Shown here piece by piece: positions 1 through 63,486 of a stretch of DNA of 63,486 nucleotides (within the stretch, counting starts at the first letter, position 1; each line of letters starts with the position of its first letter). This DNA is from a virus (Duplodnaviria > Caudoviricetes): IMG/VR virus record IMGVR_UViG_3300036833_000428, positions 1-63,486 of that record; one strand, 5' to 3'. The position numbers and the translations under genes are program-made. The notes under the pieces are model-generated. The model saw nothing but the letters and a program-made list of their open reading frames with translations. It searched no databases and was not told where the DNA came from.

Positions 1-122
1 TGACACGCATGCTGGGCTATGCGGCGGGGGCTGCGCAGGCCGACAACCAGTGGCTCTTCTGGCAGTTCATCGTTTTCACAAACCAACTCAACCGCACCAA
101 CCCGCATTTCCGGCCGTACGAA
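1..122. repeat. Terminal overlap, identical to 63365-63486 (circular contig)
   Basis: TGACACGCATGCTGGG...CGGCCGTACGAA is present at both ends, and an ORF reads cleanly across the junction. Confidence 0.97.
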
Positions 123-157
123 ATTCCGGAGGCGTACCGCCAGCGGGAAGCGAAGCC

Positions 158-400
158 ATGAACTGGCGCATGGGCTCGCCGCTGCTGATCGACATCGACC
201 GGCGCATTGTGACGCGTGTGACTCCCTCGTGTCCGTTGTGGCTCAGAAAGTACGCTTGGTCGATCCGCCGGCATCCGCGCCTTGCGCTCAGACGCAGCCG
301 GGCCATGATCCTATGGGACGAATGGCGGACCAGCGCGCCGCCGGATCACCGGCTCAGCCGCATCGGCGCTGAAGCGCTGGCAGGCAAAATCAGCCTATGA
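158..400 (+). CDS. Hypothetical protein
   Basis: ATG at 158 overlaps the stop of the junction-spanning gene (ATGA), and its stop overlaps the next ATG. Confidence 0.55.
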   Translation: MNWRMGSPLLIDIDRRIVTRVTPSCPLWLRKYAWSIRRHPRLALRRSRAMILWDEWRTSAPPDHRLSRIGAEALAGKISL

Positions 401-633
401 ACGAACCCATCACCTACACCGAAAGCGACGGCCGGGTGACCGTCGAGATGAGCCGTGAGAATTACGAGCAACTCATACACATACTGGGCTTCTCGCTAGG
501 GGCCTTGAAAAAGGGGAATGAGGAGACGTTCTATCGCTGGATCGACTTCGTGAACCGGCTAAACCGCACCAACCCGCATTTCCAGCAGTACGAAATCCCG
601 GAGGCGTACCGCCCGAAGGAGCCGCCCGGATGA
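397..633 (+). CDS. Hypothetical protein, paralog of the junction-spanning gene at 63289
   Basis: Shares ITYTExxGRVTVEMSR and NRTNPHFxxYEIPEAYR with the 63289 ORF. Confidence 0.8.
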   Translation: MNEPITYTESDGRVTVEMSRENYEQLIHILGFSLGALKKGNEETFYRWIDFVNRLNRTNPHFQQYEIPEAYRPKEPPG

Positions 634-812
634 CATGGCTCTGGATGCACTGGCGTTTTGCGCTGGCCGCGTTCCTCTGCGGATTCGGCGGCGGCCTGGT
701 GGGTGGCGCGGTCGCGGTGGCGGGCCGCTTCTCTTATTGGCACGGCTACAAGGACGGCGCCAAAATCGCGCACGACTACATGCGCGCGGTGGTGGAGAAA
801 CAGGATCGTTGA
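630..812 (+). CDS. Small membrane protein
   Basis: ATGA coupling; one hydrophobic Gly-rich helix followed by WHGYKDG. Confidence 0.6.
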   Translation: MTWLWMHWRFALAAFLCGFGGGLVGGAVAVAGRFSYWHGYKDGAKIAHDYMRAVVEKQDR

Positions 813-919
813 GGGGCGAGGCCATGCTGGACGCCGTTGAGGGAACAGGCACGGCCCCTGTCGTCCAATGTGTAAGTCTTCCGTAGTATGGCATAGTCAA
901 CTGGGTAAAGGTGAGCAAC

Positions 920-1138
920 ATGGAAACGAACGAGGAACGATTGGAAGAGAAGAATAAGCAGTTCCTGAGTAGTGAAAATCAGTTGCTGGCTTTAATGGCG
1001 ACGATCCTGCTCTCGACCGGATTCCACACTCGGGTGTCGGCCGTCGCCGAGGCGGAAAAGCTCTACGCCATCGTGCTCGATCGCGACAGTGCGTATCGGG
1101 CAGAAGAGCTGGTTGTAGACGGAATGGTGCCTCAATAG
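920..1138 (+). CDS. Hypothetical protein
   Basis: Purine-rich RBS before METNEE; converges on the 1132-1668 gene. Confidence 0.5.
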   Translation: METNEERLEEKNKQFLSSENQLLALMATILLSTGFHTRVSAVAEAEKLYAIVLDRDSAYRAEELVVDGMVPQ

Positions 1139-1668
1139 TACACCGCCAGCGAGGTCGGGAGCGCTGGAGGTAAAATTCGCTGGTCAGGCTGGAGACGCTT
1201 CTCCCGCGCAGTGAGCCGATCGCGCTCAATGACGAGAGGAAGCGGTCGCCGGGCTTTCCCGCGGCGCCTCCGAAGGATGCGGACAAAGTGCTGGGCGTAT
1301 TTCTTCCAGCCCTTGCGCACAAAGATGCGGACCTCCTTCAAGCCGAGATGTTCATTGGCGAATGTGATTAAGCGCAGCGCCGCCACATCGATCCAGGTCT
1401 CGATCGCGCGGCCAGCTGCCAGGTGAATGATTAGTGTGTTTGGGGAATGGGGGTCGAGCCAGGTCAAGATGGCCGCAATCAGGCGTGAGCGCCCGGATCG
1501 ATGGTCCAGCACTGCGGAAAACCATAGTCCCTTCCGATCCAGCTCGAGATCGCGGCGGACCTGGTTGGCGTTAATACCCTGACTGCGCAGAAGACTGAAG
1601 AAGTCATTCCAACGAAAGTCAGCTTCTTTAAAGGACCACAGCCGATGGAGCTCTGCCATTACAAGCAA
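1132..1668 (-). CDS. GNAT-fold-like protein, RKGW family (paralog 1)
   Basis: IHLAAG...W...FA...EVRIFVRKGW aligns by eye with 4820-5416 and 6270-6743. Confidence 0.6.
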   Translation of the reverse strand: MLVMAELHRLWSFKEADFRWNDFFSLLRSQGINANQVRRDLELDRKGLWFSAVLDHRSGRSRLIAAILTWLDPHSPNTLIIHLAAGRAIETWIDVAALRLITFANEHLGLKEVRIFVRKGWKKYAQHFVRILRRRRGKARRPLPLVIERDRLTAREKRLQPDQRILPPALPTSLAVYY

Positions 1669-1683
1669 GCATACACCACGAGG

Positions 1684-3225
1684 TTAATAGTACGCCGCCC
1701 GCCGCCGCGATGTGGGCGGCTCGTCATCCTCCCAATCGCTTCCCAAACGGATCAGATTCCCCTGCCTGAGGAACAGCAGGCCCCATACCGCGGCATCGTG
1801 CAGATCGTCCGCGGCGCCATTGGGGAAGGCCGCCATCTCCTCGCGCACTTCTTCCACCCAACGCCGCCCGAGCGGCGCCCAGATCACGCCCGACGAAAAC
1901 AGATCGGCGACCGCATTGGTGCGCGCGACCTTATCGCGGGCGCGCGTGGGGACCATCTCCCAGACGTAAATGCCGGCGCGATAGAGTTCCTGGATTAATG
2001 GTCCGCCGGTAGCCTTCTTCTCGATCACCAAGCTATCCGGCTTCCATTGTTCATAGAGCTCTTTGGCCTTGCGCTTGAGATCCGGAAAGCCAATGCGGCC
2101 CACCCAGCGATCGAGCAGGATCACGCCCGCTTCGACGCGCGGCGGATCATCATAGGTGCGGCGATTGAATACGCCCCAGGTGATGCAGGCCGAACTATTC
2201 GAGCTGTCGGCTTCGCTATAGGCCGTGTCCCAGGACTGCACGAGATACTCGCAGGCCGGCGGACTGACTTCCGGCCAATTGCGCCACCACTGGCGCTTGA
2301 TGAGCGCGCCTTCTTCGGAAGTGGGAGCCTGCTGATAGTTGGCCGCCCAGCGCGCCGGCGGCATGATGGCGCGCGTGACCTCGAGCTCCTGTTTGGGCCA
2401 GAATTCGGGAAACAGTGAATCACCCGAGGGCAGCAGTGCCGGCAGTTCGATTACTTCCCACTGCTCGACGTCATCTTCCACTTCGGAGGCCTGCTTGACC
2501 AGTTGCCCGGTGAGATCCATCACGCCCCAGCGAGTCATGACGACCAGAATGGTGGCGCCCGGCTGCAGGCGCTGACGCGGGCCGGTCTTGTACCAGGACC
2601 AGGTCTTCTCGAACTCCTGCTTAGGGTTCTTGAGCACGTCCTGCTCGGAGTGCGGGTCGTCGATGATGACGAGATTACCGCCGCGGCCGGCGGCACCGCC
2701 TCCTTTACCAATGGCGAAGTACTCGCCCCCCTGGCGCGTGAGCCAACGGTGCGCCGCGCGCGCATCCTGACTGAGCGTTATACCGGGAAAGACCTGCTGG
2801 TATTCAGGGGACGCCACCAGGTTGCGCAGTTCACGCCCGAAGTCGGTAGCGAGCGAGGTCGAGTGTGAACCCTGGAAGATCTTGTGATTGGGGAAGTGGC
2901 CCAGATACCAGGCCGGAAAGAACACGCTCGCGAATTTGGACTTGGTGGAGCGTGGCGGCAGATTAATGATGCAGCGTTTGAGCGTGCCTGCGTGAATGCG
3001 CTCGAAGGCCTCGGCCATGACTTCGTGGTGCCGGCCGTGGATATAGGCCGGCCACATTTGCCGCACGAAGGCCAGAAAATTGTCACGCGCCACGCTGGGG
3101 AGGGGCTCGCCGCGAACCAGGCGCTCCAGGCGCTCGCGGACGGACTTCTTAATGTGCTCCGGCAGGAAGTCGAAGTTCTCGATAAAGTAGCGCAGTTCGT
3201 CGGGATTCTTGCCGGGATACGCCAT
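1684..3225 (-). CDS. terL: Terminase large subunit
   Basis: IINLPPRSTKS Walker A, IIDDPH Walker B, VVMTRW coupling motif, SWDTA / IEKKATG / FPNGAADDLHDA nuclease motifs. Confidence 0.95.
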   Translation of the reverse strand: MAYPGKNPDELRYFIENFDFLPEHIKKSVRERLERLVRGEPLPSVARDNFLAFVRQMWPAYIHGRHHEVMAEAFERIHAGTLKRCIINLPPRSTKSKFASVFFPAWYLGHFPNHKIFQGSHSTSLATDFGRELRNLVASPEYQQVFPGITLSQDARAAHRWLTRQGGEYFAIGKGGGAAGRGGNLVIIDDPHSEQDVLKNPKQEFEKTWSWYKTGPRQRLQPGATILVVMTRWGVMDLTGQLVKQASEVEDDVEQWEVIELPALLPSGDSLFPEFWPKQELEVTRAIMPPARWAANYQQAPTSEEGALIKRQWWRNWPEVSPPACEYLVQSWDTAYSEADSSNSSACITWGVFNRRTYDDPPRVEAGVILLDRWVGRIGFPDLKRKAKELYEQWKPDSLVIEKKATGGPLIQELYRAGIYVWEMVPTRARDKVARTNAVADLFSSGVIWAPLGRRWVEEVREEMAAFPNGAADDLHDAAVWGLLFLRQGNLIRLGSDWEDDEPPTSRRRAAYY

Positions 3226-3537
3226 TTAGCGCAAGCTCGAAAGCACCCCGACCCTGGAGGCGGTATCGGCCAGAACGAACAGGCCGGCGGTCCCGGTCAC
3301 GTACAGCTGGAGAATAGGCGAATTAGCCGGCAGCGGGAAGGCGGCCGGATCCTGAAAATCGGGCCCGGTGGGCGCTGCTTCATAGCGAACATAAAGAGTG
3401 CCCGGCCCCAAATTCAGGATGTAGAAGTAGCAGCCCCCCGGTGTCGCGGCGACGAGCTGATAAGGAGTGAGGGCTTTGAGCGTGAGCGTATTGGTGCGCC
3501 GCAGCGTGATCACGTTGGGCGCCGGCGCTTCGGCCAT
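3226..3537 (-). CDS. Small beta-rich putative virion protein (paralog of 26190-26483)
   Basis: RTNTLxL..YQLV...CYF..LNLGPG.LYVR..AAPTG...YVTG..GL.VL.D is shared with 26190-26483. Confidence 0.75.
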   Translation of the reverse strand: MAEAPAPNVITLRRTNTLTLKALTPYQLVAATPGGCYFYILNLGPGTLYVRYEAAPTGPDFQDPAAFPLPANSPILQLYVTGTAGLFVLADTASRVGVLSSLR

Positions 3538-3538
3538 C

Positions 3539-3811
3539 TCAATCGGTCGGTTCGGCCTGCGGGGCCGCGACCGCCGCCTCGCGATCCGGGGCCGGGGCCG
3601 AGGCGAGGAGTAGGGCGAGTTGGCGTAGCAGGATCATGATCTGAGTGCGCCACTCGGCGTCCGAAGAGACCTCGAGAGCAGCCTTAGCAAACTGCGCGCC
3701 GCCCCTGCGGAGGGCTTGCTGGGCCGACGTGGTGCCAGCTCGCGCGGCCGCCTTGTCGAGCAGACCCTCGAGGCGCTCGAGCCACACTTTGTCCTGGGCA
3801 TCGAGTGGCAT
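3539..3811 (-). CDS. Hypothetical protein
   Basis: ATG at 3811 overlaps the upstream TAA; helical protein starting MPLDAQDKVWLERL. Confidence 0.6.
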   Translation of the reverse strand: MPLDAQDKVWLERLEGLLDKAAARAGTTSAQQALRRGGAQFAKAALEVSSDAEWRTQIMILLRQLALLLASAPAPDREAAVAAPQAEPTD

Positions 3812-4020
3812 TAGGATGGATTGGTTGGCGACGGTGTCCCAGGCCCGGGTAGCGGCGACTGGCCGGGTTGGGTTGTCCAGCCCCAATTGAAGCCGCCCGG
3901 GTCGTCGGCATATCCCTGCGTGATGAGAGCAACAATCTCGGCAGGATCGCCGATATACTCGTCGCCCTCTTTGAGTTGTTGGCCCAGATGTCGGAACCCC
4001 TTCTTTAATGTGACTTTCAT
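3811..4020 (-). CDS. Small putative virion protein
   Basis: MKVTLKKGFRHLGQQLKEGDEY...LITQGYA pattern typical of small head-associated phage proteins; tight operon packing. Confidence 0.6.
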   Translation of the reverse strand: MKVTLKKGFRHLGQQLKEGDEYIGDPAEIVALITQGYADDPGGFNWGWTTQPGQSPLPGPGTPSPTNPS

Positions 4021-4025
4021 AAGCT

Positions 4026-4556
4026 TTATCCCACTTCTGTGCCCGGGAACTGCGGCCACAAGTAGACCAGGAAGACTGTGGCCTTTCCGGCAGTCGATGC
4101 GCCCGCTGCGTAGTTGAACCAGGCGATGCCATTGGCCAGAGCGCTGATGATGGGCGCCGACATGACCGTGCCGGATGTAGGCACGGCCGCGGACGCCATA
4201 ACATCGGCGGCGCCCGAGGTGAGTCCGATCGATACGGTGGCTCCTACGGGGGCGAAGGCGGTGAGCACGCTGACTCCAGCCCACAGCAGGATGGCCCCCG
4301 CCGGAAAGGTGATCTGCGCATTGAAACTGCCGCCCTTGGAGGCGTCGATATAGACGCGCTTCGAAAGCAGCGTCATGCCGGGGTTGGTTTTGCCCGAATA
4401 GACAGGTCCGGAAAAGCGCGTCACGCCGGATGGATCGGTGGGCGGCGCGACGTAGGCCGTACCGGCGAGCGAGGCCTGCTGGGTGGGGCCGGACTGCTGG
4501 CTGGAAGCGAGTAGCTCTTCGGCGCCATTGGGGGGCGGTGGTGCGACTGCCGACAT
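4026..4556 (-). CDS. Putative capsid decoration / virion structural protein
   Basis: GGAGG RBS before ATG 4556 (frame open to 4766); TRFSGPV motif followed by a beta-sandwich-like body. Confidence 0.65.
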   Translation of the reverse strand: MSAVAPPPPNGAEELLASSQQSGPTQQASLAGTAYVAPPTDPSGVTRFSGPVYSGKTNPGMTLLSKRVYIDASKGGSFNAQITFPAGAILLWAGVSVLTAFAPVGATVSIGLTSGAADVMASAAVPTSGTVMSAPIISALANGIAWFNYAAGASTAGKATVFLVYLWPQFPGTEVG

Positions 4557-4819
4557 TTCAACCTCCTGTTCGAAATACTGTTCGAGATGCGGGTCCTCCA
4601 GAATGGCAGCGGTTTGGTGGGAACCCTTCGAAACCTCCACGGGTTCTGGCAGAACGCTTTTGGGCGCGGTCTTTTGTTTCCGATGCGTCTCCGCTTCCGG
4701 CGGCGCCGGGTGATGCTTTCCGTGTACTGGCATCAGTGGGAAGTATACGCCAATCGGCGCATACATTTCGATGACATGTCAGAATTTCGGGTGCGCTCCG
4801 GGTGTATGCTTCTCTATAA

Positions 4820-5416
4820 ATGCCGGCGGATCCATTTCGTGTTTGTCGGGTCAAGGCCGATGCCGTTCACATGCTCTGGACGGATGTAAGCTACCTGCTC
4901 CGGGACTGTCCACAGCTGAAGTTGGGCGAGGTCTATAAAGACCTGGGCCTGGGCAAAAAGCAGCTGTGGGTGGCGGTCGGCGACGTGCATCACGTGATGG
5001 CGGGCGTGATCCTGACCGAGAAGCACCGCTATCCGCCCATGAAGCTGAAGCCGCGCGCCGGCCGGCCCTTGAAGGACGATCGCCCGGACCGTTGGAATCT
5101 TCCCGAGCGGCATGTGCTGCAGGTTCACTTAGCGGCGAGCTCTTCCTATACGGAGCATTCGATTGGCCGCTGGATTGAGCCGGCCATCACCGAGATCGAG
5201 GCCTTCGCCAGACAGCTGGACTGCACCGAGCTGCGCCTTCTGTGCCGCAAGGGCTGGCGGCCGTATGCGGAAAAGTTCGGCCGCGGTTTTGAGCGCGTGA
5301 GTTTCCGCCGCGACCGGCTCACGCTGCCGCAATTCCGCCGTAAGGCGCGGCGCCTCGGGCCGGGCAGCCATCTCCACGGGTTTATCTCGCCGGAGCGTTC
5401 GGGAGCCCCGCTATGA
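4820..5416 (+). CDS. GNAT-fold-like protein, RKGW family (paralog 2)
   Basis: QLWVAV...AGVILTE...VHLAA...IEAFARQLDCTELRLLCRKGW. Confidence 0.7.
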   Translation: MPADPFRVCRVKADAVHMLWTDVSYLLRDCPQLKLGEVYKDLGLGKKQLWVAVGDVHHVMAGVILTEKHRYPPMKLKPRAGRPLKDDRPDRWNLPERHVLQVHLAASSSYTEHSIGRWIEPAITEIEAFARQLDCTELRLLCRKGWRPYAEKFGRGFERVSFRRDRLTLPQFRRKARRLGPGSHLHGFISPERSGAPL

Positions 5417-6270
5417 GCACCAAGCGCCGTTTCCAGACCGGAGGCAACGGGCCGAGCGATGCGGCCATTGGTAAAGCCGCACTGCTTTCCGATCCCCAGG
5501 CACAAGCCGCGCTGGCCGAAGCGCCGGCACCCAAGCCGGTGCACCCGCAGGTAGCGCGCGCGCTGGCGGTAGCCACACTGCGCCGGCAACGGCGCCAGGC
5601 GATGACGCCGGGCTTCCAGTATGGCGGCATGAATGCCCTGCCGCCCATGCCGGCGATGCCGGATTTGAGTCGTGAGTTGGCTAATTTGCGTCAGGCGGGA
5701 CTGCTTACCGGGTCGCAGCAGATGAGCCCCATGGATGTGCTGAAGGAAATGAATGCACTCCAGCAGGCGCCCGATTTTCAGACTCCGCCATTTCTGGGAG
5801 GCGCCAAGACCAAGGTTATCTATCCAGGGACACAACCGAGCCCCCCTCCAGCGACAGAACCGAATCCAGATCCCGGGACATCGGATCCCAGCAACGATAA
5901 CGATGACGATGCAGACGACAATGCGCCCAGCGGTCGCTCTGGCGGCCGCTTCCGTGATGCGGGCGAATACAGTCCACCCAAAAAAGCCCGTGGTGGAATT
6001 CTGAGGCGCCGGCCGAAAGCCATTCTGGCCGTCGGTCCTGCGCATCCAGCCGCGGCCGGGCCCAAGGAGGACGGTCCGAAGCACCTGCCGATTCCGGTCT
6101 TTTCGACCACCATCATCATTGCGCACAAGAAGCCGACTAAACGAGCCTCTTCGAAGAAACCCGAAGCGAAGAAGCCCGAAGCCAAAGCCAAGGGAGGCCC
6201 GATCGGCCGGATGAAGACGCGCGGCTCTGGCATTGCCAAACGCGGCACGCGCTTCAGCGGGATTTTCTAA
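5413..6270 (+). CDS. Disordered putative internal virion protein with xxGG motifs
   Basis: ATGA coupling; low complexity; C-terminus RGSGIAKRGTRFSGIF resembles that of 40441-41673. Confidence 0.75.
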   Translation: MSTKRRFQTGGNGPSDAAIGKAALLSDPQAQAALAEAPAPKPVHPQVARALAVATLRRQRRQAMTPGFQYGGMNALPPMPAMPDLSRELANLRQAGLLTGSQQMSPMDVLKEMNALQQAPDFQTPPFLGGAKTKVIYPGTQPSPPPATEPNPDPGTSDPSNDNDDDADDNAPSGRSGGRFRDAGEYSPPKKARGGILRRRPKAILAVGPAHPAAAGPKEDGPKHLPIPVFSTTIIIAHKKPTKRASSKKPEAKKPEAKAKGGPIGRMKTRGSGIAKRGTRFSGIF

Positions 6271-6743
6271 TGACGCCGGAACACCTACAGGAACAGCCGG
6301 ACGTTCAAGTGCGGCCTCCGGTCGTTCACATCCAGCGCATCCTTCCCGAGATTCTCGAGGTTGTGTGGGATCCTGTGCGGCCCTTGCTCCAGAAGGCCGT
6401 CGATCGGGAGCGCGGCCGCTTCACGGTGGACCACATCCTCTACTGGATCCTCGGTCGCACGCATCAGCTCTGGGTGGCTGTGATCGACGGCCGGATGGAA
6501 GCGGCCATCATCAGCGAGGTTCTCCTTCAGCCCTCGGGCAAGCGCTCCTGCTGCATTCAGCTGGCTGGTGGAGCGCGCGTCGAGGACTGGCTCGTTCCCT
6601 TGGTGGAGGCGTTCGTGAAGTTCGGACGCGAGCAGGGCGTGGATGAATTCCGCGTTACGGGGCGGAAGGGCTGGGAGCGGCTGCTCGCTCGACACAGCTT
6701 CGTTTTAGATTCCGTAATTCTTATTCGCGAAGGAGGCCGATGA
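6270..6743 (+). CDS. GNAT-fold-like protein, GRKGW family (paralog 3), in the position of podovirus internal virion protein A
   Basis: QLWVAV...ISEV...IQLAGG...DW...FGREQGVDEFRVTGRKGWERLL; lies directly before the ejection-type genes. Confidence 0.75.
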   Translation: MTPEHLQEQPDVQVRPPVVHIQRILPEILEVVWDPVRPLLQKAVDRERGRFTVDHILYWILGRTHQLWVAVIDGRMEAAIISEVLLQPSGKRSCCIQLAGGARVEDWLVPLVEAFVKFGREQGVDEFRVTGRKGWERLLARHSFVLDSVILIREGGR

Positions 6744-9052
6744 CCGGAGAACAGTCCTCTAATACCTCCACGCAAAGGGTCAACCAGCAGACCACGCAGA
6801 ACTACAATCCCAACCCGGCCGTCATGGCCGAGTACGGGAATCTCGAAGGCACGGTCCAGGGCCTCGCCAACTACTACATCAACAATCCGCCGCAGTATCC
6901 GGGACAGGCCGTGGCCCCGCCCGGCCAGTTGATGTCGCAGTACTGGAATACGGCCGGCGGGGGAAACACGCTGCCCGATTATTCCGGCTTACAGGGCACC
7001 GAAGGGCAGCTCTACAACCAGGCCGGCGGTATGCAGGTCAATCCGCAAGGGATCAACCTGCCGCAGTTCGGCGCGGGCACATTTGCGCCGGGCAATCTTC
7101 CCACCGGCTACGCGCAGCAGAATGTCTTTCAAACGGCGTCTCCGGTCTGGGTGGGAGCCCCCGGCTCGGGACAGGGCGGCCCGTATGGAGCATCCGGTCC
7201 GGCCGTGAGCGGTCTGGCCTCCTCCTACTATGTGAGGCCGGATCAGGTGAGCGCGCTCAGCGTGCAGGCGCCCGGAGCGATCGCGAATATCAGCGGCCTG
7301 GGGCAAGTAGCGGCACCGCGGCTCCAGCAGTATCAGATGGGGCCGGCGCAGAACGTCAGCGCGCAGAACGTTACAGCGCCACAGATCCGTGACCTCCAGA
7401 TGCAGGCGGCCGGCAATGTAGCGCCGCAGGCACAGGTCGGGACGCGGTCCTTTACCGATCCCGGCGTGGCGGCGTCCTTCATGAGCCCCTACGTGCAGCA
7501 GGTGGTCAATGCGCAATTGGCGCAGGCGCAGACGCAGGAGCAACAGCAGCTCGAGCAGCAGAGCGCGCAGGCGGCCCAGGCCGGGGCCTTTGGCGGATCC
7601 CGCCAGGCGGTGGAAGCGGCCAACACTTCGATTGGCTATCAACAACTCGCCTCGCAGATCCAGGCCACCGGCTTGCAGAATGCCTACCAGCAGGCGCAGC
7701 AACAGTTCAACACGCAGCAGGCTCTCGGCCTGCAGGGCCAGCAGTTCAATGTACAGAGCGGGCTGCAGGCGGCGCTGGCCAACCAGCAAATGCAGCAGCA
7801 GTCCAATCTGCAGAATCTTTCCGCAGCACTCCAAACCCAAGGATTGTCGGCGCAGACGGGACTGACAACGCAGCAGTTGAATCAAGCGGCGGGACTGCAG
7901 TCGGCGCTCGCCAATCAGCAGGCCGGTCTCACCGTAGGTTCGCAGAATCTGGCCGCGCTGCTCGGCGTACAGCAACTGGGCTCGACGCAGAACATGCAGG
8001 CGCAGCAATTGAATCAAGCCACGGGCTTGCAGTCCGCTATCGCCAATCAGCAGGCGCAGGAGTTCTCGGCCGGACAGCAGATGCAGGCTGGTCTGGCCAA
8101 TGCGCAGATGGGCATGTCCGCGCAGCAGTTGAATCAGGCAGCGAACCTGCAGGCGGGACTCGCGGCGCAGCAGATGGGCCTGCAGGGCGGAGAGTTCACG
8201 GCCGGACAGGGCCTGCAGGCGGCGCTGGCCAATCAGGCCGCGGCCATGCAGTCGCTGGGCTTGCAGTATCAGGGCGGATTGTCGGCAGCGCTGGCGCAGA
8301 ATCAGATGGGCCTGCAGGGGCAGGAGTTCGGCGGGCAGTTGGGCTTAAGTGCGGCGCAGCAGCAGGAAGGTTTGCGGCAGAGCCAGATGGGGCTCAATCT
8401 GGGAGCGCAACAGGCGCAGCAGACCGCGGCCAATCAGGTGATGAATATCGGCCAGAACAACATGGCCAACCAGTTGAACAACCTGGCCTCCATGGCCGCG
8501 CCGGCGCAATCGCAGCAGGGCTATGCGCAGCAGCAGGCCGATACGCAATACCAGCAATGGCTGCAATCGATCATGTTCCCGATGCAGGCGGCCGGCTGGG
8601 AATTGAGTGGGCTCACGCAGCAGCCGTTGCCCTACTCGACCACCGGCACGCAGACGGGCACGACCCAATTGACTACGCCCGGCCCGAGCATCTTTAGTCA
8701 GATCCTCGGGGGCGCGCTGGGAGCGGCCGGCATCGCTTCCGGATTTGGAGGAGTAGGGGCACTCGGAGGATTGGCGGGTCTTTTTGGCGGCGGCGGCGGT
8801 AATGCGAATAATCCCGAAGATCTCATCATGAGTGGTAATTACCGTCAAGGCGGCGCGGTCCATTCCGATGCCCCTGCCGATCGCCGGCAGATTCTGAGCA
8901 TTCTGCGGGAGAAAGGTCTGACCAAAGCGCAGGGCGGCATGATTCAAATGAAGCGGCGCCACTTCGTGCCGCGGCCCAAGGGTGGGACGCTCACGTCCTT
9001 CTCGAGAGAAGCCGAGCCGGTCCATGGCCTGGCCCGTCTACTGGCAGCGTGA
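6740..9052 (+). CDS. Gln/Ala/Gly-rich internal virion (ejection-type) protein
   Basis: 770 aa; FMSPYVQQVV and GAFGGSRQAV motifs, repeated GLQAALANQQ, Gly-rich hydrophobic C-terminal segment. Confidence 0.75.
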   Translation: MTGEQSSNTSTQRVNQQTTQNYNPNPAVMAEYGNLEGTVQGLANYYINNPPQYPGQAVAPPGQLMSQYWNTAGGGNTLPDYSGLQGTEGQLYNQAGGMQVNPQGINLPQFGAGTFAPGNLPTGYAQQNVFQTASPVWVGAPGSGQGGPYGASGPAVSGLASSYYVRPDQVSALSVQAPGAIANISGLGQVAAPRLQQYQMGPAQNVSAQNVTAPQIRDLQMQAAGNVAPQAQVGTRSFTDPGVAASFMSPYVQQVVNAQLAQAQTQEQQQLEQQSAQAAQAGAFGGSRQAVEAANTSIGYQQLASQIQATGLQNAYQQAQQQFNTQQALGLQGQQFNVQSGLQAALANQQMQQQSNLQNLSAALQTQGLSAQTGLTTQQLNQAAGLQSALANQQAGLTVGSQNLAALLGVQQLGSTQNMQAQQLNQATGLQSAIANQQAQEFSAGQQMQAGLANAQMGMSAQQLNQAANLQAGLAAQQMGLQGGEFTAGQGLQAALANQAAAMQSLGLQYQGGLSAALAQNQMGLQGQEFGGQLGLSAAQQQEGLRQSQMGLNLGAQQAQQTAANQVMNIGQNNMANQLNNLASMAAPAQSQQGYAQQQADTQYQQWLQSIMFPMQAAGWELSGLTQQPLPYSTTGTQTGTTQLTTPGPSIFSQILGGALGAAGIASGFGGVGALGGLAGLFGGGGGNANNPEDLIMSGNYRQGGAVHSDAPADRRQILSILREKGLTKAQGGMIQMKRRHFVPRPKGGTLTSFSREAEPVHGLARLLAA

Positions 9053-9056
9053 ACCG

Positions 9057-12000
9057 ATGGCCACCAACCTCATTCAGCTTTCTGATCAACTGAAGCACGT
9101 TTCCGATACGCAGTTGCAACAGGAATTGCAGCAGCCCTCGGGCGCGGTGCCGCCTTACCTGGTGCTGGCCGAGGCACAGCGGCGCTCGCTCATGCGGTCC
9201 GGTTCCCAAACGCAAGGGCAGCAGTCCACGGTTCTCGACGATACGCTTCGATCGCTGAACGCGCATCAGATGCCTCCGGCCGGTCCCGGCATGCCGCCGC
9301 CGCCGGCGGGCGCGCCTCCGGGCATGCCGCCGGTCAGTTTTCAGGGACAGCCGCCGAGCGGGCTGGGCGCCGCGGCACCGCCACCGGGGACTCCGCCGCA
9401 GAATTTTCAACCACCGCCGCCGCAGCCCATGCAGGAAGGCGGCCTGGTCGACGACTCAAACGATCAGGACTATCTGGCCGAGCTGGGCCGGCGCCAGCAA
9501 TGGGCGAGCGGCATGCTGTTGCCGGGCTATCGCGAAGGAGGGATTTATGGGCCGGCTGAAACCGCTCAAGACGCCCCCACTGCGTCGTATTTGCGGCGTC
9601 AATTTGGGGGTGCCACTGAGGAGTCTGATGGGGATGACAGTGGAGACGACGGTGAAGACTCCGACGAGGATAGCGCTGAACGTGAGCCTGAGGACAATGG
9701 AGAGGAAGATTCTGGGTCGGGAGGCGTGGGAGACGATGGTGAAGATGAACAAGAAGACGACGTCACCGACCTCCGCCCCTTCGGTCTCGGAGCAGCCACA
9801 GCCAGCCCCGCGGCAGCAGCCGCCCCCTCCGCCAGCACCACCGAAGCCGCCGCCGCGCCGCAACCCAACCTGATTAGCCGTCTCACCAAAGCCATTGCGC
9901 GCTTTGAAGGTTTTTATCCGGGGACGGTAGCCCACCGGAATAATAACCCCGGGAATCTTCGGTGGGCTGCGAACCAGGCAGACTCGCGCGGAGGTTTTGC
10001 GGTATTCCACGATGCCGCCGCCGGTTTTCGCGCGCTCGAGCAACACGTTTCGAAACTAGTCGATGAAGGTCTCACTCTCAATCAGTTCTTCGCCGGCAAG
10101 AAGGGCGTCTATCCCGGCTATGCGCCGGCGGCGGATCACAACTCGCCCTATCACTACGCGTCGACCGTAGGCACCTGGCTGGGCGTCCCGACGAATGTGC
10201 CGCTCGATCAGCTGAGCGGAAAAGGCATGCAGAAGGGCGGTGAGTTCGAAGAGGACGAGGACGGCCGGGATTACAACCCATACGCCGCGGAGTTAGGCAG
10301 CGCGGACGATGGCGGTGACGGCGATCCATTCGCCGCTCGATTTGATGATGGCGGAGATGATGATGGTGGCGATGGCGGTGGGGCTGACGATGGTGGTGCT
10401 GACGGTGATAGTGACGAGAACGATCAAACACCGCAGATTCCCGAAACCGAGGAAGAAGCCGATCGCGAAGCGCCCCAGGAGGTGACGCCGCAGGGCGCCG
10501 AAGCTCGGGGGGAAGCTGACCGGGAAGCGCCTGAATCTCCCGGCTGGCGTGAAGCGACTCCTGAAGAAATCGCTGAATCTGCTCGAGCTCAAGTGGCGCC
10601 CGAGCAGCCGCTGCCTCCGCAAGGAGACTGGATGGGCATTACGTCTCCTCAAACTTCCAGCGAGACAGTCGCTCCTCCTGCCCCGGCCGACACGACTCAA
10701 CCGACAGGCCTCGCAACCGCAAGCGGTCCAGATGATATGGCCTGGTGGCAACAGTTCCAGAAGCAGAACCAGCTGAATCAGTCGCGCCTCGAAACTCTTT
10801 ACGGCAAGCTGCAACAGCGGCCTCCTATTGGCGATCTACTGCTGCGCATGGGGGCCGGCATGATGGCGGGAACCAGCCCGCACGCCATGACCAATATCGG
10901 CCAGGGCCTGCTAGGGGGCGTGAACGCCATGGATCAGCAGAAGCAGCAGCAACTGGCGAACACGCTGCGCGTACTGCAGGAAGAAGGCACGCTGAGCGGC
11001 CAGCAGGCGACGCTTGCCGTTCACGAGGCGGATCGCCGCGCTGCTCTTGCCAGACAGGTGGCCACGCAACAGGCGACAGATGCCCGCGCCGTGCTCAATG
11101 GCAAGCGCCGCGTGTGGGCTGAGCTGATCAAACTTCCGGGGGCCGAGGGAGCAGCGAATGCTCCTCCCGACGGAAAGCCTGTGGCAGTATCCGGCTACGC
11201 GTTCCACGAAGATCCGGACAACCCAGGCCAGGGCAAGTGGATATCGAAGACGCAAACGGTGCCGATTAAGCTAGCGGCGGCGGATATTCCCTATGCTTAT
11301 CAAGCCGGTATCGATCCGACCAAACCGGAGACGTTTAATGCGGCAAACATGGCCACGCTCACAGAACTGAAGCAAGCCGGGCGGCAGCAAAACCTGAATG
11401 CATTTCAGAGATATGCCGAAAAGTATTTGGGTAAACCATGGGCTCAGATCAATGCAGATGAGCAGGATGAAGCAGAGCAGCGTTACGCCAAAGAACGTCA
11501 CTTCACTGATCCCCAGGCCCAGGAACTCAGGCAGCAGGTTCACGACGACACGCAAACATATCGGGGCCAACAGCAGCTCATGACCGGTTACCATCAGAAC
11601 CGCCAGGAGATCGTCAAATTGCAGGACGGGGTTAACAAACAGATGGAGCCCCTACTTGCGTTGCAGGAAATGTTGCGTAACGTCAATCCGACAACGGCAT
11701 CCTTAATTCCGATCGATGCCATCCGCACAATCGTTGGTGGCGCCGGTTCGAATGTTCGCGTGAATATCCCGGAGATCAACCAATATATCCATGGCCGCTC
11801 CAACTGGGACGAAATGAAGGCGCTTTTGCAGGGATGGAAAAGCGGGGTCAAGCTTACGGACCAGCAGCTGGATGCCACTCGCGCATTAGCCGATTACACA
11901 CTCAGCAAATTGCAGGCGCGCCAGCAATTGCTCGAGTGGCATTCCACTCGCCTGTTGGGAGCCAAGAGCACGGCGGAGCAGAACCAGGAAGCAGCTCGGG

Positions 12001-12152
12001 CGCAGGAGGACGTGAACAAGATCAATCGTGGTTACGTTCCGGTTCAACTCTCGAATGGAGACTGGCGCCTGGCGGCTAATCCGGAGGAAGCCAACAAACT
12101 CATCGGGTCGCAGGTCGATCCCGATGCCGTACTGAAGAATATTAAACCCTGA
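9057..12152 (+). CDS. Large internal virion protein with a lysozyme-like (RNNNPGNL) domain
   Basis: Likely start MATNLIQ at 9057; AIARFEG...RNNNPGNLRW...FAVF...GFRAL...YAP..DHN..Y domain between acidic disordered blocks. Confidence 0.8.
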   Translation: MATNLIQLSDQLKHVSDTQLQQELQQPSGAVPPYLVLAEAQRRSLMRSGSQTQGQQSTVLDDTLRSLNAHQMPPAGPGMPPPPAGAPPGMPPVSFQGQPPSGLGAAAPPPGTPPQNFQPPPPQPMQEGGLVDDSNDQDYLAELGRRQQWASGMLLPGYREGGIYGPAETAQDAPTASYLRRQFGGATEESDGDDSGDDGEDSDEDSAEREPEDNGEEDSGSGGVGDDGEDEQEDDVTDLRPFGLGAATASPAAAAAPSASTTEAAAAPQPNLISRLTKAIARFEGFYPGTVAHRNNNPGNLRWAANQADSRGGFAVFHDAAAGFRALEQHVSKLVDEGLTLNQFFAGKKGVYPGYAPAADHNSPYHYASTVGTWLGVPTNVPLDQLSGKGMQKGGEFEEDEDGRDYNPYAAELGSADDGGDGDPFAARFDDGGDDDGGDGGGADDGGADGDSDENDQTPQIPETEEEADREAPQEVTPQGAEARGEADREAPESPGWREATPEEIAESARAQVAPEQPLPPQGDWMGITSPQTSSETVAPPAPADTTQPTGLATASGPDDMAWWQQFQKQNQLNQSRLETLYGKLQQRPPIGDLLLRMGAGMMAGTSPHAMTNIGQGLLGGVNAMDQQKQQQLANTLRVLQEEGTLSGQQATLAVHEADRRAALARQVATQQATDARAVLNGKRRVWAELIKLPGAEGAANAPPDGKPVAVSGYAFHEDPDNPGQGKWISKTQTVPIKLAAADIPYAYQAGIDPTKPETFNAANMATLTELKQAGRQQNLNAFQRYAEKYLGKPWAQINADEQDEAEQRYAKERHFTDPQAQELRQQVHDDTQTYRGQQQLMTGYHQNRQEIVKLQDGVNKQMEPLLALQEMLRNVNPTTASLIPIDAIRTIVGGAGSNVRVNIPEINQYIHGRSNWDEMKALLQGWKSGVKLTDQQLDATRALADYTLSKLQARQQLLEWHSTRLLGAKSTAEQNQEAARAQEDVNKINRGYVPVQLSNGDWRLAANPEEANKLIGSQVDPDAVLKNIKP

Positions 12153-14188
12153 TGCCTACCATTGAAGATTTGGGCCGCACCATGAAGGCGCAATTTCCCG
12201 GTAAGTTTGACAAGTTTACCGATGCTCAGGTGGGAGCATCCGTAAAGCAAACCTACCCGGATCGGTACAACTTCTACACCGATGTGGCGCAAACTCCTGC
12301 AACCAAAACTGTAACGCCACCGCGTTCTCCGGAAGAGGAACAATTCCGCAATGCGGTGGGCAATTTCGCGGGCGCGTTTTATGAGGGAGTCAAACCGTTC
12401 GTGGACATCGGCCGCGGCATTATCAGTAATGACCCGAATCAAAACGATCAGGCTCGAGAGATAGCGAGAAGCATGGTCACGAGCGGAGCCCATGAACTTC
12501 TCGACCCCTTCTTGGGAAAAGGGCGGGTCGTGAATGAACTCAACCAGGCCAGTGACGCCTGGCAACATGGCAATTACGGTCAAATGGCGTATCACCTGGC
12601 GGGGGCCGTTCCCCTGTTCGGAGGGCAAACGCAGCAAGTTGCGAATGACTTTCAGAACGGCGATTATGCCAGGGGATTTGGTCACGGAACCTTTCTAGCC
12701 GCCAGCATGCTTGGCCCCAAATTGGCGCCTAAAATTTTGCCCCCATTAGCCAACCTGGCGGAGTTGGGTGGTGCCACCATTCGTGGAACGGCCACCGGAC
12801 TGGCAAAGGCCGCTATTCGGCCTGTGGACATCCTCCCCAGTTTTCATACGCCCTGGGTAAGCATGAAGCAGCCCTTTGTTGGTCCGGCTGCTGTGAGGGG
12901 CCCCCTGTATGGCGCTACTGCCGGTTCGCTTTTAGCCGGTAAAATCGGCTTGCCTCCAGGGCTTGGCGGCCAGGCGGGAGCGGTACTCGGATTAGGCGCC
13001 GAAGTGTTGCCGGGAGCCTACCGCGGGGCTGCGGCAGAGATCGCCGATACTCTGGCTCGTATTCGGGCGCGGCGAGGGCCGCCGCCAGGTGGAGGAGGCG
13101 GTGGTGGTGGTGGCGCTGGAGCTCCGCCCCCAGGTGGGGCTTTGACACGGCCGCTCCAGGTCGATGCGCGCGGGGCGCGTCCCAACTGGACCTACGGACA
13201 AAGAGGGCCGACTGTTGCACCGATGCCTCAGGAATTGCCGGCGGGCCCTGGAGATCCAAACTGGACCTATGGGAATCCGCCGGTTACGGTTTCTCCCATG
13301 CCCAAAGAGCTGCCATCCGGGCCTCCCATGCCGCCCGTGAAGCAGCCGATTATCACGCCACCGCCCGCGGACCCCAGCTACGTGAGAGCCGTACCGGCGG
13401 AATATGCTGTGCCGGAAGGAACAAAAGCCCCCGCTCCAAAGACTGCCGCTCCAGAAGCTGCTGCCCCAGAGGCAGCGGCTCCCGAGACGCCGGCGGAAAT
13501 GGAACCGGACGCGGAGTTGCTCGAAAGCATTTCTCAGGCGCAATTACAGAAGCCGTACAAGAGTCTGAAGGCGAATGACCAGCAGAGCGTCTACAACATT
13601 GGCCGGCGTATTCTGAATCCCCTGCCGGTTGAAACGGGCCCACCACTGGTCCCACCAGGAACGAAGCCGGCGGTTGAGATTCCGGCACCGGAGTTGACCT
13701 ACCAATCGCCGACAGCCACACCAGAACCAGCTGCAACAACGCCGTCGCCTACGCCCGCTGCCGCGACGCCGCTACCTACGCCCGCTGCAGCAACACCCGC
13801 TGTCGCAACACCTGTTGAAACAACGCCATCAGAGGAGACTGCACCTACGCCTGCCGGAGCTCCCCAACTGCCTCCAGTTACGAAGACTGAAATGAACCGC
13901 ATGATCCACGCCAGGATTCAAAACATGGATTTGCCGGGATCAGCGGCGGGGAGCAAGGCGCCTGGATACGCCAGCGGTTTAGCGAAGGAAATGTACCCCG
14001 ATAGTTCCTATGAGCAACTCACCCTGCCGCAAATGCTGGAGCTGTACAACCAGGTTGGACGGCCGCTATTGGGTGGTCCCTATTCCAAGCGGCGTGGGGG
14101 CCGGATTGTGGACCGAGGCTATTTAGGCGATCTTCAACGAACCAGCTTGAGCAGGGAGGCTACTTTAAACCAGCTGCGGTCGCGGTGA
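12152..14188 (+). CDS. Putative internal virion (ejection-type) protein
   Basis: TGATG coupling; Gly/Ala hydrophobic helices followed by Pro/Thr-rich linkers. Confidence 0.7.
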   Translation: MPTIEDLGRTMKAQFPGKFDKFTDAQVGASVKQTYPDRYNFYTDVAQTPATKTVTPPRSPEEEQFRNAVGNFAGAFYEGVKPFVDIGRGIISNDPNQNDQAREIARSMVTSGAHELLDPFLGKGRVVNELNQASDAWQHGNYGQMAYHLAGAVPLFGGQTQQVANDFQNGDYARGFGHGTFLAASMLGPKLAPKILPPLANLAELGGATIRGTATGLAKAAIRPVDILPSFHTPWVSMKQPFVGPAAVRGPLYGATAGSLLAGKIGLPPGLGGQAGAVLGLGAEVLPGAYRGAAAEIADTLARIRARRGPPPGGGGGGGGGAGAPPPGGALTRPLQVDARGARPNWTYGQRGPTVAPMPQELPAGPGDPNWTYGNPPVTVSPMPKELPSGPPMPPVKQPIITPPPADPSYVRAVPAEYAVPEGTKAPAPKTAAPEAAAPEAAAPETPAEMEPDAELLESISQAQLQKPYKSLKANDQQSVYNIGRRILNPLPVETGPPLVPPGTKPAVEIPAPELTYQSPTATPEPAATTPSPTPAAATPLPTPAAATPAVATPVETTPSEETAPTPAGAPQLPPVTKTEMNRMIHARIQNMDLPGSAAGSKAPGYASGLAKEMYPDSSYEQLTLPQMLELYNQVGRPLLGGPYSKRRGGRIVDRGYLGDLQRTSLSREATLNQLRSR

Positions 14189-14403
14189 CGATCGAGCCAA
14201 TCCTGGATAGGGGCCTGATTTGAATCGTAAACCACGGCCCACTCCTGCTCCCGCTCGGGAGCCTGCGGTTTTTGAAGTTGCTCGCGCAAATCATCTAATG
14301 GCAAGCCCAGCTCTTTATGAACGTCGATTGCGTTCTTCATGGCGCTAGCCTGAAGCGCGGCATAGACCGCGGGGCCGAAAATCAACAGTAAAAGGAGATC
14401 CAT
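14134..14403 (-). CDS. Small membrane-anchored protein
   Basis: Hydrophobic N-terminus MDLLLLLIFGPAVYAAL. Confidence 0.55.
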   Translation of the reverse strand: MDLLLLLIFGPAVYAALQASAMKNAIDVHKELGLPLDDLREQLQKPQAPEREQEWAVVYDSNQAPIQDWLDRHRDRSWFKVASLLKLVR

Positions 14404-14440
14404 ACCCTGTCCCAGTTTGACGCCCCATCGGCGGCGCGCG

Positions 14441-14797
14441 CTACGGGGAATGGGTGAAACCGCGCTTTTCTTTTTGACTGCGAATCAGAATCGCGAGCGA
14501 TTGCTCGGCGTAAGTCAGAAGCTCGGCATCACTCCACCACCAGAGTTCTTGCCGATCCACTTTCCGGTGTAATGTTTGCTCGATGAATGTCTTCACAGCC
14601 TGGCGCAATTCTTTCCTTTCCGAGAAATTGAGATCGTATCCGCGCAAATTACGCAGAACCCTCCGGGCTATGATCAGGTCGTGCTCGCGCGCTGTACGGG
14701 GCCGCGAGGCCTTCACGGCTGAATCCCCAGCTTGATCTCGATACGGAGTGGGTGAAGGTGAAACATCAATGGATCTTGAACGTTTCTCCCTCATCAT
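14441..14797 (-). CDS. Hypothetical protein
   Basis: Open frame within the leftward cluster beside attP. Confidence 0.5.
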   Translation of the reverse strand: MMREKRSRSIDVSPSPTPYRDQAGDSAVKASRPRTAREHDLIIARRVLRNLRGYDLNFSERKELRQAVKTFIEQTLHRKVDRQELWWWSDAELLTYAEQSLAILIRSQKEKRGFTHSP

Positions 14798-15023
14798 CTA
14801 TCGCCATGCCAAACGATCGCGCAGTCTTGTGAATTGCTGGATCTTTGAGGGCTTCTTGAAGAATCGCATCAAGTTTAGCGAGCGCGGCCTTCCGTTCAGG
14901 GGTTTCCGGCAGGCAAGCAGCAGCGTGGTGCGCGGTCAGATCGAAAAACTTGAGCAGTTCTAGTTTTTGTTCGGGACTCGCACGGTCCATAAGGTTCAAA
15001 AACTGCTCTTTGGTTAATGCCAT
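14766..15023 (-). CDS. Hypothetical helical protein
   Basis: AAGGAAGG RBS upstream of MALTKEQFL. Confidence 0.65.
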   Translation of the reverse strand: MALTKEQFLNLMDRASPEQKLELLKFFDLTAHHAAACLPETPERKAALAKLDAILQEALKDPAIHKTARSFGMAIDDEGETFKIH

Positions 15024-15043
15024 AAGCAACCTTCCTTGCCCGC

Positions 15044-15583
15044 CTACCCGATGGCCCCCTCGTCAGCATCGCCGGCAGAAATAATGCCCTGGTACAAATC
15101 GAGAAACCAGGAATGCTGGGGCTCGGGATGAGGCTGAGACCGATACCAATCGAGAAACCATGAATGCGGGGGAGGAACCCCACTCCAAGCATCCGGGCCA
15201 TAGACCACAACGCCCAAGGAGGGATCTCCCTCCGGATAGACAAAGCGGTATTCGGGAGCCGGGCCGTAGACCACAACGGCCAAGGAGGGAGCATGCCAGC
15301 GGCTCACAGCCAAGTGTTGGATGTCGTCGGGGATATCCAGATCACGAAAGTCAGCGAGTTCCCGCGGATGTTGAAACTCGTAGAAGTGACAGGCGTAGGG
15401 CTCAGCATCATACGGAGTCCAGTCACCGCGAGCGCGAGCGAATTCCACTACCAGGATGAAGCGGCCGTCAAGGCGGTATCCGCGCCAGAACCGGTCGTCT
15501 TCTTCATCGTCAGACCAGGTGCGGTCAAATATCGGCACGCCGCCCAGCTGTTGAATTTGAGCAATTTTTTCGAGTGGGGTCAT
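15044..15583 (-). CDS. Hypothetical protein with internal duplications
   Basis: AAAGGAG RBS before ATG 15583; PSLxVVVYGP twice and HSWFLDxY twice. Confidence 0.65.
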   Translation of the reverse strand: MTPLEKIAQIQQLGGVPIFDRTWSDDEEDDRFWRGYRLDGRFILVVEFARARGDWTPYDAEPYACHFYEFQHPRELADFRDLDIPDDIQHLAVSRWHAPSLAVVVYGPAPEYRFVYPEGDPSLGVVVYGPDAWSGVPPPHSWFLDWYRSQPHPEPQHSWFLDLYQGIISAGDADEGAIG

Positions 15584-15884
15584 GAGAGCTCCTTTCTGTG
15601 AAAGCCGCGGCCTCTGTGCGGCCACTTCCTCACCTACGAGCGAGCAATTGTAAGCATAGAAAGGAGCCACGCAGAGGCCTGCGGCGATCGATTCGGATTC
15701 TAGGGCGCTTACAACCCCTATCGGTACTCTCGAGGTCTCGAATCGAAGTTTGAGCATAGGACGGAAATCGGCATAGATCAAGTGATTTTTAATCACTCCT
15801 AGCGAAATCTGTGCTCTTCCAAACGGGCAATGCGTTCGGTTTGCACCGACCCGCGTAAGCTTGTTGCACCGGAGGGACTTCCGA

Positions 15885-16119
15885 ATCTGCCCAAAGCGTT
15901 CGACTTTGGGCAGATTCATGGGCAGATTCGTCCACCCCCGCCATTTATTGGACTTTTTGCCCATCTAAATTGGCCTCAGTCCATCCTAAATTATTGAAAA
16001 ATAAGGAAATTAAGCTGGCTTCGAACCAGCAGGCCGCACGTTCGAGTCGTGCCGGGCGCGCCAGGAATCAATAACTTACAGGCATCTATTTTAGGCGCTT
16101 TGGGCAGATATGGGCAGAT
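15885..16119. promoter_or_regulatory. attP region with integrase arm-type repeats and an IHF-like site
   Basis: TGGGCAGAT at 15907, 15919, 16101 and 16111 and inverted at 15885; AATCAATAACTTA (WATCAANNNNTTR match) at 16066-16078. Confidence 0.8.
16014..16063 (+). other. attP core: 3' half of tRNA-Arg (anticodon UCG)
   Basis: GCTGG-CTTCGAA-CCAGC anticodon arm, GCACG-TTCGAGT-CGTGC T arm and acceptor strand ending CCA; no 5' half; just upstream of the integrase. Confidence 0.9.
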
Positions 16120-16139
16120 TGGTGGTAAACTGCTCATTC

Positions 16140-17345
16140 ATGGCGAGGAAACGAATTGTCGAAGGCCCCATCGGTAACGGTTGGATCGATGAAGTGAGAA
16201 CAGATAACGGTGTGCGGTTTGTGGCGCGATGGAAGAAGTTCGTCGCTGATCCCGAAGCACCAGAAGGACGTCGTCGAATCAACGGTGGTCAATACGAGAT
16301 CGGCCCAAAGGTCTACCATGGTCCTGGCCTTAAGTCGAAGAAGGACGCTGAGAAAGCATGGCTCCAAATCTGTGACACAGTTATGGGGCGGGTAGTCGAC
16401 ATACCAGCAGGGCTGAAAGCAAAAAAAACCCTTCGCTGGTTCACTGAGGAAGACCCAGAGGGATTTCGCAAGCACCGGGAAAAACGCTGGAGTGGCAGCA
16501 TGCCCAAATGGTACGACTACCTGATGAACAACTTCATCCTCAGACGCTTCGGAGACACAGCTCTGAGCGAAATGCGCGAACAGGACATGCAGGCCTTCTT
16601 GAACGAATTGGCAAACAACGAGTACTCCGAGTCCGTTGTCAAAAACACCAAGACCTACCTCAATGCAATCCTCGATGAAGCGAAAGAACAAGGCGCGCTC
16701 CAGGTGAATCCAGCGCGCAATTTAATTAAGCCACGGAACACTCGCAAGCCACAGCGCTCCTTCATCACGGCTGAACAATACCAGAAGGTCATCGTGGCCG
16801 CCCCCACTTTCCGGGATCGTTTGATGATGGCGATTCTTTATATCGTCGGCCTGCGTCGCGGCGAATTGTTCGGCCTGCAATGGCGCGATTGGAATGGCAC
16901 GAACACGCTCATGATCGAACGTCAGATCCTGGAGGATCTCAGTGTCGGCCCCGCAAAGAGCGATGGGTCAATCGCGCCCGTGGTCATCCCCACAGACGTA
17001 GCCAGGGATCTTAACGAGTGGCGCAAATGGTGTCCTGATTCCAGCTCCGAAGGCTGGATTTTTGCTTCACCCCGCAAGGCGCATATCAATCCCGGCTTCT
17101 GGCGCAAAACCGTACTGATCCCGGCCGGCAGTGCAGCCGGGATCGTCAAGCTCAGCTTCCACGCATTTCGTCGCGGATTCGCTACCGAGGCGCATAGCCA
17201 AGGCGCTACAGATAAATCCATTCAGGCACAATTGCGGCACAGGCAGGCCAGCACCACCCGCGACCTCTACATGCAGCCCATCGCCGAGGATCAGCGCCAA
17301 AGCGTCGAGACCTTTTCTAAAAGGGTTAACACGAGACCCAACTAG
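16140..17345 (+). CDS. int: Tyrosine integrase
   Basis: GLRRGELFGLQWRD, K (PAKS), FHAFRR, LRH and DLY catalytic motifs. Confidence 0.95.
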   Translation: MARKRIVEGPIGNGWIDEVRTDNGVRFVARWKKFVADPEAPEGRRRINGGQYEIGPKVYHGPGLKSKKDAEKAWLQICDTVMGRVVDIPAGLKAKKTLRWFTEEDPEGFRKHREKRWSGSMPKWYDYLMNNFILRRFGDTALSEMREQDMQAFLNELANNEYSESVVKNTKTYLNAILDEAKEQGALQVNPARNLIKPRNTRKPQRSFITAEQYQKVIVAAPTFRDRLMMAILYIVGLRRGELFGLQWRDWNGTNTLMIERQILEDLSVGPAKSDGSIAPVVIPTDVARDLNEWRKWCPDSSSEGWIFASPRKAHINPGFWRKTVLIPAGSAAGIVKLSFHAFRRGFATEAHSQGATDKSIQAQLRHRQASTTRDLYMQPIAEDQRQSVETFSKRVNTRPN

Positions 17346-17560
17346 GCGGACCGCTCCCATTTTGGTCGGGTTTCGGTTTGCGTATCGATAAAGCGCTTGA
17401 TATCGGCAAGCCGAAACCTAACCTTCCTTCCCATCCGCACATGCGGAATGATCGGTTCAATGCGCGTTGTATGGTCACGGATCCACTGTCTTGAGACTCC
17501 GAGAATTGTCGCGACCTCTGCGGCGTCGAGCAGTGTCTCAATGCCTTCCATTACTCTCAT
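17342..17560 (-). CDS. xis: Excisionase-like HTH protein
   Basis: LLDAAEVATILGVSRQWI...IPHVRMGRKVRFRLADI; convergent with int. Confidence 0.85.
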   Translation of the reverse strand: MRVMEGIETLLDAAEVATILGVSRQWIRDHTTRIEPIIPHVRMGRKVRFRLADIKRFIDTQTETRPKWERSA

Positions 17561-17573
17561 TCCCTCTCCCCAC

Positions 17574-17759
17574 TCACCGCTCCAATATGTCTCCGGTCAG
17601 CACATAAGCCGCGTAGGTCGTGAGCGACACTCCCGCCGATTCAGCCCGCTGTTTGAGCTGCTGCAGGATCTCCTCCGGCAACGTCACGCGCAGCGTGGTG
17701 CGCGACTTCGTTTCGGGTGCGTCCATCTCAACTGCCGGTTCCACTCTGGATGTAGCCAT
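17574..17759 (-). CDS. Ribbon-helix-helix DNA-binding protein
   Basis: TLRVTLPEEILQQLKQRAESAGVSLTTY pattern. Confidence 0.75.
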   Translation of the reverse strand: MATSRVEPAVEMDAPETKSRTTLRVTLPEEILQQLKQRAESAGVSLTTYAAYVLTGDILER

Positions 17760-17765
17760 TCGTTT

Positions 17766-18188
17766 TCAATTCCCCTTTCGCCATTCCTGGAGCAGCCGGC
17801 CATAGCGCCAGCTCCAATTCCCGGCGTGCGCTTTTCTGCGCTTGTGGTATTGCCGGTCATAGCGTTCGAGCAGAAGGTCCATCATCGAAAAATCTTCCGG
17901 ATGCCCGCCATGCCGGTCGATCACCCGCGCGGCATACTCGCTGGCCTGATCCGTCAGAAGCCGCTGCCAGCGGCCCTCCGCCTCAAGCATCGCGGTCTCT
18001 CTCTCGACCCTGCGCTTCTGATCGAACTCCTCTATCTGCCGGAGGACTGGTCTCCAGCGCGCCGAGGGCTGAGCCTCCATAGCCTTGAGCGATTGCCGCA
18101 GGTCTTCCCGGTGCTCGGCCCGATAGTCGCGCTCCTCATCAAGCGTGGGACGGTGCTCCTCATCGGGAGTGGGAAGGCGAATCCGCAT
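17766..18188 (-). CDS. Hypothetical protein
   Basis: Charged helical ORF in the leftward operon. Confidence 0.6.
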   Translation of the reverse strand: MRIRLPTPDEEHRPTLDEERDYRAEHREDLRQSLKAMEAQPSARWRPVLRQIEEFDQKRRVERETAMLEAEGRWQRLLTDQASEYAARVIDRHGGHPEDFSMMDLLLERYDRQYHKRRKAHAGNWSWRYGRLLQEWRKGN

Positions 18189-18198
18189 ACGGTCACAC

Positions 18199-18339
18199 CT
18201 AGCGGCTCACGAGCGTCGACAGCAGCCACAGAAACAAACCCGCCGCCACCAGATTCCCGCGCGGCGTGCTGATGCCCACGGCCGCAAACACAAAACAAAT
18301 CAAGGCCAAAATAACTAAGACCAAATGCAGCCCTTCCAT
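18199..18339 (-). CDS. 46-aa two-helix membrane protein (holin-like candidate), not in the ORF track
   Basis: AGGAGG RBS; MEGLHLVLVILALICFVFAAVGISTPRGNLVAAGLFLWLLSTLVSR. Confidence 0.75.
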   Translation of the reverse strand: MEGLHLVLVILALICFVFAAVGISTPRGNLVAAGLFLWLLSTLVSR

Positions 18340-18373
18340 TGATTCCTCCTATTCCCCTTCCCGATCTCCCAGG

Positions 18374-18772
18374 TCATGCCACCTCGCCCTTCTTCATGGC
18401 TTCCAGCCACCGCAGGCAAATCGAACACAACTCGAGCGGGAAAGGCCTGCCGTATTCAATCGAGCGCCGCGTCTCGAGGTTTTCCACTACGGTCTTGCCG
18501 CAAAAGCCCATGCGGTTGTTCGTCGCGAAGACCAGATGCAAGCGCCGGCCGCGATCGCGTCCGGTCTGAATCCGCAAATGCGGGTGCTCATGAAAAAAAT
18601 GCGCCTGGAGCGCCACGATCTCGCGGTGATAGCGTTCGTGCAAACAGGCGCGACACATTTCCCCCAGGTCCGTCGTCCGCGTTCCGCACGACCGACAGGG
18701 ATGCTCCGCAGCCTGCCCCCGGGCCGGCAGGAAGGGGGTCAGCTCGATCCCGTTATCAATGGGCCTTTCCAT
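18374..18772 (-). CDS. Cys/His-rich putative zinc-binding protein
   Basis: CRSC, CRAC, H...FCG and CSIC motifs. Confidence 0.65.
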   Translation of the reverse strand: MERPIDNGIELTPFLPARGQAAEHPCRSCGTRTTDLGEMCRACLHERYHREIVALQAHFFHEHPHLRIQTGRDRGRRLHLVFATNNRMGFCGKTVVENLETRRSIEYGRPFPLELCSICLRWLEAMKKGEVA

Positions 18773-19055
18773 GGTTCGGATACACCAGCCTCCCGAAATC
18801 CTCGATCTCAAGGCCCAGCTTCCGCAGATCTTCCTCGGCAAGTTCCATCTGATGGGCGAAGACGTGGTTGTGATCGTGCCCCAGCATCCAGCACAGAACG
18901 TCCAGCTGGATGATGATCGTGCCCTTCTGCTCGAGGTTGAGCTTCATTTGCGGGATCTGCCCGCGCAGAATCATCACCAGCAGGTCGTGGGCCCGCTGTG
19001 CTTCGCCGGCCGTCCTATGAATCCTGGCCTGAGTCTCCATCTCGCGACTCGCCAT
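18756..19055 (-). CDS. Hypothetical protein
   Basis: AHDLLV...LDVLCWMLGHDHN; overlaps its neighbours in the operon. Confidence 0.65.
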   Translation of the reverse strand: MASREMETQARIHRTAGEAQRAHDLLVMILRGQIPQMKLNLEQKGTIIIQLDVLCWMLGHDHNHVFAHQMELAEEDLRKLGLEIEDFGRLVYPNHGKAH

Positions 19056-19269
19056 CTCGCAACTCCCGCTCCTTCATGACCGCGTTCACGAGCGAGGCCG
19101 GAATACGCCAGGGGCCTCGCGGGGCTAATTGCATGACGCCTTTCCTGCCTCGAAAGATATGCCGCACCGTCACCACGTGCACTTTCCACCGCTCCGCTAT
19201 TTCCGAGATGGTGTAAAAGCGCTCGATTTCTCCCGGCGCGCTCTCCTCAAAAAACCTTTCAGCCTGCAT
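19015..19269 (-). CDS. Second excisionase/MerR-like HTH protein
   Basis: FYTISEIAERWKVHVVTVRHIF...WRIPASLV. Confidence 0.75.
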   Translation of the reverse strand: MQAERFFEESAPGEIERFYTISEIAERWKVHVVTVRHIFRGRKGVMQLAPRGPWRIPASLVNAVMKERELRDGESRDGDSGQDS

Positions 19270-19496
19270 ACGAAATCACGATTATGCACAAATGCGCTAG
19301 CAGGGTCGAGTCTACGCCGATGTTCTGCCGAAATCAAGTGATGTTTTGTTTGCACAATTCGGGAACTTCCCCGAGTTACCTTATTTTGGTAGAGCACGTC
19401 TTCGGATTCGGACATTCCAAGTCCTATCGTCTTCGGGGCGAGATGCCAGTCTCGCCCCTTTTTTCTGCTCCACACAAATTCACCAAAACGGCTATT

Positions 19497-21989
19497 ATGG
19501 AAACCGTGATTGATCGGCCTTTGATCAGTCCTCCGTCACCCGTTTCCGCCGGGCTTGGCGCCGCTCTCGTCGACGTTGATCCCTATACCACCTTTCCGGA
19601 TGGGTCCATGGAGATCGACCTCTCGGAGGGAGCCGGGACGCGTTCTCTTGCCGACGCGCCCTTCGGCGCCAACCTGGCGGAATACTTGCCCGAATCCGCG
19701 CTCCAATCCATCTCGACCGACCTGCGCTTTGCGGTCGACGAGGACCGTTCGAGCCGCCGCGATTGGGAGGATGCCCTCACCCGCGGTCTCGACCTGCTGG
19801 GCATCAAATCCGAGGAGCGTGATCTGCCCTGGCCAGGCGCCTGCGGTGTGGTTCATCCGATGATTTTGGAGGCGGCGGTCCGATTTCAGTCGAAGTCCAT
19901 CATGCGCCTGTTCCCGCCCACCGGACCGGCCAATGCCAAGATCATGGGCCAGACCGATGAGCGCAAACTGCAGCAGGCCAAACGTGTGGCCGCCGACATG
20001 AATTATTGGTTGACGGACAAGATGCCGGAATACCGGGATGAAAGCGAGCAACTGTTATTCGCGCTCGCCGTGGATGGCTCGGCGTTTAAGAAGATCTATC
20101 AGGACCCACTGCTTCGGCGGCCATGCGCGCAGTTCATTCCAGCCAATGATTTTCTAATGCCGTACGGTTTTCCTAATCTCGAAACCTGCCCGCGCTACAC
20201 GCATGTGATGCGAAAATCCTACGGCGACGTGGAGCGCCTGCAGGGGAGTGGCTTCTATCGCGACATCCCGCTTTCCCGCGCCCCCATTCAGATCGACCGC
20301 GTGGAAGAAAAGGTCGTGCGCCTGGCCGGCATGGCGCCCTCCTATACGCGCAATGATCTGCTGACCCTCTGGGAATCCCACGTGGACCTCATGCTCGATG
20401 GGGATGACCAGCCGCGCCCCTATATCGTCACCCTTGAATACGATACTCAGCACGTACTGGGACTCTATCGCAACTGGCGCGAAGAGGATCCGGAAGCCCG
20501 CAAAATCTTAAGCTTTTGCCATTATCGCTATGTGCCCTGGAAGGGCGCCTATGGTTTAGGCTTAGTCCATTTAATCGGGGGCATCGGCCGCTCCTCCACC
20601 TCCATCCTCCGCCAGCTGGTCGATGCCGGCACGCTCTCCAATCTCCCCGGCGGCCTCAAATCGCGACAGCTGCGCATCAAGGGCGATAACGAACCAATCC
20701 AGCCCGGCGAGTTCCGCGATGCCGATGTGCCGGCGGGAAAGATCCTCGACTCGATCGCCTTCCTGCCCTATAAGGAACCGTCGAACGTTCTTTTCCAGCT
20801 GCTCCAGATGCTGATCGAAGAGGGCAAATCCTTCGCCTCGATCGCCGAACTGGATATTCCCACCTCGGCCTCGAACGCTCCTGTAGGCAGCATCCTCGCA
20901 TTGCTCGAGCGGGCCACCGAGGTGATCACGGCCGTGCAGTCGCGCCTGCACACCACCCTCTCGAAGGAACTCTCTCTGATCGCCGGACTCATCCGCGATC
21001 ACACCGCGCCGGCTTATGACTACGATCCGGCCAATCGCGTTCCCCGCTCCGCCAAGGCCGTCGACTATGCTCAGGAAAATCTCTCCATCATTCCCGTCTC
21101 CGATCCCGCCGCGGCTACCATGGCGCAGCGGGTGATGGAGTATCAGGCTGCACTGCAGTTGAGCGCGCAGGCCCCGCAACTTTATAACTTGCCCTTATTA
21201 CACCGCTCCATGCTCGAAGTATTAGGTATTGATAATGCCGACGAGATTGTCCCCGATAAGACCTCCGTCGAGGCCATGGATCCAGTAGCCGAGAACATGG
21301 CACTCCTGACCTCGAAACCGGTCAAGGCCTTCGAGTGGCAGAACCATCAGGCCCATTTACAGGTTCACATGAATGCCATGAATGATCCGCGCCTCGCCCA
21401 GGCGCTGGCCCAGAATCCACTGGCCGCTTCCATCCAGTCGGCCTCCTGGGCGCACATCAACGAACATCTCGCATTCCTATACCGCCAGCAGATCGAACAG
21501 CAGACCGGCGTTCCACTGCCGCCTCTCGGATCCAATCTCCCTCCCGAAGTCGAAGAGCAGATCTCAAGTCTGGTGGCTGCGGCTTCCCAGAAACTGCTGG
21601 CCGCCAACCAAGCGCAAGCTCAGCAGCAGCAGAATCAGCAGCAGGCTCAGGATCCCATCGTCCAACAGCAGCAGGCCGAACTCCAGCTCAAGACCCAGGG
21701 ACAGCAGCAAAAGGCACAGACCGATCAGACCAAGCTGCAGCTCGAAGCCACGCGCATCGCCCAGCAGGGTGCGACCGCGCAGGCGCAGATGGCGAGCGAA
21801 GAGCGGCGCACCGCCATGGAGGTCGATGCCGAAAACACCCGCCATCAGGCGAGCGAGATGGCTGAGAGCCATCGCACCGGCACCAAAGAACATGCCGAAT
21901 CGATCCGTCACATGATGGATGCCCAGGCGGATCTCAATCAGACTCTGGCTCCGGACCCAGGAGGCCCCGATGGCACCCCGGCAGGCTGA
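19497..21989 (+). CDS. Portal protein (podovirus-type, with long Q-rich C-terminal barrel)
   Basis: SRRDWE...GLDLLG...PWPGACGVVHP; GSAFKKIY; RQLVDAGTLSNLPGG; PYKEPS; coiled-coil tail. Confidence 0.9.
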   Translation: METVIDRPLISPPSPVSAGLGAALVDVDPYTTFPDGSMEIDLSEGAGTRSLADAPFGANLAEYLPESALQSISTDLRFAVDEDRSSRRDWEDALTRGLDLLGIKSEERDLPWPGACGVVHPMILEAAVRFQSKSIMRLFPPTGPANAKIMGQTDERKLQQAKRVAADMNYWLTDKMPEYRDESEQLLFALAVDGSAFKKIYQDPLLRRPCAQFIPANDFLMPYGFPNLETCPRYTHVMRKSYGDVERLQGSGFYRDIPLSRAPIQIDRVEEKVVRLAGMAPSYTRNDLLTLWESHVDLMLDGDDQPRPYIVTLEYDTQHVLGLYRNWREEDPEARKILSFCHYRYVPWKGAYGLGLVHLIGGIGRSSTSILRQLVDAGTLSNLPGGLKSRQLRIKGDNEPIQPGEFRDADVPAGKILDSIAFLPYKEPSNVLFQLLQMLIEEGKSFASIAELDIPTSASNAPVGSILALLERATEVITAVQSRLHTTLSKELSLIAGLIRDHTAPAYDYDPANRVPRSAKAVDYAQENLSIIPVSDPAAATMAQRVMEYQAALQLSAQAPQLYNLPLLHRSMLEVLGIDNADEIVPDKTSVEAMDPVAENMALLTSKPVKAFEWQNHQAHLQVHMNAMNDPRLAQALAQNPLAASIQSASWAHINEHLAFLYRQQIEQQTGVPLPPLGSNLPPEVEEQISSLVAAASQKLLAANQAQAQQQQNQQQAQDPIVQQQQAELQLKTQGQQQKAQTDQTKLQLEATRIAQQGATAQAQMASEERRTAMEVDAENTRHQASEMAESHRTGTKEHAESIRHMMDAQADLNQTLAPDPGGPDGTPAG

Positions 21990-22380
21990 CCTGCAGCTCT
22001 ATCAGGGCGACGACTGGGCCGCCACCGTCACCGTCTTGAACCAGGACATGACGCCGGCGAACATTACCGGCTACACCGCGCAGTCTCAGATCCGCCGCAA
22101 TGTGGCCGATCAGGATCCGATAGTCGCGGCGGAACTCCAGGCTACCGTCCAGGCGCCCAACTCGGTGCTCCTCTTTCTTTCGCATGCACAGACGAGCCTG
22201 CTCTCCGGCCAATATCAGTGGGATCTCCAGCTCACGTCCCCCGCGAACGATATCGTAACCATCCTGGCCGGCGCCGTGAACGTGACCCAGGAAGTGACGC
22301 GGGAAACCAGTGCGCTCGCCGCGCAAACGCAGGTGCTCGATGGCAGACAGCCAGTTTACAGCCACCCTCCCAGCCGATAA
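21970..22380 (+). CDS. Ig-like fibre-attachment (BppU N-terminal-like) protein
   Basis: [10 protein letters not shown]...[11 protein letters not shown]...YQWDLQL...[14 protein letters not shown]. Confidence 0.7.
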
Positions 22381-25300
22381 CCTCATCGGGGTCCTTCAGC
22401 CGCAGAGTGCGCTCAGTGCCACCTGGGGCGATGGCCGGCCCACACCGGGACCGCCCGGACCCGACGGCCCACCTGGCCCGACGGGACCCGTGGGTCCCAC
22501 GGGACCGCCGGGTGCTGCCGGTCCGGTAGGACCGGAAGGCGTCCCAGGACCTACTGGACCTGTCGGCGCAACCGGAGCCACCGGCGCAACCGGCCCCCCG
22601 GGACCCACCGGCGCACCCGGATCACAAGGAACTGTCGGACCGCCCGGCGCCACCGGAGCCCCGGGACCGATCGGGCCGACCGGTCCGCAGGGAGCGCAAG
22701 GAACCATCGGCCCTACCGGAGCCACCGGACCGGCCGGTCCTACCGGAGCCGCCGGCGCAGCTGGAGCAACAGGGGCCGCGGGACCTACCGGACCGACCGG
22801 CCCCGCCGGCGCTACTGGCGCAACGGGCACCACCGGCACCGCTGGAGCCGACGGAGCTCCCGGACCGCCGGGCGTGCAGGGCCCCCTCGGCCCACCCGGC
22901 CCGGCGGGCCCCATCGGACCAACCGGCCCGACCGGCCCCCAGGGGCCGATCGGCGATGGCATCGTCTTTAAGGGCACCGTAGCCGATCAAGCCAGCCTGC
23001 CCGCCACCGGCAACACGGTCAACGATGCCTACACCACAACAAACCCCGCCGGCCATATGTGGGTCTGGAACGGCACCACCTGGGTCGACATCGGCAACAT
23101 GCAGGGACCACCCGGTCCCGCCGGAAGCGATCCCACCACCACCCTCGGCGATTTGATTGTACGCGGCGCGACCGCGGCGCAACGCCTGGCTGTAGGCACG
23201 AACAATTTCGTGCTCACCGCCGATTCGACGCAGACCCTGGGAGTGGCGTGGAAAGCCGTGCCGGCGACTTCCCAGACACCCTGGATCAGCAATATCGATG
23301 GCGCCAACTACAACCTCTCGAATGTCGGGGCGCTCGGCACCAGTTCCCTCACCATGCAGGGGACTGTGACTGCCAACGACAGCGTGAACGGCCAAGCCGG
23401 CCTGACTCTCGACCACAGCGCCATCATCCGCTGGTTTCTCGGCAAAAATGCCACCACCGAAGGCGGCTCAAGTGCCGGGTCGGATTTCGAGATCCGGCGT
23501 TACGACAATACCGGCACCTTGCTCGGCACTCCAGTCACGATCCTGCGCACGAGCGGCTTCATCGGGCTCAATCAGCCCTCCCCGGCCTATCGCCTGGATG
23601 TGGCGGGCGACGTCAATGTCACTGGCGTTTTCCGCATGAACGGCACTCCGCTCAACTTCTTCGGCGACCCGACCACCACCAAGGGCGACCTCATCGTGCA
23701 CGGTGCCACCACCACGCGCCTGGCCGTCGGCAGCGATGGCCAGACATTGCTTGCGGATTCGAGCCAAACGCTGGGAGTGCGCTGGGGGAGTCTCGTTACC
23801 GGCGTCTCGAGCTTTAATACGCGCACCGGCGCCGTCCTGCCGGCCGTGGGCGACTACACCGCGGCGCAGATAACTAATGCGGTATCGACCGCCAGCACCT
23901 ACGCCGACCCGGCCTGGATCACATCCCTCGCCTGGTCGAAGATCACCGGCGCACCGGCCACCGTGACGAGCGTCTTTGCGCGAAGCGGTGCGGTCGTCGC
24001 GGCCACTGGTGATTACACGGCGGCGCAGGTCAATAATGCGGTCGATACCACGCAGACCTACGCGAACCCGGCCTGGATCACATCCCTTGCCTGGAGCAAG
24101 ATCACCGGAGCCCCGGCTATTGTCAACACCGTATTCGGCAGAAGCGGCGCGGTGGTCGCGGCCAGCGGCGACTACACCGCAGCGCAGATCACCAACGCCG
24201 TCGACATCACGCAAGCCTACGCCAATCCACCCTGGATCACGTCCCTGGCCTATAGCAAGATCACCGGGGCACCGGGGCAGACACCCTGGTTGAGCGATAT
24301 CAACGCAGCCGGATTCCGGCTGCTAAGCACGGGCAACGCGGGCATCGGAACGGCCAACCCGCTATACAGGCTGGACGTCCGCACTCCCGGCTCTACTGCC
24401 ACTCAGATGCACATCGCCTCGACCGATACGGACGCGGGCGGATATCTGACGAGTGCTGGGGATAACGGTGTTAATTTCTCGGCAGGCGGCGCGTACAACG
24501 GCACAACCTGGATTGCCAAGAGCACAACGGCCACTAATATCGCTCAATACGGCGGTTTTATTCAATTCTTTTCTGATTCCTCTTTGACTGTGGGCGGCGC
24601 CTATACACTGACAAGCCGCATGATCATCGCACCGAGCGGCCAAGTGGGGATCGGGACGGCGAACCCGCTGTACAGGCTCGACGTCCGCACCCCCGGAACC
24701 ACTCAGATGCATATCGCCCAGACGGATACGGACGCTGGCGGGTATCTGACGAGTGTTGGTGATAATCATTGCGTATTGTCTGCCGGTGTTGCATATAACG
24801 GGACTACCTGGGTTGCCAAGAGTACGGTTGCCAGTTATGTCGGACTGTTCAATGGCGGGGTTCAATTTGCGATAGATACGGGGCTGACTGTGGGCAGTGG
24901 CTATACCCCCACGCAGCGTGTGGTTATCGACAATGGGGGCCAGGTGGGCATCGGGACGGTTAGTCCGTTGTACAGGCTGGATGTGCGTACCCCCGGCGTT
25001 ACTGCCGCTCAGGTGCATATCGCGAGCACGGATACGGACGCGGGGTTTTATTTGCAGACTAATGGTGATAGCACAGGGAATCTCTCGGCGGGAGAGGCTT
25101 ATAACGGCACGAACTGGATTGCCAAGTCGACGGCCGCCAGTTGTATCGTTCAAGGCGGCGCTTGGATTTATTTCAATACCGATTCAGGATTGACCCCAGG
25201 CAACGCCTTTACACCGACATCTCGTATGGTTATTTCGCCGTCGGGCTACGTGGGCATCGGGATAAACAATCCACTGAATCAGCTGTCCATAATTCCTGCC

Positions 25301-25882
25301 GCGAATGCGACTACAGCAGCAGGAGCAACTCAGTTTTCCATCGGAGAACCCACCAACAATAGCGCCTATCGATTGACTTTGGGATGTTTTTCGGACACTC
25401 AGATGAAAGCAGTGATTCAACATCAAGCCGGCACGCTAGCCTTAGGCGTACTCCTTTTGAATCCAAGCGGCGGTGCCGTGGGCATAGGGATTACAGCGCC
25501 AGGCTATCAATTGCAACTCGGCGCCGATTCCGCCGCGAAACCCGGCACGAACACATGGATAATCGTCTCAGATATCCGCACCAAGCGAAACGTGCGCGGT
25601 CTCGAAGGTGGACTGGAGATTGTCAACCAACTGGAGCCCATCGTGGCCGAGTACAACGGCAAGGCGCATACGCCCGACGGCGGTCGCGTAGTCTCTTTTG
25701 AGCCGAAGCAGTTACGCGAGATACTGCCCCATGCAGTTTCGAGCACCATGGGTAAGCTGGACCCGGATGACTCCGAAGAGACAGAGATTCTAGGCGTCAA
25801 CACGCACGAAATCCTGTTTCATTTGATCCTGGCGGTGCAGCAGCTCAACCGTCACCTCCAAGCCTTGGAAGGGAGAAAATAA
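22340..25882 (+). CDS. Fibre protein 1: collagen region, repeat modules, C-terminal peptidase S74-type chaperone
   Basis: Long Gly-X-Y run, repeated GIGT beta modules, SDIRTKRNV and a final coiled coil. Confidence 0.9.
22448..22960 (+). repeat. Collagen-like Gly-X-Y coding repeat
   Basis: Continuous GPT/GAT/GPP triplets. Confidence 0.9.
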
Positions 25883-25883
25883 C

Positions 25884-26177
25884 ATGGCGCTTACTTACGA
25901 GGAATCCGCCGCGCTCATGACCGATGGGGCATTCCGCGGGCGCATCAAAGTCGCCTGCCTGAAATTTGCCGACAGCATCCTGATCCAAAGCGCTCCGGTA
26001 GCGAACCGCACCGCGCAGGTGCGCTGGGCCACGCAGATGTTTCAGCAGCCAGATACGATTGCAGCCCAAGTGCAGCCGCCCACCGTCATGGACGGCGCCG
26101 TGCAAATCGCCGGAGCCGCCATCACCGATGCCGCCCTGCAAGGGTCAGTCGAGGCCACCGTCCAAAAAATGTTCTAA
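25884..26177 (+). CDS. Small fibre-associated protein
   Basis: GGAG RBS, starts 1 nt after the fibre stop; helical. Confidence 0.7.
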   Translation: MALTYEESAALMTDGAFRGRIKVACLKFADSILIQSAPVANRTAQVRWATQMFQQPDTIAAQVQPPTVMDGAVQIAGAAITDAALQGSVEATVQKMF

Positions 26178-26189
26178 GGAGCAACCCTA

Positions 26190-26483
26190 ATGGCCGCTAC
26201 TTTAACTACCCTCAGCCGCACCAATACACTTTCCCTTGCGGCCACCACAGCCTACCAGCTCGTCAGCAAAACCACCGGCAGCTGCTACTTCGGCGTCCTT
26301 AATTTGGGCCCAGGTAATCTCTATGTGCGCTTCGATGCCGCCCCCACGGGCGCCACCGATATAGCCGCCATGGAGCTGCCCGTAACGACGGCCCTGTTCG
26401 AATTCTACGTTACCGGCTCGAGCGGCCTTTATGTTCTCTCCGATCAAGCCGGAAAGATCAGCGTGATCGTGAACTCACGTTAG
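26190..26483 (+). CDS. Small beta-rich putative virion protein (paralog of 3226-3537)
   Basis: AAGGAG RBS; collinear similarity to 3226-3537. Confidence 0.75.
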   Translation: MAATLTTLSRTNTLSLAATTAYQLVSKTTGSCYFGVLNLGPGNLYVRFDAAPTGATDIAAMELPVTTALFEFYVTGSSGLYVLSDQAGKISVIVNSR

Positions 26484-27397
26484 CCGCCGCCGCCCGCCGA
26501 GCCGTAAATCCCCAGCGGATCCGACCAGCCGAACGAATAGCGTTCGCGAGCTTTGTAGCGCAGATTCCCGGTGTCGAAATCCGGATCGTCCTGCGTCTTT
26601 AACGGCACACGCTCAAAATGCTTCAACCCGTTGGGCACGTCCGTGCACAGATACCAAGCCTTGGGATCTGTAACCCAGTGGTTCACAAACCATCCCTCGG
26701 GAATCGTCCCGTTAGTAAAGATGGCGTTTACGTCGTTATCCGCGCTGCCCGGCCGGTACTGCGAACGCAACAAACGCGTGGCCGTGAAGTTGAGCGCCGG
26801 CGGCACAACCAACCGCCGTGGCTTGGCCGCAATCAGCAGACCGCGATCGTCGACCCACAAAGAGATGGTCGTCGCCGCCGCCTCGAGGGCCGTTTCATTC
26901 AAGTCCGCCGAGGTCGCGGAAGTGTTGGCGTTGAGCACCCCGCCCATCACCAGCGGATGGCTCGCGTTGCATAGCGATACGCCATCACCGCCCGGAAAGG
27001 TGGGGTCGAAGGCGTTGTTAAGGATGGAGGCGCCTTTGACTTGTTTCGTGTGGGCCATGCTTCTTGCCAAGGCCTGCGTGTAACGCCGCGAGAGCGAATC
27101 GTAGAGATTATCCTCGAAGGCCTCTTCGGTGATCGAAAAGCCGATCGAAATAGTCTCATGCGTATACCTCGCGGTATACGTCTCCTGCGCTTCGTCGTAA
27201 TGGGTGGCCGCGCCTTCCGCCTTTACCGGCGCCGGCCCGAAGCCCGTAACTTTGGTCTCCTCTTCGAAAGAACGTTCGGAGCTTTCGGTTGCGAAGATCT
27301 CCTTGTGCTCTTCGGGGTAGCGCTTGTACTCGAGTCCGAAAAGGGCGTTGAGCCCTGGAACCAACTCCTTTAATAGTTGTGCTCTTGATATGGCCAT
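26480..27397 (-). CDS. Major capsid protein
   Basis: MAISRAQLLKELVPGLNALFGLEY...DFDTGNLRYKARERYSFGWSDP, a capsid family widespread in uncultured phages. Confidence 0.92.
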   Translation of the reverse strand: MAISRAQLLKELVPGLNALFGLEYKRYPEEHKEIFATESSERSFEEETKVTGFGPAPVKAEGAATHYDEAQETYTARYTHETISIGFSITEEAFEDNLYDSLSRRYTQALARSMAHTKQVKGASILNNAFDPTFPGGDGVSLCNASHPLVMGGVLNANTSATSADLNETALEAAATTISLWVDDRGLLIAAKPRRLVVPPALNFTATRLLRSQYRPGSADNDVNAIFTNGTIPEGWFVNHWVTDPKAWYLCTDVPNGLKHFERVPLKTQDDPDFDTGNLRYKARERYSFGWSDPLGIYGSAGGGG

Positions 27398-27409
27398 GGC
27401 TCAGTTCTC

Positions 27410-28030
27410 CTATTGCCCCAAATTCTGCATGAAGCGCTGTACGCCCCAGTTCCACACCACCAGGACATCCGTGAACGGATCGCCCGGCTGCGAAGAAGCA
27501 CCCGGCGAAGGGCTGGCGGTATAAACAAAATCATAAATGCGTACCGCGAGCGTGGCGGTCGCCGCGATGCTCGAGGCCTGTATCCCCACGATGCTATCCC
27601 CGGTCGCAATATTGCCCGCCGCAAAAGGGCCGATCAGGGCCGCGTTCATGCCGATACTGGCGAGTGTAACCGGACCATCCGCCTGCACCTGCATGACGAG
27701 CCACGGATAATCCATGATCTTCAGCTTGACGTTGGTTGCCCCTGAGCCGATCCCGTTGGCCGGAAAATACTGCGCGTTAACAAAACCCCGGATGGGGTCC
27801 TGCCACTCCGCACCCATCATGATCCCGATAGGGGAATTGGGGCCGGCTGCGGTGGTGGGCGTCGCCGCGATAGGCACGGGACTGCCTCCCACCAAACCGA
27901 CCGGATCCCCGAAGAAAAAGCCCTGCGTCTGGTTAGACGTCAACCGATAGGTGTGCATGCCGGCGGAAAAAGGCAGGTCCCCTAAAAGCTTGACGATCCG
28001 CAGGCCGTAAGGTCCCTTTACCTGCGCCAT
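27410..28030 (-). CDS. Minor capsid / head decoration protein
   Basis: PYGLR...FFGDPV...GIMMG beta-rich protein immediately upstream of the capsid gene. Confidence 0.7.
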   Translation of the reverse strand: MAQVKGPYGLRIVKLLGDLPFSAGMHTYRLTSNQTQGFFFGDPVGLVGGSPVPIAATPTTAAGPNSPIGIMMGAEWQDPIRGFVNAQYFPANGIGSGATNVKLKIMDYPWLVMQVQADGPVTLASIGMNAALIGPFAAGNIATGDSIVGIQASSIAATATLAVRIYDFVYTASPSPGASSQPGDPFTDVLVVWNWGVQRFMQNLGQ

Positions 28031-28082
28031 CTAGCGTTCCTTTCGTCCCGTACATCGGGACTCTTGAGAATTTTGTTAGAAC

Positions 28083-28583
28083 CTAAGCCGGATTGCGCTC
28101 GCGGCGCGTCTCCGGCCCAAACGTCACCACCGATGGGTTTCGCTCGCGGAACATCGATCCGAACTTAGCATCGCGATTGGCGTCCAGCTGATTATTCACC
28201 GACACCATCTGATCCTTAGTCATCTTCCGGTAATATTCCGTGCGCTTCTGGTTCTTCTCTGCCGCCATGCGGCAAAGCAGCAGTCCGCCAATCTCCACTC
28301 CGTCCGGATAGCGTGTTCCGTGATCCGACTGCACATTCAGTTCGGGGTATTCCGCGGCAATAACCGGAACCCATCCTTCCTGAAAAGCACTCGCCACGTT
28401 CGCCGGATCGGGCTGGCCATTGACCGACGTCCTTACCCAACGGTGGACTATGCCCGGCCGCTTATGAGGATTGGGCAGTGTCGACGCAGGCTGCCACGAC
28501 TCGTCGCGCGCTTCAGCCTCGCGGGTTTCCTGTTCCCGCGGGGCTCTAGCTTCATCCGCATTAGAGTTGTGATTCACCTTCAT
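28083..28583 (-). CDS. Conserved head-module protein
   Basis: WQPASTLP...HRWVRTS...EGWVPV...IGGLLLCRM. Confidence 0.75.
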   Translation of the reverse strand: MKVNHNSNADEARAPREQETREAEARDESWQPASTLPNPHKRPGIVHRWVRTSVNGQPDPANVASAFQEGWVPVIAAEYPELNVQSDHGTRYPDGVEIGGLLLCRMAAEKNQKRTEYYRKMTKDQMVSVNNQLDANRDAKFGSMFRERNPSVVTFGPETRRERNPA

Positions 28584-29518
28584 TGCACCGTGACCTTACC
28601 CTCCCGCTCCTTTAAGCGACTCGCATAATCCAACTTCTGCTTGGCGTATTCCTTCAGGTCTACGCCCAATGACTTCGCAAGCCGTACCTCCGACTCCGTT
28701 AACTTCACTTTTCCCGAGTCGGTCGAGTGCGCCGCCGCGGCTTCGCCGTTCACCCGCGGGGCTCCCGCTACCGGGGCCGGCCGCGCCGCGGGCTTCCCGA
28801 ATCGTTCCGGAAATTTCTCGCGCATGCGGGCATCAATCGTCGAATAATAGAGATCCGGATTCGTCAGCTCCGTGACCCCCTGCGCGGTGAGCTTCTGATG
28901 AATGCCATAGGCAAAGCCCGTCAGATCTTCTTCTCCCGCCTGCCCGAACCAGGTATTCTGCGACCTCCAGGACCGCAGCCTCTCGCTTTCCGGGACCGGT
29001 CGAGGCGGAGGCGGTGGTGCGGCGGCCGGGGGAGCCGTGCGCCCCTCCCCCTTCGGCTGCTTCAACAGACCCAACCGATCGAGCTCCGCCACGGCCTTGG
29101 CAATATCCTCGTACGCCGTCGCCTGCCCGGCTGCATCCTGCGCCGCCATGGCTGCCATCAATCGGGTTTTCGCCTGGTCGAGTTGCGCCTCGGCGCGCGC
29201 GTGAGCCTGATCAATCAGCGCCGTCTCGCTGCGCCCCATCGAGGATTTCAGTTCCTGGTTTTCACGATACAGTTGCTCAGCAAGCGAGGTGGCCGTGGCT
29301 ACATCCTGCGAGGATTGAATACTCCGCCGGCGCCATTCCTGATTCGCCACGCGCAATCCGCGAATGCGCCGCTGCGCCTCCGTCGCATACTTCCCGATCT
29401 CATCATCCGGAAGCTTCTCGTGTTCCTCGAGCTGTGAATCGGTTAGCCGCGGCTTGGTCTTTTCATCGCCGGGCTCGATCTCAACTTCGATATCGGGTGT
29501 AGTGGGTTCGTCTGCCAT
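28580..29518 (-). CDS. Capsid scaffolding protein
   Basis: Acidic N-terminus, coiled coil, WRSQNTWFG, VKLTESEVRLAKSLGV..EYAK C-terminus. Confidence 0.8.
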   Translation of the reverse strand: MADEPTTPDIEVEIEPGDEKTKPRLTDSQLEEHEKLPDDEIGKYATEAQRRIRGLRVANQEWRRRSIQSSQDVATATSLAEQLYRENQELKSSMGRSETALIDQAHARAEAQLDQAKTRLMAAMAAQDAAGQATAYEDIAKAVAELDRLGLLKQPKGEGRTAPPAAAPPPPPRPVPESERLRSWRSQNTWFGQAGEEDLTGFAYGIHQKLTAQGVTELTNPDLYYSTIDARMREKFPERFGKPAARPAPVAGAPRVNGEAAAAHSTDSGKVKLTESEVRLAKSLGVDLKEYAKQKLDYASRLKEREGKVTVQ

Positions 29519-29520
29519 AG

Positions 29521-29997
29521 TTAAACCGCTTCCGGGCGCATGATTTCCTCGGGATTGCAGTGGATCACGCCCTCGACCGAATCATCATTGATCAGGCGAT
29601 ACTCCGGCCAACGCTCCGAAGGCACCCCCTCGATCACCCGCACAAAGCGCGTCCCCGCATACGGCCGCATGAGGATCACGTCTCCCGGCCGGCACCAGGC
29701 TTTCCCGTCCGGGAAACGCTTCGGGTCTTTATAGGCCAGGGCCCCGAGGGAAATGACCTGCGCCCGCGGCGCCGCAATCTCCTCAAGAAAGCGCCGTTCC
29801 TCGGGGATCCAGACGCCGGTCCTGGTGCGCTCTTCCTTGCGCATGATGTAGACCAGAAGCTTGTAACCCGCCGGTTCGAGCGCCTCGCGAATGTCCTCCG
29901 CCGGAGGCACCAGCACGGCCTCCGGCGGAGTTTCCCTTACGCCCTCATCGAGGATTATCGTCGAATCTACCAGCTGCGCCTCAACCTCAGGACTCAT
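29521..29997 (-). CDS. groES: GroES/Cpn10-like co-chaperonin
   Basis: PAGYKLLV...ERTRTGVWIP...VISLG...GDVIL..YAGT...YRLINDDSVEGVI. Confidence 0.85.
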   Translation of the reverse strand: MSPEVEAQLVDSTIILDEGVRETPPEAVLVPPAEDIREALEPAGYKLLVYIMRKEERTRTGVWIPEERRFLEEIAAPRAQVISLGALAYKDPKRFPDGKAWCRPGDVILMRPYAGTRFVRVIEGVPSERWPEYRLINDDSVEGVIHCNPEEIMRPEAV

Positions 29998-30202
29998 CTT
30001 GCTTTTCGATTTGCCCCCGTAATTCGCTTAAACTGCGTATCGCAAAACGTATACCACTAATTTCGCCGCAAAGCCACTTGTACTCGGCATAATCCACTGC
30101 GTTTCCCTTCGAAAGGTGCTGCAGGTTTCGATCGATCGCCGCCTCCAGCTCCTCCTGCAACGCATAATCCAGCGGGCCGATAGCTTGATTTTTGATGGCC
30201 AT
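29987..30202 (-). CDS. Small conserved head-module protein
   Basis: LSKGNAVDYAEYKWLCGEISGI helical hairpin. Confidence 0.7.
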   Translation of the reverse strand: MAIKNQAIGPLDYALQEELEAAIDRNLQHLSKGNAVDYAEYKWLCGEISGIRFAIRSLSELRGQIEKQDES

Positions 30203-30206
30203 GGCA

Positions 30207-31130
30207 TCAGCGGCCCAGCAATGCCTGCCCCCCGCGCCGCATGGGTTTCGCCTGCTTGGGCGAACCGTAAGAATCCTGCCGGATACGCCGGCGCAGTTCA
30301 TCCAGACGCCGCGCCCCCGCATTCGTCGATCCGTCCCCCAGAGCCGCTACCGTCGGCGCATCGACCACATACTCGCCATCGGAAAGCAATACCGGCCGGC
30401 CCGATGGAGTGCGCCCCTCAATCTCATCCGATTGACCTGTCCCGGGGCCTTCGAGCAATCCTCCCCCGGCGCTCCCCAGCTCTTCATTCTGTTGATCGCC
30501 TTCGTCACCTTCGTCCTGTTGATCGCCTTCTTCGCCTTCTCCCTCGGAACCTTCACGCCCCTGAATGATCCGCTCCAGGTCGCCGAGCGCCGATTCACCA
30601 AAAATTTGGACAAACCGCTCGAGCGCCTCCTCCGGGTGCGGGTGCTCCCCATCGAGCGCCATCATGGCCTCTACCATCACCTGCTTATCTTCCTGGCCTT
30701 CTTGTGAAAGATCCCCCTCCGGCTCTTCCAGATCTTCCGGCGATGGACCCTCAGAATCTTCAGGTGCCGGACCCCCTTGCTGATACGGCAGAGTCATGGT
30801 CGAACCCGGAAAAGCCGTAAAGGCCGGATTGCGAAATTGACCGGCCATCTGCTGCTCTAACGCCAGGACGCGCCGGTGCATCGGATCGGGATTGTATAGG
30901 TTAGGGCGCGAGGCCGCGTAAAGCTGCCCTACCGGATCGAGCGATCCACCCCCCTGCAGGCGCAATGCCCGCTCCAGATGCGGCATCGTGCGCCGCAGGG
31001 AACCGACACCCCCTAAACCCGAAGTTCCGGTCAAGCCCGGATTGCGGAATTCGCGCTCGGCATAACTGGGGTTCAGACGCCTCTCGAAGGATCGGATCGG
31101 ATTGCTGTACCCGGAAAGCGTGGAAGCCAT
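30207..31130 (-). CDS. Putative virion protein with a GPGTGxSDxI...LSDGEYV domain
   Basis: GGGLLEGPGTGQSDEI...LLSDGEYVVDA domain, otherwise familiar from tape-measure C-termini; several xxGG motifs. Confidence 0.75.
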   Translation of the reverse strand: MASTLSGYSNPIRSFERRLNPSYAEREFRNPGLTGTSGLGGVGSLRRTMPHLERALRLQGGGSLDPVGQLYAASRPNLYNPDPMHRRVLALEQQMAGQFRNPAFTAFPGSTMTLPYQQGGPAPEDSEGPSPEDLEEPEGDLSQEGQEDKQVMVEAMMALDGEHPHPEEALERFVQIFGESALGDLERIIQGREGSEGEGEEGDQQDEGDEGDQQNEELGSAGGGLLEGPGTGQSDEIEGRTPSGRPVLLSDGEYVVDAPTVAALGDGSTNAGARRLDELRRRIRQDSYGSPKQAKPMRRGGQALLGR

Positions 31131-31131
31131 A

Positions 31132-31407
31132 TTATGGGTCCGTATCCATGACTACTGTCAAAAAGTATACTCCCGGATTCCCGGGAAGCTCTTTCAGATA
31201 AAGCGTGCCTACCGGGAGCCCGGCGGTGGTGGCCTGATCCGCCGGCACCCGCACGGCATCAGTACAGATCAGACGCCCCGCAATGGTTTCGCCCAAAGCC
31301 TCGCGCTGCCCCATGTAACGATTGAAGGCCTCGGCCGTCTGCGCCGCGTGCTGCTGATCGTATGCCGCCGGAGCCTTGGGAATCGATTGACGAACAGCTC
31401 GTGCCAT
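31132..31407 (-). CDS. Small tail-associated protein
   Basis: IPKAPAAYDQ...GLPVGTLY; directly follows the nozzle gene. Confidence 0.65.
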   Translation of the reverse strand: MARAVRQSIPKAPAAYDQQHAAQTAEAFNRYMGQREALGETIAGRLICTDAVRVPADQATTAGLPVGTLYLKELPGNPGVYFLTVVMDTDP

Positions 31408-31409
31408 AA

Positions 31410-33317
31410 CTACCTCATTCCATCCGGCTGCAGATCCGCGCGCAAGGTGCCTAAACGCCAGCCTACGCCCAAACCCTCCGACTCGATGCGAAAGCTGATC
31501 TGCCGTTCCCGGATGCGAATATACTGTTCCGCGGTCATCGCGTTAACGTCCAGGCGCACGGCCGCATACTTGGGCTTGCCCGGAGCAGATCGAGCCAGAA
31601 TGGTAATCCCTACCGTTTGGCTCGTACCTCCGTCGCCGCGAAAGGCCACGTCAGGAATAAAGCGCGGCCCCATCAGCAGATAATGATCGCCGCCGCCATT
31701 GTCGAGATCCGAAGACTCGATGTAGGCAGGGAGCTGGTTGCCATTGTCGTCATCACCGAATTCGTGGTAGTAGAGCAGGCTGTTCGAACGATCAGTCGCG
31801 ACCGGATAGTTCGCGCGGCCCATATCGAGCCAGGCCGTGCGCTCGAGCGTCCCGATCGACCAGGTCTGGTCCACATAGTTGTAGATCACATAGCGGTCGT
31901 TCTCCTGGGATTTACTCGACGGGTAAAACCAGATCGCCTCAGAAAAGATGTGGTTGTGCCCGGCGTACACTTTATAGCCCTGGAGGTAATTGAAATCGCT
32001 GAAAATATAATCCTTCACCGCGCACGGCAGTTCCTGAATTTGGCCCGTATAAACGTAGAAGATGCCGCGGTCCATCCACAGCACCATCGAGCCCACATTG
32101 ATGCAGGCGTTGGGCCCGACGATCGACAAACCTTCGGCAATCGAGTCAAAACCAAAGAAATAGGGGCTGCCGATGTACTTCATCGACCATAGGCCCAAAT
32201 CGGTCCAGATGAGAATCTCCTGACGCGTGCGCATCGCAGAAATGATAAAGCTGCCGGCCGAAAGCCGCTGGCTGCCAGCCGAATTCGTCCTCAAAGGCTG
32301 CCAGGTGTAAGCCTCTTCTTCGCTCGACCAGCGCACCAACAGTGTGTCCGGAACCGTGACGCCGGTCTCCGGCCAGTCGCAGCCCATGGCGATTAAGTGG
32401 CGGTCATTAGGGGAAACCAGAACCTGACTGGCCGTGGTGGGTGCCTGAACCGGAGTGAAGGTCGTGCCGCCTACCGTAACCGCTTGGGTCAAATTCGCGG
32501 CCCGAGTGGCCAGACCCGAGGCACGGTGCCAGTAATAGATCGGACCGCCACGCACATTGGCCACCAGGTCCTCGCCGAAATTGTCCAAATCCCAAATACG
32601 CAACTGATTGATCGTCGGGTTGGCCGGATCGATCTGCGTGGGATCAAAAGGCTCCCCCCACCCGACCTGCCAGTTGGCCGGCATGGTGGAGGAGCTGTTC
32701 CAGGGCGGAATACCCCAGCCCTGGCCAACCGTGGCGTCATCCGCACCAGAGTGAATCAAGAAAGTAACCGTGACCGAGGGGCCGCCGCCCGTGGCGCCCG
32801 CCGTTACAATCGTGCCCGGCGGCTCAATGATGAAATGATTGGCATCGGGAACGTAAATCACCTGGAATTGAGCGTTCAGGACCTGCGGAGTAAAGACATC
32901 AACCGCAGTGGTGACACCACTGAAAACGACATAGTCCCCCATGTTGGCTTGGTGCGCGGTGGCATTCACGGTGAGCTGGTTGCCGCCAACCGCCCCCGTA
33001 GTAAAGGGATTTGCCAACGAGGTTATCGTCGCCCGCACCGGCGTGATGTCGTAGTAATCCTCGCTCCACAAAATGTAAAGGTGCGAAGAAGTCCCTAGAC
33101 CCACAAGGCGAAAGTCATACTCCACGCTCGACCACTGATGAATATGGCGGCAAACACCCTCGATAGACGTCTGAATCACCGCCTTCCAACCGCCAATCTT
33201 TTCCGGATTGCCGCGCCGGAAACGCACCTTGTCGCAGTCGTACCAGCCGCCCGAATTGGCATACTCGGTCGACTCGCGGAAAATGCCGGGTTGAAACTGC
33301 AGCTTAGTTAACGCCAC
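31410..33317 (-). CDS. Tail nozzle / stabilisation protein (P22 gp10 or T7 gp12-like beta-propeller)
   Basis: FQPGI...GWYDCDKVRFR...PEKIGGW; VRWSS; C-terminal WRLG...DLQPDGMR. Confidence 0.8.
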   Translation of the reverse strand: MALTKLQFQPGIFRESTEYANSGGWYDCDKVRFRRGNPEKIGGWKAVIQTSIEGVCRHIHQWSSVEYDFRLVGLGTSSHLYILWSEDYYDITPVRATITSLANPFTTGAVGGNQLTVNATAHQANMGDYVVFSGVTTAVDVFTPQVLNAQFQVIYVPDANHFIIEPPGTIVTAGATGGGPSVTVTFLIHSGADDATVGQGWGIPPWNSSSTMPANWQVGWGEPFDPTQIDPANPTINQLRIWDLDNFGEDLVANVRGGPIYYWHRASGLATRAANLTQAVTVGGTTFTPVQAPTTASQVLVSPNDRHLIAMGCDWPETGVTVPDTLLVRWSSEEEAYTWQPLRTNSAGSQRLSAGSFIISAMRTRQEILIWTDLGLWSMKYIGSPYFFGFDSIAEGLSIVGPNACINVGSMVLWMDRGIFYVYTGQIQELPCAVKDYIFSDFNYLQGYKVYAGHNHIFSEAIWFYPSSKSQENDRYVIYNYVDQTWSIGTLERTAWLDMGRANYPVATDRSNSLLYYHEFGDDDNGNQLPAYIESSDLDNGGGDHYLLMGPRFIPDVAFRGDGGTSQTVGITILARSAPGKPKYAAVRLDVNAMTAEQYIRIRERQISFRIESEGLGVGWRLGTLRADLQPDGMR

Positions 33318-33684
33318 TGGGTACGATGGCCGGCTGGCCGTTCAATTCAATCTGCGCCAGAACCGGCTCGAGCCAGAAGCGATCACTCACCCCATAGCCG
33401 CCCTGCCAGTCCTTGACCACTTTCGAGAGCCGCTCGAACTCGTCAGTCGAAAAATCAAATTCGCGCAGCGGGGTATCCGGCTTGATGTCCCACTGCGGAA
33501 CCTGCTGCTCCGTGCCGTCGAGTTTGACCAGCCGGAAATTAATGTCCTTGCGCTCATCAGAGGAGAGCTCCAGGCGATCGAGCAGGCGCCAGTAGAGACG
33601 CAGGTCCTCTACCGGAGCATTGCGCTGCGCGCCGATTAGGGCGCAGAGATTCAAGCGCTGCGTATGATTGAGAGTCAATTTCAT
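33304..33684 (-). CDS. Small fibre-associated protein
   Basis: Directly follows fibre 2 in the operon. Confidence 0.65.
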   Translation of the reverse strand: MKLTLNHTQRLNLCALIGAQRNAPVEDLRLYWRLLDRLELSSDERKDINFRLVKLDGTEQQVPQWDIKPDTPLREFDFSTDEFERLSKVVKDWQGGYGVSDRFWLEPVLAQIELNGQPAIVPSGVN

Positions 33685-33691
33685 ATTTCAG

Positions 33692-36600
33692 CTAGCTCCT
33701 GAGCTCCAGCTTCTTCAGCCGCTCGTCGATCTGCTTAAATGCGTTCACCGCAAGCCAAGTGAAGGAGCTGGGATTGAGGGTCACGATCTCGGTTGGTTCA
33801 TCGTCGATTTCCCCCTTCACGCGATGGGTCCATTCGGGAATAATTCTTTCGGCGTCCTGACCGGCAACCCCCACCCCGCGGCGGCCCGCCTCCGTATTAA
33901 ACTTGCCGTTCCACTCAAAAGCGATCGGATCCAGTTGAGTCAGAACCTCGAGGCCATCCGTAAAGGGCCGGATGTTTTCCTTGAGCCGGATATCGCAGGT
34001 GGTGTCCCAGTTCAGCTCGCCCTTGTTATAGGCCGCGCCGGCATTCACATAAATGGCATAACCGGGAAAATGTCCGGGAGTGCCGACCGACAAGCCACCG
34101 CCCTGTACGAACTGCGCCATGGGCTGAACCTGGTTGTTATAAAGAATAATGTCCCCGCTCGTGTTCACCCCGATCCAGTTAAAATTGGCGCTCGAGTTGG
34201 GGCGCAGCGCCAACGAGTAGTTTTCGTTCGCGTTCGTGATCGTCACGCGGCCGGTAAAGTTGGCGCCCGCGGCCGAGATGCTGCTCGAGACGGAAAGCGT
34301 GGAGAGCGTCAGATTGCCGTTTACCTGCACGTCATTTGAAAAGGTCGCGGGACTCGCATAAATAGTCAAAGGCAGGTAGGCAGTGAGAGCATTGTTGATG
34401 GAATAAATGGCGGATCCACTACCAACCGGGCCTATGAAGACATTCGCATTCGCCTGCGTGCGACAGGTAAGCGGCCAGCCGGGAGCACCGGACCAGCCGC
34501 CACAGGCGATCCAGCCATTGACTACCAGATGATGGCTGCCGGCCGTGAAATAGCCCATCTGCGCGGCGGAGTAATCCCAGAAGATCGTATTGCCAGCGGT
34601 GTCCGCCCCTATGAAGTTGGGCGATTGAGCCGTGCTATAAGCGAAAGCAATCGAGTACTGATCATTGCGACCCATAAACAAAGATCGACCCAAAACGGAA
34701 AGATAATAACCACCCGGAGCCTGCCCGATCCCCAGCTGATTGGTCTGCGTAAAAGAGGAGTTGATCAACAGCGGCTCAAGAGTCGTAAGAGCATTGTCTA
34801 AACATTGAATATCCGAACCGTTACTCCAGGCACCCACCAGAAAATTGCAATTGGATTGCGTCCGAATATGCAGCGGGTTTGCGGCACCGGCCAGCCCAAT
34901 GCCCACAAAGCCATTCGACTCGATATCGATCGCCAGGATTGTTCCGGCCGACGTATAAAAACGCTGCCCCGACGCCGCTTCGATATGCAGATAGTTGCTT
35001 TCGATGCCCAGTCCATAAAAAGAACCAGGTCCTCCATCCCAAACGGCCAGCTTACGATTGTTAATCGAAGAACCAAATGACAGCGGAAAATTGGGCGTCG
35101 AAGTGCCGATACCCACATTGCCCCCCGCTGAAATAACCATGGCTGCAATTATTCCCGAACCGTCGGAGTGCAAGCCTAGGAACTGAAAGCCACCGCCAGT
35201 CGCCACATCGGGACCATATGACAGGAACCGCGAATTACCGCTATAGAAATCCAGCCCGAGTTCATTGGGGGCCTGGACAGTGGTTGGCCCCTGAATCTTA
35301 ACGGCTCCGTTTACAGTCAGCGTTTCGGTAGGCGATGTCGTCCCGATTCCCACCCTGCCACCCGAAGCCGCGTTCAGATAGATCGCGCTGCCTTCGATCC
35401 GAACCGGCTGATAGACGCTTGCCGTCCGATCGTAAGCTTGAATCACACCCCATGATGCCGATGGGTTGTAGTACACCTCCAAACCAGCTCCGCTCGCAGG
35501 ATTTGCGTTGAGGTTGTCCACCCGCATCAGGCCGTTCACATTGAGATAACAGGTGGGAGTCGAAGTGTTGATCCCTACGTACCCGGAATTGTTGATCACC
35601 ATGCGCGGAGCAGGCCAACTCATCACTTGTCCGACCGTAAAGCCGGAGGCCACGTAAAACGACAAACCAACAGTGGCCTGCAGATGTAGAATCGCGGCCT
35701 GAGTGTCCAGCGCAATCCACTGGTTATTCACCCGGTCAGCGCCCAAAGCCACCACCGCCTGCCCAGGAGCAAAGCCCGTAATCGTGACTCCGGTTTGCCC
35801 CGGCGACAGAATCTTGAACTGGCTCGTCGTGCCGGGACCAGTTAGCGTCAGCTGACGGTCCGGCCAAGCACCAATCCCGAGATAGCCCTGATTGTCCAGA
35901 AACAACTGGTTGACCGGCCCGGTCGAATTATCCGGCCGCGTCGAGAACAACAGCGCCCCGCCACGATTATTGGCCGCCGAACCCATGGTCTGAACATCGA
36001 TATGCGCAAGGATGTTATTGGCGGCCGTGTTATTGGCATCTACCCAGACGATCGATCCCGTCTCGATATTGTTCGCATCGGCCGTCGTCTGAACCAGCTC
36101 CAGGATCCCGGCATCGGAAGCGCCCTTGATCGTGACGTAGCTGCGACCCGCCGTGAGCGGCTTTTCGAGCGGCCCCGCAGCATTCACCCCGAGAAAGCCC
36201 GCACTCTGGAGCGAATAGCCGGCCGCATTGATATTCATGGTCCAAGGAGTGGGCGGCACGGGAGCAGCCCAAGCAGTCTGGTTAGCCTGCGCCGTCAATA
36301 CATCGCCAGCCGCCCCCTTCGGTAATACCGTCCAGAAACCAGGCGTGGGCTGAGTGTCATAGACCAGCAGATCCCCGGTCGTGGAACCGGCCGGCAAGCT
36401 GCCGCCTCCGCCACTGCCACCAATGCCCTGAATGACAACATCCACCGCATCGGAGCCCGTATTGTCCGTAATGGTCAGAGTAATGTTGGGCCCCTCAATG
36501 AAGTTCAAGTTCGCGCGCGTCCCTTCGAGCGTGCTGTTGAACGTGACGTTGACTTTCTGAATGTTGGAATTGTCGACCACTGAAAGCGTTCGGTCCGCTG

Positions 36601-37315
36601 AAAGATCACCCCCGCCGGCGAGCCCATACCCGGCATTGATCAAGCGGGTGGTCGGCACGTAACCCGCAATGGTTGAAGTGCCGGAAACCGTGATGCCCGC
36701 GGAGAAAGTCGCCAGCGCCGCGAAAGTCTTGCTGCCACCGAAAGTCTGCACCCCGGTGGTCACCACACCACGTGCCGTCCCGGAGGCATCGGGAATATTC
36801 AACTGCAGGCTCGTACCCAGCGTGGCCGGCGAACTGCTGACACTCAAATCCGCCGCCGGGTTGGCCGTAAGAGTGAGGCCAATCGTGTTCGGCGAAACGT
36901 TGATCATGGTCACGTACATCGGCACCCAGTGACTACCGTTCCAACCGAGAAACTGGCCCTGCGTGGCGCCGGCGCTGGTCAGCTGCAGGGCCGAGATCAT
37001 TACACTCGGCGTGGCCGGGAACCCGACGCGGATCTGACCCAGATTCACCGAGGGCAGGTTCGGAATGATCCAGAACTCGCTCCATAGCCCGCCCTCTTCG
37101 AGCTCATAAAGCGCTGTGTAATAGACCCCATAGGGCTGGGCATTGACGTTCGAGTAGATCGTGAGATTCAACGCCCCGTTGACAATCGCGAAGGCCTGCT
37201 GGCTGGCCGCCACCGCCACCCCATTCGCCTGAAATGCAGGGCACGAGACCACCACCTGGCCATTCGCCAGGCGGCCGTCTTCGTAAGCCACCGTACCCTG
37301 AACCGTGGTCATCAT
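33692..37315 (-). CDS. Fibre protein 2 with C-terminal peptidase S74-type chaperone
   Basis: ATGA-coupled start at 37315; repeated VGIGT modules; CDIRLKENI...AQD...coiled coil. Confidence 0.88.
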   Translation of the reverse strand: MMTTVQGTVAYEDGRLANGQVVVSCPAFQANGVAVAASQQAFAIVNGALNLTIYSNVNAQPYGVYYTALYELEEGGLWSEFWIIPNLPSVNLGQIRVGFPATPSVMISALQLTSAGATQGQFLGWNGSHWVPMYVTMINVSPNTIGLTLTANPAADLSVSSSPATLGTSLQLNIPDASGTARGVVTTGVQTFGGSKTFAALATFSAGITVSGTSTIAGYVPTTRLINAGYGLAGGGDLSADRTLSVVDNSNIQKVNVTFNSTLEGTRANLNFIEGPNITLTITDNTGSDAVDVVIQGIGGSGGGGSLPAGSTTGDLLVYDTQPTPGFWTVLPKGAAGDVLTAQANQTAWAAPVPPTPWTMNINAAGYSLQSAGFLGVNAAGPLEKPLTAGRSYVTIKGASDAGILELVQTTADANNIETGSIVWVDANNTAANNILAHIDVQTMGSAANNRGGALLFSTRPDNSTGPVNQLFLDNQGYLGIGAWPDRQLTLTGPGTTSQFKILSPGQTGVTITGFAPGQAVVALGADRVNNQWIALDTQAAILHLQATVGLSFYVASGFTVGQVMSWPAPRMVINNSGYVGINTSTPTCYLNVNGLMRVDNLNANPASGAGLEVYYNPSASWGVIQAYDRTASVYQPVRIEGSAIYLNAASGGRVGIGTTSPTETLTVNGAVKIQGPTTVQAPNELGLDFYSGNSRFLSYGPDVATGGGFQFLGLHSDGSGIIAAMVISAGGNVGIGTSTPNFPLSFGSSINNRKLAVWDGGPGSFYGLGIESNYLHIEAASGQRFYTSAGTILAIDIESNGFVGIGLAGAANPLHIRTQSNCNFLVGAWSNGSDIQCLDNALTTLEPLLINSSFTQTNQLGIGQAPGGYYLSVLGRSLFMGRNDQYSIAFAYSTAQSPNFIGADTAGNTIFWDYSAAQMGYFTAGSHHLVVNGWIACGGWSGAPGWPLTCRTQANANVFIGPVGSGSAIYSINNALTAYLPLTIYASPATFSNDVQVNGNLTLSTLSVSSSISAAGANFTGRVTITNANENYSLALRPNSSANFNWIGVNTSGDIILYNNQVQPMAQFVQGGGLSVGTPGHFPGYAIYVNAGAAYNKGELNWDTTCDIRLKENIRPFTDGLEVLTQLDPIAFEWNGKFNTEAGRRGVGVAGQDAERIIPEWTHRVKGEIDDEPTEIVTLNPSSFTWLAVNAFKQIDERLKKLELRS

Positions 37316-38913
37316 AAGGCGTTTTGGCTGATGTTCCAGGTCACCCCGGTCTGATTGCCGCCCGAAAGCGGCAGCGAGGCGTAGAAATTGGAACCGTTGT
37401 AATAAAACTGAACGACCAAGTAGCCCCCGCCCGAGCCCAGCGAATGAAAATACATCCGGCAGCAATTGGCAGGGACATTGTCGGCCGGATTGGTGTAAAT
37501 GGCCGATTCGTAAACAATCGAGGCGCCCTGAACATAAGAGCCGCCCTGGTTCTGAGCGATGTGCAGCGTCGCGAGCGGTGCGCCCCCAATAACCGGATGG
37601 CCCAGCAGCACCCTCCCCTGCGAGTTGTAATTGACGAAGCCGCCGGTGCCCGCGAAGAACGGATTGCCGCTACCGTCAATCGAAGCGATCGTCTGGCCCG
37701 CGGAATTCTGCCAGACCTGCACATAGTTCTGACTCGGAGCACCGCGCACGACCAGGGTGTATTGGTTGGGGTTGGAACCGAGCACCGCCAGGCGCGCGCC
37801 AATATCCGCGTACCCCCCCACCGTCACGTTGCCGCTCGCCCGGAAAAAACTGATCGTCTGAAAGATCCCCCCGCCGCTATCGTTATAAGCCAAGAGCAGC
37901 AGGTTGCTGCCGGCATTCCCACCCGACTCCGCTTCGGCCGGCGTATAGAGATTCCAGCGCGCCGACCCGTTCGTCGCCCAAATGAACTGGCGCGACTGCG
38001 TGGTGATCTGCGCGGTGTCGATCCAGATCTCCGGGTAGAGCACATTCATGCCGATATGCAAGGTGTGACCGGGAACGCCACCCAGGCCGAGACCAACGCC
38101 CGGATTAATGTAAACATTCGATTGCGCCAGCACGTTCGACGCATTAGAGAAGTAAACTCCATAAGCCGCCGAACCGCCGATGGAGTTCCCCACCGCCAGA
38201 CCTACGCTCGTCCAGGCGAGCGCCGGCCCCGCCACCACGCCCAGAACCTGGCCCACCGCGCCGATCGGCAACGGCACAAGCGAACCCGTGAGATGCTGAT
38301 AGTAGAGGTCGTAAGCCGCGCTCGCATAGCCCGGAACACGAATTTCCAGATAGGCCACGGTAACAATACTGGCGCTGGTAAAAGTAACATTGGCCTGGAA
38401 CGTCACCGGCTGCGTGAAAGTAGTGGCCTGCGCAAAGGAGACCGCCCCGCTCACACTCAGACTCCCCAGCACCTGAACGTTACCGAACTGCGGGTTGTAA
38501 AGCGCACCATCCACCCGGGCATTCGCACCCGCCCCATCGCAGTAAATCATCGCGGAATAGCCCGGATTGAGAGTGAAGACGCCACCACTGCCCTGCTGGA
38601 AGGTGATCGGAAAACCACCTGCAGTCGCGTTGGTCATGATGTAGAGCTTCTCGGCCGTCGAGGGCGTGATATTGACTGTACCGGCCTGTGAGAGAGTGCC
38701 AGTCCAGATAATAACCTTATTGCGGCCCTCGGCCGTCGCCCCTTGAGCGGTGTTGAGCGTATAAGAAGACGCCGACAGAGCTACGTGCTCGTTGCCGTCC
38801 GTCGCCATGTCGATCGCGTCATACGAGGTATTGGCCGTCGTGCCCCACACTCCCGCCTGCTCGCCCGTGGCGGGCTTTTCGAGACCAAGATTCTGCGTGT
38901 AAGTCGACGGCAC
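37312..38913 (-). CDS. Fibre/spike protein 3
   Basis: PSTYTQNLGLEKPATGEQAGVWGTTAN tail-attachment N-terminus with a beta-rich body. Confidence 0.8.
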   Translation of the reverse strand: MPSTYTQNLGLEKPATGEQAGVWGTTANTSYDAIDMATDGNEHVALSASSYTLNTAQGATAEGRNKVIIWTGTLSQAGTVNITPSTAEKLYIMTNATAGGFPITFQQGSGGVFTLNPGYSAMIYCDGAGANARVDGALYNPQFGNVQVLGSLSVSGAVSFAQATTFTQPVTFQANVTFTSASIVTVAYLEIRVPGYASAAYDLYYQHLTGSLVPLPIGAVGQVLGVVAGPALAWTSVGLAVGNSIGGSAAYGVYFSNASNVLAQSNVYINPGVGLGLGGVPGHTLHIGMNVLYPEIWIDTAQITTQSRQFIWATNGSARWNLYTPAEAESGGNAGSNLLLLAYNDSGGGIFQTISFFRASGNVTVGGYADIGARLAVLGSNPNQYTLVVRGAPSQNYVQVWQNSAGQTIASIDGSGNPFFAGTGGFVNYNSQGRVLLGHPVIGGAPLATLHIAQNQGGSYVQGASIVYESAIYTNPADNVPANCCRMYFHSLGSGGGYLVVQFYYNGSNFYASLPLSGGNQTGVTWNISQNAL

Positions 38914-39153
38914 TTACGTTCCTCCCCAGCGGGAATCGGGCGCCTTCCAATGCGGCGCCTGAGGTGCTCGAGGCGTCTGCCACGACCACCGCCGCTCAAA
39001 AACCGGCACCCGCACCGCGCGCCACCGCGCCATCGAAGACACGGAAGGGCCCGCACCCCAAAAACCCTCCACCGTAATCGCGCCCAAGGTGATCTGGACG
39101 GGTGGCGTCGAAACCGGAACCATCACATCGATAGGCGTAGGAGCAGGTGTCAT
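38914..39153 (-). CDS. Small putative virion protein
   Basis: Fills the operon gap with ATGA coupling. Confidence 0.5.
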   Translation of the reverse strand: MTPAPTPIDVMVPVSTPPVQITLGAITVEGFWGAGPSVSSMARWRAVRVPVFERRWSWQTPRAPQAPHWKAPDSRWGGT

Positions 39154-39575
39154 TGGTATCGAATCAGAGCCGTGGTCGGCCCGGGCGGAGGAAACCGCAC
39201 CCAGAAATTTCCAGAGACCGAAGTCTTATCCGTCACGAAATCAAAGATCAGCACGGCGCGCTGCTGCTTCGACTGGTTATAGATCAGCGCCCCGCGCGCG
39301 GTCAAAGAAGAGCTCTTCCAGACCGGATCGTCAAAGGTCGCATACGCGGTGCGGATCACCGGCCCCAGGATCTGCACGTTCTTTAAAGCCTGCCCGCCCG
39401 CCGTATACCCCGGCCCTACGATTTCCCCATCAGTGATGTAGGCCGTAGTCGAGTCGGGAGAAAGCGGAGCCGAGGCCTGATAGAGAGCCATGAAAAAAGT
39501 GTCCGTCGAAAAATTATGCAGACCCTGGAAAAGCTCGAGCTTGAAAGAAGAGCAAACGGCCGTGCCTGAAATCAT
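39150..39575 (-). CDS. Conserved virion structural protein
   Basis: CSSFKLEL..G.HNF..DTF..ALY...YTAGG...TARGALIYN...FP. Confidence 0.75.
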   Translation of the reverse strand: MISGTAVCSSFKLELFQGLHNFSTDTFFMALYQASAPLSPDSTTAYITDGEIVGPGYTAGGQALKNVQILGPVIRTAYATFDDPVWKSSSLTARGALIYNQSKQQRAVLIFDFVTDKTSVSGNFWVRFPPPGPTTALIRYQ

Positions 39576-40222
39576 GCATCCGTCCTCACATCAGGCTCTT
39601 GATACGTATCCTTCTTTGTCCGGCCCTTGGCGTAATCCTTATCCATTGCCAGGTCCTTCTCAAACGCCTGGTCGTAGCGCACGAAAATATTGTCCTCGCT
39701 CTTCATGAATTTGGCCGCTTCCACCAGAGACCCGGACAGGAGCGCGTGCGAGAAGTGATCCCCCAGCCAGCTCGTGCCCATGTCTACGATCGACGGTGGT
39801 TGATAGAAATAACCCATGCTGACCGGATAGGCCTGGTCCGGCGCCGGCGCGAACTTGAGGCTCGACTCATTCAAATACGCATAAAAGCGCGGCGTGCCCG
39901 TAAACGATAGGTCGGGGTAGCATTCGTCTAAAAACTCCGGGTCTTTGTTGACCGGGAAAACCAAGCCGTTGATGGTCGTGATCGCGACCGAATCCGGGGC
40001 CAGAAAGTCGGAAGGCACCGGCAACAGCGGCTGCGCGACCGGAGGCGTGCCCGCCGGCGGGATCAAGGCCGCGGTCGCGTCCTTGCGGAACCGGGGAAGA
40101 CGCACGCGCAACAAAATGCGGCTTTCGGCTAAACGGATATAGTTGTCGACATTCTCGACAAAACTCGCCTCAAAGTCCTGCGAGTACTCCTGAATGGCCG
40201 CGCGCAACTGTACGTAGGTCAT
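39572..40222 (-). CDS. Head-tail adaptor (tail tubular protein A-like)
   Basis: MTYVQLRAAIQEY...IRLAESRI...GTPRFYA...APAPD...WL...LLSGSLVEA. Confidence 0.8.
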   Translation of the reverse strand: MTYVQLRAAIQEYSQDFEASFVENVDNYIRLAESRILLRVRLPRFRKDATAALIPPAGTPPVAQPLLPVPSDFLAPDSVAITTINGLVFPVNKDPEFLDECYPDLSFTGTPRFYAYLNESSLKFAPAPDQAYPVSMGYFYQPPSIVDMGTSWLGDHFSHALLSGSLVEAAKFMKSEDNIFVRYDQAFEKDLAMDKDYAKGRTKKDTYQEPDVRTDA

Positions 40223-40231
40223 TGCCCATCG

Positions 40232-40441
40232 CTACCGATAAATTTCCGCGTCAAAGATGCCCCGGGCGTTATCCAGGAACAGTCGAATATCGAACATAGT
40301 TGCTTCAATCGACTTCAGCTGCTTGGTGACCTGCTCCCGGAAACACACGAATTCCTCGAGCAGATCCTCAAACGTCGCCAGCTTCTCGTCCGCCTCCGGC
40401 GCCGGCTCGGGTAGCGGACCAAGATCGACAAGCATCGCCAT
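40232..40441 (-). CDS. Small coiled-coil protein
   Basis: TGATG coupling with the upstream gene. Confidence 0.55.
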   Translation of the reverse strand: MAMLVDLGPLPEPAPEADEKLATFEDLLEEFVCFREQVTKQLKSIEATMFDIRLFLDNARGIFDAEIYR

Positions 40442-41673
40442 CAGTAAATCCCCGAAAACCGGCAACCCTTGGTCGCAATCCCGCACCCGCGAACCTTTCC
40501 GCCATTCGCATAACGCCCCGCGCCCTTGGGCGGAGGGATGGTGTTGGGGAATCCCTTGCGCTGCTTGGCCGCTCCACCGGCCGCCATCTTGTCTTTGCAC
40601 TCCCCACCCTTGGCTTTATGGAGGCCCTTGAGCGTTTCCGCCAATCGCGCGCGCTGGCCCAGCTTCCCGGGAGCCTTTGCCGCCTTAGCCAGCTTACCGG
40701 CCGGGATCTTCTTGCCTTGTGCCACGCCCAATTGCCGGTGCAGCGCCCCCGGATGCTTGATCGCTTTCTGAATGAACTTGCCGCCCTTGGCCATGAGCGG
40801 ACCAGCCACCGGCGGCGTGCCACCCGGACCAGAAGGCAAAGACGGCGCCGTGCCTTCATCCGCCTCGTAATCATAAGGACTGGGTGTCGACACGGGCTGC
40901 TTCGCCGCCATTGGCTTGGGCCCTTTCGGCCGGCGCAGCTTGATCCCTCCGCCACGAGCCTTCTTCACCGGCTCCGGCTCCTCCACCGATTCACCGAACT
41001 GCCGGTCGCGCCCCGTACGAACCTTGCCGCCACGCGCGAAACCCATGCCCGGGCCGGCAGCAGGCGCAGCACCCTGAAGAGCCGGGTTGGCAAATTGCGC
41101 GAGATAGGCCTGTAGCGCCGCCGGGTTCGCCGCCCCAGCCGCGGCCGGATTAGCCATGCCACCAGCAGCAGGCCCCAAGCCCGCCATGCCTGGCGCGGGG
41201 AGCTGCGGACGCATGCGCCCCATTAACTGAGCACGCATCGCGGCCTGCGCCGCCGGCATCGCCGCCGCCGCCGCAGCCGGATTCGCCATGCCGCCGGGAG
41301 CAGCCCCCAGGCCCGCCATGGGAGATGCACCGGGCATTCCGCCAGGAGCAGGAGCCATACGCCCCAGCTGAGCCCGCATCGCGGCCTGCATCAGAGCGGG
41401 ATTCGGCACCGCGGCCTGATTGAGAGTGGAACCGGGGCCGCCGCCAGTAAGGCCGGTCATCGTGCTTTGCGGCGCACCGGCACCCGGATTAGGCATAGCC
41501 TGCGGCATACCGGGAGGTAATGGCCCCGTTGACTGAGGCACTGCACCCGGCGCGTTGAGCCAGGCCGGCAGCCCCGGCGGCAGCCCCGGCGGCAGCCCCG
41601 GCGGCAGCCCCGTTGGCTGATTGACTCCGCCCCCCTGAAACCGCCGCGGAGGACTAAAACCTCGAATTCGCAT
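40441..41673 (-). CDS. Disordered basic putative internal virion protein with many xxGG motifs
   Basis: Pro/Gly/Ala/Met-rich N-terminal half; KFIQKAIKHPGALH module; C-terminus RGCGIATKGCRFSGIY. Confidence 0.75.
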   Translation of the reverse strand: MRIRGFSPPRRFQGGGVNQPTGLPPGLPPGLPPGLPAWLNAPGAVPQSTGPLPPGMPQAMPNPGAGAPQSTMTGLTGGGPGSTLNQAAVPNPALMQAAMRAQLGRMAPAPGGMPGASPMAGLGAAPGGMANPAAAAAAMPAAQAAMRAQLMGRMRPQLPAPGMAGLGPAAGGMANPAAAGAANPAALQAYLAQFANPALQGAAPAAGPGMGFARGGKVRTGRDRQFGESVEEPEPVKKARGGGIKLRRPKGPKPMAAKQPVSTPSPYDYEADEGTAPSLPSGPGGTPPVAGPLMAKGGKFIQKAIKHPGALHRQLGVAQGKKIPAGKLAKAAKAPGKLGQRARLAETLKGLHKAKGGECKDKMAAGGAAKQRKGFPNTIPPPKGAGRYANGGKVRGCGIATKGCRFSGIY

Positions 41674-41678
41674 ATTTA

Positions 41679-41978
41679 TTACTCCCGAAAGGCCGTCGGA
41701 CGGCCGTTAGTCCAGTTGTTTGAAGGATAGAGTTTGCGCGATGCCTGCAAGCCCGTGTCCGGCCGCGCATGCCGCAGAGCCTGAGCATCCGTCGTGATGT
41801 ACTGGCTCAAGAAATTTTGGGGATGGTCTTTGTCCCAACACACCGGACACGCCAGAATTCCCGTGCGCTTCCCGCGGATCGTCGTCTCCCGCAAATCCAC
41901 ATACTTGACGCGCATGGAGCACACATCGCAAATTGCATTGGCGTATTTACCGGATGCGAATTTCGTGGAATGCGCCAT
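41679..41978 (-). CDS. Zinc-ribbon virion-module protein
   Basis: FASGKYANAICDVC...CPVCWDKDHPQ...RPD. Confidence 0.75.
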   Translation of the reverse strand: MAHSTKFASGKYANAICDVCSMRVKYVDLRETTIRGKRTGILACPVCWDKDHPQNFLSQYITTDAQALRHARPDTGLQASRKLYPSNNWTNGRPTAFRE

Positions 41979-42029
41979 ACCGTATTCGGGATTATACCGC
42001 CGGGACACACCCGAAATGATCAAATGAAG

Positions 42030-42734
42030 CTAGATCGATTGGTAATTCCAGGGAATGAAGTGGAAGCTGGCCCGGTCGCGATCTTCATCCGAAGCCAAAC
42101 CAAATTGCTCCTCATATTCCGCTTTAAGCAGCGGAACCCGCTGCAGCGCATTGGGGTCCTTGGATTTGAGCGCCAAACGAAAAGCCAGGCCGGCAATCAT
42201 GGCGGGAATGAAACGCCAGGGGATCTCCGGCATGCCCGTCCCCCCCTGACCGAGCGGCGCCATGCGCCGCAAACGATAATAAGCCAGCGCATAGACGGGA
42301 CTCGTAGGCGGCGTCATCCAGAGATAAAAGTAAGGATGAATCTGCCGGCGAATGGAAACGATCGAAGGCCGGCCCTGCGCCCATTTATTCGGAATCGCAT
42401 CGTATTCGGGAAATGTCATGCGGTCCAGAGGGAAATCCGTATACTGCGACACCCCGTTCGCATCAACCGTGGGAATACGTAATATATGGTCCACCAGATC
42501 GACCGTGTCGTCCGGCAGCCAGTATTGCGAAATCCCCGGCAACAGCGTGATCGTGACCGGCCCTTCGATCGTCCACAGGTTTAATCCGCGATTGGCCCAC
42601 TCGATCTGCAGCAGCTCGAGCGCCCGCCGCGCCGTGCGTAACGAATAGCCACTCCGAAACTCGATGCCGGCGCGCTCCGCGGCCTCCTGCGCAATCTCCA
42701 CTACATCGAAGGTGGGGAAAGCACCCGCCGCCAT
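42030..42734 (-). CDS. Head-tail connector protein
   Basis: EAAERAG...SGYSLRTARRALELLQIEWANRGLNLWT...PWRFIPAMIAGLA. Confidence 0.8.
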   Translation of the reverse strand: MAAGAFPTFDVVEIAQEAAERAGIEFRSGYSLRTARRALELLQIEWANRGLNLWTIEGPVTITLLPGISQYWLPDDTVDLVDHILRIPTVDANGVSQYTDFPLDRMTFPEYDAIPNKWAQGRPSIVSIRRQIHPYFYLWMTPPTSPVYALAYYRLRRMAPLGQGGTGMPEIPWRFIPAMIAGLAFRLALKSKDPNALQRVPLLKAEYEEQFGLASDEDRDRASFHFIPWNYQSI

Positions 42735-42735
42735 A

Positions 42736-43401
42736 TCACTTCGCCCGCCGCGCCTGACTCAGCCCAATAGCGATCGCCTGCTTCCGGTTGCGCACGAGCG
42801 GCCCCTTCTTCGAACCGGAATGGAGTTCGCCTGATTTGAATTCCTGCATGGTTTGGTGCATCTTCTCACGCCCGCGCGGAGTGGTAGAAACCGCACCGCG
42901 CCTGGCTTTCGACAGCATGGGCTGATTATACGCCGGCTCAACAGGCACCGCTAACCCGACATATCCGACAAACACCCCGTGATCATAATGCGGAGCGTTA
43001 TACGACACGAGCCGGACATAGGTTCCATCAGCCCGACGCAGCCGATAGCAGGTCGTAGCGGAAACAAGCGCCGCACGGCCTCGCAAGTAATCACTCCACA
43101 AAAGCTCGATATCGTCCGGATGCACCGCCTCGGACCACCCCGTTCCCACGCTATTGCCCACATCCCGTCCCGTAAGCGCGTACCAGTCACTGCTCAGAGA
43201 GGTGCAGATATTATCCGGGGCCACCCGCCAGCACAGCAGGTGCGGCAAGCGGCGCAGCAGACAGATCGCATCCCGAAGAATCTCCTCGCATGACTCCTCC
43301 AGACGATCTAAATCTTCGGGATGATCGGCTACTACGATCAGCATCCGCAACGCGGTGTGCCAATCCGCCAACTCGGCTTCGGACGGCCTGAGAATTCCCA
43401 T
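42736..43401 (-). CDS. PAS-domain protein fused in frame to a DUF6496-like basic domain
   Basis: WYALTG...GTGWSEAVHPDD...YRLRRADGTY...GYVG (PAS_3/PAC pattern) then MQEFKSGELHSG...RKQAIAIGLSQARR. Confidence 0.8.
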   Translation of the reverse strand: MGILRPSEAELADWHTALRMLIVVADHPEDLDRLEESCEEILRDAICLLRRLPHLLCWRVAPDNICTSLSSDWYALTGRDVGNSVGTGWSEAVHPDDIELLWSDYLRGRAALVSATTCYRLRRADGTYVRLVSYNAPHYDHGVFVGYVGLAVPVEPAYNQPMLSKARRGAVSTTPRGREKMHQTMQEFKSGELHSGSKKGPLVRNRKQAIAIGLSQARRAK

Positions 43402-43518
43402 CGCACGTCCCCTTTGAAAAGGAGTATATGCCCAACGGATACAGGCCGATCAATTTTTTTATTCTGGGTTACAACCACCGAGAGAGCTTCCCAATATAGT
43501 GCCCGATGAAGTCAAAAG

Positions 43519-44232
43519 CTATCTGGTTTTAATGTCTCCAGTATCTAGATCTGCACCATGGCGCCGAGTGGGCTTGCGACCCAAAATGTTCGAGGTCATC
43601 TCCACGAGTTCCTTTCGCAACTCCGTTCGCCAGGCCACCCGGTCCTGATCCTGCCGCTCCCCGAATTCCCTGATCTTCTCGTTCAATACGTCCTTGATCT
43701 TCTCCGAAACCTCTTCGCGCCGGATCCAGGCGGATTGAAACTTGCCCATCAAAGGCTTAAACTGCTCGTCTGACATCGGCGCATAGGAACGCAGGGCTTC
43801 CTCGAATGCCGGATGCTTGCGCGCCTCCTCGAGCACCTTCAACAGACTGTCGCGATAAATCTCGTTGAAGACCGTCGTGAACACCATCTTCGGCATGCGT
43901 AAATAACCAAGCACCGAAATTACGACCGACTGCTCTTCCGGCGTAGCATACAAAACCAGAAATCGTGCGAAACGCGCCACACGATCCTCGTTCATCTCCT
44001 CGGCCACTAACTTCACAATGCCGCGTTCCAGGATATCCGTAATACGCTCACCTGTAGCTTTGGCGTGCGCATACGCCATGTCCAGATAAGACTGCTCGAT
44101 CCGCACGCTGATTTGACTCTTTACCTTTTTTCGCCCGCGCGGATCACGAGCCTTTACGGAATCTTTGGCGGACTCCACAGTTAGAGGAGGGCCGGGGGTA
44201 ACCGGCTGAACCTCCTTTCGACGTTTAGCCAT
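43519..44232 (-). CDS. Putative ribbon-helix-helix regulator
   Basis: KSQISVRIEQSYLDMAYAHAKATGERITDILERGI; AGGAG RBS; divergent from the replication operon. Confidence 0.65.
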   Translation of the reverse strand: MAKRRKEVQPVTPGPPLTVESAKDSVKARDPRGRKKVKSQISVRIEQSYLDMAYAHAKATGERITDILERGIVKLVAEEMNEDRVARFARFLVLYATPEEQSVVISVLGYLRMPKMVFTTVFNEIYRDSLLKVLEEARKHPAFEEALRSYAPMSDEQFKPLMGKFQSAWIRREEVSEKIKDVLNEKIREFGERQDQDRVAWRTELRKELVEMTSNILGRKPTRRHGADLDTGDIKTR

Positions 44233-44402
44233 GTCCAGTCTCCTATCGTTTATCAGTGGAAATTCAGTGGAAAAGATAAACCCGATTTTTGCCGTTGACT
44301 TATATCGGGTGCGGTGGCAGAATTTGTGAGTCGTCCGTTTCTTCTGATCGCCGCTTACATGGCAGCGACCGGGACCACCCCTTCGACCATCCGAGGTGAC
44401 GT

Positions 44403-44666
44403 GTGTCTGTGGCATCGGGCTATCTCAATAATACGGAAACATCTTCCGCTAAAAGTCTCAAAAAGCAATCAATTTCACCCAGGAAAAGTACCAGAGACAC
44501 AAACACCATCTATCAGGCTTTGTGTCGCCAGCAGCTCTTCGGGCGAGTCATCGAGACTCTGGCATATTATGCCCGACATTCCACAGTTACTGCCAGACCA
44601 CAAGATATAGAGCTACTTCTCACTATCGATCTAGCCCTAGTGCGCTACGGGAAGGAAAAGCTCTAA
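44403..44666 (+). CDS. Hypothetical protein
   Basis: GAGGT RBS with GTG start; stops 1 nt before the helicase ATG. Confidence 0.45.
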   Translation: MSVASGYLNNTETSSAKSLKKQSISPRKSTRDTNTIYQALCRQQLFGRVIETLAYYARHSTVTARPQDIELLLTIDLALVRYGKEKL

Positions 44667-44667
44667 G

Positions 44668-46176
44668 ATGCAACCCTGGCCGCACCAGATAGAGGCCGCA
44701 CAGTACGTACGCGACTTACTCTCCAAAGGCAAACGCGGGTTCATGCTGGCTATCACCATGGGCGGCGGCAAAAGCAAAATCACCATCGACCTGATTGTCG
44801 AACTCGGAATTCGGGTTGTTCTGATTTTGTGTCCGTTGAGAGTCGTCGAAGTGTGGCGCCAGCAGTTCGTCCGGCACGCTCCCGGCCAGTATCGATTTCT
44901 GGCCCTCGATGACCGCTATCCAACCGTCACCGCCAAATGGCATGCCGCGCGCGACGCCACCGATTGGCAAGCCCGGCTGCCCGGCCAGAAACTGGTGATC
45001 GCGATCAACTATGAGAGCGCCCGCCTGGGCGCTTTTGCCCACTGGGCCACCAACCGCCCCTGGCCTATGGTGATAGCTGACGAATCGCACCGCGGAAAGC
45101 TCAGTAACGGCCGGACGGCGCGCTTCTTAGCCAAGCTCGGCATGCTGGCCGATATCCGCGGCGCCCTTACCGGAACTCCGATGCCGCATGAACCGCTCGA
45201 CATCTGGGCGCAGTTCCGCTTCCTTGATCGCAATATCCTCGATGCGACGTACGGCGCATTCAAGGTACGGCATGCCATCCTGGGCGGCTACCAGGGCCGG
45301 CAGATCGTCGCCTGGCGCGATCTCGACCAGCTGCAGGAAAAATTCCGGTCCATTGCCTTCCACGTCGGGCGCGAAGTCCTCAACCTTCCCGTGCTGGTCG
45401 AAGAGGCTCTCTACACCACCCTCTCGCCCAACGCCGCGCGCATGTACCGCGAGATGGAGCAGGACCTCATAACCCGCATCGAGACCCACGAGGTCACGGC
45501 CGCCAATGCCCTGGTAAAGCTGCTGCGGCTCGAGCAAATCACCAGCGGCTTCGTGCGCGACGACGAGACGAATACCGACACCATCATCGATGAGGCCAAA
45601 GAAAAACTACTCGAAGGGCTGCTCGAGGACCTGACCGATAACAATCCGGACCGGGCGTTCGCCCAATTCGAAGGTAATCGACCACCCCAAAACGAGCCCG
45701 TGGTCGTTTTCGCCAAATTCAAGGCGGACTTGAAAGCCATCCATCGCGCCGCACGCGCCGCTGGCTTCAACTCGGGCGAGCTCTCGGGCAGCCGCGATGA
45801 TCTCCAGGCCTGGCAACGGGGCGAGCCTAACGACCCTACCGTGCTCGCCGTCCAGATCCAGGCCGGCGACGTCGGCATCGATCTCACCCGCGCGCGCTTC
45901 GGGGTGTATTATTCGCTCGACTATTCGCTGGCCCACTATCTCCAATCACAGGCGCGCATCTACCGGCCTCCACAAAATCAACGGGTCGCTATCTATCACC
46001 TGCTGGTGCGCAACTCAATCGATGAGATCGTCTGGCGCGCTGTAAAACGACGGGAAAGCCTTATCGACGCCATTTTGAGGGAACTACCATGCTTCCATTC
46101 CAACAATCAGAAACAGAGCCGGAACCAGAACCCAGAAGTGCAGAGTATAGAGCCTTCCATGAGTTCGCGGAACTGA
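44668..46176 (+). CDS. SNF2-family (SF2) helicase/ATPase
   Basis: MGGGKS Walker A, INYE, DESH, LTGTP, GIDLT, QSQARIYR. Confidence 0.92.
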   Translation: MQPWPHQIEAAQYVRDLLSKGKRGFMLAITMGGGKSKITIDLIVELGIRVVLILCPLRVVEVWRQQFVRHAPGQYRFLALDDRYPTVTAKWHAARDATDWQARLPGQKLVIAINYESARLGAFAHWATNRPWPMVIADESHRGKLSNGRTARFLAKLGMLADIRGALTGTPMPHEPLDIWAQFRFLDRNILDATYGAFKVRHAILGGYQGRQIVAWRDLDQLQEKFRSIAFHVGREVLNLPVLVEEALYTTLSPNAARMYREMEQDLITRIETHEVTAANALVKLLRLEQITSGFVRDDETNTDTIIDEAKEKLLEGLLEDLTDNNPDRAFAQFEGNRPPQNEPVVVFAKFKADLKAIHRAARAAGFNSGELSGSRDDLQAWQRGEPNDPTVLAVQIQAGDVGIDLTRARFGVYYSLDYSLAHYLQSQARIYRPPQNQRVAIYHLLVRNSIDEIVWRAVKRRESLIDAILRELPCFHSNNQKQSRNQNPEVQSIEPSMSSRN

Positions 46177-46577
46177 CTACCCAAAAGCGAGAACTCAAGG
46201 ATGAGCTCGAACGAATCGAAAAAGCGCTCGCAAACCTCGAGCCGCTACTACTCGACTATTTAGGCGAAAACGGGTACGAATCGGTCCGCATCGGCGGATA
46301 CACGATCAAGGCGCAACGCCTGCCATGGGTCTACCCGATTGAGGGCGCCACGCGCGAAATGGTGATCACCGCCCTCAAAGCTGCCGGCCTCGAGAAGTAC
46401 GTCAAAGAAAACTACAGCACGCAGAGCCTCACCAAATACATCTCCGATCTCGAAGAGGAGTACGCAAACGAACTGCGCAACGAGACTATGAAGTCCGTTC
46501 TCGAGATCGTTCCCGCACCGCTCGCGGAAGTCATCGAACTCAAGCCAGCATATGTGATTCATGCCACGAAAAAGTAA
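46089..46577 (+). CDS. Conserved replication-module protein
   Basis: N-terminal coiled coil plus alpha/beta body; GAGG RBS; sits between the helicase and the SSB-like gene. Confidence 0.65.
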   Translation: MLPFQQSETEPEPEPRSAEYRAFHEFAELTTQKRELKDELERIEKALANLEPLLLDYLGENGYESVRIGGYTIKAQRLPWVYPIEGATREMVITALKAAGLEKYVKENYSTQSLTKYISDLEEEYANELRNETMKSVLEIVPAPLAEVIELKPAYVIHATKK

Positions 46578-46599
46578 TGAAACAAGGGAGATCCTGCCC

Positions 46600-47463
46600 A
46601 TGAAAAAAAACGCCCTCGAAACTGCTCCGCCGGAAGCCAGCCCCAAGGCGGAAAACCAAACCAACACCGAAAACTCCGAAATCGCCAGCCAAGCTCGAAC
46701 CAGCTCCGAAATCGCCCAAGCTGCAGCTGCCAGCCAAGCTGCCCCCAGCTCCGAAATCGCCAAGCGCGAAGAACCGTATCTCATCCTGCGCCCGGAACAC
46801 AACAACGCCGAAACCCTGCCGCTCTTCGAGGCCAATGTCGGCCCTCATGGCATCTCGGCCCTGGACTTGACCCGCATCCGCGTGCCCACCGGCGGCGGCC
46901 TCTCCTGGGAAATCGAGACCCTCGACGGCATCGAGCAGATCAAAGAAGTCACCGGCTGGATCGGCGCCTGGCGCACCGCGCGCGCCTTCTGGAAAGAATC
47001 ATTCGGCCGCGGCGGCGGCGTCAAACCACCGGACTGCACGTCGCGCAACGGGTTTACAGGTGTCGGTGATCCGGGCGGCGATTGCAGCCAGTGCCCCTAT
47101 GCGCAGTTCGGCTCCGCCGAAGCAGGCGCCGGCCAGGCATGCAAACAAATGCGCCAGATTTTGCTCATCCGGCCCGGCGAACTGCTGCCTACGCTGCTCG
47201 CCGTGCCGCCTACCTCGCTCAAAAACGCCACCCAGTACTTCCTGCAACTGCTCGGCAAAGGCCTGCCCTTTTGGGCTCTTGAAACCAAGTTCACGCTTGA
47301 GCGCGCGACCAATGCCGGCGGAATCAACTACGCCAAAGTGCGCTTCTCCCCCGGGCGCCGGTTCACGCCGGAGGAACGCGCCATGCTCGAGCCCCTACAG
47401 CACAAAATGCGCGAGGTGCTCGACCCCATCATTGTCGATTCCAAAACCTACAGTCAGGAATAG
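46600..47463 (+). CDS. Putative ssDNA-binding / recombination protein with a Cys cluster
   Basis: PPDCTS.NG...CSQCPYAQFGS...ACK...LAVPPTSLK; function inferred from context. Confidence 0.6.
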   Translation: MKKNALETAPPEASPKAENQTNTENSEIASQARTSSEIAQAAAASQAAPSSEIAKREEPYLILRPEHNNAETLPLFEANVGPHGISALDLTRIRVPTGGGLSWEIETLDGIEQIKEVTGWIGAWRTARAFWKESFGRGGGVKPPDCTSRNGFTGVGDPGGDCSQCPYAQFGSAEAGAGQACKQMRQILLIRPGELLPTLLAVPPTSLKNATQYFLQLLGKGLPFWALETKFTLERATNAGGINYAKVRFSPGRRFTPEERAMLEPLQHKMREVLDPIIVDSKTYSQE

Positions 47464-47481
47464 CCATGCGAGGTTCCCCCC

Positions 47482-47925
47482 ATGCCGTGGCAATACAACG
47501 AACCGGAAGATCCACAGCCAGCAAAGGATCTCGAGACGTTCGAGTTTCCACCCTCGCTGGCCGATATCTCGCCCGATGTTCCCATGGACGACGCCTCCGT
47601 GACTTGCTGGAACGGCACGGCGTTCGTGACGTGGGAAAAATGGCGCGGCGCAAAGCCGCTCGCGAGGATCGACCCGAAAGACCAACCCTGGGAACCTGAT
47701 CCAGGAATCAAACGCTGGGCCGCCACGTGCGGCCCAGTCGACATCCACGTCTTTCGGGAAGAAGAAAAAGAGGACCGCCTCGAGCGCTGGCTCATGCACG
47801 TCCGGCCGGCGCACCGAAGCTATTTCGAGCGCCGCAAAGACTTCGCCTCCATCTCCGCACGGCACTCCATCGAAACCGCCGAACTATGGTACGGCAAAGC
47901 TCAAGACGGATGGAAACCCTACTGA
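47482..47925 (+). CDS. Hypothetical protein
   Basis: GAGG RBS; fills the operon. Confidence 0.6.
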   Translation: MPWQYNEPEDPQPAKDLETFEFPPSLADISPDVPMDDASVTCWNGTAFVTWEKWRGAKPLARIDPKDQPWEPDPGIKRWAATCGPVDIHVFREEEKEDRLERWLMHVRPAHRSYFERRKDFASISARHSIETAELWYGKAQDGWKPY

Positions 47926-47926
47926 C

Positions 47927-49675
47927 ATGGGTACGCACGAGTTTCTGGAACGCCTCTATGGCGGCAAGCCGGACAACCTCTACATCCTGGTTTGGACGAT
48001 CCCGGATAAAAGGAGCTATTGGTGCCAAACCGTAGAAATCGCCGAAAAGGTCATTGCAAATTTAAAGGGCCAACAAAAAGACGTTTATGTCGGCATCGGT
48101 CTCGCGCCGCGCGCGGGCAGTTCACAGGAACGCACCAAGGCCGAAGAGATCGCCGGCCTCGTGGCCGTCTGGGCCGACGTCGATTTCGAGTCTCCCGTCC
48201 ACCCCGGGAAAAAACTTCCCAAAGACCTGGAAGAAGCCCTCGAGATTCTGCCCAAGCGGCTGCCCCCCACCTTCGTAATCCTCACCGGGCACGGAGCGCA
48301 GTTCTGGTGGGCCCTGAAAGAACCCGAAGTTTTCGAAAACGATACCGAACGCGAACGCGCGCATAAAGTGATGAAGCGCTGGCAGAGCTTGCTGTGCCTC
48401 AATGCCGCCGGCTATCCCCATTCCTGGCAATTAGACCGCCTGGCCGATCTTGCGCGCATCGCGCGCGTGCCGGGAACGTGGAACCACAAGGAAACCGGAA
48501 AACCAAAGCCGGTCGAAATCCATGGCGCTTATGACTTCGCCTATAACCTTAGCGATTTTGAAAATTATCTCGATTTGCTCGGCATCCCGGCAGAAGAAAA
48601 AGTCCCTCAGCCTAACCACGACTCCATACGGAGCCAGGTCGCCACGAGCGGACTCCGCATTAATCTCCACGCCACCATCGATCCCGATTGGATCGAGCTG
48701 TGGATCAGCGCCGATCCGCAATTTGCCCGCACCTGGCGCAAGGAACGTCCGGAATTTCCGAGCCAGAGCGAATACGACATGGCCCTCTGCCACTTCAGCG
48801 TCCGCATCGGGCTCGACCACCAAAAAATAATCGACCTCTCGGTGCAGCACCGCCGCATGCACGGCGGCAAACACCGCCATAAACTCGGCTGGTATATCGA
48901 CAACATCCGCAAGGCGGAGATATACCACCAGCAGTTTCTCGAGAACATCCAGCTCCTCAATCCTCCGGCACCTGAGCCGGATCAATCCGGCCCAAACCCC
49001 GACCAGCCATCCGGAACAGCGGGAACAGCAGGCCCACTCGCCATCGTCAACGAGCGCCTAAAGCTGAAAGCCCGCATCACCCGCATCGTCAAGATCACAG
49101 GGCGGGTCCCCAGCTACCGGATCGAGTTCGGAAACGGCTCCTCCCTCCGCTTCGCCACCATCGAAGCCATCCTCGAGGAAAAATCCTTCCGCTTCGCGAT
49201 CGCCGGCCACCTCAACCAGGTCATCCCGCACTTTCTACCCAGACACTGGATCCCCGTCACAGCCGCCATGCTGCAGGCGCTCGTCGAAATCTCGGGAGGA
49301 ATTGAACTCGAGGAAATCAGCTCCAGCCAGGAACATCTCGCCGAATACCTCGAAAACATTCCCCTGATCAAAGACCCCGCGAAAGAACCCCGCCAGCGCA
49401 TCTTCTGGCCCATCATCCATTACGACCGTATCGCCGTCCACGCCGGGAACTTTACCCAATACCTGAAAACACGCAATGCCGACATCACCCTCAAAGAGGT
49501 AATAGCCGACCTCGTTTCGGTGGGCGCCGAGCGCACCACCATAACGCCCACCGGCCTTCGCAAACAAACCCGATGGCTGCTCCCCGCGGCCGACTTCCCG
49601 GCCGACAAGGTGGCCCAAAACGCCGCCTCCCTCAACGAAGAAACGAACAACGAACCAGAGGAGAAAATCCAATGA
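47927..49675 (+). CDS. RepB-like (AEP superfamily) DNA primase
   Basis: DVYVG, VWADVD, PTFVILTGHGAQFWW, RIARVPGTWNHK, SQSEYDMAL. Confidence 0.85.
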   Translation: MGTHEFLERLYGGKPDNLYILVWTIPDKRSYWCQTVEIAEKVIANLKGQQKDVYVGIGLAPRAGSSQERTKAEEIAGLVAVWADVDFESPVHPGKKLPKDLEEALEILPKRLPPTFVILTGHGAQFWWALKEPEVFENDTERERAHKVMKRWQSLLCLNAAGYPHSWQLDRLADLARIARVPGTWNHKETGKPKPVEIHGAYDFAYNLSDFENYLDLLGIPAEEKVPQPNHDSIRSQVATSGLRINLHATIDPDWIELWISADPQFARTWRKERPEFPSQSEYDMALCHFSVRIGLDHQKIIDLSVQHRRMHGGKHRHKLGWYIDNIRKAEIYHQQFLENIQLLNPPAPEPDQSGPNPDQPSGTAGTAGPLAIVNERLKLKARITRIVKITGRVPSYRIEFGNGSSLRFATIEAILEEKSFRFAIAGHLNQVIPHFLPRHWIPVTAAMLQALVEISGGIELEEISSSQEHLAEYLENIPLIKDPAKEPRQRIFWPIIHYDRIAVHAGNFTQYLKTRNADITLKEVIADLVSVGAERTTITPTGLRKQTRWLLPAADFPADKVAQNAASLNEETNNEPEEKIQ

Positions 49676-51414
49676 CAGCCCCGGCCCCCGCTATCAGCGG
49701 ATACCATCAGCGCCTGGAAGACCTGCTGGCCCTCGTCGAAAATCAACCTTGCAACGAAATCCGCGTCTTCGGGCCACCCGGCTCGGGCAAAACCACTCAC
49801 GCCACCAAACGCATCGTAGAAGCCGTCGATCTGTTCGGCCCCGAGCGCGTGCTGGTCGCGAGCTTCTCACGCGCGGCCTTCAAAGAAATCGTCGGCCGCG
49901 ATATCCCGGTCGTGAGCGAACAAGTGGGAACCACGCACTCCATCTGCTACCACCTGCTCAACCGGCCCCGCATTGCCGAGTGCCACACCGAAGAGTGGAA
50001 CAAACTATACCCCGAGTACGCCATCGCGCAAAAGAAAGACAAGCGGATCGCCCAGTCGTTCGACGCCGGCGAGAACGCCGAGGATATGAAGCTCGTCGAC
50101 TTCGAGCTCGAGCCCTGGAGGAAAAAGAGCGGCCAGGAGTGGCTTAACGACTGGAACCTGGCGCGCATGCGCCGGCGCTCGCTCGACGATCCGATCGTGG
50201 CGTCCCCCAATCTGCTGCGCTGGGGGAAGCTCTGGACCGAATACAAAAAACAGCACGGCTTGGTCGATTTCGCCGACATGATCGAAATCTGCCTGCGCGA
50301 CCACAAAATCGGACCAGGAGATCCGCAAGTCATCTTCATCGACGAAGCGCAGGACATGGCCCCGCTGCTCGTGGCGCTCGTCCGCCAGTGGGGCAAACAC
50401 GCATTGCTCACGATGCTTTTCGGCGACGACGACCAGACGATCTACGGCTGGCTGGGCGCGAACCCGGATGTGCTCGTGGGCGACAATCTGCCCGACAGCC
50501 AGAAGATCGTCCTGCCCCAGGGCTACCGCATGGCGCGCGCCGTTCACGACTACAGCCAGCGCTTCATCGCCCAAATCCGCAACCGGCAGCACAAAATCTT
50601 CGCCCCGCGCGCTGAAGGCGGCAGCGTGGAGTATCTGCCGGAAATCTGGAAAGAACCGTGGTTCATCACCGAAACCGCGGAAAAAGAAACGGCCGCCGGC
50701 TCGACCGTCCAGATCCTGGCTTCCTGCGGCTACATGCTCAAACCAACCATCGACGAGCTGCGCGCCCGCGGCCTCCCCTTCCACAACCCCTACCGGCCCG
50801 AAAACGGATCGTGGAACCCTGTCCGCTCCGGCGGCGGCTCGGCCGTCGAACGCCTCTCGGCCTGGCTCAAGCCGCTCGAACGGCCGTGGACGGTGGAAGA
50901 ATTGTGGCTCGCCGTAGAACCGCTCGATACCAAAAAAGTCTTGCGCCGCGGCGCCAAAGCCGCCATCGAACGCAACGCCCAAGAACGCCCCCAAGAGACC
51001 GTCACGCACAGCCACCTGACGGAATTATTCGAACCGGGCATCCTCGCCGAAATCCATCGCGCTGGCGAAGATGAGACCGGCAGAGGGCTCATCGAGTGGT
51101 GGGAAGAGCACCTGCTCACCTCCAAACGCGAGAAGCTTGCCTATCCGCTCGAAATCGTGCGCAAGCGCGGTCTCGCGGCCCTGCGCGAGCGGCCGAAGAT
51201 CATTGTCGGCAGCATTCATTCGATTAAAGGCACCACAACGGATACTGTGATCGTTTTCCCCGATTTAAGCCCGCAGTTCTACGAATTGCTGTTTCAACGC
51301 GGCGGCCAGGACGCTCTCGTGCGCCTTTTCTACGTCGCCATCAGCCGCGCCCGCGAGCGCGTCTACCTCTGCCGGCCGGCGAGCCAAGCCGCCATCGACT
51401 GGATCCGGCTGTAA
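49672..51414 (+). CDS. UvrD/Rep-like SF1 helicase
   Basis: GPPGSGKTT, IDEAQD, GDDDQTIY, SIHSIKG, RLFYVAISRARE. Confidence 0.92.
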   Translation: MTAPAPAISGYHQRLEDLLALVENQPCNEIRVFGPPGSGKTTHATKRIVEAVDLFGPERVLVASFSRAAFKEIVGRDIPVVSEQVGTTHSICYHLLNRPRIAECHTEEWNKLYPEYAIAQKKDKRIAQSFDAGENAEDMKLVDFELEPWRKKSGQEWLNDWNLARMRRRSLDDPIVASPNLLRWGKLWTEYKKQHGLVDFADMIEICLRDHKIGPGDPQVIFIDEAQDMAPLLVALVRQWGKHALLTMLFGDDDQTIYGWLGANPDVLVGDNLPDSQKIVLPQGYRMARAVHDYSQRFIAQIRNRQHKIFAPRAEGGSVEYLPEIWKEPWFITETAEKETAAGSTVQILASCGYMLKPTIDELRARGLPFHNPYRPENGSWNPVRSGGGSAVERLSAWLKPLERPWTVEELWLAVEPLDTKKVLRRGAKAAIERNAQERPQETVTHSHLTELFEPGILAEIHRAGEDETGRGLIEWWEEHLLTSKREKLAYPLEIVRKRGLAALRERPKIIVGSIHSIKGTTTDTVIVFPDLSPQFYELLFQRGGQDALVRLFYVAISRARERVYLCRPASQAAIDWIRL

Positions 51415-51465
51415 AGCGGCCCTATGAATACACAACCATGAAGTGTATATCAAGTTGACAAAATT

Positions 51466-51759
51466 ATGGAAAAAACACCCCACATGCATCTCTTCCGCGG
51501 CGCCCCGGCCGTGCGCGGCTGGTCGAAGCATCAGGAGACCGTCGACGGGTGGACGTTGTGCGGCGTCAAGCGGGGAATAGGCCAGGAAGGTCATGAATCT
51601 GGCCGACACTGCACCGAAGACGCTTCCCTGGTATCTTGCCCCTACTGTGTCGAGTTGATGCACCCTACGGCCTGTGCGCAGGCTAAAACGGGGTGTTCAT
51701 TCTGTGAGGCTAAAATGGCCCAGCGAAACCGTAAAGCGGCGACCCATGCCCGGCCCTGA
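51466..51759 (+). CDS. Small zinc-binding protein
   Basis: H...TLCG...CPYC...CSFC. Confidence 0.55.
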   Translation: MEKTPHMHLFRGAPAVRGWSKHQETVDGWTLCGVKRGIGQEGHESGRHCTEDASLVSCPYCVELMHPTACAQAKTGCSFCEAKMAQRNRKAATHARP

Positions 51760-52054
51760 GGGGAAGCTCCAGCGGCGCGTTCTCACCTACCTCAAGACTA
51801 TCCCCGGCCTCGAGGCGCGCAAACGCCACGGCACCGCCTTCGGGGTCGCCGGCGACCCGGATATCTACCTGCTTTATCAGGGGGTTCACGCCGAGATCGA
51901 ACTCAAAGCGCCGGGCCAAACCCCAACCCCGCTCCAACTCCGGCGCCTCGCGGAGTGGAAAGCAGCCGGAGCCTTAACCCTTGTCGCTTCAACGCTAGAC
52001 GAAGTCAAAGCCCTGATCGAGGAACTCCAAAGCCGGATTGTTACAAAACGATGA
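51746..52054 (+). CDS. VRR-NUC nuclease
   Basis: EGKLQ...GDPDI...IELKAPG..PTPLQ...W.AAG. Confidence 0.88.
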   Translation: MPGPEGKLQRRVLTYLKTIPGLEARKRHGTAFGVAGDPDIYLLYQGVHAEIELKAPGQTPTPLQLRRLAEWKAAGALTLVASTLDEVKALIEELQSRIVTKR

Positions 52055-52936
52055 CTGCAAAGGCGCAAGTTCACACCCCGGATGGGCTGCCAGCTGCTCG
52101 CAAAAAGCCGATTTCAGCACCACGCGAAAGTGGGGTAAGTTTCCGGACCTCTACAAGAGCATTTCCAGCGCTTTTCCCTTCTCGTTTTCTTGTGTAATTG
52201 GTTTGTGACTCTGTCTTCTCCCTTTCTTCGCTTTTTGGCCCTTTGTTACAGCTCCAGAGGAGAAGAAACGAGAAACGACATAATGTGCGCACACGTGGTA
52301 ATGGTATAGACCCGCACGCATGTAAAACAGGCCGGAAAGTCGACTCTCCGATTTTTACTCCGGCGCCGACCGATGGCTCCAGGACTAGGGGGAGGCCTCG
52401 CCTATTAGGTCCGATGGCCGACGTGGTGGGCGTAGAGGGGGAACTCGCCGGCCGGGTCCTCGGCTGGCTCTGGCTGGCACGGGGGGCCTGGTAGGCGGTA
52501 GGGTAGCGGCCGGCCGGCCGCGATGGAGCCTAGGGCTCCGTAGCGCGATTGCGTGGCATTCTAACGGGCGATAGGCTCTGCGCTAGCCCGTGCAGAGCTC
52601 AGAAGCGCGTGATAGACTGCAGAAACTAGACCCAACCGGTTGCACTGCAAAGGGTTACAGCGCTAGTTTACATAATGATGGTTTATCGGAAGTCGCTAAT
52701 GGAATCAATAACTTACGCTGCATGGGTGTTGGAAATCACGGAAAGGTACTATACACGCGTCCAAGTGTACGCCGTACACTAGGGGTTAGTGTACACTTGA
52801 CATCCTCAAAAATCTGATTACCAGCAGCTAGCACACTGCACCAGGTACCCGCGGAAATCGGCCGGCCGGCCGCGGCGAATTCGCCCCACGAACCCCTCAC
52901 TTGATTTATCGGAATTAAAATCTCTAGTGCACCCTT
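52055..52936. promoter_or_regulatory. Large non-coding region, candidate origin / packaging-start locus
   Basis: No credible ORF; IHF-like site at 52701, nested GTACAC palindromes at 52762-52799, GGCCGGCC runs; directly upstream of the TerS-like gene. Confidence 0.5.
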
Positions 52937-53425
52937 ATGGCAAAGATCGACCTTACTCCCAAGCAGAAACGGTTCGCGTACCTGGTAGCGAACGGGTCGA
53001 CCCGAACCGAAGCGTATGCGGAAGTCTACCTCAAGACGGGCAAACAGAAGACGGCAACGAACAACGGGCATGTAGCGACGCTAGACACGCGCACATCAAT
53101 CGAGATAGCGCGTCGTGAGAGTGAGTTAATGCCTCTTGGCACGATGCAACAAGAGGTAGAGTTCTGTCTCAAGAACCTAAAGGGACTAGCCTTGAACTCA
53201 CCTGATCAAAAGGTCCGTTTGTTAGCGACACTCAAGCTACATGAGATATGCGAGACGCGCATCGGCCGTGAACGTGAACTGACTCAATCCGGCAGTGAGA
53301 GGCGACAAGTGATAGCGGACTTAGAGGGTCTGTATCGGAAAGCTTTAGAGCAACCGATCGTAGAGGCCGTGATCGACTCCGAGCCGCAAGCGGAAGAGCC
53401 GGCCGGCACCGAGCCGGAAAAGTAA
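52937..53425 (+). CDS. terS: Terminase small subunit-like protein
   Basis: LTPKQKRFAYLVANG.T.TEAY..VY HTH N-terminus; D.KVRLLA..KL helical core. Confidence 0.7.
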   Translation: MAKIDLTPKQKRFAYLVANGSTRTEAYAEVYLKTGKQKTATNNGHVATLDTRTSIEIARRESELMPLGTMQQEVEFCLKNLKGLALNSPDQKVRLLATLKLHEICETRIGRERELTQSGSERRQVIADLEGLYRKALEQPIVEAVIDSEPQAEEPAGTEPEK

Positions 53426-53450
53426 ACCCAAAAAAGGCAGTTCATCCACA

Positions 53451-53496
53451 TTTCACCCCTCGAGTGTTGACAGAAATACTTACGTAGGGATATTGT
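53451..53496 (+). promoter_or_regulatory. Early promoter module 1
   Basis: TTTCACCCC box, TTGACA (53467), CTTACGTA in the spacer, TATTGT. Confidence 0.65.
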
Positions 53497-53502
53497 GAAT
53501 AC

Positions 53503-53667
53503 ATGAGCTTACACATACGGTTTTTTAACGAAGAGCAAGCCGAAAAAACGCTGCAACACGCGCGTGAGTATCTGACAACGCGACTCGAGACGGACGATGC
53601 ACTAACCCTCGAGTCGTATTTAGCAGCGGACGACATTCTGTATGCAGCAATTAAGGAGATTAACTAA
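53503..53667 (+). CDS. 54-aa hypothetical protein (not in the ORF track)
   Basis: MSLHIRFFNEEQAEK...; TAATG coupling to the next gene. Confidence 0.6.
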   Translation: MSLHIRFFNEEQAEKTLQHAREYLTTRLETDDALTLESYLAADDILYAAIKEIN

Positions 53668-53882
53668 TGACGTTATATCTTTCCGATGGGGGTCGTATTA
53701 CTTCCGAAGTAGTTCGAAGGGAGTATCGGCGTTTAGGCTTATCTCTGCCGTGGCATCTAGAGAAAGTTTTGACAGTGGGTAGGACTTATTCGAATGAAGA
53801 TTTCGATGCCATGGCAAGCGCGGTAGATGAACTTTCACGCGAGCACGGAATATCTCGGCAGAGTCTGGCAGAAAAGGGTTAG
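53667..53882 (+). CDS. Hypothetical protein
   Basis: AAGGAG RBS, coupled start. Confidence 0.6.
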   Translation: MTLYLSDGGRITSEVVRREYRRLGLSLPWHLEKVLTVGRTYSNEDFDAMASAVDELSREHGISRQSLAEKG

Positions 53883-53898
53883 TCGAAATGCAGAGTGA

Positions 53899-53999
53899 GC
53901 CGAGCCGATTAAACCGGCTCGGTTTAATGCACAGCTTAGGTCACAAGTCCTAAGCGTAGCAAGCGGTTCGGAACGCTGCTAGTAACAGCGTTTCGAACC
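53899..53999 (+). ncRNA. Candidate structured RNA / leader with consecutive hairpins
   Basis: CCGAGCCG/CGGCTCGG, GCTTAGG/CCTAAGC and a 14-bp GGTTCGGAACGCTG/CAGCGTTTCGAACC stem. Confidence 0.45.
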
Positions 54000-54023
54000 T
54001 AAATCCCAAAGTGGAGTAGCACT

Positions 54024-54794
54024 GTGAGATCTATTAAACATCGTACACGACTAGTAAAGCCGGCCGGTTATCGGCCGATTCTAACCACGGCAAATGCCAA
54101 GACGTCCAAGGGTGAAGCGCTTGGGTATTTGACCGCGATTCTGTATATGGCTCCGGCCGACCTGAGCGGTTATCAGGTGTGCGTGAACGCTGGCAACTGT
54201 AAAGGTCCGTGTTTGAACACATCGGGTCATGGCGGAATGGATCGCAACCAGGAAATCCGCATTGCCAAGACGCGTCTGTTTTTTGAGAACCAAGAGCTCT
54301 TTTTAGCCTGTTTGCGGTATGACATCGAACGGCTGATCAGGCGCGCGCGTCGTATGCGGTTTGGGCGTCGTCGTTACAAGCCGGTAGTGCGCGTGAATGG
54401 CACGTCGGACATTCCCAAGCTAGCCATGTGGATGGCTGCGGAATTTCCGGAAGTGGGTTTCTACGACTACACCAAACATCCGAAACCGTATCTCCGTGTG
54501 CGGCCGAATTATCATCTAACGTTCTCGCACGATGGCCCCGAGAACGTACCAGCTTGCATGGACGCGCTGGCGCACGACGTGAATGTCGCGGTCGTGTTTG
54601 GTGTGCGCAATAGTGAACCGCTGCCCGAAACCTGGAACGGCTATCAGGTGATTGATGGCACGTTGCATGATTTGCGGTTCTTGGATCCGAAGGGCGTTGT
54701 GGTTGGTCTGCGGCCGAAGGGACGCGCCAAAAAGGTAATCGGGACGAATCCTTTTGTAGTGTTGACTCAATCGGGCTGCGGGATGGCAGCGTAG
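54024..54794 (+). CDS. GP88-family protein (three-Cys, radical-SAM-like)
   Basis: NAKTSK, Cx5Cx3C, RVNGTSDI, FYDYTK, NYHLTFS, HDLRFLD...GLRPKG. Confidence 0.8.
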   Translation: MRSIKHRTRLVKPAGYRPILTTANAKTSKGEALGYLTAILYMAPADLSGYQVCVNAGNCKGPCLNTSGHGGMDRNQEIRIAKTRLFFENQELFLACLRYDIERLIRRARRMRFGRRRYKPVVRVNGTSDIPKLAMWMAAEFPEVGFYDYTKHPKPYLRVRPNYHLTFSHDGPENVPACMDALAHDVNVAVVFGVRNSEPLPETWNGYQVIDGTLHDLRFLDPKGVVVGLRPKGRAKKVIGTNPFVVLTQSGCGMAA

Positions 54795-54809
54795 TGCGTG
54801 AGCCGGCCG

Positions 54810-54839
54810 CGTCGGGGTGGAAGCGATTTCACCCCGACG
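54810..54839 (+). terminator. Stem-loop after the GP88 gene
   Basis: CGTCGGGGTGGAA-GCGA-TTTCACCCCGACG; no U-tract, and it overlaps promoter module 2. Confidence 0.45.
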
Positions 54840-54871
54840 TCTTGACACAATGTGCTTACGTATGCAATACT
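54827..54871 (+). promoter_or_regulatory. Early promoter module 2
   Basis: TTTCACCCC box, TTGACA (54842), CTTACGTA, AATACT. Confidence 0.6.
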
Positions 54872-54894
54872 GCGAATTCAGAAAGGGTAACAAG

Positions 54895-55157
54895 ATGACT
54901 CCAACAGTTCAAACGATCTATGCGCAATTGCTCGCATTAGGCATTAACGCGCGCCTGCTATTCGTCGCATGGGATGACAACACCTTGAAGGTTTCACGCG
55001 GTCTGAATGGCTGCCTGATTCGTTACGACCGCGCTATGGACCTTACGACATTGACGAATACCACGGTTTAACCGTGAGCCCACTTGAGAGCAATGTTTAT
55101 GCAGAGAACCTGCTAGACGTCATCATGCCTACATTTACCGCGCGGGAGGGTTTCTAG
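54895..55157 (+). pseudogene. Small gene split by an apparent 1-nt frameshift
   Basis: One extra T near 55043 gives ...RYDRAMDLYDIDEY...NVYAENLLDVI, ending just before the next gene. Confidence 0.55.
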
Positions 55158-55159
55158 CC

Positions 55160-55417
55160 GTGCCACGCAAACGCTCACCAACCAAACTGCAGGTCTTCAA
55201 CTCGATCGCGGCCGGCTCACGCGTGCGAATCCTCGTACCAAATGGCATTGGCCTAGATGGTCTCACGTACCGCGTGCGCACGGGACGCGCTGTCCTCGAA
55301 GGTCCGCATGGTTGGGTGCTCAATATGGGCGGACGTTACGGGACGCCTGCCGTGGCGACGCTCGAAAACATTGTGTCCGTACTGAAAGGGAGGAAAAGGA
55401 AACATGCAACGAGATAA
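55160..55417 (+). CDS. Hypothetical protein
   Basis: GGAGG RBS; TGRAV..GPHGWVLNMGGRYGTP. Confidence 0.65.
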   Translation: MPRKRSPTKLQVFNSIAAGSRVRILVPNGIGLDGLTYRVRTGRAVLEGPHGWVLNMGGRYGTPAVATLENIVSVLKGRKRKHATR

Positions 55418-55625
55418 CACGCCGGCGATGGTCCGGCAGATTGTAGGGCGTTGCCACGTAGGGCAATCGAACCGCGCGGTCATCCGCTACTTTGTATCGC
55501 GGTTGAAACGCGGCGCCTGGGGCAAGCTGTCGCGTGACGAGCGCAAGCAATGGTTACGTCACGTGATCGACGCGCATCGTGAAAACCGCGGTCTGTATCA
55601 CGCGGTCATGACGGGGAGGTTTTAA
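55404..55625 (+). CDS. Hypothetical protein
   Basis: AGGA RBS; overlaps the previous stop. Confidence 0.6.
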   Translation: MQRDNTPAMVRQIVGRCHVGQSNRAVIRYFVSRLKRGAWGKLSRDERKQWLRHVIDAHRENRGLYHAVMTGRF

Positions 55626-55628
55626 GAC

Positions 55629-55955
55629 GTGAACAACTGCGATTGTGGGGATTACTGCGAGTGGTGTCATCCGGAACTGTGCGGTCTGGATATGGTCGAA
55701 ATTGACGAGCGCAACGAGCGCAACCGGCCCGAGCCGGAGGGAGCGAACATGACGAACAAAGAAATTCTGAGTTTTGATGGAACGGTCGAGGAGCTTTCCG
55801 GTGTGCTGGAAACCCTGAAACTGACGATGCCCAAAGGCGCCGCCTTTGTGCATAACGCAACGGGCGAGATCGTAAACCGTGTGAGCGTTGAGGTCAAGCG
55901 ACTCTCAGACGGATCTTTCGTTTGGGATGTGGAGCTCTACGCCGCGGCGCGATAA
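55629..55955 (+). CDS. Hypothetical protein (may start at ATG 55749)
   Basis: GGAGG RBS before both candidate starts; LSDGS.V.DV C-terminal motif. Confidence 0.55.
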   Translation: MNNCDCGDYCEWCHPELCGLDMVEIDERNERNRPEPEGANMTNKEILSFDGTVEELSGVLETLKLTMPKGAAFVHNATGEIVNRVSVEVKRLSDGSFVWDVELYAAAR

Positions 55956-55968
55956 GGGCCAGTGCGGG

Positions 55969-56013
55969 TTTCACCCCTGCGCGCGTGACCGAAATGCATA
56001 CGAATGATATCTT
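55969..56013 (+). promoter_or_regulatory. Early promoter module 3
   Basis: TTTCACCCC box, GTGACC, GAAATGCATACGAA spacer, TATCTT at 17-nt spacing. Confidence 0.5.
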
Positions 56014-56030
56014 TAAGGGAGAGGCGAAAG

Positions 56031-56237
56031 ATGACGGACGAACAATTCGAGGAGCGCCACCGCGCGCTGGCGGAGTCGGTCGAGTTGCTGGCCGGCTCGA
56101 CGCGTGATCTGCGGGCGGTAGTGGAGGCGGATCTGGCGCGCACGCGGGAGCGGGCGGAGCGGGACCGCAAGTATCTGGACGTGATCGCGGATGTGTTGAA
56201 GCGCTGGGCTTCCGAAAATGGAGAACGAAGCGCATGA
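56031..56237 (+). CDS. Small coiled-coil protein
   Basis: EERHRALAESVELL pattern, similar to the next gene. Confidence 0.65.
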   Translation: MTDEQFEERHRALAESVELLAGSTRDLRAVVEADLARTRERAERDRKYLDVIADVLKRWASENGERSA

Positions 56238-56428
56238 CCATAGACGAGCGGCTGGAGAATATTTCGCAGCAATTGGAAATCCTGACAGGGATGCAGCACG
56301 CCAATGAGCGGCGGTTCGCCGAGATCACCGTGAATTTTGTGAAGGTGCACGAATCCATTCAGAGCTTAGAGAATATTGCGCGCATCCACGAAGCGCGCTT
56401 GGACGGTCTGGAAGAAAATGGCCACTAA
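56234..56428 (+). CDS. Small coiled-coil protein
   Basis: MTIDERLE...IARIHEARLDGLE. Confidence 0.7.
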   Translation: MTIDERLENISQQLEILTGMQHANERRFAEITVNFVKVHESIQSLENIARIHEARLDGLEENGH

Positions 56429-56675
56429 GAAACCCACACCCGAAAAGAACCCGGCCGCGCAGGCGCTGGTAGCTCTGCGCTGGGCGAAGACCACACCCGA
56501 GGAGCGGCGCGCGTTTGCGGCACGCATGGCCGAGGCCGGCTGGAAGGGCGCGAACCGGGCGCGCCGTTTGAAGACGGCTGGCCGGCCGCGCACGGCGGAT
56601 CGCTGTCCATGCGGGGCGATGACGCGCAAGCGGGCGCGAGCGCGCGGGCACCGTTGTGAGGAGGCCGCGGCATGA
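56418..56675 (+). CDS. Small basic, probably DNA-binding protein with a Cys/His tail
   Basis: KNPAAQAL..RWAKTTPEERR...GRPR...CPCG...HRC. Confidence 0.65.
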   Translation: MATKKPTPEKNPAAQALVALRWAKTTPEERRAFAARMAEAGWKGANRARRLKTAGRPRTADRCPCGAMTRKRARARGHRCEEAAA

Positions 56676-57052
56676 AACGAACGAGAACGAGCACGGCCTT
56701 TGACAACCCCGAGTTGACAAAGGAGATGGAACGGCTGAGTGAGCTCCGCTGGCAGCGTAGCTGGATGGGTAGTCAGTTTATGATCGAGGCGCGCGGCCGA
56801 AATGTTGAGTGTAGGGCAGCCGAGGGGCCGAGCGACCTGTCCGAGTGGCAGCCCGTCTCGCTGAAGCCACCGCCCACGCGTTTATATCACTACTCCTCGC
56901 GGGAGGAGGCCGAGCGGGCGCTCGGCATCTTTCTCGAGGCCGAGGACGGCCTCGCGCACTTGATTGTGCGGCTGGCCTCGGGCCAGCGGAGGGTCGGCAC
57001 CATCCTGGAATTTCGCATTGTGCAAGTCCGGGTGTTGGAAGATAAGCAATAA
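56672..57052 (+). CDS. Hypothetical protein
   Basis: GAGGAGG RBS, ATGA coupling. Confidence 0.6.
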   Translation: MKRTRTSTAFDNPELTKEMERLSELRWQRSWMGSQFMIEARGRNVECRAAEGPSDLSEWQPVSLKPPPTRLYHYSSREEAERALGIFLEAEDGLAHLIVRLASGQRRVGTILEFRIVQVRVLEDKQ

Positions 57053-57056
57053 TCCC

Positions 57057-57212
57057 ATGCGGACTTATATTGCCCACATCCTGCCCTGGAGCGTCGAGTG
57101 GTGCACCGTCAAGCTGGCGTGCGGCCACCGGCGCAAGCTGCGTCGCGAGGAGCTCGAGCGGGAGCAGCTGTTTGTCGGCAAGCCCGTGACGTGCGCGGAG
57201 TGCGGGAAGTGA
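57057..57212 (+). CDS. Small zinc-ribbon protein
   Basis: LACGH...CAEC. Confidence 0.55.
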   Translation: MRTYIAHILPWSVEWCTVKLACGHRRKLRREELEREQLFVGKPVTCAECGK

Positions 57213-57218
57213 ATACGG

Positions 57219-57611
57219 TTAGCTTGGGGGCACTTTATATGGGGACTCCGGGTCGTTGTGCCAGACGTAGTTTCTCCCCTGATTGATGGCGTTATTCCAA
57301 CCGACCGCCCCGTTGTTGACGTATCCGAACGTCGAATCCTGCATGTAATACGGCGCAAACATCGTGGAGTAGTGGTTGTAGTCGCCGGTTCCCTTGGGGC
57401 TGGGCAATAGGATCACGCCGTTGCAGATGAAGTTGGCGCACTGCATCCAGCCATTCCAGTAAGCCTGGTTCAGATAATATTCGTACTCCGTTGGCGGCGG
57501 AAACGCCTCCGGGGGGATGTCGATGGGCGTCTTGGGCGTCTTCGCGTACGCCTCGCCTTTGGTGCCTGTTTTGGGCGTCGTTGGTGCGGTTGGTGTGGTT
57601 GGTGCTGACAT
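57219..57611 (-). CDS. Hypothetical aromatic/Asn-rich protein (moron)
   Basis: AAAGGA RBS; opposite strand to the surrounding genes. Confidence 0.7.
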   Translation of the reverse strand: MSAPTTPTAPTTPKTGTKGEAYAKTPKTPIDIPPEAFPPPTEYEYYLNQAYWNGWMQCANFICNGVILLPSPKGTGDYNHYSTMFAPYYMQDSTFGYVNNGAVGWNNAINQGRNYVWHNDPESPYKVPPS

Positions 57612-57648
57612 CGCTCGTCCTTTCTACCCTCGATTTCTCTGGTTAGGT

Positions 57649-57675
57649 GAGGTGGCTCATCGGGTGAGCCACCTC
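57649..57675. terminator. Perfect 11-bp intergenic hairpin
   Basis: GAGGTGGCTCA-TCGGG-TGAGCCACCTC. Confidence 0.55.
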
Positions 57676-57685
57676 CCGTGTGAGC

Positions 57686-58483
57686 CTACTTTTTAGGGCC
57701 GGCCGGCGGCGCGCCACCAGTAGTGGCCGCGTTGACGGTGACCCAGCGCCATTCGTAGCCGGGAAAAAAACCGAGCATCCAGACACTTCCGGTGGCGCCG
57801 GGCACATCGGCGGCCGGCTGCATCGTGCCCGGGGGCATGGCCGCAGGGTTCTGCGGGGCCGGCGGGACACCGGGAGGCAGCGGTGGAAGATCTGGCGGTT
57901 TTTCGCCCGGCGGGTTAGGGAAATAAATGGGCGGCATGGCGACCGGGGGCCAGCCCGCTACCGGGGGACCGCCGGGATAGATGGGCCCGCCGCCGGGATA
58001 CGTCGGTGGATACACCGGGCCGCCACCGGGATACGTCGGCGGATAAATCGGGCCCCCGCCCACATGTGGGGGCATACCGCCTCCCCAGATTCCAGGCGGC
58101 ATCGGATGCCCCTGGCCCCAGCCGGGATCAACCGGCCATCCAGGCATGGGCCCACCGCCGGGATGCCCTGGATAGATGGGCCCACCGCCGGGATGCCCTG
58201 GATAAACCGGGCCGCCACCGACATGCGGAGGCAGCCCTCCTCCCCAGATTCCAGGCGGTTGCGGGTGCCCGGCACCCCAACCTGGGTCAACGGGAGGATT
58301 GTAAATCGGCCCACCCCCGACGTGCGGCGGACCGCCGGGATAAACCGGCCCACCGCCGGGATAAACCGGCGGATAGGCCGGACCTCCGCCGAGATGTGGC
58401 GGCAATGGATGGCCCTGGCCATAACCAGGATCGACAGGGCCTGGCGGCGCTCCGCCGGCCGGAATGATGTAATACGCCTGCAT
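57686..58483 (-). CDS. Pro/Gly/Tyr/His-rich repeat protein (moron)
   Basis: AAGGAG RBS; PVDPG(W/Y)GxGHP three times, many GGGP(V/I)YP; short non-repetitive ends. Confidence 0.8.
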   Translation of the reverse strand: MQAYYIIPAGGAPPGPVDPGYGQGHPLPPHLGGGPAYPPVYPGGGPVYPGGPPHVGGGPIYNPPVDPGWGAGHPQPPGIWGGGLPPHVGGGPVYPGHPGGGPIYPGHPGGGPMPGWPVDPGWGQGHPMPPGIWGGGMPPHVGGGPIYPPTYPGGGPVYPPTYPGGGPIYPGGPPVAGWPPVAMPPIYFPNPPGEKPPDLPPLPPGVPPAPQNPAAMPPGTMQPAADVPGATGSVWMLGFFPGYEWRWVTVNAATTGGAPPAGPKK

Positions 58484-58571
58484 GCGTTTTGCTCCTTCCG
58501 GGGAAAGTGTATCCCACTTCGGCGTGACAAAGGCATGAAATTGATTCAGATACGCACCCGAAATTTTCCGA

Positions 58572-58600
58572 TTGACGCCGGTGGGGCGTTGCGATAGGCT
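58572..58600 (+). promoter_or_regulatory. Sigma70-like promoter
   Basis: TTGACG-17 nt-TAGGCT in a divergent intergenic region. Confidence 0.55.
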
Positions 58601-58704
58601 CGTGAGGTCAACTTTCGAAGTCGGATTCGCCGGGCCGCGTCATTCTCCCAGGGTTGAGGTGTCCCGGCTAGTCCGGTCGAAGGGCCCACCTGGGAGGGGC
58701 GGAC

Positions 58705-59202
58705 ATGAAAACTGAAAACGTCAACCTTGCGCAATTGGGCATAGCGGCGCTACTGCCCGGGATTCAATACGTAATTGGCGAAGTCGAGAAGATGCTCGCT
58801 GAGCTAAAGGCGGATTACGCCATGCTCGCGAACATCGAGAACGCCGCGAGCGCACCGCGTCGCGGGCGGCCACGGAATACGAAATTAGGCTATCGGTCTC
58901 TGGCCGGCCTGAAACCTGGTACAGACAACTACCGCGAAGCGCTGCGCGAGAACAAGCGCATGGAGCGCGCCAGGAAGGGCAACGGGAAGTCGCACCGTGG
59001 CTGGAGCGACAGCCCCGAGGAGCGCTCGGCGGAGATGAAGCGCCGGCAAGCGGTAGTGCGGGCCAAGGGAAAGAAGAGCGCGGCGCAGACGCATTGGGAC
59101 GGCATGTCTTCCCGCCAGAAGAAGCAGTTCCTGGCCAAGATGGCCGCGGGGCGGGCGGCTAAAAAGGCAGCAGCGCAGCACGTGAACGGAGCAGCCGCAT
59201 GA
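58705..59202 (+). CDS. Basic, histone-like putative DNA-binding protein
   Basis: N-terminal coiled coil, RRGRPR AT-hook, Lys/Arg/Ala-rich tail. Confidence 0.7.
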   Translation: MKTENVNLAQLGIAALLPGIQYVIGEVEKMLAELKADYAMLANIENAASAPRRGRPRNTKLGYRSLAGLKPGTDNYREALRENKRMERARKGNGKSHRGWSDSPEERSAEMKRRQAVVRAKGKKSAAQTHWDGMSSRQKKQFLAKMAAGRAAKKAAAQHVNGAAA

Positions 59203-59528
59203 CGCGCCTCTCGAACCGTCAGTTCCCCATGCTGCAGGCGTTCGCCCAGGCCCCTCACGGCATGCACATGTCGATTCACGACGCGCAGCGCTACGATCAG
59301 CGCCCTTTCCGCTCGATGCTCATCCAGGGCTGGATCGAATATTCCAGGGGCCGGGGATTTCATATCACCAGGAAAGGCCGCGACGCCTGGGCCGAGTTCC
59401 GTATGACGGAGATCTGGCGCAAGAACGCGGAGATGCCTCTCACCAGGCTGTTCGACCCGACCGCCTACGGTCTGAAGGATCCCTACAAAAACGGCTCGGC
59501 GCTGGCCAGGAAGGCTAGCGCGGCGTAA
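59199..59528 (+). CDS. Winged-helix-like protein
   Basis: SMLIQGWIEY....FHITRKGRDA. Confidence 0.6.
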   Translation: MTRLSNRQFPMLQAFAQAPHGMHMSIHDAQRYDQRPFRSMLIQGWIEYSRGRGFHITRKGRDAWAEFRMTEIWRKNAEMPLTRLFDPTAYGLKDPYKNGSALARKASAA

Positions 59529-59540
59529 GGGGGAAAAAGC

Positions 59541-60116
59541 ATGAGCCTCTCTGATGCCCAGCTTGAAGGGCTGGCCCGGCAGGCCCTCAATATTGCGCTG
59601 ACGGAATTGCGCAACCGGAAGCAATTCAGTTTTTACCTGGGCTTTTATGGAGAGAACGGCCTCCAGCGCGGCTCGCGGATTGAAGCCTTGATCGCCAAGA
59701 AGCTGGGCGTGGACTGGTTGAATGACGGAGCGAAAAAGGATGCCGCGTTTGGCATTATGCAAGCCGCCTCGGCGCTCCTGCCGCCGGCGGCTATCGTTAT
59801 GGTGACTGCCATGAACCTGTTTAAGCCTACCGCCGCATTCGAGGCGCTCACGCCTGAGAAGCAGGAATATTATTACGACGGTCACAACCGGCACCACGAG
59901 GGCGCCAAGCTCGGCTATTTCACGATCGCGGATGGATTCTGGGCCATTGTCCAGACGCCTGAGCGTGTGTGTATTGCGACTCAGATCATCGGCGGAGACC
60001 GGCCCGAGAAAAGCGTCTTTATGAATCACGACGACTATGACGGGCGCACCAAGATGTACCCGCCCAAGGACGAGGCCGCGCGGATACTGGCGGAACTGCA
60101 GGAGAATCTCGCGTGA
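59541..60116 (+). CDS. Hypothetical protein
   Basis: RBS and operon packing. Confidence 0.65.
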   Translation: MSLSDAQLEGLARQALNIALTELRNRKQFSFYLGFYGENGLQRGSRIEALIAKKLGVDWLNDGAKKDAAFGIMQAASALLPPAAIVMVTAMNLFKPTAAFEALTPEKQEYYYDGHNRHHEGAKLGYFTIADGFWAIVQTPERVCIATQIIGGDRPEKSVFMNHDDYDGRTKMYPPKDEAARILAELQENLA

Positions 60117-60703
60117 AGTTTAACGCTAACGATGCCGACTTCACCAGAAAGACAACGACAACCCCGCGCCTTCAGCGGGCCATGCTCGAAGAGATCCGCC
60201 GGCGGGCGGGTGACTACGAAGCGCGCGATTACCTCCAGGAGCGCGAGCGGCTAGTGGCTATCTGGCGGAAAGCTCATCCCGAATGCGTCAACCAACCGGC
60301 TAGTTTGAAGCATCACCCCCTCGACAAGATCCAGGACGGAGTGATCGACGACACAGAGCGGCCAGAGGTCTGGACGAGCGACATCTACCAGGTCACGGTC
60401 CGCCGCTGGTCGAAGGACCGGGTGTTCGCGACGGATCAGGGCATGATCCAGATCGGCATCAACACGCTCGATGGCACGGCGCGGCACGACTGGCGCGAGT
60501 TCCAGGGGATCAAGAACCAGATCGCGGGCGAGGAATGCGAGGCCTTCGAGCTGTACCCGGCCGAGGAGCGGCAGCTCGACCCGTCGAACTACTACACGCT
60601 ATGGTGCTTTCCCGGCGTGAAGCGGATCAAAGTGGGTCTGAACGAGCGGCGCGTGCTCGATGCGGACGAGGCCTGGGCGCCGCAGCGAGGATTTGAGAAG
60701 TGA
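60113..60703 (+). CDS. Conserved phage hypothetical protein
   Basis: HDWREFQGIKNQIAGEECEAFELYPAE..L.D..N.Y.LW motif typical of a recurrent phage family. Confidence 0.75.
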   Translation: MKFNANDADFTRKTTTTPRLQRAMLEEIRRRAGDYEARDYLQERERLVAIWRKAHPECVNQPASLKHHPLDKIQDGVIDDTERPEVWTSDIYQVTVRRWSKDRVFATDQGMIQIGINTLDGTARHDWREFQGIKNQIAGEECEAFELYPAEERQLDPSNYYTLWCFPGVKRIKVGLNERRVLDADEAWAPQRGFEK

Positions 60704-60876
60704 TCAAGACCTATCTTGGAGACGCTGTATACGCTCGTTTCGACGAACTTGGGCGATTGGTCCTGACGACTGAAGATGGGATCAGGACCACAAACGAGAT
60801 CTATCTGGAACCCGAGGTATTGGAGAAGCTTCATCAGTACTTGGCGAGTTTGGATGCGGAAGCCTGGCCAATATGA
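60700..60876 (+). CDS. 58-aa conserved phage protein (not in the ORF track)
   Basis: YLGDAVYA.FD...L.LTTE.G...NEIYLEPEV; GTGA and ATGA coupling at both ends. Confidence 0.75.
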   Translation: MIKTYLGDAVYARFDELGRLVLTTEDGIRTTNEIYLEPEVLEKLHQYLASLDAEAWPI

Positions 60877-61115
60877 AAGTCGAGCATCTCAGCAAAGAGA
60901 CGCAGAAGGGCCTGCTCGCGTGGGCGCAATTTCAGCACGGCGACGAAATGCTGTGGGAAGGGATCGCCAGTTGCCCGCTGGAATGGGCTTGGATTTGTTT
61001 TCAGCTGCGTGTGGCCGACGATAACCCAGAGTGGTTTCCGCACGGTAAGTGGGCCACGATTCAAGTGATTGAGAAGCACCTGCTCGAGGAGGCCGAGGAG
61101 GAAAAGCGCAAATGA
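60873..61115 (+). CDS. Hypothetical protein
   Basis: Coupled at both ends. Confidence 0.6.
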   Translation: MKVEHLSKETQKGLLAWAQFQHGDEMLWEGIASCPLEWAWICFQLRVADDNPEWFPHGKWATIQVIEKHLLEEAEEEKRK

Positions 61116-61339
61116 TGAAACGTGCCCTTTACCCAATCGTAGGCGGAGCGGTCGGTGGCTTCTGGGGATATCTTTGCAATAACTACCTGGGGTGGCCCGG
61201 TGTGGTGGTGACCGCTGCGGTGGCGTTCGGTGTGGCGCTTTGGGCTCTGCGCAGCCTGCACGAGATGCGGGCTATGGAACGGGAATTCGAGGACCGGCTA
61301 CACATGATTCGGATGAAAGGGTCCGAGCGCGATATATGA
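61112..61339 (+). CDS. Two-helix membrane protein
   Basis: Two hydrophobic segments then a charged tail. Confidence 0.65.
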   Translation: MMKRALYPIVGGAVGGFWGYLCNNYLGWPGVVVTAAVAFGVALWALRSLHEMRAMEREFEDRLHMIRMKGSERDI

Positions 61340-61644
61340 GCGAGAGTCGCGTATACCTGGCGCAACTGCTGTGCCCCGAGCGCCACGCTTTTCTGGCGGC
61401 TGTGGATGTTTACGAGAATGAGAAATCCGCGGAGGAATTAGGCGTCAAATTATTGGAAGAGTTCAATCACTTGGTCGCACAGCATTTCATGAAACCATCC
61501 TGCGCCCTGTGCGGCGCTAGCGAATTTCACGTAGAGGTGCGCCGGACCGGCTTCCGAACCATGGAGGAGGCCTTGCCGTCTTTGAAGGCCTCCGAGGCGG
61601 CGCAGCTACTCACGCAGGCATTATGGAAAGCCTCGCGCAATTAA
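61336..61644 (+). CDS. Zinc-binding hypothetical protein
   Basis: LLCPERH...CALCG; ATGA coupling. Confidence 0.7.
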   Translation: MSESRVYLAQLLCPERHAFLAAVDVYENEKSAEELGVKLLEEFNHLVAQHFMKPSCALCGASEFHVEVRRTGFRTMEEALPSLKASEAAQLLTQALWKASRN

Positions 61645-61648
61645 ATGT

Positions 61649-61909
61649 ATGAGCAAGAGTCGCGTATACCTGAGCAACGAACGCCACCGGCTTCGCCATG
61701 TTGAGCTGCACCGTGCGCTTGACGAGTTAGCTGCAGACTGGGCGTTGCACAACAGTCGGCCTACGCGTGATGGCAACATCAAACTATTCAGCAACACGAC
61801 CATCATGGAACTGATGGAGTGGTCGCATCAGCAGACCGTGGATCCGGCCATTCCCTACGTCCTTACACGAAAGGCCAAGAAGCGAATGAAGAGTAGAGAG
61901 GGCAGCTGA
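61649..61909 (+). CDS. Hypothetical protein
   Basis: HVELHRALDELAADW...TIMELMEWSHQQT. Confidence 0.7.
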   Translation: MSKSRVYLSNERHRLRHVELHRALDELAADWALHNSRPTRDGNIKLFSNTTIMELMEWSHQQTVDPAIPYVLTRKAKKRMKSREGS

Positions 61910-62256
61910 TGCGTTTCGGCGAGGACGAGAACGGGGCGTACAAGCTATTGCCCGATGGCCGCGTGCTGCGCGCCAAGCGGCAGATCTTTAACGCGATTCT
62001 GACGCTCTCAAAGTCGCGCGCAGAAATGACGTGGCGGGAGGGCTGGTGATATTCCAGCTTCGATGCCGCCGTGCGCGACATGGTGCTGTGGGAACCGGGC
62101 GAAACACTGATTTGCGCGATCTGCGAGCGCGAGCGCGGCGGCGATGATCCGCCCGGCCCGTGGTTCCGTCACCGGCCCAGCCACCGGCGGCGCATCGTGA
62201 TCTTTCATCGCAATCCGCTGTTGCCGATGGGACATCTGGAGTACATATGGCCGTGA
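61909..62256 (+). CDS. 115-aa protein with an in-frame UGA at codon 47 (candidate selenoprotein or readthrough; otherwise a pseudogene)
   Basis: TGATG-coupled start; GGC TGG TGA TAT at 62041-62052; the same frame stays open for 68 more sense codons. Confidence 0.65.
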
Positions 62257-62301
62257 GCGAGCTAACGAAGCTAGAGCCAAAAGGCTTAGGGAGTGGAAGT
62301 G

Positions 62302-62532
62302 ATGGCGAACTGGCCGGGTCTGGTCAAGAGCGACGATCCTGATTTCAACGATCCGCGATTTCAGCGGCGCGTGGAGGCCCTCTGGCGTCCGATTCCGATA
62401 GTCGAGAATGTACATGAAGCGAGACTCGAATGCGGCCACGAGCCGCTGCTCCTGGGCGATAATCCGCCGCGAGTCGGGACGAAGTGCTTCTGCGGCGACT
62501 GCCGCGATTTGCAAAAGGAGGTCAAGCCCTAA
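62302..62532 (+). CDS. Small zinc-ribbon protein
   Basis: LECGH...CGDC. Confidence 0.6.
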   Translation: MANWPGLVKSDDPDFNDPRFQRRVEALWRPIPIVENVHEARLECGHEPLLLGDNPPRVGTKCFCGDCRDLQKEVKP

Positions 62533-62564
62533 TGCGGCGGTGGCGCCGCAGAGGGGTTCGAGAA

Positions 62565-62906
62565 ATGAGCGCACCTGAAAAACTTCCGGACGTCGTGCTC
62601 GGATATCAGAGCGGAGTGAACATCAAGGGCGAACCCTTCGTGCAGCTGCTCCTGAAGGGCGCGATCGTGGGGCAACTGACGCCGGCGGAAGCCCGCGCTC
62701 ACGCCTATGGCGTACTCGAAGCCGCCGAAGCGGCCGAAACCGACGCCTTCCTCTTCGGGTGGGTGATCCAGCACGTGGGCTCCGGGCCGGAACAGGCCGC
62801 CGGGTTGCTCACCGATTTCCGCCGCTACCGCGCCAGAGTCACCGGCAAACAACACGGCCCCACGGGCCGGCCGGGAAACTGGGTCATGCCCGAAGGAGAG
62901 CCATGA
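62565..62906 (+). CDS. Conserved phage hypothetical protein
   Basis: EPFVQL...[25 protein letters not shown]. Confidence 0.7.
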
Positions 62907-62994
62907 TCGACTACCGCCGCATGGTGTTTCTGGCGCGCCTGGAGCCTCCCGCAGACGAGAGGGTTCGAGAAGGCGTGAAGCGCTAGGAGGTGGA

Positions 62995-63255
62995 ATGCCA
63001 TTACCAAAGAAAGATTTTCAGGGACAAGAAGCTACTATTTCGATGACGGAATTACGGTCGGCGCCAGGAGATGTCATGGATCGCGTTTCTCATGGAATGC
63101 TGGTGCATATCGAGAAGAGCGGTAAGCGCGTTGCGTCTTTGGTTCCTGTAGGTCACGACAGCGACAGCACCGTGATTCACAGAGACGGCAGCATAACCGG
63201 CTCCATTCCTTTGACCTTTCGACGGAACTTGGGATCTGGGGGATATGGTACCTAG
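62995..63255 (+). CDS. Phd/YefM-family antitoxin-like protein (orphan)
   Basis: [34 protein letters not shown]; AGGAGG RBS. Confidence 0.8.
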
Positions 63256-63288
63256 GAGGAAACATGCCGCTGCCCGGCGGGGGGAGCC

Positions 63289-63486
63289 ATGAGCGACGCC
63301 ATCACCTACACCGAAACCGGCGGCCGGGTGACAGTCGAGATGAGCCGCGACGACTGGGAGCAGCTGACACGCATGCTGGGCTATGCGGCGGGGGCTGCGC
63401 AGGCCGACAACCAGTGGCTCTTCTGGCAGTTCATCGTTTTCACAAACCAACTCAACCGCACCAACCCGCATTTCCGGCCGTACGAA
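63289..63486 (+). CDS. Junction-spanning gene (continues to position 161), paralog of 397-633
   Basis: MSDAITYTETGGRVTVEMSR...NRTNPHFRPYEIPEAYRQREAKP. Confidence 0.8.
   Translation, partial: MSDAITYTETGGRVTVEMSRDDWEQLTRMLGYAAGAAQADNQWLFWQFIVFTNQLNRTNPHFRPYE
63365..63486. repeat. Terminal overlap, identical to 1-122
   Basis: Exact 122-nt match read by eye. Confidence 0.97.

Follow-up and report, generated by a model that had tools for sequence, protein, structure and literature searches.

A PAS domain in frame with a nested DUF6496 gene upstream of the adaptor gene of a temperate soil phage: a probable lineage-specific chimera

In the genome of an uncultured temperate phage, one minus-strand open reading frame (ORF) of 221 aa, at 42736..43401 (stop included), joins a PAS_3 domain to a DUF6496 domain in a single frame. 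With moderate confidence, we regard this long ORF as a real and intact strain-level chimera. The insert, ∼0.8 kb of foreign DNA, would have entered at a variable site, with a conserved regulator-like gene on one side and the promoter-like box of the connector operon on the other, and would have brought in a complete PAS_3 gene with its own Shine–Dalgarno sequence and no stop codon. Ribosomes translating PAS would then read on in frame, over the old TATAAT and start codon, into the DUF6496 gene of ∼55 aa that was already there, and the locus would probably give two nested products, the ancestral short basic protein and a long PAS-tagged isoform. Read in this way, the locus would be a clean case, found in nature, of a gene born by insertion, in which a captured domain reads over an old promoter box and start codon, and the insertion itself creates the nested long and short forms.

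The window, by which we mean the whole stretch of 63,486 bp that was analysed, is a complete phage genome (63.5 kb) with direct terminal repeats. The phage is temperate; it encodes a tyrosine integrase (16110–17345), and a large terminase, a portal and tail fibres are also present. A plus-strand replication block begins at 44668, and on the minus strand the virion operon extends from the PAS–DUF6496 ORF down to the major capsid gene (26480–27397). The TGA stop of the ORF (42736–42738) is followed, after 1 nt, by the ATG (42734) of an SU10-type adaptor gene (42030..42734, minus strand; Pfam SU10_adaptor), which agrees with the 1-nt gap before the first connector gene described in an earlier, sequence-only reading of this DNA. 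An Rfam scan of 42600–44700 at E ≤ 1 gave 0 matches.

The long ORF and the state of its PAS part

A Shine–Dalgarno-like sequence, AAAGGGGA (43408..43415, minus strand), lies 6 nt upstream of ATG 43401, and similar motifs precede several other genes of the phage. A start at Met20 (P0001, 202 aa) was rejected, as it has no Shine–Dalgarno sequence and Met20 is Ile in one of the variant contigs (X2) described below. Pfam places PAS_3 (PF08447) at aa 69–149 (42955..43197, minus strand), with E 1.9e-9 and 38.1 bits against a cut-off of 25.6, the match covering profile positions 4–87 of 89. DUF6496 (PF20106) is found at aa 179–220 (42742..42867, minus strand), with E 3.1e-11 and 43.9 bits against a cut-off of 24. 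The two domains recognized by eye in the sequence-only reading are thus both above the Pfam cut-offs in one ORF, and its statement that kinase and cyclase outputs are lacking also holds, since Pfam gives no kinase, cyclase, HTH or other DNA-binding family in the long ORF and NCBIfam adds nothing. Residues 1–161 are acidic (pI 5.0) and contain 5 Cys and 6 His. No LOV-type NCRFL motif was seen when the sequence of the PAS part was read by eye.

We searched the long ORF exhaustively with phmmer against 1.84 billion protein representatives at a threshold of E ≤ 1e-3, and recovered 16,129 proteins. The best 150 of these 16,129 are mostly large multi-PAS proteins, aligned within residues 8–194 and mostly over ∼29–160, which is the PAS part, at 25–35% identity. 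Because the matches fall on the PAS part, the PAS call is far above chance. Many alignments begin at query residue 29–39, within an N-terminal helical hairpin (aa 8–50; 43252..43380, minus strand; helices predicted at 8–26 and 28–50) that aligns with the inter-PAS linker helices of bacterial multi-PAS proteins. Matches that carry a name are annotated as ‘PAS domain S-box’, and their outputs are HisKA/HATPase or GGDEF/EAL. The phage protein resembles the PAS_3 domains of bacterial multi-PAS sensor kinases and of GGDEF/EAL proteins, at 25–35% identity over ∼100–125 residues with the preceding linker helix included; it differs from these proteins in having just one PAS domain and in lacking an enzymatic output.

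Structure prediction of the PAS region is of low confidence. In the AF2 model its order of secondary-structure elements fits PAS, at a pLDDT of ∼50–65, and Foldseek rows for the full, low-confidence model are mostly PAS/LOV, all at E ≥ 0.04. A further fold search with the full model was set aside as uninformative, its rows covering the helical hairpin only (Z ≤ 5.9), and a sequence search of the PDB gave one match at chance level (E 0.64). Between the two domains lies a proline-rich, basic linker (aa 150–178; 42868..42954, minus strand), in which residues 155–169 have a pLDDT below 50, compared with 82–95 in DUF6496; the model thus predicts a disordered connection and not a signalling helix.

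The PAS–DUF6496 combination appears to be new and a singleton. In a collection of 5.8 billion proteins it occurred only in the protein of this phage, present in two start-call versions and on two contigs, among the best 120 of 164 near-length matches, the single match to the PAS region (1/1) and 47 longer matches; these searches have blind spots that come from word-sharing, length windows and the use of the best 150 of 16,129 phmmer matches. The architecture was looked for in other phages, as the sequence-only reading had suggested, and neither the protein collections nor the fetched loci gave a second case. A close relative of the PAS part was likewise absent from IMG/VR, INPHARED and JGI metagenome contigs. 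We also sought a donor of PAS, but the nearest proteins are 25–39% identical, with none closer than 39%, and no donor was identified.

Several contigs bear on whether the ORF is intact. Independent Logan contigs from two soil runs match the ORF over its full length, junction included, with 0 differences; both runs may be of the source sample itself. Short, low-depth contigs of two diverged variants cover the upstream part: X2 spans 43227–43393 and 43419–43600 at ∼86–90% identity, and X3, from another study, spans 43015–43232 at ∼94%. Neither has indels or stops over the stretches covered, which exclude 42900–43015 and hence the PAS–DUF6496 junction. The sequence-only reading had allowed for a decayed PAS domain; we find instead no decay in the two variants and a complete PAS_3 profile match. 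Among the differences listed for the variants, 9 of the 21 changed codons are synonymous (PAS core 5/10, N-terminal helices 4/11), with p = 0.056 in a binomial test against a neutral expectation of 0.25. In sequence terms, this share hints at purifying selection on the PAS part, and so at a working PAS domain. The GC3 of the PAS part (0.65) is within the range of the other genes of the phage.

Relatives without PAS and the nested short gene

A search with the adaptor gene identified relatives of the same layout, four from IMG/VR (L003–L006) and one (L168) on a contig binned with a Terriglobales MAG; their adaptors are 63–69% identical to that of this phage. The binning of L168 is a weak hint at an acidobacterium host. 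The phage and the five relatives have a common gene order, consisting of regulator, small gene, adaptor and Zn-finger gene. The small gene encodes DUF6496 alone in all five relatives (5/5), in an ORF of 50–59 aa that ends directly at, or overlaps with, the start of the adaptor gene, and PAS is absent from every one of them (5/5). The C-terminal 60 aa of the long ORF, which bear DUF6496, are 59–74% identical to the stand-alone genes of L003–L006, and a phmmer search with the PAS part against loci L001–L085 and L096–L167 gave no match beyond this phage. By these comparisons the 483-nt PAS part is lineage-specific. The sequence-only reading had envisaged that relatives might have a stop between the two domains; what they have is the short gene only, with no PAS.

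The counterpart of that gene in the long ORF is a nested short ORF that begins at Met162 (42736..42918, minus strand; 60 aa, pI 12.0, net charge +12). TATAAT (42925..42930, minus strand), read as Tyr-Asn in the long ORF, lies 6 nt before this in-frame ATG, at 42918. The hexamer occurs 3 times in the 63,486-bp genome against 7.4 expected. No Shine–Dalgarno sequence precedes ATG 42918, which makes it a candidate leaderless start. A consensus scan of the minus strand found no full -35/-10 (sigma-70) site either at TATAAT or before ATG 43401, and the only terminator-like site from the scan is inside the regulator-like gene.

Four of the five relatives have TATAAT upstream of the DUF6496 gene, at 8 nt from the ATG in L003, 9 in L004, 8 in L005 and 54 in L168, compared with 6 nt in this phage; L006 has no such box. 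The longer leader of L168 contains AGGAGG between the box and the ATG, and TATAATCGCCTCAA is common to L003 and L168. Sequence 5′ of TATAAT cannot be aligned between the phage and its relatives, and the N-terminus of the short protein aligns from its Met onwards (MLSKARRG in this phage, MLSKQRRG in L005). Because the stand-alone gene of the relatives has an equivalent box and N-terminus, we conclude from the alignment that Met162 is the ancestral start codon and that the Tyr-Asn before it is the ancestral -10-like box. The sequence-only reading had drawn attention to the TATAAT ahead of an internal ATG, and had cautioned that the basic domain may also be made alone and the fusion be incidental; the box and start have counterparts in the relatives, and the stand-alone genes bear the caution out.

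Upstream, a conserved regulator-like gene occupies 43519..44232 (minus strand), with a likely start at Met62 of a 298-aa ORF. It had been taken for an RHH regulator. Its conservation and regulator-like character stand, its one PHROG match being to PHROG 876 ‘transcriptional repressor’ (E 0.003); the RHH identity could not be confirmed, as neither Pfam nor NCBIfam gives an RHH family and a profile search of the PDB gave nothing. The gene has a C-terminal extension of ∼75 aa (43522..43749, minus strand), which matches no family and which L003, L004 and L005 lack. The end of this extension is covered by the X2 contig (86% identical), so that it is not an assembly quirk. This tail, the 117-nt spacer that follows and the 483-nt PAS part together make up ∼0.8 kb of lineage-specific DNA.

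In L168 the interval from the regulator to TATAAT (900–1662) contains an opposite-strand HTH_3 (XRE-type) gene and an ORF of 66 aa. This slot is therefore a variable insertion site, and the HTH_3 insert makes it look like a hot spot for accessory regulators. Two side observations concern the same interval in other relatives. In L005 a perfect 6-bp inverted repeat, CCGCAT...ATGCGG, lies between the regulator stop and TATAAT (L005:4771–4812) and could be a small terminator or an operator. In L025, a more distant complete relative of 63 kb, five small Lys-rich ORFs lie directly upstream of the adaptor (L025:3162–4977) in the place of DUF6496; among their features are KGG repeats, a GQWSARKAQ-type motif and, at the C-terminus, a recurring GGGIEVRGKTKGRMV motif. 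The slot ahead of the adaptor gene is of wider interest, since across a large group of soil phages not yet cultured it acts as a hot spot for accessory proteins that are small and basic.

Contexts and likely character of DUF6496

The DUF6496 motif, EFK.G.LHSGSK.GP.V..RKQAIAI.LS., is fully represented in this phage, whose copy has all 11 invariant columns of a 43-sequence alignment of the family. It shares these residues with the stand-alone phage proteins and differs from them by the additional 161-aa PAS extension. The nearest Atlas clusters are DUF6496 proteins of 60–68 aa, the top two recorded as 100% viral. A full-text search for DUF6496 found no mention in the library searched, and the family is one without a described function. 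AF2 models the domain as a helix, a hairpin-like loop and a helix, at a pLDDT of 84. Fold searches of the PDB with this model gave no usable match (best Foldseek E 3.8, best Z 4.6), a blank that shows neither a new fold nor an absence of DNA binding. A complex prediction for the adaptor with the short DUF6496 protein scored 0.02 (mark 0.32), from which we draw nothing either way.

Within this phage group DUF6496 does not belong to the core genes. The available DNA of 78 more distant adaptor loci, 69 of them with at least 500 nt upstream, lacks it, as do all three near-complete distant genomes (3/3). Where it does occur, its contexts vary. We fetched 72 viral loci by means of one KGG-rich DUF6496 protein, which makes them a biased sample; 70 of the 72 have a DUF6496 ORF, in which the domain stands alone (28), is C-terminal (8) or lies in mid-protein (34). 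An adaptor homologue follows on the same strand, 12–1333 nt downstream, in 34 of these loci. The proteins that carry the domain are Lys/Gly/Met-rich, of low complexity and KGG-rich. They have the same neighbourhood and motif as the phage ORF, lying in those 34 loci 12–1333 nt upstream of the adaptor, but the partner of DUF6496 in them is a low-complexity Lys/Gly/Met-rich sequence, whereas in the phage ORF it is a globular sensor domain.

Among the stand-alone copies, one (L127) has a MuF-like head morphogenesis gene on one side and a scaffold gene on the other; others precede the gene of a tail protein (L105), of a virion structural protein (L001) or of an endonuclease (L158), or follow that of the large terminase (L166), and three further neighbours matched no PHROG. 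In longer proteins DUF6496 is fused to a head maturation protease (P0309, DUF2213/phrog_530) and to a polyvalent protein with ART-PolyVal and GNAT domains (P0314). Polyvalent proteins are, in the available text of PMC5512222, a proposed class that is packaged and injected. P0300 joins DUF6496 to DUF7417, and P0002 has two tandem copies. From these neighbourhoods and fusions, DUF6496 would be a recurrent, promiscuous and very basic 45-aa module of phage morphogenesis operons, and it is noteworthy in that respect. The same evidence suggests that it most likely binds a polyanion such as nucleic acid, and that it is not the output of a transcription factor.

A minor observation concerns a 410-aa Pro/Ala/Gly/Met-rich protein of this phage (40441–41673, minus strand), which has KGG motifs, no DUF6496 and no Pfam or PHROG match. 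Its N-terminus, MRIRG..RRFQGGG, and its C-terminus, GGKVRGCGIATKGCRFSGIY, parallel those of KGG-rich DUF6496 carriers (L161, L159, L164). In this clade DUF6496 seems to have split off from a KGG-type protein as a separate gene, or never to have been joined to one.

Origin and possible roles of the fusion

If the PAS part was inserted as we propose, the two products of the locus need not be made together. The position of TATAAT and the lack of a Shine–Dalgarno sequence at ATG 42918 suggest that the short protein is probably translated from a leaderless message, which would start at the A of that ATG, 7 nt after TATAAT, and be made with the virion genes, as in the relatives. The long isoform would come only from transcription begun upstream, whether within the 117-nt spacer or further back so as to cross the regulator gene, and because of this need it may be made at a different time from the short form. 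Any effect of PAS would presumably be to dimerize the basic module or to mask it electrostatically (pI 5.0 against 12.0) across a flexible linker of ∼25 aa; with the linker proline-rich and predicted to be disordered, coupling of this kind is more likely than classical allostery. The short protein would thereby gain a conditional form, and late transcription would not be switched. Nested in-frame gene pairs with an internal start are known in phages, for example lambda C/Nu3 and T7 gene 4A/4B. The present pair would be like them in having two products with a common C-terminus in one frame, as the conserved box and ATG suggest; it would differ in that its long form arose by recent insertion and in that both of its products are predicted.

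We weighed this explanation against others. The sequence-only reading had viewed the protein as a one-component phage sensor that links a host or environmental cue to late expression or assembly. PAS would bind the ligand and DUF6496 would be a new DNA- or RNA-binding output that tunes those processes. A phage PAS receptor has a precedent in VqmA of vibriophage VP882, which the available text of PMC8284805 describes as a PAS receptor and DNA-binding transcription factor, and the idea fits with an intact PAS_3 domain behind its own Shine–Dalgarno sequence, variants free of decay, a very basic output module (pI 12.0), the presence of an integrase and the position of the gene at the head of the virion operon beside a regulator-like gene. 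To judge from that text, the likeness to VqmA is confined to the presence of a phage-encoded N-terminal PAS domain in a temperate phage; VqmA has a DNA-binding output, whereas PAS–DUF6496 has no DNA-binding family or fold match, and the PAS part here is neither conserved among relatives nor closely similar to any phage record searched. We found no support for the sensor and consider it unlikely. With PAS missing in all five relatives of the same layout, the receptor is not conserved among related phages, and the operon runs without DUF6496 altogether in the 78 distant adaptor loci and the three near-complete distant genomes. The output has no HTH or other DNA-binding family and no fold match (best Z 4.6, Foldseek E ≥ 3.8), the predicted disorder of the linker leaves no signalling helix, and DUF6496 is found elsewhere inside proteins of structural modules.

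The junction may, at the other extreme, have no function. The PAS gene would then be a moron-like accessory that works alone or not at all, and the fusion a by-product of a stop-less insert. The distance from the last PAS strand to Met162 is just 8 codons, and over so short a stretch an open reading frame across the junction would not be improbable; unrelated inserts occupy the slot in L168, the ancestral box and start are unchanged, and the architecture is a singleton. Against this, every translated PAS ORF would carry the basic tail, and 60 aa with a net charge of +12 are unlikely to be free of effect, while variants at 86–94% identity retain the regulator-to-PAS arrangement, which has thus persisted for some time. 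We allow this neutral read-through a modest chance. A third proposal, that DUF6496 is a capsid-internal or DNA-associated tag that loads PAS into particles for delivery with the genome, is in our view very unlikely. It would account for the fusions of DUF6496 to the head maturation protease and to the ART-PolyVal/GNAT protein, the latter of a type proposed to be packaged and injected (PMC5512222, in its available text), and for the stand-alone copies in head modules; yet such fusions are just 2 of 47 longer matches, the phage protein is PAS_3 plus DUF6496 only, with no MuF or portal anchor and no multiple effector domains, and a long form that came only from upstream, early transcription may miss assembly.

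We return to the lineage-specific insertion, which we prefer. As a counterpoint to a merely incidental junction, the intact PAS domain and the hint of purifying selection mean that the fusion itself might be selected. It could also be older than it appears, and shared by closer kin as yet unsampled, since the relatives compared are only 63–69% identical in the adaptor. A more specific role, which we put forward as a long shot, is that the long isoform is a ligand- or redox-gated nucleic-acid-binding variant made early or in the lysogen, where it competes with or pre-empts a constitutive short isoform. Morphogenesis in a temperate soil phage, or the fate of an incoming genome, would in that case respond to a small molecule. 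If the fusion works, it would represent a second route, unrelated to and following that of VqmA-type receptors, by which PAS input is coupled to the life cycle of a temperate phage, and it would offer a handle for the study of DUF6496, an uncharacterized and widespread domain.

Two further features of the operon were noted downstream of the ORF. A second TATAAT, of the three in the genome, is at 41991–41996 (minus strand), 12 nt before the likely ATG (41978) of the conserved Zn-finger-like gene; it sits in a 51-nt gap that L003 does not have, and could serve as a further promoter inside the virion operon. A second SU10_adaptor-like gene (39572–40222, minus strand) lies 1.8 kb from the adaptor at 42030–42734 and is its paralogue; the pair has E-values of 6.6e-11 and 2.4e-19, and both genes are kept in L003 and L004.

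What the first reader, a model, noticed from the sequence alone, without database searches (positions are those of the whole stretch)
61909..62256. Candidate phage selenoprotein: in-frame UGA in W-x-Y followed by a SECIS-like hairpin
Seen: a TGATG-coupled ATG opens MRFGEDENGAYKLLPDGRVL...MTWREGW, then TGA (62047-62049). The same frame continues YSSFDAAVRDMVLWEPG...CAIC...PPGPWFRHRPSHRRR...EYIWP. The downstream half has no convincing RBS, and UGA is a normal stop elsewhere in this genome. Just 3' of the UGA the RNA can pair UUCC/GGAA and CAGC/GCUG, with an upper GCCGUG/CAUGGU stem. Its CGCGA loop starts about 25 nt after the UGA with G second, loosely fitting the bacterial SECIS model. From recall, not searched: the two halves resemble one phage family (LPDGR...WCY...A...W...P.GW.RH...RRR) with Cys at this position, the classic Sec/Cys signature. 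Inference: the phage borrows host SelABCD to make a selenoprotein, or uses UGA readthrough as a selenium- or host-dependent switch.
Basis: partly seen in the sequence, partly recalled or inferred. Interest (0 to 1): 0.85.

Follow-up and report, generated by a model that had tools for sequence, protein, structure and literature searches.

The report
Candidate selenoprotein gene in a phage
A small phage gene carries a stop codon in its middle that is kept in dozens of related phages, sits where other relatives have cysteine, and is followed by a conserved RNA hairpin like the bacterial selenocysteine signal, so it is probably a phage-encoded selenoprotein, which has not been described for phages.

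Summary
The in-frame TGA (62047-62049) is real and is not an error or a pseudogene. The same TGG-TGA-TAY is present in 24 of 24 distinct relatives, with a median of 57% amino-acid identity. Both halves are conserved, and AlphaFold2 folds them as one domain with the TGA inside a beta-strand.

A smaller hairpin that overlaps it is conserved: 62063-62081, loop CGUGC, with G25 U26 counted from the U of UGA.

In the wider family, 75 distinct viral loci have 39 TGA, 1 TAG, 29 Cys and 6 other residues at this column. Of the stop-bearing loci, 37 of 40 carry a hairpin at the same place. Most of these have a GGUC loop, as in E. coli fdhF, and show strong compensatory changes. None of the 35 sense-codon loci has it.

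Best reading, at about 0.6: selenocysteine is inserted by the host's SelB.

Points against this reading:
- The nearest sense-codon relatives have W, Y, T or S, not Cys.
- One relative has TAG at the site.
- The host is unknown, and the phage carries no Sec genes.

The main rival is hairpin-stimulated Trp readthrough.

The parts
61649..61909 (+). Upstream 86-codon ORF. Its TGA stop overlaps the ATG of the recoded gene (TGATG), a translational-coupling arrangement.
   Evidence: no Pfam or PHROG match
61909..62256 (+). The whole recoded gene: 115 sense positions plus the terminal TGA, read through the internal TGA.
   Evidence: AlphaFold2 on 24 sequences gives pLDDT 89.1 and pTM 0.81, one compact fold.
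61909..62046 (+). N-terminal 46 codons (FG.DENG.YK.L.DGRVLRV..R.YNT.LTLS.S......W..GW).
   Evidence: Conserved in 23 relatives. Twelve separate 42-78 aa database ORFs end exactly here.
62047..62049 (+). In-frame TGA, codon 47; proposed Sec codon.
   Evidence: TGA in 24 of 24 distinct relatives. The column holds TGA or Cys in the wider family. It lies inside predicted strand 44-48.
62050..62253 (+). C-terminal 68 codons (Y....AAV.D...WEPG...C..C..ERGGDDPPGPW.RH.PS.RRR.PI......LGYLEY).
   Evidence: There are no indels between the TGA and WEPG in 23 relatives. Y48 is invariant, encoded by TAT in 10 and TAC in 13.
62063..62081 (+). Conserved RNA hairpin, positions 17-35 from the U of UGA: AUG(C)CGC [CGUGC] GCG(A)CAU, with one C.A mismatch. 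Proposed SECIS-like element.
   Evidence: Codons here show zero synonymous variation (GCC 23/23, GUG 23/23, NGC 23/23, GAC 21/23), against 0.3-0.7 elsewhere. On 28 sequences 81.7% of cells pair, and the covariation score is 0.238 against 0.112 +/- 0.020, reached by 0 of 500 shuffles. Energy is -4.6 kcal/mol.
62070..62074 (+). Apical loop C24 G25 U26 G27 C28. G25 U26 (62071-62072) are the first two bases of the invariant Val55 codon, which ORF finders list as a GTG start.
   Evidence: In E. coli fdhF, fdnG and fdoG the corresponding G23 U24 sit 2 nt closer to the UGA.
62254..62256 (+). Terminal TGA stop of the gene.
   Evidence: The terminal stop is TGA in 21 relatives, TAG in 2, and cut off in 1. 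TGA is therefore an ordinary stop in these genomes.

Best explanation
The gene 61909-62256 encodes one 115-residue single-domain protein. Its codon 47 (UGA) is redefined as selenocysteine. Proposed mechanism: when the ribosome reaches the UGA, the hairpin 13 nt downstream (62063-62081, loop CGUGC presenting G25 U26) binds the host's SelB carrying Sec-tRNA(Sec). SelB delivers it to the A site in competition with RF2.

Shown here:
- The UGA and both halves of the gene are under long-term purifying selection as one protein.
- The UGA column alternates with Cys in sister clades.
- A hairpin at a fixed distance co-occurs with the stop and evolves by compensatory changes.
- Its loop matches the E. 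coli SECIS loops (GGUC/GUC) in the commonest form.

Inferred: The phage has no tRNA, SelA or SelB of its own. The function of the protein is unknown. The conserved Cys/Sec next to two aromatic residues suggests a nucleophilic or redox site.
For: 1. Conserved stop. TGA is present in 24 of 24 distinct relatives of the window's clade. Pairwise identity is 42-92%, median 57%. Twelve further N-half ORFs in a 1.84-billion-protein library end at the same column.

2. One protein. There are no indels around the stop. Y48 is invariant with synonymous TAT/TAC. AlphaFold2 gives pLDDT 89.1 and pTM 0.81, with residue 47 inside strand 44-48.

3. Sec/Cys pattern. Among 75 distinct viral loci of the wider family the column is TGA in 39, TAG in 1, Cys in 29 and other residues in 6. 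On the tree, Cys clades are sister to the TGA clades.

4. Hairpin linked to the stop. 37 of 40 stop-bearing loci have a hairpin at positions 17-34/35, against 0 of 35 sense-codon loci (Fisher 3e-18, not corrected for phylogeny). The folding energy of nt 13-40 has a median of -12.2 against -6.6 kcal/mol at equal G+C (p 6e-7).

5. Covariation. For the GGUC type, the score is 0.516 against 0.197 +/- 0.023, and 59 cells changed on both sides against 22. No shuffle of 500 reaches either value, and 6 of 7 pairs are compensatory. For the window type, the score is 0.238 against 0.112 +/- 0.020, reached by 0 of 500 shuffles.

6. Likeness to known SECIS. E. coli fdhF, read from NC_000913.3, has stem GCA/UGC and loop G22 G23 U24 C25. 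fdnG and fdoG have G23 U24 C25. The phage loop is G24 G25 U26 C27. A review passage (PMC8659212) gives G23, U24 and U17 as the conserved nucleotides, with U17 and G23 as the SelB contacts.

7. Loss of the stop goes with loss of the element. Sense-codon relatives P0002 (W), P0003 (Y), P0018 (T) and the five T/S outgroup proteins all lack Val55 (= G25 U26). L057 (His) has no hairpin.

8. Host consistency. The only cultured phages with a family member, Caulobacter jumbo phages, have Cys. Caulobacter vibrioides shows no SelA or SelB in the control panel.
Against: - Within the window's own clade the sense-codon variants are W, Y and T, and the nearest outgroup has T/S. None has Cys.
- Across 38 spanning database proteins the column is variable: C 9, T 7, E 7, W 3, D 3, S 2 and seven singletons, read by eye. 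The residue is therefore not universally essential.
- One relative (L049) has TAG with an intact GGUC hairpin, which a UCA-anticodon tRNA(Sec) should not read. The only tRNA in its record is tRNA-Trp(CCA).
- The host is unknown. No tRNA, tRNA-Sec, SelA or SelB is in the window. No tRNA-Sec was found in 10 related virus records.
- The window's hairpin is weak (-4.6 kcal/mol, 3+3 bp with a C.A mismatch), and the window alone folds no better than shuffles.
- The loop lies 2 nt further from the UGA than in E. coli, and I saw no bulged U.
- No Rfam SECIS model matches, although the E. coli control scores 87.1 bits.
- SECIS-like structures become commoner by chance as G+C rises (PMC12013277 passage).
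- The hairpin criterion of at least 5 contiguous pairs was set after seeing the data.
Confidence: 0.6

Rival explanations
1. Programmed UGA readthrough by a standard near-cognate tRNA (Trp). The downstream hairpin acts as a stimulator. The gene yields mostly the 46-residue product and a fixed fraction of the 115-residue protein with Trp47.
For: - The closest sense-codon lineage has Trp (TGG, one transition from TGA): P0002, P0074 and P0075, from two independent sources and 4 contigs.
- Its near relative P0040 stops at the same column.
- The column tolerates many residues.
- The P-site codon is always UGG.
- Two related phages carry a tRNA-Trp(CCA); in L049's record it is the only tRNA.
Against: - The base after the stop is U in 24 of 24. 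According to the abstract of PMC5289835, +4U lowers read-through in E. coli.
- A generic stimulatory hairpin would not need an invariant loop. The loop is GGUC in 31 of 32 four-nt-loop hairpins and CGUGN in 28 of 28.
- The loop matches the E. coli SECIS loops.
- The stop alternates with Cys, not Trp, between clades.
- The L049-record tRNA-Trp looks canonical, with G24 and a 5-bp anticodon stem.
Confidence: 0.2
2. A split gene. Translation terminates at the UGA and re-initiates at the invariant GUG (62071) 21 nt downstream. This gives two polypeptides (46 aa and 61 aa) that may assemble.
For: - GTG at 62071 is invariant in 23 of 23.
- Gene callers in public data start several homologs there or at a nearby ATG: P0005, P0011, P0015, P0016 and the MEAAV... 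forms.
- TGA is in any case the usual stop in these genomes (21 of 23 terminal stops). That it is always TGA is therefore weak evidence on its own.
Against: - The seven codons between the TGA and the GUG stay in frame without indels or stops in 23 relatives.
- Tyr48 is invariant with synonymous TAT/TAC changes, and E52, A53 and A54 are conserved.
- These codons form the end of a strand and the start of helix 51-60 in a confident single-domain model.
- There is no Shine-Dalgarno sequence before the GUG.
- In the commoner hairpin type the codon is GUC, which is not a start codon.
- The invariance of the GU is explained by the loop.
Confidence: 0.08
3. The peptidyl-tRNA(Trp) hops from UGG to the overlapping near-match UGA (+3 bypass). 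The resulting protein lacks residue 47.
For: UGG-UGA is invariant. tRNA hopping over stops is known in E. coli; this is recalled and was not looked up.
Against: - In the wider family the preceding codon is TAC (Tyr) in L071, L090, L096, L102 and L107, and the stop and hairpin are still kept.
- It does not explain the conserved loop or the Cys alternation.
Confidence: 0.03
4. An ordinary premature stop: a pseudogene or an attenuator, with only the 46-residue product made. Alternatively, a lineage with UGA reassigned genome-wide.
For: Under table 11 the frame simply ends at 62049.
Against: - The downstream half is conserved as protein across relatives of 42-92% identity.
- The same gene ends in TGA in 21 of 23 relatives.
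- The window's large genes are intact under table 11.
- No other TGA-plus-hairpin with long open frames on both sides is in the window.
Confidence: 0.03

Closest known systems
Bacterial selenoprotein genes with an intragenic SECIS (E. coli fdhF, fdnG, fdoG)
   Same: - An in-frame UGA is followed after about 11-15 nt by a short stem-loop.
- The apical loop carries G-U at a fixed distance.
- The loop sequence GGUC of the commonest phage type is identical to that of fdhF, and all three E. coli genes share GUC.
- Cys-containing homologs exist.
- The stems evolve by compensatory change.
   Different: - The gene is carried by phages, in a protein family with no Pfam match and only one weak PHROG match and no fold match.
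- The loop lies 2 nt further from the UGA, and there is no evident bulged U.
- The window's own version has a 5-nt loop CGUGN instead of GGUC.
- There is no hit to Rfam SECIS_2 or SECIS_3, which the E. coli control hits.
- The Sec column is not universally Cys in homologs.
Selenoproteins of eukaryotic viruses (glutathione peroxidases of poxviruses)
   Same: A virus encodes a UGA-Sec protein and relies on host Sec machinery. This is recalled; I saw only the listing and the start of the abstract of PMC1802603 and the listing of PMC6769590.
   Different: Those are captured host enzymes with eukaryotic-type SECIS elements. Here the signal is of the bacterial type and the protein family is phage-specific.
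Read-through protein A1 of RNA phage Q-beta (UGA read as Trp)
   Same: It is a phage gene with a leaky UGA that gives a longer product (recalled, not looked up).
   Different: In Q-beta the stop ends a complete coat protein and the extension is an added domain. Here the stop is in the middle of one domain, alternates with Cys, and has a sequence-specific hairpin.
Stop-codon reassignment in phages (TGA=W or TAG=Q with suppressor tRNAs)
   Same: It gives in-frame stops in phage genes.
   Different: Here only one codon in one gene is affected. TGA also ends the same gene, and the window carries no tRNA.

Membership tests
Bacterial selenoprotein gene (UGA-Sec with bSECIS) | In-frame UGA conserved among orthologs, with conserved coding sequence on both sides | tested here: met
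   TGA in 24 of 24 distinct relatives. Both halves are conserved, and they fold as a single domain.
Bacterial selenoprotein gene (UGA-Sec with bSECIS) | Homologs with Cys aligned to the UGA (wider family) | tested here: met
   29 Cys against 39 TGA among 75 distinct viral loci. 9 Cys among 38 spanning database proteins. The criterion is as stated in passages of PMC12013277 and PMC9312934.
Bacterial selenoprotein gene (UGA-Sec with bSECIS) | Cys in the closest sense-codon relatives, and a Cys/Sec column that is conserved throughout | tested here: not met
   The nearest sense-codon relatives have W, Y, T or S, and the column is variable in distant members.
Bacterial selenoprotein gene (UGA-Sec with bSECIS) | Stem-loop just 3' of the UGA, with conserved G/U in the apical loop at a fixed distance | tested here: met
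   The hairpin spans positions 17-35 with G25 U26. It covaries and is present only with the stop. For comparison, E. coli has G23 U24.
Bacterial selenoprotein gene (UGA-Sec with bSECIS) | Host possesses selA, selB, selC and selD | not testable with these tools
   The host is unknown. The terminase is nearest to that of a Pelagibacter phage (46.7%) and the GP88-like protein to that of a Tunturiibacter phage (48.8%). There is no copy in 185,579 species genomes; the 1 hit was spurious. The phage itself lacks these genes.
Bacterial selenoprotein gene (UGA-Sec with bSECIS) | Selenium found in the protein (75Se labelling or mass spectrometry) | not testable with these tools
   This needs an experiment.
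Rfam SECIS_2 / SECIS_3 (RF01988, RF01989) | Score above the gathering cut-off of the covariance model | tested here: not met
   There is no SECIS hit in window 61800-62400 at E<=10, nor in L052, L056 or L068 at E<=1. E. coli fdhF scores 87.1 bits against a cut-off of 70. These models are narrow and gene-specific.
Programmed near-cognate stop-codon readthrough | A leaky stop context, and a sense homolog carrying the near-cognate residue | tested here: inconclusive
   +4 is U in 24 of 24, which lowers read-through in E. coli according to the abstract of PMC5289835. One Trp lineage exists.
Genome-wide UGA reassignment (tables 4 and 25) | TGA not used as a stop, and many genes with in-frame TGA | tested here: not met
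   TGA ends this same gene in 21 of 23 relatives. The large genes are intact under table 11. There is only one candidate site in the window.
Termination-reinitiation (split gene) | A restart codon near the stop, and no protein-level constraint between the stop and the restart | tested here: not met
   The GUG is present, but the seven codons between are conserved in frame and Tyr48 shows synonymous changes. In most of the wider family the codon is GUC.

The most novel reading that the evidence does not exclude
Soil phages encode a widespread, phage-specific selenoprotein family. It would be the first selenoproteins of viruses of bacteria. The phage carries only the UGA and a minimal SECIS, in two loop classes (GGUC and CGUGN), and depends wholly on the host's SelABCD. 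Production of the full protein would then report the host's selenium status and Sec competence. The TAG variant (L049) would hint at Sec decoding of a codon other than UGA in some hosts.
Probability: 0.55. Interest if true: 0.9.

Novelty: new variant of a known kind. Interest (0 to 1): 0.82.

Why it matters
Selenocysteine recoding is known in bacteria, archaea, eukaryotes and a few eukaryotic viruses. I found no report of it in phages. The phrases 'phage selenoprotein', 'phage-encoded selenoprotein' and 'selenoproteins in phages' occur in none of the papers held. A 2022 review of prokaryotic selenoproteins does not contain the words phage, virus or viral. Three further searches gave nothing relevant.

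If true:
- Gene callers systematically split these genes. Public databases hold the halves as separate 46-aa and 64-aa ORFs.
- Phage biology gains a dependence on host selenium metabolism that can be tested directly.
- The family offers a very small natural SECIS of about 19 nt in two variants. This would be useful for studying SelB recognition and for engineering Sec insertion.

If the rival is true instead, it would be a rare, deeply conserved, structure-stimulated stop-codon readthrough in dsDNA phages. That would also be unusual.

Tried and rejected
- **Protein families.** Pfam and PHROGs on the read-through protein, its halves and its neighbours gave nothing. On wider-family members the only hit was a weak phrog_24748 of unknown function.
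- **Cultured phages.** tblastn of the read-through protein against 50,697 phage records found no match.
- **Bacterial genomes.** The scan of species genomes gave one hit, and the metagenome scan one like it (L008, L030). Both turned out to be an out-of-frame stretch antisense to a PHP-type gene, so they are spurious.
- **Fold comparison.** Foldseek against the PDB gave no match at E<=0.001. VIA-align wide gave a best Z of 4.5, which is uninformative. The ESM Atlas returned only unnamed, mostly viral clusters at 0.89.
- **My earlier reading.** Through I favoured Trp readthrough at about 60%. I overturned this when the wider family showed the Cys/TGA alternation and the GGUC hairpin.
- **The 12-nt motif as a repeated DNA site.** There are 5 matches in the window against 4.5 expected, so I rejected this.
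- **Other same-frame ORF pairs or TGA-plus-hairpin sites in the window.** I found no other credible case.
- **Sense-codon subfamily in viral contigs.** The search returned only the known TGA loci, so no DNA of P0002, P0003 or P0018-P0024 could be examined. Loss of their hairpin is inferred from the protein sequence only.
- **Phage-encoded decoding factors.** There is no tRNA in the window or in 5 related records. There is no tRNA-Sec in 10 related records; the best 'tRNA-Sec' hit in G009 is tRNA-Ser(CGA).
- **Supplementary files of papers** were not seen.

Full report
**What is there.** The window is a complete 63,486-bp virus record with direct terminal repeats. It is a temperate tailed phage with a terminase, an integrase, tail-fibre proteins and SNF2 and UvrD helicases. 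In a run of small + strand genes near its right end, an ATG at 61909 overlaps the TGA stop of the upstream ORF. It opens 46 codons, then comes TGA (62047-62049), and the same frame stays open for 68 more codons to TGA 62254-62256.

**The stop is conserved, and the two halves are one protein.**
- A word-indexed protein search found two full-length relatives and 14 that cover only the C-half.
- DNA of relatives came from 7 viral contigs and 20 metagenome contigs. Every one has an in-frame stop at the same column.
- After merging duplicates there are 24 distinct versions, counting the window. All read GGS-TGG-TGA-TAY. The terminal stop is TGA in 21, TAG in 2 and cut off in 1.
- Pairwise identity among 23 of them is 42-92%, median 57% (253 pairs). 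I dropped L024, a truncated near-copy of L017.
- There are no indels between the TGA and the WEPG motif. Tyr48 is invariant, encoded by TAT in 10 and TAC in 13.
- AlphaFold2 on 24 sequences, with the TGA read as W only so that a sequence could be submitted, gives pLDDT 89.1 and pTM 0.81. Residue 47 lies inside strand 44-48 and helix 51-60 follows.
- A profile search of 1.84 billion representatives found 58 proteins. Twelve of them are N-half ORFs that end exactly at column 46.

Sequencing error, pseudogene and genome-wide UGA reassignment are therefore excluded.

**The RNA element.**
It pairs in 53.8% of cells, no better than shuffles or slid controls. The window alone folds no better than shuffles.
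- Synonymous variation drops to zero over four consecutive codons 18-33 nt after the TGA: GCC 23/23, GUG 23/23, NGC 23/23 and GAC 21/23. Conserved codons elsewhere show 0.3-0.7.
- These bases form CGC[CGUGN]GCG, extended by G-C and A-U pairs, at positions 17-35 counted from the U of UGA (62063-62081).
- On the 23 close relatives the core never varies, so covariation was not significant (96 of 500 shuffles reach the observed score).
- Adding five members of the wider family that carry the same loop makes it significant. 81.7% of cells pair (slid controls 30-50%). The covariation score is 0.238 against 0.112 +/- 0.020 (0 of 500 shuffles). Five of 8 pairs show compensatory changes.
- Two of those five (L038, L079) were found with a pattern that contained the motif. 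The other three came from a protein search.

**The wider family changed my reading.** Until I favoured Trp readthrough, because the two full-length relatives have W and Y at the site, and 38 spanning proteins show C 9, T 7, E 7, W 3, D 3, S 2 and seven singletons (read by eye).

A protein-based scan of viral contigs with the wider family then returned 98 relatives, of which 80 were kept. I located the column in 78 of them. Three were first misplaced by my regular expression and then corrected, and L115 and L116 could not be placed. Removing 3 duplicates leaves 75 distinct loci: TGA 39, TAG 1, Cys 29, Asp 3, and His, Glu and Tyr 1 each.

Hairpins among these 75 loci:
- Of the 40 stop-bearers, 33 have at least 5 contiguous pairs closing a 4-nt loop at positions 24-27. 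The loop is GGUC in 32 and UGUA in one.
- Four stop-bearers have the window's CGUGN type.
- Three have neither (L069, L112, and L089 only partly).
- None of the 35 sense-codon loci has either type (Fisher 3e-18, not corrected for phylogeny, criterion chosen after seeing the data).

A less post-hoc measure agrees. The folding energy of nt 13-40 has a median of -12.2 kcal/mol in stop-bearers against -6.6 in Cys-bearers, at G+C of 0.72 and 0.69 (p 6e-7).

The stems differ between loci and keep pairing through changes at third codon positions. Over all 40 stop-bearers the covariation score is 0.516 against 0.197 +/- 0.023, and 59 cells changed on both sides against 22. No shuffle of 500 reaches either value, and 6 of 7 pairs are compensatory.

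**Comparison with a real SECIS.** I read E. coli K-12 fdhF, fdnG and fdoG from NC_000913.3. fdhF has stem GCA/UGC and loop G22 G23 U24 C25. fdnG and fdoG have G23 U24 C25. The phage loop is G24 G25 U26 C27, the same tetraloop 2 nt further out. The window's loop keeps G25 U26. A review passage gives G23, U24 and the bulged U17 as the conserved nucleotides, with U17 and G23 as the SelB contacts (PMC8659212). G25 U26 are the first two bases of codon 55, which explains why Val55 is invariant only where the stop is present. By the same energy measure the window's clade (median -7.0 kcal/mol) is as stable as fdhF (-5.7).

**Phylogeny.**
- The window's clade (22 TGA rows) holds nested sense lineages: W (P0002 and two relatives), Y (P0003, sister of L019, support 95/90) and perhaps T (P0018, on a long branch). 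Its outgroup has T or S (the site column was not dropped in that tree).
- In a 105-row tree with the site dropped, the stops fall into this clade, a main clade of 37 stops plus one His, and a small group. Cys clades are sisters to them. Parsimony needs 8 changes, and well-supported branches force at least 2 (quick search, poorly resolved).
- All sense variants inside the TGA clades lack Val55 or the hairpin.

**Decoding machinery.** There is no tRNA, tRNA-Sec, SelA or SelB in the window. There are no tRNAs in 5 related records and no tRNA-Sec in 10 related records. Decoding must therefore be done by the host.

The host is unknown. The only cultured phages with a family member infect Caulobacter vibrioides, and they have Cys. 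That species shows no SelA or SelB in the 14-genome control panel. This is one consistent data point.

**Verdict.** A recoded UGA in a single-domain phage protein is very likely, at about 0.9. Selenocysteine is the best explanation, at about 0.6, because the family meets the standard in-silico criteria quoted in PMC12013277 and PMC9312934: Cys/TGA pairs with conserved flanks, plus a SECIS-like hairpin.

The main reservations are:
- the non-Cys residues in the nearest sense-codon relatives;
- the variable column in distant members;
- one TAG variant;
- the weak hairpin in the window itself;
- no Rfam SECIS hit;
- the untested host.

Literature searches found no phage selenoprotein. For each paper I saw only listings, abstracts or the cited passages.

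Noticed in passing
L049:1124-1174 (record G011, 63 kb): One wider-family member has TAG instead of TGA at the site. Its GGUC hairpin is intact (7 pairs) and its downstream frame is intact. The only tRNA in its record is a canonical-looking tRNA-Trp(CCA). TGA to TAG needs two changes, so a stop seems to have been kept.
   Followed up: partly
L112:1157-1207; tRNA cluster G009:C1:35600-39430 (L125, L135, L140): A 191-kb phage with terminal repeats carries 29 tRNA matches (RF00005). One is an odd 72-nt tRNA-Trp(CCA) whose anticodon ARAGORN places at position 30. Its family member has the TGA but no hairpin. A UGA-reading tRNA-Trp could be tested here (compare PMC13092985, of which I saw only the listing and the start of the abstract).
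   Followed up: partly
L136:1498-1571 (record G006, 236 kb, which holds L079/L043): ARAGORN calls a tRNA with anticodon CTA ('tRNA-Pyl'), that is, an amber-suppressor-like tRNA. It sits in a large phage contig that also carries a TGA-bearing family member with the window-type hairpin.
   Followed up: no
L046:1001-1252: A Cys-bearing locus placed next to the main TGA clade already has GGUC at the loop position, but no stem (0 pairs). It may be a pre-adapted state.
   Followed up: no
window 62249-62260: A one-mismatch copy of the 12-nt motif (GGCCGTGAGCGA) overlaps the gene's terminal TGA. It is probably chance, since the window has 5 matches against 4.5 expected.
   Followed up: no
window 62293-62532: The next small ORF (79 aa) is Cys-rich (ECGHEP...KCFCGDCRD) and has no Pfam or PHROG match. 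The neighbouring small genes are all uncharacterised.
   Followed up: no
window 22310-25882 and 33692-37465: A 1190-aa protein has collagen triple-helix repeats. A 1257-aa protein ends in a Peptidase_S74 intramolecular chaperone domain. Both are typical tail-fibre features.
   Followed up: no
These lower pairs are not kept in relatives (38-49% paired).
   Followed up: yes
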